Source of the DNA: an uncultured Nitrospinota bacterium
GTDB lineage: Bacteria; Nitrospinota; Nitrospinia; Nitrospinales; JAJDAT01
Assembly: GCA_964570665.1 (NCBI GenBank)
Contig: CAZMZH010000016.1
Location: 9,642-41,641 of the forward strand
DNA length: 32,000 bases
Direction of reading: 5' to 3'
Notes under the pieces: model-generated
What the model was told of the DNA's origin: nothing
Databases searched by the model: none
Seen by the model: the letters and a program-made list of their open reading frames with translations, nothing else
Translations under genes and position numbers: made by a program
Shown: positions 1 to 32,000 of the stretch, in pieces
How the letters are laid out: the number at the start of each line of letters is the position of its first letter
Position numbering within the stretch: position 1 is the stretch's first letter

Positions 1-138
1 TTGCGGTCCAATGGCCAATAAAAACGCCCCTTCTTTATAGGGAACGGCCAATACGGGGTAAGCTTTTTTTAACTTTTCTTGGACATAACCATGCCTAGAA
101 GAAACGGCTTCAGTCCAGCGAAAGGGTTCGTCAAACAT
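1..138 (-). CDS. prcA: 20S proteasome alpha subunit PrcA, N-terminal part (gene continues beyond window start)
   Basis: Reverse complement from 138 reads MFDEPFRWTEAVSSRHGYVQEKLKKAYPVLAVPYKEGAFLLAIGPQ. Starts 8 bp inside the prcB 3' end; operon context. Confidence 0.75.
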   Translation of the reverse strand, partial: MFDEPFRWTEAVSSRHGYVQEKLKKAYPVLAVPYKEGAFLLAIGPQ

Positions 139-943
139 GAGCGTTTCTCTTCATAGATTTTTCAAAAATGGTGGCGATTTCTTCTTCATCCATAAATTGA
201 TAGCCGTCGGATGAAATGATAGAAATGATAGGGAAAATTTTATCTTCAGGCCGAGCCTTTCCGGTGGCGGTGTCAAAATGAGCGGCTGTATGCAAGAGAC
301 GGATCGCAAGTTCGGTCGCTTCTTCTCTAGTTCTTTCGGCTAATCGTTTGTCGCCCCACATATCTTCATATTCCAGTACCCCTTTTACCATGGGGGAACC
401 AGAACCTGTAACCGTGTGAGTGGTCATTTGAAATTCGGCGCCTAAGAGATCGTAAAAATGTATAGAAGATTTTTCTGTGTCTTGGTCGTATAGGGCAAAT
501 ATTGGACTGACGGCCCCAACGCCTTGCATAGCCATTCCAACATTTTCTTTTAACAAGCGTGAGAGCGCTCTGATTTTACCTTCGGCGCTTAAAGGTTGTA
601 GTTGGGATCGGCGATAATATTCGAAGTTGTGCGATAACACCCGAGCCATTTCAAAAGCGGTCGCAGGAGCGCCAGCGATAGCCATAACTGAGTAATCGTC
701 AATTGGGATTACTTTATCGCAACGTTCATACATGATGCTATTACCGGCCGTAGCTCTTCGGTCGCCGGCAACAATAACCCCTCCCTTAAAATGAAAAGCT
801 AAAACCGTCGTTCCATGAATCAATTCCGAGGAATCGATTTTACTTGGTTTTTCCAGACTATCAGATGGCAGAGAGTATCCGGATTTTTGCAATAATTCCC
901 AAAAGTCTCCAGGCGAGGTGAACTGATTTTCTATTTTCTTCAC
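131..943 (-). CDS. prcB: 20S proteasome beta subunit PrcB with propeptide (predicted cleavage before Thr in IHG|TTVLAFHFKGGVIVAGDRRATAG)
   Basis: Conserved GTT(T)V..F..GGV..AGDRRATAG catalytic N-terminus and beta-subunit fold motifs; GTG start overlapping the upstream stop. Confidence 0.95.
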   Translation of the reverse strand: MKKIENQFTSPGDFWELLQKSGYSLPSDSLEKPSKIDSSELIHGTTVLAFHFKGGVIVAGDRRATAGNSIMYERCDKVIPIDDYSVMAIAGAPATAFEMARVLSHNFEYYRRSQLQPLSAEGKIRALSRLLKENVGMAMQGVGAVSPIFALYDQDTEKSSIHFYDLLGAEFQMTTHTVTGSGSPMVKGVLEYEDMWGDKRLAERTREEATELAIRLLHTAAHFDTATGKARPEDKIFPIISIISSDGYQFMDEEEIATIFEKSMKRNAHV

Positions 944-1110
944 TCGCCCGTCCGCTGTTTATACTTTTCAGATTGTTTGGGGTCGACTTTTCGCATCCGT
1001 TTTAAAATATTGTCTTTTCCAGGCGACGAAACATCGGGTTTTTTAGGCCCGTCTTCGCGTCGTTCTGGAGGGGCGTCTTTTTTCTCTTCCCTTCTTAATG
1101 GATCGCTCAT
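940..1110 (-). CDS. Pup-like protein modifier UBact, 56 aa: MSDPLRREEKKDAPPERREDGPKKPDVSSPGKDNILKRMRKVDPKQSEKYKQRTGE (not in supplied ORF track)
   Basis: Translated by hand from the reverse complement. Charged disordered N-terminus, NILKRMRKVDP..S.KY.QRTGE C-terminus with terminal Gly-Glu, AAGGAG Shine-Dalgarno upstream, ATGA/GTGA overlaps with dop and prcB, canonical position between dop and prcB. Confidence 0.93.
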   Translation of the reverse strand: MSDPLRREEKKDAPPERREDGPKKPDVSSPGKDNILKRMRKVDPKQSEKYKQRTGE

Positions 1111-2588
1111 GCAAACCGCTCCTTTTCCAATTTTAAAGCTTCAGAAACTTCTTCGGGAGTAATCACCCGAGTTAAATCGTTATAACTTCCATCTTTATAT
1201 TCTACGCCTGTCCAATGAATATTTTTAATAGAATCTGCACAATATTCTACAGCTTTTCCTCGGACCATGGCGCGTGTCCCATCAGGAGGTGAATCCATTG
1301 CTTCGGCAATCTTTTCTTCCGGTGAAAACTGAAGAATTCTTCCTTCTTGCTCCAGTCCGCGAAAAAGTCCGCGTTCTGGATCTATATTATGATACTCCAA
1401 ATCGAGGCTTTTCATCCATGGATCGTTCCACTCCAAATGCTCAGCGACCATAAATTCGGCAAAAAGCTTCTTTTTTATCGCCCAGTCTATACGATTCGAA
1501 AGTTTTTCGGGAGAATTTTTTAGATCGTCTAAAGTCCTTTCCCACTCCTTTAATATCCAGTCCCAGTCTTCTCTTTGTCCAGCGTATGATTTTTGGGCTT
1601 TTTCCAAATAAAATTCCTGAATTTCTAAAGAAGAAATGGATTTTCCATTTTTTCGTTTTAATAAAATGGTACCCGTTAGATCCCTTGAAACTTCTTTAAT
1701 GTCCCATACAGGTTCGGTCAGTTCTGGAACGGTTCCCAATTTTTCTTCTCCTATGAGAGTAAGTACCAATTGGGTTGCTCCCACTTTTAAAGCCGTTGCA
1801 TAAGGCGACATATTTGCGTCGCCCAAGATCAAATGAAGACGCCTGTATTTATCGGACGCTGCATGCGGCTCATCGCGTGTATTCACAATGGGTCTTTGAG
1901 TCATGGTTTCTATGCTCAAAAGACATTCTATAAAATCGGCTCTTTGTGATAACTGTAGTTTTTCGAAGGGAGCTAATTCTTTGCACTCGGTTCCAACTTT
2001 TCCGGATCCTGCATACAACTGCCGTGTCACTAAAAAAGGAACTAAACCGTCAACCCATTGTTGAAAAGGTAACGCTCGAGGGATCAGATAATTATCATGG
2101 GTCCCATAACTGTGGCCTATATAGTCGGTATTATTTTTAAAAAGCTGTATGGAGTCTTCGCCTAAATCTTTATTCCGTAGCCGAGCGCATTCCGCAAGTA
2201 TGTGTTCTCCCGCCTGATCGTGCGCCACTAAATCAAAAATGTTTGCGCATTCCGGAGTGCTGTATTCAGGATGGGTGTGATCGTTATAAAAACGAGCTCC
2301 GTTAGCCAAAACTCGATCGCATTTCATATCCCAATATGAATAGGGTCTTTTACGATCCTCCTTACAAAACTCGTCTTCCTCTTCGTCTTGGGCGAGACGT
2401 TCGACAGAAAAACCGCGTTGGTCCGTATGAGTTCGTTCTCTAAAATAAGCCCAAAGGCGGAATACGCTTTTTTTTTCGCAACGTTTCAATAACGCCATAG
2501 ACTCTTCTACGGGATCGGAATCTTCAACGTTTTCACGGATAATTCCGTATTCTGTTTCAATTCCCATTAAGGGAACAATATCGGTCAT
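1107..2588 (-). CDS. dop: Dop/PafA carboxylate-amine ligase family protein, most like Dop (depupylase/deamidase)
   Basis: MGIETEYGI N-terminus, NGARFYNDHTHPEYSTPEC, HDQAGE, VTRQLYAGSGKVG; located between ARC and the Pup-like gene. Confidence 0.88.
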   Translation of the reverse strand: MTDIVPLMGIETEYGIIRENVEDSDPVEESMALLKRCEKKSVFRLWAYFRERTHTDQRGFSVERLAQDEEEDEFCKEDRKRPYSYWDMKCDRVLANGARFYNDHTHPEYSTPECANIFDLVAHDQAGEHILAECARLRNKDLGEDSIQLFKNNTDYIGHSYGTHDNYLIPRALPFQQWVDGLVPFLVTRQLYAGSGKVGTECKELAPFEKLQLSQRADFIECLLSIETMTQRPIVNTRDEPHAASDKYRRLHLILGDANMSPYATALKVGATQLVLTLIGEEKLGTVPELTEPVWDIKEVSRDLTGTILLKRKNGKSISSLEIQEFYLEKAQKSYAGQREDWDWILKEWERTLDDLKNSPEKLSNRIDWAIKKKLFAEFMVAEHLEWNDPWMKSLDLEYHNIDPERGLFRGLEQEGRILQFSPEEKIAEAMDSPPDGTRAMVRGKAVEYCADSIKNIHWTGVEYKDGSYNDLTRVITPEEVSEALKLEKERFA

Positions 2589-4195
2589 ATCATGGAGCGA
2601 GTGAGAGTCTGATCTGTTGCGTCGTCGGATTCTTTAGGACGTCTAATTCGAGCTACGCTTTGAGAATCGAAGTCTAAAAGTTGGAGCCAATCTTCCATAT
2701 TAGGATCTGCGGGGAAAATACTTCCTTCATTAAACTCGTTTTCTATGGCTGAAGTTAGATCTTCAGGCTTGATGGTCAATTCTTCTCCTGCAATAGCCCG
2801 CTCAATGGCAATTTCTTTGGCCCGTTTAACCACATTTTCTAGAATGGCCCCCGAAATAAAATCATGCCAATAAAGTTTTTTCATATCCCCATTCTTTAAA
2901 GAAAGGGTCAAAACATTTTGTTTAGAGTCTTTTGAAAAAAGAGTTTCCAAAGCGGGCGTTATCATTTCTTCCACGCTGGATTTTTCAAACGGCAATTTTT
3001 CCGTTAAATAGATTTTTAGTATCTCTTCGCATCCTTGGCGATCTGGGCGAGAAACTTTAATTTTTCGATCAATTCTTCCCGGTCTCAAGATTGCGGGATC
3101 AATTAAGTCTGGCCTGTTTGTCGCTAATATTACGACCGCATCTCGAAGCGATTGCACGCCGTCCATTTCAGCGCAAAACATAGGAACCAAGGTATTAGAA
3201 ATATTATTGCCTCGCATAGCTTGTCGTGTTCCTAAAACGGATTCGGCTTCGTCGATAAAAATAAAAGGCATTTGTCCCTGGTCGCGATACTCCCGAGCTT
3301 TTTGAAAAATTTCGCGAACCTTTCTCTCAGATTCGCCTAACCACATATTCAAAATTTCGGGGCCTTTTACGTGGATGAATCGGCCTTGGATATCTTTACC
3401 GCCGTCTTCGCCTAGTTTGCTAACTATTTCCGTCAATATGGCTTTTCCAACCAGAGTTTTACCGCACCCTGGCGGGCCGTAAAAAAGAAACCCTCTTGGC
3501 AACTCGTATTCCATCTTCTCAATGATTTCTCCGTGTAAAATGGGATACTCAATTACTTTACGAACTTCGTTAACGGCTTTTTCCTGGCCGCCAACTCGGT
3601 TCCACTCCACCGGTTTGAAATCGTCTTCTACTAATTTGTTGGATTGCCGTTTGGGTAATTTGCCAATGACAACTTTTTGCGAAGGGTCTAAATAGACCTC
3701 GTCGCCTTCTTTAAACGATTCGCTTTCTAGGCCGTCCCGGATGTAAACCATAGATTCGGCGGCGCCGGTTCCTGAAGACACTAGCCATTGGTCATTTTCC
3801 AATTTACAAGAAAGCCTTGATAATGGACCTTGCTCGGGCATATTCAATTTTGAGATTATGGCGAAGCCCTCGTTTAAGGCCACTAAATCTCCTAATTTTA
3901 ATTCTTCTTCAATTTCTGGAGAAACCGCCGCCTGATATTCTTGACCTCCCACAGACAGCCTGAGCAAATCGCCTTCGCCAGGGCCTAAAACGACGCCAAT
4001 TCTATGGGCCGGGGATTTTAGCTGTTCGATAGTCTCTTCTAACGTTTTTATTTTCAACGTCAACCGCTGGGTTTCTTGCTGAGAATGAAGCAACGCATCG
4101 CGTAAGTCAAAAATCTTGGCTTGCAGTTCTGGGTGTTCCTCGGTTTCTTCTAAAATTCTTTCAATCAGTTCAGATATATGAGTCGAATCGCCCAT
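2585..4195 (-). CDS. arc: Proteasome-associated AAA+ ATPase ARC/Mpa
   Basis: N-terminal coiled coil, OB domain, Walker A GPPGCGKT, Walker B FIFIDEAE, GRIDRKIKVSRPD second region of homology. Confidence 0.93.
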   Translation of the reverse strand: MGDSTHISELIERILEETEEHPELQAKIFDLRDALLHSQQETQRLTLKIKTLEETIEQLKSPAHRIGVVLGPGEGDLLRLSVGGQEYQAAVSPEIEEELKLGDLVALNEGFAIISKLNMPEQGPLSRLSCKLENDQWLVSSGTGAAESMVYIRDGLESESFKEGDEVYLDPSQKVVIGKLPKRQSNKLVEDDFKPVEWNRVGGQEKAVNEVRKVIEYPILHGEIIEKMEYELPRGFLFYGPPGCGKTLVGKAILTEIVSKLGEDGGKDIQGRFIHVKGPEILNMWLGESERKVREIFQKAREYRDQGQMPFIFIDEAESVLGTRQAMRGNNISNTLVPMFCAEMDGVQSLRDAVVILATNRPDLIDPAILRPGRIDRKIKVSRPDRQGCEEILKIYLTEKLPFEKSSVEEMITPALETLFSKDSKQNVLTLSLKNGDMKKLYWHDFISGAILENVVKRAKEIAIERAIAGEELTIKPEDLTSAIENEFNEGSIFPADPNMEDWLQLLDFDSQSVARIRRPKESDDATDQTLTRSMI

Positions 4196-4455
4196 TAAAT
4201 TTCCTTATTTTGTATTGGGATTGAGTCCATTTTATGACCATTAAAAATAAAAGGTCAAGACAATTGTCTTAAAACCTATTTTAGCAAAAATCAAAAAATT
4301 TCTTTTTTTTCAATAGATTTTAAATGTATAGCGCAAAAAATCTATGGTTAAACCTATTTTTTAGATAATGGTTGCGAGTGGCGTTAATTACATGTAAAAA
4401 TGAGGAGAAGACCTGTTTTTTTTAATAGATTTACCTCCAATAAAACCAGCTAATT

Positions 4456-5757
4456 TTGATGAGTTCTCGCAAAGTTCATAATAAATCAAGTATAGAAAAG
4501 TGTGTTCTTAGCTTTAGTCACGACAAGTTTCCATCCCGAGAGGAAGCGGACGAAGTTAGTATCAATAAAGCAAAAAGAGAAATTGCCGCCGGGAAAAAAG
4601 GGATCAGTCATCTTATATTAAGGGCCGAGAACGAAGAAATCGATAGACTTAAATTTCTTTTTCCAATTTGTGGCGTTCCAATCATGTGTTACGCGCTGGC
4701 GAATGTTCTAAACTCCAGTTTAAAAGAAATCGCCGTCATTGGTTCTCCTCAAGTTCGTCTGGTTCTAGACGCTTATTTAGAAAATATTGGCGATCAAGGT
4801 AAAAAAGTCGTTTTTGTTGATGAGGAAAAAGATAATCTCAGTTTAGGTCGCGCCATGACATCGGGGCGGGATGCTCTTCAGCCTAGTTCTGACGAATTGA
4901 TTTTATTTCAACCGGGCGATCTTCCTTTTATGTACGATGTGGAAAAAGTTCTTCAAGATAGCGATATTGCCAGTCACAATTTAATTTTATGGCTCAACGC
5001 TCGCAATACCATGTTCCCCGAAACTGACGTGAATCCGGACTCGGAATTTATTGTCAGAAATTATCATTACAGGGCTATTGACCAAGATGCCGATCTATTA
5101 TTCGATATTAAAGAGCCCAATATATACCCCATTAACTTTAGTTCGGTAGAACCCGATATTATCGACCTTCTTCATCAAACGCGAAAAGACGGAAAAATTT
5201 TTCAAGCGTTATTGCGCAAAACTTTGAAGCACCCGCGTCGTCTAATGAGGATGTTATCCGTATTTGCGCAAGAGGCTCTTTTATTCAGATCGGCTGCTGC
5301 TCGTTACCGGCCAGACGACGAATATCAATTCGGAATGCATAAAGACAGATTTGATCGAGGCGCGTCCATATTATTGGACACAAATGTTACGTCTAAATTC
5401 CACGACGACCCAGCATTTGTTGCCGATGTAGACGCCTTAGAAGACTGGGAAGATTATGAAGAGGTTGGACATTACGCCGAAACCCATCATGGAGAAGATG
5501 GGTTGTCAACAATTCATCCCTATGGGCAAGCGCTGATTCAATTTAAAGAGAAGGTTATGCCTCGGCTAAAAACTCAAATTCCTCTTTACCATGATTTCCC
5601 AAGTTATATGAATCAGTTGTATCAATCTCTCCAAATGGACAGACAACCCTTTGACGAATCTGGAGAATATATTTCTCAAAATTCCGAGCTAGCAAAAACG
5701 AAAACGGCTTTTCATTGGTATAGCGAAAAAACTAAAAGCCTCCTGCAATTTACATAG
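4456..5757 (+). CDS. Nucleotidyltransferase-fold (MobA-like/NTP transferase) protein of unknown role
   Basis: LFPICGVPIMCYALANVLNSSLKEIAVIG.. and LILFQPGDLPFMYD resemble an NTP-transferase substrate fold. TTG at 4456 or ATG at 4459 are possible starts. Confidence 0.5.
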   Translation: MMSSRKVHNKSSIEKCVLSFSHDKFPSREEADEVSINKAKREIAAGKKGISHLILRAENEEIDRLKFLFPICGVPIMCYALANVLNSSLKEIAVIGSPQVRLVLDAYLENIGDQGKKVVFVDEEKDNLSLGRAMTSGRDALQPSSDELILFQPGDLPFMYDVEKVLQDSDIASHNLILWLNARNTMFPETDVNPDSEFIVRNYHYRAIDQDADLLFDIKEPNIYPINFSSVEPDIIDLLHQTRKDGKIFQALLRKTLKHPRRLMRMLSVFAQEALLFRSAAARYRPDDEYQFGMHKDRFDRGASILLDTNVTSKFHDDPAFVADVDALEDWEDYEEVGHYAETHHGEDGLSTIHPYGQALIQFKEKVMPRLKTQIPLYHDFPSYMNQLYQSLQMDRQPFDESGEYISQNSELAKTKTAFHWYSEKTKSLLQFT

Positions 5758-5805
5758 CGTTTTTTAAAAGCGGCCAATTCTAATCCTGTTTCAAGCCTTA
5801 ATTTA

Positions 5806-6870
5806 ATGATGAAGCAACGCCCAACCTTAAGAACCTTTGTTCTTCTTTCAGTTCTTATTCATTTAGTGATTGCTATCACCCACAAACTTTATCCAAAAGT
5901 TTCAGATCCTATCGAAAAGAAACCGCCGGTCAAAGTAAAGTTTGTCGCTCCTAAAAAGCCGGAGATACCTCAGTTTGTAGAAACTTCCAAACCAAAAAAA
6001 ACGGAAGCTGCAAAGACTTCCGAGATTGTCTCAAAGTACAATAGTAAAGCTCATTCACCGGCAAAAATACATAACACTCCAAAACTAAAAGCAAAAAAAA
6101 CTATCATTCCTAAATTGGTTCCAAGAAAACCGACACCTTTGCCGACTCCGGTCGAAAAACCTAAAAAACTTGCGAAAAAACCAAAAAAGGTTATTAAAAA
6201 GAAGCCGGAACCTCCTAAAAAGAAACCTAAAAAAATTGTTAAAAAATCGCCAAAACCTCCTAAAAAAGAACTAAAGAAAAAAGTCGATAAAACTCCAGAG
6301 AGAAAAATTGAAACTAAGAGAAAAATAAAGGCTATAGAACCAAAACCAAAACTGGAAATTACAGAAAAGCTTATAGAGCGGACTTTTGAACCTAAGGTAC
6401 ACCCTAGAAAACCCATAAAATCTCCAGAGCTTCCTCAGTCTCAAAGTTTATTGGCAATGATAGATGGAATTGATCCAGAAAAATTCGCAACGATTGAGAC
6501 GGAAGACGAAGAAGAGTCCGGCGATGAAGAAGTGGTTTCTCTCAACACAAAGGAAGTCAAATACGCCGATTATATGGCGCGCATAAAACATCAAATTGAA
6601 AAAGTATGGAGTTATCCCGAGCAAGCGGCGAGAAAGGGCATCAGCGGTCAAATAACTTTAAGGTTTAAATTATCTAAGGATGGTAACTTGTTAAGCGTTC
6701 GTATGGTAGATAGCTCCGGAACCAAGATTTTAGACGTGGCGGCTATAAAAGCGGTAAAAGGCGCTGCGCCTTACTATCCTTTCCCCGCCACCATAACAAG
6801 TAAAAAACTAGTGATTACCGCTTCATTCATTTATAGCCCATCCTATGGCAATCCCTATGCTAATAGATAA
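5806..6870 (+). CDS. TonB-family energy transducer
   Basis: Single N-terminal TM, long Lys/Pro-rich spacer, C-terminal TonB domain (YADYMARIKHQIEKVWSYPEQAARKGISGQITLRFKLSKDG). Confidence 0.88.
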   Translation: MMKQRPTLRTFVLLSVLIHLVIAITHKLYPKVSDPIEKKPPVKVKFVAPKKPEIPQFVETSKPKKTEAAKTSEIVSKYNSKAHSPAKIHNTPKLKAKKTIIPKLVPRKPTPLPTPVEKPKKLAKKPKKVIKKKPEPPKKKPKKIVKKSPKPPKKELKKKVDKTPERKIETKRKIKAIEPKPKLEITEKLIERTFEPKVHPRKPIKSPELPQSQSLLAMIDGIDPEKFATIETEDEEESGDEEVVSLNTKEVKYADYMARIKHQIEKVWSYPEQAARKGISGQITLRFKLSKDGNLLSVRMVDSSGTKILDVAAIKAVKGAAPYYPFPATITSKKLVITASFIYSPSYGNPYANR

Positions 6871-7430
6871 AGTTTACTAAGGTCGAGAGGAAAACTCCTT
6901 CTTAAGAAACTTACCTTTTACTTGAGAAATCTCCCTCCCTTTAATTAAAGTTTAAATGATTTATCGAGAAGAATAAGCTTGCTAAGTTTAAAAATCGAGA
7001 GATAAAAGGGATAAATCGCTATACAAACTTAAGCTTTTAAACAGAATCCATACTATTTCTTCAGTACATCGAAAGGGACAGAAAAAAATCACAAATTTCG
7101 GATTTCCTAAATAATTTCGGAAAAATAAATTTTATTTAAAGAAATTTCTTTACACAAACTATTGATTTTATAATAACTATTCCCGCCTTCCATTAAATCG
7201 TCCTTTTGGTCTATTGAAATTTCTTCTTATTATGTTACATTTTTGCAACAATCATAAGGTTTTTCCTATCTAATATTTTTATAGAAATTTAGTTTGTGAA
7301 CCATGAAAGGAGAAGTTGACTAATTCTAGCCTCACTAAAACTACATTTATTTTAGAGGTAGTATTTGTGTTTTTACGACCCCGTTTCGAGGGCCTTTTAT
7401 TTTCGGAATTATTAGATATCGAATTAGCAT

Positions 7431-7598
7431 ATGTGTAAAAAGCTAAAAAAGACGGTTCAAGTTTTGTTAAATACGATTGCCGATCTACAGCAGCAGATAA
7501 ATACCACCGAGTCAACTCCCGAACCTCAAGGTTACGCCAATCCTCAAGGTCCGGATGTTTGTGAAATTCCAAAGCATCCAATTACCAAAATCTTTTAG
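7431..7598 (+). CDS. Possible small ORF, 55 aa (MCKKLKKTVQVLLNTIADLQQQINTTESTPEPQGYANPQGPDVCEIPKHPITKIF)
   Basis: Hand translation; lies immediately upstream of the secreted protein gene; no clear Shine-Dalgarno. Confidence 0.3.
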   Translation: MCKKLKKTVQVLLNTIADLQQQINTTESTPEPQGYANPQGPDVCEIPKHPITKIF

Positions 7599-7634
7599 GT
7601 TTTTATTTGTAGTAATCCAAAAGAGGAAAACATC

Positions 7635-8795
7635 ATGAAAATTACCAAACATTTTTATAATTTTTTTTGTGGGGTCATACTTTCTTTATTCATTGCCAAC
7701 TCTGCCTGGGCGGTCAATGTTAATATTGACCCTGTAGGATATGAGGGTAATTGGGCGATAAAATTTGTTACCGGACAACTTTCTGGTCCACAAATTATCG
7801 ATCTACCGGCAAATAGCTCTTACACGCTTACAATTGGAACGTTTGGAATGTTTTTTAATATTGATGCCGCAGGTAACGTGTCATCCGCTGCAACGGATTC
7901 CATAGTAGCATCCGGTAATACCATTACGTTTAGAAACGTCACGATCAATTTTGACGCGGGGAATTATATTGGTTCAAGCGGTCCAAGGAATGCCGGCCCA
8001 CGTATTAATGGTTCCCACAGTAGAGTCTTGGTTCCGGGTATCTCATACCAATTGTTTATTGGGACACATATCGTTCCTTTAAGTATAGACGCAGCTGGCC
8101 AGGTCTCTTCAACCGCTACTGATTCTATTACGGCTTCGGGAAACGTGGTTACTTTTAACAATGTCAGTATAACGGTGGATCCAAATGGTTCGATCACTCC
8201 CTATTCGGTTAGATTTGCCACCGATAGAGTTACAGGAATTCAAACGTTGGTTCTGGTCCCAGGAATCTCTTATCAGTTTTTAACTTTTGGAGCGGTGAGA
8301 GGAGGAGGTCCTTTTTCCATCGTCGCCCCTTGTGAAATTATACCAACCACATTAGCAATCAATGATGACACTTTCGATTTCGCATGTTTCAATCCTGAAA
8401 TTCAGGTAGTAGTAGACATAAAACCGGGCGGCTGTGAAAACCCGATCAATTACAAAAGTAAAGGAAATACTCCAGTCGCCATTCTTGGCGCTGAGGATTT
8501 TGACGTTTCCACGATTGATGTCGATTCTATTCGCTTGGCTGGTCAAGAGGGTTTCAAGTTTTCAATCGAAGATGTTGCTAATTCCACCGAATGTGACGGG
8601 GTGGATGGAATAGAAGATTTAACTTTTAAAATCCAAACACAAACACTACTCGAAGGAATCAAGGACGCTGTTGGAGGTTTAAGCGATGGCGATACGGTTT
8701 CCGTAGAAGTTACCGGTAATTTAAATGAAGATTCTAACGGTACCGCAATAACAGGTGGCGACGAAGTTTCGATCTTGATAAAAGGTAAAAAGTAA
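7635..8795 (+). CDS. Secreted protein with internal ~75-aa repeats and a C-terminal IKPGG..PI..KSKGNTPVAILGAEDFDV domain
   Basis: Signal peptide (MKITKHFYNFFCGVILSLFIANSAWA), RBS gaggaaaacatc, internal repeats recognised by eye. Confidence 0.75.
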   Translation: MKITKHFYNFFCGVILSLFIANSAWAVNVNIDPVGYEGNWAIKFVTGQLSGPQIIDLPANSSYTLTIGTFGMFFNIDAAGNVSSAATDSIVASGNTITFRNVTINFDAGNYIGSSGPRNAGPRINGSHSRVLVPGISYQLFIGTHIVPLSIDAAGQVSSTATDSITASGNVVTFNNVSITVDPNGSITPYSVRFATDRVTGIQTLVLVPGISYQFLTFGAVRGGGPFSIVAPCEIIPTTLAINDDTFDFACFNPEIQVVVDIKPGGCENPINYKSKGNTPVAILGAEDFDVSTIDVDSIRLAGQEGFKFSIEDVANSTECDGVDGIEDLTFKIQTQTLLEGIKDAVGGLSDGDTVSVEVTGNLNEDSNGTAITGGDEVSILIKGKK

Positions 8796-8810
8796 CTTCT
8801 CAAAATTAAG

Positions 8811-8848
8811 AAGGACGTAGCCTTCGGGTTACGTCCCTTTTCTTTTCA
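8811..8848 (+). terminator. Rho-independent terminator downstream of the secreted protein gene
   Basis: GGACGTAgCC-TTCG-GGtTACGTCC hairpin followed by ctTTTCTTTT. Confidence 0.75.
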
Positions 8849-9005
8849 TTCCTTTACCAACATAAGTAAAAACACTTCCTTTATTCGATTTTTAAAATCT
8901 AAAGGATTACGCCCTCCGAGAAGCTAACAGTATTTCCCGTCTAAAGAAAAACCGTTGATTTTTCTGGTTAAAAACGTTTAAATGGTCGTCTTGCCAAAAG
9001 CCAAG

Positions 9006-9043
9006 GCCGACGTAGCTCAGGGGTAGAGCAACTGATTCGTAAT
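9006..9043 (+). pseudogene. 5' half of tRNA-Thr(CGT), truncated in the anticodon arm
   Basis: GCCGACG TA GCTCAGGGGTAGAGC A ACTGA TTCGTAA T matches acceptor 5' strand, D-arm and anticodon 5' stem. The downstream sequence does not supply TCAGT, the T-arm or the acceptor 3' strand. Confidence 0.75.
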
Positions 9044-9315
9044 TAATTATTCATTTTAAGGGTTCTTATAAATCAATAACTTAGAGGGGCTGCCCGTTGC
9101 TGATATGTCCCTAAACGTCCTAAAACGTTCTATAACCTCGCACAAAATCCGCACAAAGTTTAATTAGATAACACACTCAATATTCCCGATAGACTTCATC
9201 AAAAAAATATCTTTTAAACTGCCTGCTTATTGATTAAGAGTCAGAAACGGCTCATTTTAGTAACCGCTTGGTGTTGGGGCGGTTTCGTGAGTCTACAAAT
9301 TTTTCAAAAATTTAA

Positions 9316-9418
9316 AAGCTGTTTATTGATTCCATTGAGTCCATTAATTCTGCTACGAGAGGAAATTTCTATCAAGGTTTTATCAAGGTCCTAATTGTAT
9401 TTCCGAGATCCCCTCCCT
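9316..9418. repeat. Copy A of a ~100 bp degenerate direct repeat (exact 21-bp core TATCAAGGTTTTATCAAGGTC at 9370-9390)
   Basis: Aligns with 17751-17850 over agctgt..ccattg.gtc.atta.tt...tatcaaggttttatcaaggtc...atttccga. Confidence 0.65.
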
Positions 9419-9423
9419 CTTTA

Positions 9424-12400
9424 CTAAACTAGTTCCGCTTTGGGCTGACTATCAATTGTTGGTGAATTTATAACACTACTACTTTCTCTGACTTTGGGAT
9501 AAGGACCAAATTTTAAATATAGGGCGGGTAGAAAAACAAGATTCAATAAGGTTGAGGTGATCAACCCACCTAGAATAACTATGGCTAAGGGATGTTCGAT
9601 TTCTTGACCAGGTTGTAGTCCTGTCAATACGATAGGCAATAACGCTAAACCAGTGGTCAGAGCTGTCATAAGAATTGGGGCTAAACGTTCAGTGGCCCCA
9701 CGAATTGCGAGATCCAGTCCAAAGGGAACGTCCTCCTCCATTTCCAAATGTCGGTAATGGCTGATGAGCATGATTGCATTGCGTACGGCAATACCCAGCA
9801 CAGTGATAAAACCGATCTGAGAACCCAACGAAAGGACGCCATCGGTTAAAAAGACGCTGATTACTCCGCCAACCAATGCAAAAGGCAACGTGAAAAAAAT
9901 TAATAATGCCAAACGCGCCGAATCGAAATGAGCGTGGAGGATGAGAAAAATTCCGAGTAAAGCGAGAATTGACCATTCGATCAATTTATTTTTAGCTTCC
10001 TGGCGGGCGGCGAATTCTCCTAAAAACTCTGGATAGTATCCTCTTTCGAAATCAAGACCTCGCACTGCGGTTTCAATTTCGCGAGCGACACTACCTAAAT
10101 CCTTTCCTTTGACGTTACAAGTGACGTCGATTCTTCTAGATGCGGCTTCGCGTGTGATTTGATTTGGAGTCGGGTTGATCGTGACATGAGCAACCTGTCC
10201 GAATGGGATATGTCCTCCAGAGGGAGTTTCAATCATCATAGAACGTAACGCGCTAACGTTTTGTTGAAGGCGAGGAACACCTCGGACAACCACATCGTCA
10301 ACTCGTTGCTTATGATAAATTTCTCCAACTTTCGTCCCTTGCATCAAAGTCGTTGCGGCGCTACGCACATCTCCTGGGGTCAGGCCAAATAAGTTTCCAG
10401 CATCCTTTTTAAATTTAACTTCAACTTGCGGAACTAAAACTTGAGGCTGAACCTTTAGATCAGACACGCCAATGATAGGGCGTATCGTATCAGCAACTTC
10501 TCCCGCTTTCGATCGAAGCTTTTCAAGGTTCTCTCCATATATCCGCACAACAATTGTTGCGCTCGCGCCGGTTAAAACTTCCTTGATGCGTTCTCGCAAA
10601 TATGTCAACAGATCCCGATACAATCCCGGGTAACCGTCCACCACTTCCTGAATTTTTTCTACGGTCGAATCGTAATTCACTTTTGGATCGAGACTGACCC
10701 AAAGCTCTGTAAAATTTGGACCAACCACTTCATCGGCCACTTCTGCCCTGCCAATGTGGGACCCAAAATTACGAACGCCGGGAATAGCGAGCAGTTCCTT
10801 ACTCACTCGTTTAGTGATGCGAACCATGGCTTCAAGCGAGGTTCCGGGTTTTTCAACCCAATGCATTAAAAAATCGTATTCCTTAAATTTTGGCAAAAAC
10901 TCTTCTCCTAATAAGGGTGTTAAAAGTAACGTGATACCCAAAGCGCTGGATATAATTAGTAATGCTAATTTCGGAAAACGAACGAAAAGCGGAAGCGATT
11001 TTCCGTACGCCAATTGGATTACCTTAACCAGTAGCGATTCCTTCTTCCCAGACTTTGCCACGCTTGGAAGTAGGATGAGAGAAAACGCCGGAGTAATTGT
11101 CAAAGCTACAAATAAAGAAGCTCCAATGGCCAGCACATAAGATAGAGCCAAGGGAGCAAAAAATGCGCCAACCAATCCTTCGAGAAAAAACACCGGGAAC
11201 ACGACTAAAACAACGATTAAACTTCCGTAAACCACCGCGCTTCGGACTTCAAAAGTTGCTTTGAGAACCACATGGAAGGCGTTTTGAGGATTATCTGCAT
11301 TAGCGTTCTCTCTCAGGCGACGTGTGATATTTTCAACGCCAATAATGGCATCATCCACAACACTGCCGAGCGCAATAATCAAACCCGCTAAAACCATCGT
11401 ATTAATAGTCTCTCCTCGATAATAAAGGATCAGCAAAGCGGTGATGAGAGATAAAGGAATAGCTAAAATACTGATAAATGCAGTTCGCCAATCATTGAGA
11501 AAAAATATCAAAACAACCACGACCAATAAACAACCAATCAAAAGAGCTTGATTTAAGTTCTTCAAGGACATTTCAATAAAGGTTGCAGGACGGAATATGG
11601 TGGAATCGATGTCAATATCCTGAAGCCCCGGACGTATACCGTCCAGCGTTTTTTCGATATTGCGCGTGACTTCAAAGGTATTGCCCCACGGCTGCTTCTC
11701 GACAATCAACAACAATCCGGTTTCCCCATTGATGACGGCATCTCCTATTGGAGGTGGGTAGCTTTCCACAACATCGCTGATATCGCCAAGCGTAATCGGA
11801 GCGCCGTTTATAAAGGTGACGACTACTTCGGAAAGTTGCTGAGGGGTTTGAATATCCGGAATATGCGAGATCGCCAACCGTTGATTGGGTGTGTCGATAA
11901 AACCGCCGCCACTGACGGTAAAGGCATCGCCAGTTGCGCGAACGATTTCCTTCAAGCTCACCCCGTTAGCCATCAAACGATCTGGGTCGACCTGAACCTG
12001 GAGTTGGCGATCACGCTGCCCCCATATTGCAACATTGGCGACACCGGGAATTGCCATCAAACGAGGTCGAATTGTCCACTTACCCACCGTGGTCATTTCC
12101 ATTTGCGAAAGTTTTGAAGACGTCATACCGATTTTCAAAACCCGGCTTGTAGACGATAAAGGAGAAAGAATCACCGGATGACTGGCAACAACGGGCAATA
12201 ACGCAGGAGCTCGTGATAAGCGTTCTTGCACCAATTGACGAGCCTGGATTAAGTCTGTACCTTCTTTAAAGATCAGAGTAACGGATGATAAACCGAGTAC
12301 CGTTTTGGATCGCAAGGTTTTCAGCCAAGTCGTTCCATTGAGCAAACTTTCCAAGGGCACGGTAATCAGGGCTTCAACTTCGGCGGTGGACAATCCCGGA

Positions 12401-12558
12401 GCTTCCGTTTGAACTTCCACTAGTGGAGGAGCAAATTCAGGAAAGACATCTAAAGGGGATTTTTGGATTATCTGGAAACCCACAACTATGAAAACGACTC
12501 CAAGAATTGCAGTGGCAACGCGAAGGCGAAGAGCTGTTGATATCAACCAATGGATCAT
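9424..12558 (-). CDS. Heavy-metal efflux RND permease (CusA/CzcA family)
   Basis: [49 protein letters not shown]; 1044 aa with RND TM organisation. Confidence 0.92.
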
Positions 12559-13784
12559 TTACCGCTCCCGAACTCTGTTCCAAAGAGTTCTGCCGCCCCA
12601 GCGCTGACGACGCTCGTTCCTTCTTCTGGGCCACGATCCAAGACCGCCCAATCGTTTACGACCGCGATCAACTCAATTCTGCTACGGATGAATTTATTCG
12701 TTTTGGTGTTTTTATAAACCCAGGTTCCACCGTGAATATCGTACAAAACAGCAGACTGGGGTACCGTCAAACCTTTTTCTTGATTTTTCATCTCCAGCGT
12801 AACCATGACTTTTTCCCCAGGTTGGAACTTGTTATCGCGAAGGGGTAGTTCGAAGTAAAGATCCACTGAAGCCGCAAATGGATTAGCCGATGGAGGAGCC
12901 ATTACAGGATGAGCGCGAATTCCTTTAGATTGGGAACCGTCCGAAAGGTTCCGTACGATAATCATTTGATCAGGGTCAATTTGATTGATCAAACCGGCGT
13001 ACACCGGAACGCGGACCCATAAGTTGTTTTGAGCGGCCATTTCAAATAGCGGCGATCCCGCAGACACACGCTGCCCTGAGGCAACATGCAAATTTTTAAG
13101 AATACCGCCAATGGGAGCTCCCACTTCCAATGGAGCAAATTCCTTTGCGGAAGCGTTAAAATCCTTATTATCGAGAAGATTGACCATGGCTTTGGCCAAC
13201 CGTAATCTTGTTTTGGAATTCTCAAGCCCACTCAACGCCTCTTCTTGAGCTCGGACGCTGCCAGCGCCTTCTTTTAATAATTGAGTTGCCCGTCCAGCTT
13301 TTTGTTTAGCCAGCAAAAACTGGTTTTGGGCAACCTTCAGATTGTCTTTCGCATTGAGCAAATCTTTTTCGGGTGGGAGCATCAATAACCGCATGACGGT
13401 TTCATCCAGAATTAGACTTGCGCCCACTGGAGGAATTCTAATTTTCTCGGGATCTAAAACAATCCCAGATAGTGGAGCGGATACGGTGATGGTTTGACCC
13501 GGCGGTACCATGATCTCCCCACCCAGAATTCTAGTTTTTTGGATCGTACGCCGCTCAACAGTAGCAGTTTGGATTCCTAATCGTTCTCTTGCCGCATTGG
13601 TAAGGGTGATCGTTACAAGCGAGCCTTCTTTGACAGAAGTTTTGACAGGGTTTATTTTTTCAGACTTTTCATTATGGGGCGCTATATTTTTTTGAATTAA
13701 GTCGCAGCTACAGAGGGAAAAGGTCAATAGAATTACAAACAAAAACCGTGAGTATTTATTCAATATATTTCGTAAACAATTCAT
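12555..13784 (-). CDS. RND efflux periplasmic adaptor (CusB/CzcB type), lipoprotein-like
   Basis: Lipobox-like [78 protein letters not shown]. Confidence 0.87.
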
Positions 13785-15148
13785 GATGAAAACGTTTTTA
13801 AAAATTCTACGGGTCTACCGATACTGTGCCCTAACAGAGCGGATTTACGCCCCAATTCAGCCAAAACCTCTGTTTGTTTTAGCTTTGTTTGAATGAAACC
13901 CCGTTGTACTTCCAAGTTCGACAGGTAAGAGATTTCTCCATTTTTCAAAGCTTCTTTGGATAGATTTAACTTTTGCACTTGTTGTGGAAAGATCTTCTGT
14001 GTAATGAGTTCCAATAGTTTCAGAGTGGAAATGTATTGAGTATAGGATTCTCTGACTGACAACTTAATTTGTTCACGAACCGCAATATATCGTTTAACGG
14101 CTGAATCGAGTTGAGCTTGGGCGCGAGCAATACCACCTTCGTTTAGGTTCATGATGGGAATATCAATCTTGAATCCCGGTCCAACTTCGGTGTTGTTCTC
14201 GTTCGCATCCAAAATCGCAATGAAGTTAAAAATCTTTTTTTCTTCCCATCCGATTTGTTCTCCTGCGGATTCGATCTCCAATTCGGCTATTCTCATATCA
14301 GGTCTGGACGCTAAGGCAATCTCAATTAAGGCGGTCAAATCCTTTTTGAGGTTTGAGGCAGAAGTCGTCGGGACAAGCTTCAAATCTTTTTCAAAATCGA
14401 TTCCAAGGAAAGATCGTAATCGGTGTCGAAAGGTGATTTCGTCGTGCGCTAAACGATTACTCTGTTCCAATGCGTTTAAGGCGTCGATTTTTTTTTGCTG
14501 GGCTTCCAGTTCGCTGATATCGCCTAAGCGAAGTCGGGCTTGAGTGATCTTGGAAATTTCATCCAATAAGCGGACGTTTTCTTTTGCCAACGACAAGGCT
14601 TTTTTGGTTTGTAGCAGATTCAAATAAGCAATCTGGGTATCGCGTGCGAGATTCAAACCGTTTTGAATCAAATTGTCGGCAACACGGCTGGCGTTCAATT
14701 TGGCGACAGCAATTCGGTGTGGTCTGACCCTTAGTTCGGATGCTGGCCACATCAACCAAGCTTCCAATTGTTTAGGGCCAATGGGAAATAATAAAGAAAA
14801 GTTAGGATTCTTGATAAGACCGGCCTGCAACACTTCGGCTCGGGAAACTCCTAACTGTGCAAGGTCCGCTTGAAATGCGGCATTGTTCCAAAGCGCGATG
14901 GCAACCGCAGCCTGTTCACTCAAGCCCCGCTCAATAGAAATTCCTGGAGGAATTTGACGATTTCCATAAACGGGATCAGGAGTGACCCTTCCTCCGATGT
15001 TTTTTTCAATCTCGGTCGAGACATATTCGAATGAAGAATTAGAAATTTGATTGGCGCATCCGGTTAAAACCAGCCCTATAGAAAACGCTCTAAGAGCGAT
15101 ATACAAATGAAATTTTACTAACCGTCCCATTTTTTTCACACTTCCCAA
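13781..15148 (-). CDS. Outer-membrane efflux protein (TolC/CusC/CzcC family)
   Basis: GISIERGLSEQAAVAIALWNNAAFQADLAQLGVSRAEVLQAGLIKNPNFSLLFP, coiled-coil TolC repeats; 4-bp overlap with adaptor gene. Confidence 0.85.
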   Translation of the reverse strand: MGSVKKMGRLVKFHLYIALRAFSIGLVLTGCANQISNSSFEYVSTEIEKNIGGRVTPDPVYGNRQIPPGISIERGLSEQAAVAIALWNNAAFQADLAQLGVSRAEVLQAGLIKNPNFSLLFPIGPKQLEAWLMWPASELRVRPHRIAVAKLNASRVADNLIQNGLNLARDTQIAYLNLLQTKKALSLAKENVRLLDEISKITQARLRLGDISELEAQQKKIDALNALEQSNRLAHDEITFRHRLRSFLGIDFEKDLKLVPTTSASNLKKDLTALIEIALASRPDMRIAELEIESAGEQIGWEEKKIFNFIAILDANENNTEVGPGFKIDIPIMNLNEGGIARAQAQLDSAVKRYIAVREQIKLSVRESYTQYISTLKLLELITQKIFPQQVQKLNLSKEALKNGEISYLSNLEVQRGFIQTKLKQTEVLAELGRKSALLGHSIGRPVEFLKTFSS

Positions 15149-15262
15149 TCATAGACAGACCAAAAAATCCTTTTAGTTCTAAGGCTTTGAAAATTGATTG
15201 AATTAACAATCCTATTTCAAACTTATGTATTGAAAAGTATACGGAATGATGAGTTGGAAGGA

Positions 15263-15290
15263 CGTCAAAAAAGCGTTAAAAAAACGTTAA
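15263..15290 (-). promoter_or_regulatory. Putative OmpR/PhoB-type response-regulator binding site upstream of the efflux genes
   Basis: Direct repeats CGTCAA (15263), CGTTAA (15274), CGTTAA (15285) with exact 11-bp periodicity. Confidence 0.4.
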
Positions 15291-15309
15291 ATTTAGAAGC
15301 TGATCTAAA

Positions 15310-16611
15310 TTAAGATGGAAATACTGGAGTTTCGATAGGTTCGGCAAATGTCAATATGAACCGACTACCATGTGGTTCAACCGGTTCCAACCCAATATTC
15401 CAATGGTGGTAATCACAAATGCGCCTCACAATGGACAATCCCAACCCTTCGCCTTGTGGTTCATTTTTTAGTAATGAGATTTGGTAATGACGTTCAAATA
15501 TTGAATCCTTAAACTCTTCTGGAATCCCACGGCCAGTATCCTCTACATGGATCGATTCCGGATTTAAGGTCACGGTGATCGCCCCTTGGTTCGTATGATG
15601 GATCGCGTTGCGTAGGAGATTTTTGATAACTACCCGAAATAATTGAGGATTTCCATTAATTTGGAGTACGCCATTAGTTTTGAAATAAATTAGCACTTCT
15701 TTGGTCTCCACCTCTTCGCGGATTTCTTCAATCTCCTGGTGAATCATTGGTTCCACTTGAATATCTTTAAAATGAGTTGCAGAGTTAGCATTATCTCTGG
15801 ATAAAGTTAGGAATGTATCAACTAGCGATCGCATTTCCTTGGACGCTTGATGAATTCGTTGGATAGTTTCCCTTCGTTTATTATCGTTATCGGGAGTCTC
15901 TAATAACACCTCGCAGGAACTTGAAATTACCATTAAAGGGGTTCTTAATTCATGGCTGACGTCTCCGGTAAATAATTTCTCGCGTTCGAGAAAAGCTTGG
16001 AGTTTTTCCGCATATTGCCCAAATGTATTTGCCAACATCCCAACCTCGTCATTGGAATAATCCTTAGCGAATTCTTTTATATTTGCTTCGGTGGGGTTAA
16101 CGTTGTCCACATGATTGGCAAGCTCAATAACAGGAGCAATAATTTTGTTAGCCGTTACAAACCCCAACCAAATCGATCCGGCTAAAGCGATAATAAATCC
16201 AATGGCAATGGTCGCTCCAATGCTTTGTTCCAAGTTTTCGAATTGGCTTTGGTCCTGAACCAGGAAATAGCGAGTCTTACCCTCGTTTCGAACAACAACA
16301 TGATAGGCTTTATTATCGAGAAAAATTTCGGAGTGGTCTTTTTTTAGGTCTTTTAAGTATTGGGGAAAACCGGAGGATTGATTTTCTTTTTGGATATAAA
16401 GTTTAACTCCGGAAGGTAGATCGGTCGTTAACCCATTCTTTGCAGCTTTGATCAGCCACTCTGCATCCTGCTCAAGATGGCGATAGAAGAGGTCGCTTTC
16501 CAATCCATGGATTATTGAAAATACACTGACACCAAAGGCCCCGCATAAGATTAGGGTGAGTAAAAAAAAAGCGATGACCAATCGGTTGCGAAGTGTTTGC
16601 TTAAACTTCAT
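15310..16611 (-). CDS. Sensor histidine kinase (HAMP, HisKA, HATPase)
   Basis: FTGDVSHELRTPLMVI, NLLRNAIHHT, VEDTGRGIP, GLGLSIVRRIC. Confidence 0.92.
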   Translation of the reverse strand: MKFKQTLRNRLVIAFFLLTLILCGAFGVSVFSIIHGLESDLFYRHLEQDAEWLIKAAKNGLTTDLPSGVKLYIQKENQSSGFPQYLKDLKKDHSEIFLDNKAYHVVVRNEGKTRYFLVQDQSQFENLEQSIGATIAIGFIIALAGSIWLGFVTANKIIAPVIELANHVDNVNPTEANIKEFAKDYSNDEVGMLANTFGQYAEKLQAFLEREKLFTGDVSHELRTPLMVISSSCEVLLETPDNDNKRRETIQRIHQASKEMRSLVDTFLTLSRDNANSATHFKDIQVEPMIHQEIEEIREEVETKEVLIYFKTNGVLQINGNPQLFRVVIKNLLRNAIHHTNQGAITVTLNPESIHVEDTGRGIPEEFKDSIFERHYQISLLKNEPQGEGLGLSIVRRICDYHHWNIGLEPVEPHGSRFILTFAEPIETPVFPS

Positions 16612-17288
16612 GGGGATTCATCGATCAATCGATACCCAATTCGAGTAACGGTTACCAAGGATTCTTTTTTAAACGGCTTATCAATAGATTGCCGCAATGC
16701 ATGAATATGGGTACGCAACGCGTCGCTTTCGCATAGTTCGTCTCCCCAAATCAACTCTTCCAGCTTTTCCTTTTTGACGACATCTGGCGAAACGCGCATC
16801 AAGCACTCTAAAACTTTTAAACCAATCGGGCCAATTTTGATCGGTGTCTCTGAACGTTTCACCTCTAGCGTGGTGGTGTTAAATGTTAAATCTCCAACTT
16901 GCAACCAGTTTCCTACTGCTGTCTTTTGGCTTCTTTTAAATACGGCATCGATTCTGGCTTTCAATTCGGACAAATCAAAAGGTTTAACCAAATAGTCGTC
17001 GGCCCCCGCTTCAAATCCAACTAGTTTATCTTTAACTTGGTCCTTAGCCGTTAACATAATAATCGGCGTTTGGTTTTTTGCATCATTGCGGAGCCGTTTG
17101 CATATTGTCACTCCATCAATACCCGGAAGCATAATATCGAGAATGATCAAATCGAATTTCTGCGTTGCCGCCAAGTGTAATCCAGTCAAACCATCCTCGG
17201 CGCAATCGGTCGTGTAACCCCTGCCACTCAAATAATCGGCAATATTTTGAAGGATGTCGCGGTTGTCTTCGATTACAAGAATTTTCAT
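16608..17288 (-). CDS. OmpR-family response regulator
   Basis: MKILVIEDNRDILQNIADYL, DLIILDIMLPGIDG, LTAKDQVKDKLVGFEAGADDYLVKPF, winged-helix C-terminus. Confidence 0.93.
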   Translation of the reverse strand: MKILVIEDNRDILQNIADYLSGRGYTTDCAEDGLTGLHLAATQKFDLIILDIMLPGIDGVTICKRLRNDAKNQTPIIMLTAKDQVKDKLVGFEAGADDYLVKPFDLSELKARIDAVFKRSQKTAVGNWLQVGDLTFNTTTLEVKRSETPIKIGPIGLKVLECLMRVSPDVVKKEKLEELIWGDELCESDALRTHIHALRQSIDKPFKKESLVTVTRIGYRLIDESP

Positions 17289-17750
17289 GTTCGATCTAAA
17301 CCCAAATTAAGCCTTTAGAAATAAGAAAACTGTTTATTAGAGTATACAATTTTCATAGACCAGTGACCCTTAATTTTAAACCTTTGTGGTAAATAAGAAA
17401 TTGCTCCTAGAGTGTCTTTCACTAATTGAGATTAATATTGGATTGATATTATCCTTTTGGGATTTATCTGCTTCCACGTAAATTGTCAAAACCAAATGTA
17501 TATGTATCTTATTTCACTGATTGTGAAAATTAGAAAGTTTTTATGCGCCGCTCAATTCTGATAATTTTAACCAACGTCTTGTCTATGTTGAATGGTTTAT
17601 CTCTTAAAATCCATCGAACTTGAGATTGAAATATTTTTTCTCAATTTATCTCACTTCTTTTTCTCGCTTTTGCTTTTTGGGAACCACATTAATTTGCTAA
17701 ATCGTTTTTCTTTTGGCCATTAAATTAGTAACAACTTCTTTTTATTTGGA

Positions 17751-17850
17751 AGCTGTCGATTAATCCCATTGGGTCGATTATTTCCCTCAAAATGAAAACT
17801 TGTATCAAGGTTTTATCAAGGTCTGTTCCAGATTTCCGAAAATTTTTAAG
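17751..17850. repeat. Copy B of the ~100 bp degenerate direct repeat (exact 21-bp core at 17803-17823)
   Basis: See copy A at 9316-9418; the two copies flank the RND/two-component cassette. Confidence 0.65.
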
Positions 17851-18054
17851 TTAGAATTGTCCCAAATTAACTGATTATTGATTAGTGCATAAAAAATTGA
17901 TAGGGAATCAAAACTCAAAGCTTAATGATAACTTTTCAGCAGGTCCATAGTTCAATTGTGCTGATATTAAGTCAGCAAACGACCCAAAGAGAACATATCA
18001 CGCCGGAAAAAGCAGCTATAGGATTTGGAGGTCAGTAATAATTAAGGGTTTGAG

Positions 18055-18456
18055 TCACTCAGATGAGCAACATCCAGCTTGACCGAAAACGCCATCATAA
18101 GGAATTTCACCTTGTAAACGCTTAACGTAATGATCCGGGTCCTTGCGGAATACTTCTGGGCAATAGGGGCATCGGCAAAAGAATACTTTCCATCCAGCAA
18201 TCTCCATTCGTACTGTCCACTGAACAGGTTTTTCCGCCAAACATGTTGGACATACTACTAAATCCTTGGTTTCTTGAAGATATCGTGGAGGATCTTCATT
18301 GAAGAGGTCAGTGCAGCCCTGGCAACAAAAAAAATATTCTATACCTTCGTAGGTAGTAGTTGTCCATCGATCTTCACCTATTCCAAGTCTAATTAAAGAA
18401 CAACCACAGGTTGGACAAATGGAGGTCACAATCTTTTTTGCTGAGTCAATTGTCAT
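18055..18456 (-). CDS. Cys-rich protein with two TRASH/YHS-like metal-binding units
   Basis: SICPTCGCSL...GIEYFFCCQGCTDLFNEDPPRYL and VVCPTCLAEKPVQWTV...GWKVFFCRCPYCPEVFRKDPDHYV; C-terminal CCSSE. Confidence 0.6.
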   Translation of the reverse strand: MTIDSAKKIVTSICPTCGCSLIRLGIGEDRWTTTTYEGIEYFFCCQGCTDLFNEDPPRYLQETKDLVVCPTCLAEKPVQWTVRMEIAGWKVFFCRCPYCPEVFRKDPDHYVKRLQGEIPYDGVFGQAGCCSSE

Positions 18457-18634
18457 TGCATTGGCTCTTTTCAGTTTGATTCATTTCATCACAACAAGAA
18501 GATTCTTTTTTCTTAGGTAGTAAATCCACTACGAAATCAATCAGTGACTGCAATTTGCTCCTTGTACATTCACAGGCTTCTTCTGAAGAAACTGTCTCCT
18601 CTTCTATCTTGTCCCAATCTACATATTTTTTCAT
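18446..18634 (-). CDS. Small Cys-containing protein, 62 aa, unknown function
   Basis: ACECT...SSCCDEM...SQC; overlaps both operon neighbours (11 bp and 4 bp). Confidence 0.6.
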   Translation of the reverse strand: MKKYVDWDKIEEETVSSEEACECTRSKLQSLIDFVVDLLPKKKESSCCDEMNQTEKSQCNDN

Positions 18635-19500
18635 AGCAACAACGTGCCTCCATAAACTAAAACCAAAAATACTAATATTTTTGCAAAAATTCCACCCGAT
18701 TGTTGGTTTTGCCCTAAATGTGAGTGTCCTTGTGCATCATATCCAATATACCCTCCCAAGGCAATTATCCCTAATGCGGCTTGGGTCTTTAGAACAGGAT
18801 CTGGAAATGATGTTATGGCGAGGGCTAAAATAGGCAGAGATAATGCTAATCCCTTATATAGTAACCTTTCAAATGGAATAAAGTGTTCAATCAATTGCAT
18901 AGAAAAAGCGAAATACCAGACTAAAGCGATCCCTTGTATCCACCAATCTGACGCAAAGAGAACTATTGGGATAATACAAACCAGGGTACAGAAAACAGCA
19001 TGACTGAGGCCCATTTTAAATCGTTCCCAATAGCCATACTCCAGAGCTTGCATATCTTTATTCTTGGTTAGTCCATTATTTAAGAATTCTTTTAAATCAG
19101 TAAAGTAAACCGGACCATATATACCCTCCCAACCATGTTCTTTTAGCTCTTTTCTTTTTACTCCAGCCACGGATAATTGTGGCAGTATTAATTTTTTGTG
19201 ATTCACTAATTTTGCTACATCGTATACTTTCAAGTGTGAAAGAACAGTGTCTGTAGTGAAAACTCCCTCGGCGGCTGCACACCAAACATTTGTTCCTTTG
19301 GTATTAACTACTAAGAGAAAGCAATCTAAAGCCTCCTTTTTTAAATATTCTTTTAAGTGCCTGACTGTGTAATCAAAATTACAGGTAACTAGGATCGGAG
19401 AAGTTTTATCCGGGTTTCCTACAGCAATGGTTTCTGGTTCGCATGGGAATCTGGCAAAACGAAATAGTGTTTGATAAATATCTTTAATCCAGCCAATCAT
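18631..19500 (-). CDS. HgcA-like corrinoid membrane protein (divergent)
   Basis: AVGNPDKTSPILVTCNFDYTVRHLKEYL, NTKGTNVWCAAAEGVFTTDTV (canonical HgcA cap helix is N(V/I)WCA(A/S)GK), KKLILPQLSVAGV, GIYGPVYFTDLKEFL, then a C-terminal multi-TM domain. Confidence 0.75.
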   Translation of the reverse strand: MIGWIKDIYQTLFRFARFPCEPETIAVGNPDKTSPILVTCNFDYTVRHLKEYLKKEALDCFLLVVNTKGTNVWCAAAEGVFTTDTVLSHLKVYDVAKLVNHKKLILPQLSVAGVKRKELKEHGWEGIYGPVYFTDLKEFLNNGLTKNKDMQALEYGYWERFKMGLSHAVFCTLVCIIPIVLFASDWWIQGIALVWYFAFSMQLIEHFIPFERLLYKGLALSLPILALAITSFPDPVLKTQAALGIIALGGYIGYDAQGHSHLGQNQQSGGIFAKILVFLVLVYGGTLLL

Positions 19501-20129
19501 TTTTTAATTTCCAAAAGGATAAACATTCCTAACATAAATGATTTGCAATTAACTTTTTTCAAACCTGCCTCCCTAACTTCCTCCTCAAAATTGGGAATTG
19601 CATTGGTAGTAGTTTGAGTCATTATCCAAGTGAGTAAACGCATTGGCAACCTGAAGGCATAGTAAAAGCATTTAGCTAGAAAGTTTGCTGGAATTATTTC
19701 ATCGCCAATAAAAACTTTTCCTCCATTCTTTAAAATTCTTTTAATCTGCTTCATTACATGAACCCGTTCTGCACGAGTCAGTTCGCTAAATGCCAGCGTA
19801 CTTAAGACGATATCAAACGATTCATCCTCCAAATGCTCATCAAGATTGCTCAAGGAAATATTTAGGTAGCTTGCGGTAGGAGAATTCCTTTTTGCCACTG
19901 CCAGCATACCGCTGTTGGCATCCACTCCGGTAACTTGTGCGCCTCTTTCAATACACATTTGCGCCAAGGTCCCTGTACCACAGCCCAAATCAAGGACTTC
20001 ATCTCCAGACTTGGTTTGAGCGGCAATTTGCTGTTTGATTTTAGTCAAAGATCCTAGAGTTAATAAACCCATACCAATATCGTAACGTTCAGGTCGAGAC
20101 TCAAGAATTTTCATGTAGACAAATGACAT
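19497..20129 (-). CDS. Class I SAM-dependent methyltransferase
   Basis: GDEVLDLGCGTGTLAQMCIERGAQVTGVDANSGMLAVAKRN, DIVLSTLAFSEL. Alternative start possible at MKILESRPERYD. Confidence 0.85.
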   Translation of the reverse strand: MSFVYMKILESRPERYDIGMGLLTLGSLTKIKQQIAAQTKSGDEVLDLGCGTGTLAQMCIERGAQVTGVDANSGMLAVAKRNSPTASYLNISLSNLDEHLEDESFDIVLSTLAFSELTRAERVHVMKQIKRILKNGGKVFIGDEIIPANFLAKCFYYAFRLPMRLLTWIMTQTTTNAIPNFEEEVREAGLKKVNCKSFMLGMFILLEIKK

Positions 20130-28519: not shown

Positions 28520-29278
28520 GTGGCACAGATAATGCTTTATGTAATTCGTGTACGAGGGCAGTTAATCCTCCTAATCTCCAAAAGCAAACGAATATTCATA
28601 ATCTATTCCTCCATAGGTTGTGAATATTCAAGTAGCAAAGGATATAAAACTGTGAGCGCTAATAGTTTATTTCTAACTTTTGATTCCAGCTTTTTTGTCT
28701 GGATAAACACCCACCTCCAGTACGCATGGTTACATGTTCTTATGGGTTTCATTACTAATAAACACAACTTTGTCTTCCCACTTTTTTTAATAGGGTTTTT
28801 ACTTATTTGGAACCAAAAATTTTCCGGGGCGTTATTTATTCTGACAGTGTTAATTATCATTGGTTGTAACGACGCGATTACCCATCATTTATTGAAGCCC
28901 TACTTTGGTCGAATTCGACCTTGTCATAATTTTCAAGACCTAATCGTCATTACCAATTGCACCAATAATTTTTCTTTTCCTTCAAATCACGCCAGTAATT
29001 GTTTTACCTTCGCAACTTTGGTTGGCCTTAACTTTCCAAAAGCTAGATTGTTCGTTTTTTTAGTAGCGGCTTTAGTTGGGTTTTCCAGAATTTATTTAGG
29101 AGTTCATTACCCCTTGGATGTTTTTGGAGGCGTTGTAGTAGGAGTTTTGATGGGAACCTTAGGGTATCACATTCAAAAAAGCCTGCTTTTATATTTCCAA
29201 ACAAAAAATATTAAAGTGACTCATCAATTTCCTTTCATAAAAAATTCCATAAATGAAATCTCAAGTCCAACCCGATAA
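28520..29278 (+). CDS. PAP2-family membrane phosphatase (true start probably downstream of 28520)
   Basis: KPYFGRIRPC..., FPSNHASNCF, FSRIYLGVHYPLDVFGG. Confidence 0.8.
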   Translation: MAQIMLYVIRVRGQLILLISKSKRIFIIYSSIGCEYSSSKGYKTVSANSLFLTFDSSFFVWINTHLQYAWLHVLMGFITNKHNFVFPLFLIGFLLIWNQKFSGALFILTVLIIIGCNDAITHHLLKPYFGRIRPCHNFQDLIVITNCTNNFSFPSNHASNCFTFATLVGLNFPKARLFVFLVAALVGFSRIYLGVHYPLDVFGGVVVGVLMGTLGYHIQKSLLLYFQTKNIKVTHQFPFIKNSINEISSPTR

Positions 29279-31232
29279 AAAATTTTCTCTTCCCGTGAAA
29301 TCCAACTCACTATTAAACGTATTAATGCCCAATCGCTTTATCCGCTTAATTTTTTTTCTTTGTCTTTTTGAAAATTTTATCACTCGATTGGTCTTAGTCG
29401 TGTATGACTTTGACGCACTCAACAACTCAATAGTAGATCCGATAAAAATTCTTCTAGTAGGACTTTATTCTGATGCCCTCTATTTTGGTTATTTTTTAAT
29501 TCCTATAATTTTATATTTTATAATACTGCCTAAATCTTTAATCAAATCTGCCGCAAATAAAATATTCCTGCACTTTATAGCAATTGCGATCATCGTATTA
29601 TTCGCATTTCAGGGGCACTGCGAATGGTTTTTCTGGCAAGAGTTTCATAGTCGTTTTAATTTTATAGCCGTGGATTATCTGGTTTATACTCAAGAGGTTC
29701 TTGGAAACATCAATGAGTCTTATCCCATGCATTGGGTTTATATCTCTGTTTTTGCAAGCGCCGCTCTGGTTTATCTTCTTACAAAAAACTTAATCGTTTC
29801 CTCCATAGACCAGTTAACGGAAAAATCATTTACTAGCCGGATAATCAAAGGGTTCACTTTGCTGATGATTCCGATATTTATTTTTCTTATTTTGGGAGAA
29901 TTAAACGCAAAAACTTCGGATAATAAAATTGTAGATCAACTATCCAAAAACGGATTGTATGAAGGGTTTTCGGCATTCTGGAAGAATGAACTAGATTATT
30001 ACGATTTTTATAAAACCTTAGACGACAAAACACTTTTAGCTAAAATGATCCCAGAACTTAAAAGTGCGAATAGTCGAGTTTATCCAGATATTCCCGAAAA
30101 ACCGTTTAGACAAATATCAAATACAGGTCCCAATAGAAACCACAACGTCATTTTTGTCGTCGTGGAAAGTTTAAGCGCTTCTTTTCTTACGGCTTATGGA
30201 AACAAAAGGAATATAACGCCTTATCTCGATAAATTAATAGAAAAGTCATTATCATTTTCTCAATTATACGCGACAGGACTTCGAACCGTCAGGGGTCTTG
30301 AGGCGTTAACTTTATCTCTCCCGCCAACACCGGGTTATTCTATTGTCAAACGTCCGCATAATGAGAATTTATTCTCGGTAGGAAAAGTATTTCAATCAAA
30401 AGGCTATGAAACCAAGTTTATTTATGGCGGTTTCGGATATTTCGACAACATGAATTATTTTTTTAAAAACAACGGTTTCAATGTCATTGATCGAACGGAT
30501 TTCGAATCGGATGAAATTACATTTTCGAATATTTGGGGCGTTGCAGACGAAAACCTCTTTGATAAAACTTTAAAAGAAGCGGATAAATCATTTGCCAATA
30601 ACCAACCGTTTTTCAATTTTGTGCTGACTACATCGAACCATCGTCCCTACTCGTACCCTGAAAACCGGATCGACATTCCTTCCAAAACGGGAAGAGAGGG
30701 CGCGATAAAGTATACGGATTATGCTATTGGAACGTTTATAGAAAAAGCCCGACAACACGACTGGTTCAACAATACTCTATTCGTGATTATGGCGGATCAT
30801 TGCGCTGGAGGAAGAGGGAAAACTGAAATCCCAATCGAAAACTATCATATCCCTATGCTAATTTACGCGCCAAAAATATTAAAACCGCAAACCATAGATA
30901 CGTTAGCCAGTCAAATTGATATCTCTCCAACTATTTTTGGACTATTAAATTTTTCATACCCCAGTAAATTCTTTGGAAAAGATATCCTAAAATTAAAACC
31001 AGGCGAGGAAAGATTGCTCTTAGGAACCTACCAAAACTTAGGGTTCTTTAGAAATAAAACATTAGTAACTCTTTCTCCTAAGAAAAAAATAGAGTTTCAT
31101 GAAATCAATATTTCTGACAATAAAACAACTTCATCGTCGCCAAACAACATTAGATTAAACGAAGCCATTGGATACTATCAGTTAGCAAGTTATCTGCTTA
31201 AACATGATATGTATCGATGGGATCATTTTTAA
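29253..31232 (+). CDS. LTA synthase family / alkaline-phosphatase superfamily sulfatase-like membrane enzyme
   Basis: NHNVIFVVVESLSASFLTAYG, YATGLRTVRGLEAL, FVLTTSNHRPYSYP, VIMADHCAGGRGKTEIPIENYHIPMLIYAPK. Confidence 0.85.
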   Translation: MKSQVQPDKKFSLPVKSNSLLNVLMPNRFIRLIFFLCLFENFITRLVLVVYDFDALNNSIVDPIKILLVGLYSDALYFGYFLIPIILYFIILPKSLIKSAANKIFLHFIAIAIIVLFAFQGHCEWFFWQEFHSRFNFIAVDYLVYTQEVLGNINESYPMHWVYISVFASAALVYLLTKNLIVSSIDQLTEKSFTSRIIKGFTLLMIPIFIFLILGELNAKTSDNKIVDQLSKNGLYEGFSAFWKNELDYYDFYKTLDDKTLLAKMIPELKSANSRVYPDIPEKPFRQISNTGPNRNHNVIFVVVESLSASFLTAYGNKRNITPYLDKLIEKSLSFSQLYATGLRTVRGLEALTLSLPPTPGYSIVKRPHNENLFSVGKVFQSKGYETKFIYGGFGYFDNMNYFFKNNGFNVIDRTDFESDEITFSNIWGVADENLFDKTLKEADKSFANNQPFFNFVLTTSNHRPYSYPENRIDIPSKTGREGAIKYTDYAIGTFIEKARQHDWFNNTLFVIMADHCAGGRGKTEIPIENYHIPMLIYAPKILKPQTIDTLASQIDISPTIFGLLNFSYPSKFFGKDILKLKPGEERLLLGTYQNLGFFRNKTLVTLSPKKKIEFHEINISDNKTTSSSPNNIRLNEAIGYYQLASYLLKHDMYRWDHF

Positions 31233-31250
31233 AAGAAATTGTAAATATCA

Positions 31251-32000
31251 GTGAACAAAGAAAATATAAAAAAACTGCTAAGAAAACGAATTTGCATCAT
31301 TCATAACCCAACGGCAGGTGGAAGCAATAAACTTTATGGCGCATGTCTAGAAAAATTAAAAGAATTTAAAATCCAATTCGAAGTTTTAAAAACAACCGCT
31401 CCCGGTCACGCTAAAATACTCGCCAAAGAAGCGGAACAAGATCCTTCCTTTGAAGCGATTATCATTGCCGGAGGAGATGGCTCCATAAACGAAGCGGCAA
31501 ACGGTATTTTAGCAACGACTAAGCCATTTGGAATAATACCAATCGGGACTGCCAACGTTTTAGCGCACGAAATTGGTCTGAAGCTTAACTCCACAAGCAT
31601 TGCTAACGCGATTGCTTTTGGAGAAGCTAAACCCATATATTTGGGAAATCTGAATGGGAATGTTTTTTTATTAATGGCAAGCGTTGGTTTTGATTCCAGA
31701 GTAGTCGCTCAGGTTTCCACTAAACTTAAAAAAATTGTAGGAAAAGGAGCCTATTTAATTTCTGCAGTGAAAGTACTTTTACAGTACTCATCTCCAAAAC
31801 TCATCATTTCAACCAAAGAAAAAAGGTATAAAGGAAATTGGGTAATTATTTCTAAAAGTTCTTGTTATGGAGGAAAATTTCGTTTAGCTCCCGAAGCTGA
31901 CTTAAAACGTCCTGATTTTATCGTCACAGTTTTTAAAGGAGAAAAAAGAAAACATATTTTCTTAAATATTTGTAGCATTATTTTGGGCCAGGTCAAAAGA
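31251..32000 (+). CDS. Diacylglycerol/lipid kinase family protein (YegS/DgkB-like), runs off window end
   Basis: GTG start; VNKENIKKLLRKRICIIHNPTAGGSNKLYGA...IIIAGGDGSINEAANG...IGTANVLAHEI. Open to base 32000; not in the supplied ORF track. Confidence 0.85.
   Translation, partial: MNKENIKKLLRKRICIIHNPTAGGSNKLYGACLEKLKEFKIQFEVLKTTAPGHAKILAKEAEQDPSFEAIIIAGGDGSINEAANGILATTKPFGIIPIGTANVLAHEIGLKLNSTSIANAIAFGEAKPIYLGNLNGNVFLLMASVGFDSRVVAQVSTKLKKIVGKGAYLISAVKVLLQYSSPKLIISTKEKRYKGNWVIISKSSCYGGKFRLAPEADLKRPDFIVTVFKGEKRKHIFLNICSIILGQVKR

Follow-up and report, generated by a model that had tools for sequence, protein, structure and literature searches.

Gene organization at the locus

The window, by which we mean the whole 32,000-nucleotide stretch of DNA that was analysed, carries on its minus strand a run of genes in the order mpa–dop–UBact–prcB–prcA, with pafA following just past the window edge. 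The mpa/arc homologue (2585..4195, minus strand) encodes a proteasomal AAA+ ATPase of 536 aa with two OB domains, which matches TIGR03689 with 388 bits, contains the Pfam domains Prot_ATP_ID_OB_N, Prot_ATP_ID_OB_C and AAA, and has the Mycobacterium proteasome-associated ATPase (5kwa and 7px9) as its best PDB matches. The dop homologue (1107..2588, minus strand) encodes a presumed de-UBactylase of 493 aa, which matches PF03136 with 511 bits. It is followed by the UBact gene (940..1110, minus strand; 56 aa and a TGA stop) and by prcB (131..943, minus strand), the product of which is a 20S β-subunit of 270 aa with a propeptide, matching TIGR03690 (169 bits) and PF00227 (103 bits). The 5′ part of prcA (1..137, minus strand), which encodes the 20S α-subunit, overlaps the last codons of prcB with its ATG and runs off the window. 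In locus L001 (ENA ERZ27249630), the proteins of the four complete shared genes are 100% identical to those of the window, and the locus continues with the full prcA gene (247 aa) and then with a pafA homologue of 486 aa, at positions 11713..13170 of L001. The identities of the neighbours given in the original prediction, dop and prcB, and that of Mpa agree with HMM, PDB and diagnostic-residue evidence.

The junctions overlap by 4–8 nt throughout the operon, an arrangement that indicates probable translational coupling of the genes. A sigma-70-like promoter match (TTGACC-18-TAAAAT, 10 of 12 consensus positions) is located at 4229..4258 on the minus strand, about 35 nt upstream of mpa; as the operon region, scanned for promoters and terminators, did not contain more matches than expected from shuffled sequence, it is a consensus match rather than evidence of function, and is listed as a candidate operon promoter. 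Searching the entire window for Rfam families and tRNAs gave no matches.

The 56-aa ORF at 940..1110 on the minus strand runs from ATG to TGA and translates as MSDPLRREEKKDAPPERREDGPKKPDVSSPGKDNILKRMRKVDPKQSEKYKQRTGE, in line with the earlier claim that a protein of this length is encoded here. Its C-terminal sequence, ILKRMRKVDP...QRTGE with Glu as the last residue, likewise follows from the translation as it had been proposed, and the codon of the terminal Glu, GAG (945..943), stands just before the TGA stop (942..940). Both overlaps with the adjacent genes that had been pointed out can be read in the sequence: the UBact ATG (1110..1108) and the dop stop TGA (1109..1107) share an ATGA, and the UBact TGA and the GTG start of prcB (943..941) share a GTGA. 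The Shine–Dalgarno sequence AAGGAG (1119..1124, minus strand) is positioned 8 nt 5′ of the UBact ATG, within the 3′ end of dop, and the same hexamer is found 8 nt before the first in-frame ATG in all of the related loci inspected (13/13).

The mere presence of a 56-codon ORF is not beyond chance, because the first 8 kb of the window contain 37 ORFs of at least 40 aa. What goes beyond chance is the match to family profiles (E of about 1e-19 to 7e-20), the conservation of the ORF in all 84 related loci and the way in which its substitutions are spread over the codon positions. The ORF is a real, conserved UBact gene within the proteasome operon in which such genes usually lie. NCBI, JGI, ENA and Logan assemblies already contain the identical 56-aa sequence; on at least nine public contigs gene callers have annotated it, with the PF20513 match precomputed, and the name on these public copies, where one is given, is 'hypothetical protein'.

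The antisense ORF

In the ORF list available to the original prediction, an antisense ORF was the only one given for this region. This antisense ORF exists, at 977..1162 on the plus strand, encodes 61 aa and starts with TTG. The description of UBact as unlisted, however, most likely reflects a length threshold rather than biology: with a minimum length of 60 aa, which was probably applied, the 61-aa antisense ORF is listed and the 56-aa sense ORF is left out. If the plus-strand ORF were the real gene and the minus-strand ORF spurious, its greater length (61 versus 56 aa) and the high synonymous fraction of its frame (0.52, versus 0.55 in the sense frame) would fit. The synonymous fraction is nevertheless non-discriminating, because the antisense and sense frames have their wobble positions in common, and its high value in the antisense frame is an artefact of this arrangement; synonymous and non-synonymous counts cannot separate the strands here, and the conservation of stop codons was used as the discriminator. 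One or two internal stops interrupt the antisense frame in 37 of 75 relatives, which effectively refutes an antisense gene. Moreover, the antisense ORF has no Pfam match even at E ≤ 10, whereas the sense ORF matches curated models at E of about 1e-19, and it would have to be read from a TTG on the opposite strand within a tightly overlapping six-gene operon. A genuine plus-strand gene is therefore extremely improbable. A 60-aa ORF cut-off can hide a functionally central operon gene and yet list a spurious antisense ORF.

Family membership and conservation of UBact

The proposed placement of the protein in the UBact family was confirmed by profile search. NCBIfam NF033388 ('ubiquitin-like protein UBact') is matched with 71 bits (cut-off 35; E = 6.9e-20; profile positions 9–54 of 54), and Pfam PF20513 ('UBact') with 70.2 bits (cut-off 27.8; E = 1.2e-19; profile positions 2–43 of 43), so that both scores are about twice the curated cut-offs. 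In a search covering 5.8 billion proteins, 164 homologues of the window UBact were retrieved; among the homologues listed, all carry PF20513 and the named ones come from Nitrospinota, and several, including those from Nitrospina watsonii and Nitrospinaceae MAGs, bear the NCBI name 'ubiquitin-like protein UBact'. The alignment of 32 homologues contains 25 invariant columns, concentrated in LKRM..VDPKQ.E.YKQRTG.

Compared with the family as defined by PF20513 and NF033388, the window protein shares the full-length model match, the RTGE end, the position between dop and prcB in the operon, the short length and the predicted disorder, and differs in nothing of substance; its lineage belongs to the Glu-ending minority of Nitrospinota and has an N-terminus shorter by two residues (M-E/D/V), which are present in most relatives. 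Nitrospinota are said to be among the phyla in which Lehmann and co-workers first reported UBact, and the C-terminal motif in that description is reportedly R-[T/S]-G-[E/Q]. According to its citation in PMC12751074, UBact was described by Lehmann, Udasin, Livneh and Ciechanover (2017, BBRC 483:946, PMID 28087277), and the family, its presence in Nitrospinae and its E/Q terminus were already part of that description. The window UBact is thus a known family member, the exact sequence of which is public and which the curated models already capture.

Scanning one genome per species, 443 loci encoding a UBact relative were found, of which the best 80, nearly all labelled Nitrospinota, were fetched. 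The closest loci are those of an uncultured Nitrospinota MAG (L005, 98%), a Nitrospinales MAG (L006, 96%), Nitrospinia OFTM166 (L007, 95%) and L008 (91%). The syntenic conservation in relatives on which the original prediction depended is found: none of the 84 related loci has an interrupted UBact ORF, and in 79 of the 80 genome loci the next gene after UBact is prcB (tblastn with six operon proteins; best 80 of 443). In this same sample, the full set of mpa, dop, prcA and pafA was found wherever the contig was long enough, and prcA is placed between dop and UBact in about 30 loci, all of them Nitrospina-type.

The variable sites of UBact are distributed over codon positions 1, 2 and 3 as 35, 24 and 55, and the synonymous to non-synonymous changes with respect to the four closest species are 17:1, 13:2, 14:3 and 24:5. 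The resulting dN/dS of UBact is 0.009–0.045 (Nei–Gojobori), values that are qualitative only, with dS saturated at about 1 or more and undefined for two pairs. Purifying selection was observed on all operon parts tested.

Relationship to Pup and protein properties

The original prediction had further called the protein Pup-related. This description stands for the genomic context and the C-terminal chemistry, but does not extend to the sequence. The window UBact has no match to PF05639 at E ≤ 10, whereas four actinobacterial Pup sequences score 73–104 bits with that model. A search of the UBact profile against the PDB at E ≤ 10 matched no Pup chain, and an hhalign comparison of UBact with a four-sequence Pup alignment gave a probability of 0.2% and an E of 0.31. 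With the Pfam scan, the PDB profile search and hhalign all negative, membership of the Pup family (PF05639) was rejected.

The two proteins also differ in charge and at the C-terminus. UBact is rich in K, R, D, E and P and has a net charge of +5, of which +4 is found in the conserved half, versus −12 for the Mycobacterium Pup, and it ends in Thr-Gly-Glu rather than in the Gly-Gly-Glu/Gln of Pup. On the other hand, they share a similar size and disorder, the penultimate Gly, the terminal Glu/Gln dimorphism and two predicted C-terminal helices. AlphaFold2 with the family alignment gave a pTM of 0.21 and a mean pLDDT of 67.6 with no globular fold; residues 1–31 are predicted as coil, and helices are predicted at residues 32–39 and 44–54 in the conserved C-terminal half. 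The disordered, charged N-terminus that had been suggested is in keeping with this prediction, in which the N-terminal half is coil-like and charged. Pup folds on binding and forms two helices when bound to PafA, and the AlphaFold2 result is consistent with UBact being a disordered tag that would likewise fold on binding.

The surrounding machinery follows the same division. The Mpa/ARC, Dop, PafA and PrcB/PrcA chassis of the Pup system is present in the same order, whereas the Dop and PafA homologues of the UBact operon score under the equivalog cut-offs and Mpa ends in RS[IVM]I, compared with the docking motif GQYL of actinobacterial Mpa. Given that there is no similarity to Pup and that the charge is inverted, the Pup structures do not serve directly as a template for how UBact would bind Mpa, PafA and Dop. 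The first 62 residues of Mpa have a net charge of −7, Mycobacterium Mpa serving as the comparison for the charge of the Mpa N-terminus, and by manual count most of this charge is located within residues 1–21, outside the predicted coiled coil. A charge complementarity between basic UBact and Mpa was considered and not adopted, as the charge lies mostly outside the coiled coil and amounts only to a hint. That UBact would work like Pup is well supported by its context and C-terminal chemistry.

Dop-type and PafA-type enzymes

The operon contains two related enzymes, which were distinguished by profile scores, structure matches and diagnostic residues. The 493-aa protein of the window scores 419 bits with TIGR03688 (Dop; cut-off 492.3) versus 371 bits with TIGR03686 (PafA), and the Dop structures 4b0r and 5lrt match it over its full length with 312 bits, whereas the match to PafA structures leaves out the first 91 residues and has 254 bits. 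Conversely, the 486-aa protein of L001 scores 328 bits with TIGR03686 (PafA; cut-off 551.3) versus 316 bits with the Dop model, and the PafA structure 4b0t matches it over its full length with 246 bits, versus 233 bits for Dop.

The diagnostic Dop/PafA positions of Hecht et al. (PMC7947786, Table 1) were mapped through the alignments of the PDB matches. The window protein is Dop-type at positions 3, 11, 13, 15, 25, 26 and 31 (S30, H104, S110, P112, F219, E221 and E227), contains an insertion of Dop-loop length and lacks a PafA-type insertion after the catalytic Asp; a single residue, S225, is PafA-like. The L001 protein is PafA-type at positions 3, 7, 9, 11, 13, 25 and 46 (A29, F61, L70, G73, A78, H200 and D441), with P80 (position 15) as its one Dop-like residue, and its α-loop (positions 26–33) matches neither the Dop nor the PafA consensus. 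GIETE and the catalytic Asp are kept in both the 493-aa protein (Asp103) and the 486-aa protein, and the intact catalytic motifs of the two paralogues are, like the operon itself, a direct observation. On these sequence features the 493-aa protein is classed as a Dop-type and the 486-aa protein as a PafA-type homologue; both are so named, and not called equivalogs, because they score under NCBIfam equivalog cut-offs that were trained on actinobacteria.

In the clade with a terminal Glu, dop has a dN/dS of 0.036–0.051 and is as strongly constrained as Mpa or PrcB. This purifying selection on dop is consistent with a retained role as a de-conjugase.

The terminal Glu and Gln

In the best 80 of the 443 species-representative loci, the Nitrospinota terminus is Gln in 76 and Glu in 4; Gln is encoded by CAA in 75 of these 76 loci and by CAG in one. 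Among the 80 loci the Glu end occurs only in the clade of the window itself (L005–L008), always with the codon GAG; a terminal Glu is also seen in P0003, a more distant relative from a metagenome with 80% identity. Across the family, taken as 147 representatives of 50%-identity clusters, 119 have an R[TS]G[EQ] end, with Q in 74 and E in 45. As far as these sequences go, the E/Q dimorphism characterises UBact in general, as it does Pup, and it was reportedly noted in the original description of UBact by Lehmann and co-workers in 2017. The alternation mirrors that of Pup-GGE and Pup-GGQ, and we know of no rationale for it other than a chemistry of deamidation followed by ligation. The change from CAA TGA to GAG TGA at the end of UBact also replaces ATG by GTG as the start codon of prcB, which overlaps it.

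With a tag that ends directly in Glu, no prior deamidation of a Gln is needed, as the original prediction had stated, and the GAG codon just before the stop bears this out; a deamidase activity of Dop would be dispensable for the tag. The situation resembles that of the actinobacteria with Pup-GGE, for example Corynebacterium glutamicum, in which the terminal Glu is ready for ligation, Dop serves only for removal and Dop has been retained. It differs in that the tag belongs to another family and the organism to another phylum, and in that the Glu of UBact is a lineage-specific minority within a phylum of mostly Gln-ended proteins.

Proposed function and alternatives

In the proteasome operon of this Nitrospinota bacterium UBact probably stands in for Pup, serving as a disordered tag that would be ligated through its C-terminal Glu by the PafA homologue, read by Mpa and the 20S core, and removed by Dop. 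UBact would be translated by coupling within the overlapping mpa–dop–UBact–prcB–prcA–pafA operon. The PafA homologue, with ATP, would then activate the C-terminal Glu at its side-chain carboxylate and form an isopeptide bond to lysines of target proteins; the Mpa ATPase ring would recognise UBact, unfold the substrate and feed it into the PrcAB 20S core, and the Dop homologue would hydrolyse the isopeptide bond and reverse the tagging. We infer every one of these biochemical steps by homology to actinobacterial pupylation, for which the actinobacterial system serves as the model (review PMC3511204; PMC7947786). Several observations count against the mechanism, namely the lack of Pup similarity, the basic charge of UBact compared with the acidic Pup, the Dop and PafA scores under the cut-offs, the Mpa C-terminus that is RS[IVM]I rather than GQYL, and the divergence of the PafA α-loop, a determinant of PafA ligase activity.

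Some of the same observations would suit a UBact that is real but not conjugated, acting instead as a non-covalent accessory of the Mpa proteasome, such as an adaptor, a gate regulator or an assembly factor, while the Dop and PafA homologues act elsewhere. Neither the missing homology to Pup, nor the inverted charge, nor the divergent α-loop of the PafA homologue would be surprising in that case, and an experimental demonstration of UBact conjugation was not found in the searchable literature, in which the mentions of UBact examined are citations or made in passing and outside which the original 2017 paper lies. The nearly invariant terminal G-[E/Q], however, has an E/Q alternation that is difficult to account for unless ligation and deamidation are involved, and UBact strictly co-occurs with Dop-type and PafA-type enzymes that keep GIETE and the catalytic Asp under strong purifying selection, which makes a purely non-covalent role unlikely. 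It is also conceivable, at a still lower probability, that UBact is conjugated mainly as a regulatory, non-degradative modification to which the proteasome genes are only loosely connected. Pupylation loci without proteasome genes exist, and non-degradative pupylation has been proposed for actinobacteria that lack proteasomes (review PMC3511204); the window Mpa, moreover, is without a GQYL-type C-terminus, so that its docking to the 20S core is putative. Such a role is difficult to reconcile with the apparent translational coupling of prcB and prcA to UBact in one overlapping operon, and with the finding that prcB/prcA adjoin UBact in 79 of 80 genome loci (best 80 of 443) and are under purifying selection.

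One further reading may be considered, if only tentatively. UBact could be a charge-inverted tag that was recruited independently, rather than a diverged Pup, onto the Mpa/Dop/PafA/20S chassis with re-tuned binding surfaces, and the lineage of the window could be one in which a recent switch from Gln to Glu removed the need for deamidation while Dop is still selected. For in vitro ligation of UBact, Glu-terminated forms such as that of the window are convenient starting material, as they need not be deamidated first. If the proposal is true, this lineage would represent a natural experiment, which would suggest that in UBact systems selection maintains Dop even where de-conjugation is its only task.

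Ends of the UBact gene and proteasome operon order

In a comparison of the C-terminal codon of the window UBact gene, encoding the Pup-like tag (window 940..945), with the homologous position in the 80 species-representative loci (L005–L084), the switch from Gln to Glu corresponds to a change from CAA to GAG. Of the two base changes, the second does not alter the Glu of UBact, but it turns the start codon of the overlapping prcB gene from ATG into GTG, so that the UBact/prcB junction reads gaGTGA in the Glu-terminated clade and cAATGA in 74 loci; the alternative Glu codon, GAA, would leave the prcB start as ATG. At the other end of the gene (window 1105..1125, compared with L009–L060), UBact of most Nitrospinota is 58 amino acids long and begins with M-[E/D/V]-M-[N/T/S]-D-P, whereas the 56-residue UBact of the window clade lacks the first two codons of these relatives. 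Despite the shorter N-terminus, AAGGAG is kept exactly 8 nt upstream of the window-clade ATG, and the position of the dop stop codon moves in step with the shortened start. Many UBact-family representatives (P0139, P0167, P0191, P0199 and P0205, among others) reach 90–215 amino acids and carry the 40 conserved residues at their very C-terminal end; in these other lineages, the additional N-terminal sequence is either a long disordered extension or the product of a mis-called start.

The gene order of the window clade, shared with other loci, is mpa-dop-UBact-prcB-prcA-pafA. In about 30 of the 80 loci (the best 80 of 443), prcA has moved upstream of UBact, giving mpa-dop-prcA-UBact-prcB-pafA; the carriers include L035, L040–L042, L052–L057, L066, L068–L074, L082 and L083, together with others, and the variant occurs in many Nitrospina-type genomes.

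PafA homologue and downstream genes

The pafA homologue lies just beyond the window edge, at 11713..13170 of the public contig ENA ERZ27249630. When the diagnostic positions in Table 1 of PMC7947786 were mapped onto its product, the α-loop equivalents (positions 26–33) departed from the PafA and Dop consensus sequences alike, and position 15 was the Dop-type Pro. Compared with actinobacterial PafA, the homologue contains D-M-G-H after the catalytic Asp, which is one residue shorter than D-V-G-S-H. A caspase-family (Peptidase_C14) gene is located about 1.8 kb downstream of pafA (14961..16088 of the same contig), separated from it by a YaiI/YqxD-family gene followed by nadA, and this arrangement recurs in a second, less similar contig with an identical UBact.

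Other gene clusters in the window

Within window 18055..21358, a MerR-family regulator gene (20759..21358, plus strand) is divergent from a four-gene minus-strand operon. The operon products are a DUF169 protein (20139..20849), a methyltransferase (19497..20129), a 289-residue HgcA-like membrane protein (18631..19500) and a YHS-domain protein rich in Cys (18055..18456). The methyltransferase scores 253 bits on the NCBIfam model 'corrinoid protein-associated methyltransferase CpaM', which has a cut-off of 180. The membrane protein contains the motif NVWCAAAEG and matches HgcA NF040863 (139 bits), PF03599 and the 'HgcAB-like fusion protein' family NF043039, the last with a score of 227.5 bits that falls short of the 285-bit cut-off and with the alignment confined to the HgcA-like part. 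The cluster resembles the HgcA-like module that has been reported in Nitrospina, but without the ferredoxin fusion.

A CusA/CzcA-type heavy-metal RND efflux operon occupies the minus strand within window 9424..17288; its outer-membrane factor lies at 13781..15148, its adaptor at 12555..13784 and its RND pump (TIGR00914, 603 bits) at 9424..12558. The operon adjoins putative histidine kinase and response-regulator ORFs (15310..17288, minus strand) recognized only by sequence motifs. A 386-residue predicted secreted protein (7635..8795, plus strand), for which no Pfam match was found, contains an internal duplication (…IDAAGNVSSAATDSIVASGNTITFRNVTI… and …IDAAGQVSSTATDSITASGNVVTFNNVSI…).

C-terminus of Mpa

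Mycobacterial Mpa carries a C-terminal GQYL/HbYX-type motif with a penultimate Tyr for proteasome docking. In contrast, the Mpa homologues of the window and its related loci lack this motif and end in a conserved R-S-[I/V/M]-[I/L] (window 2585..2620 and the homologous position; among 71 loci, RSII in 53, RSVI in 11, RSMI in six and RSIL in one). Since the docking motif is absent from these tails, these Mpa homologues may dock to the 20S core differently from their mycobacterial counterpart.
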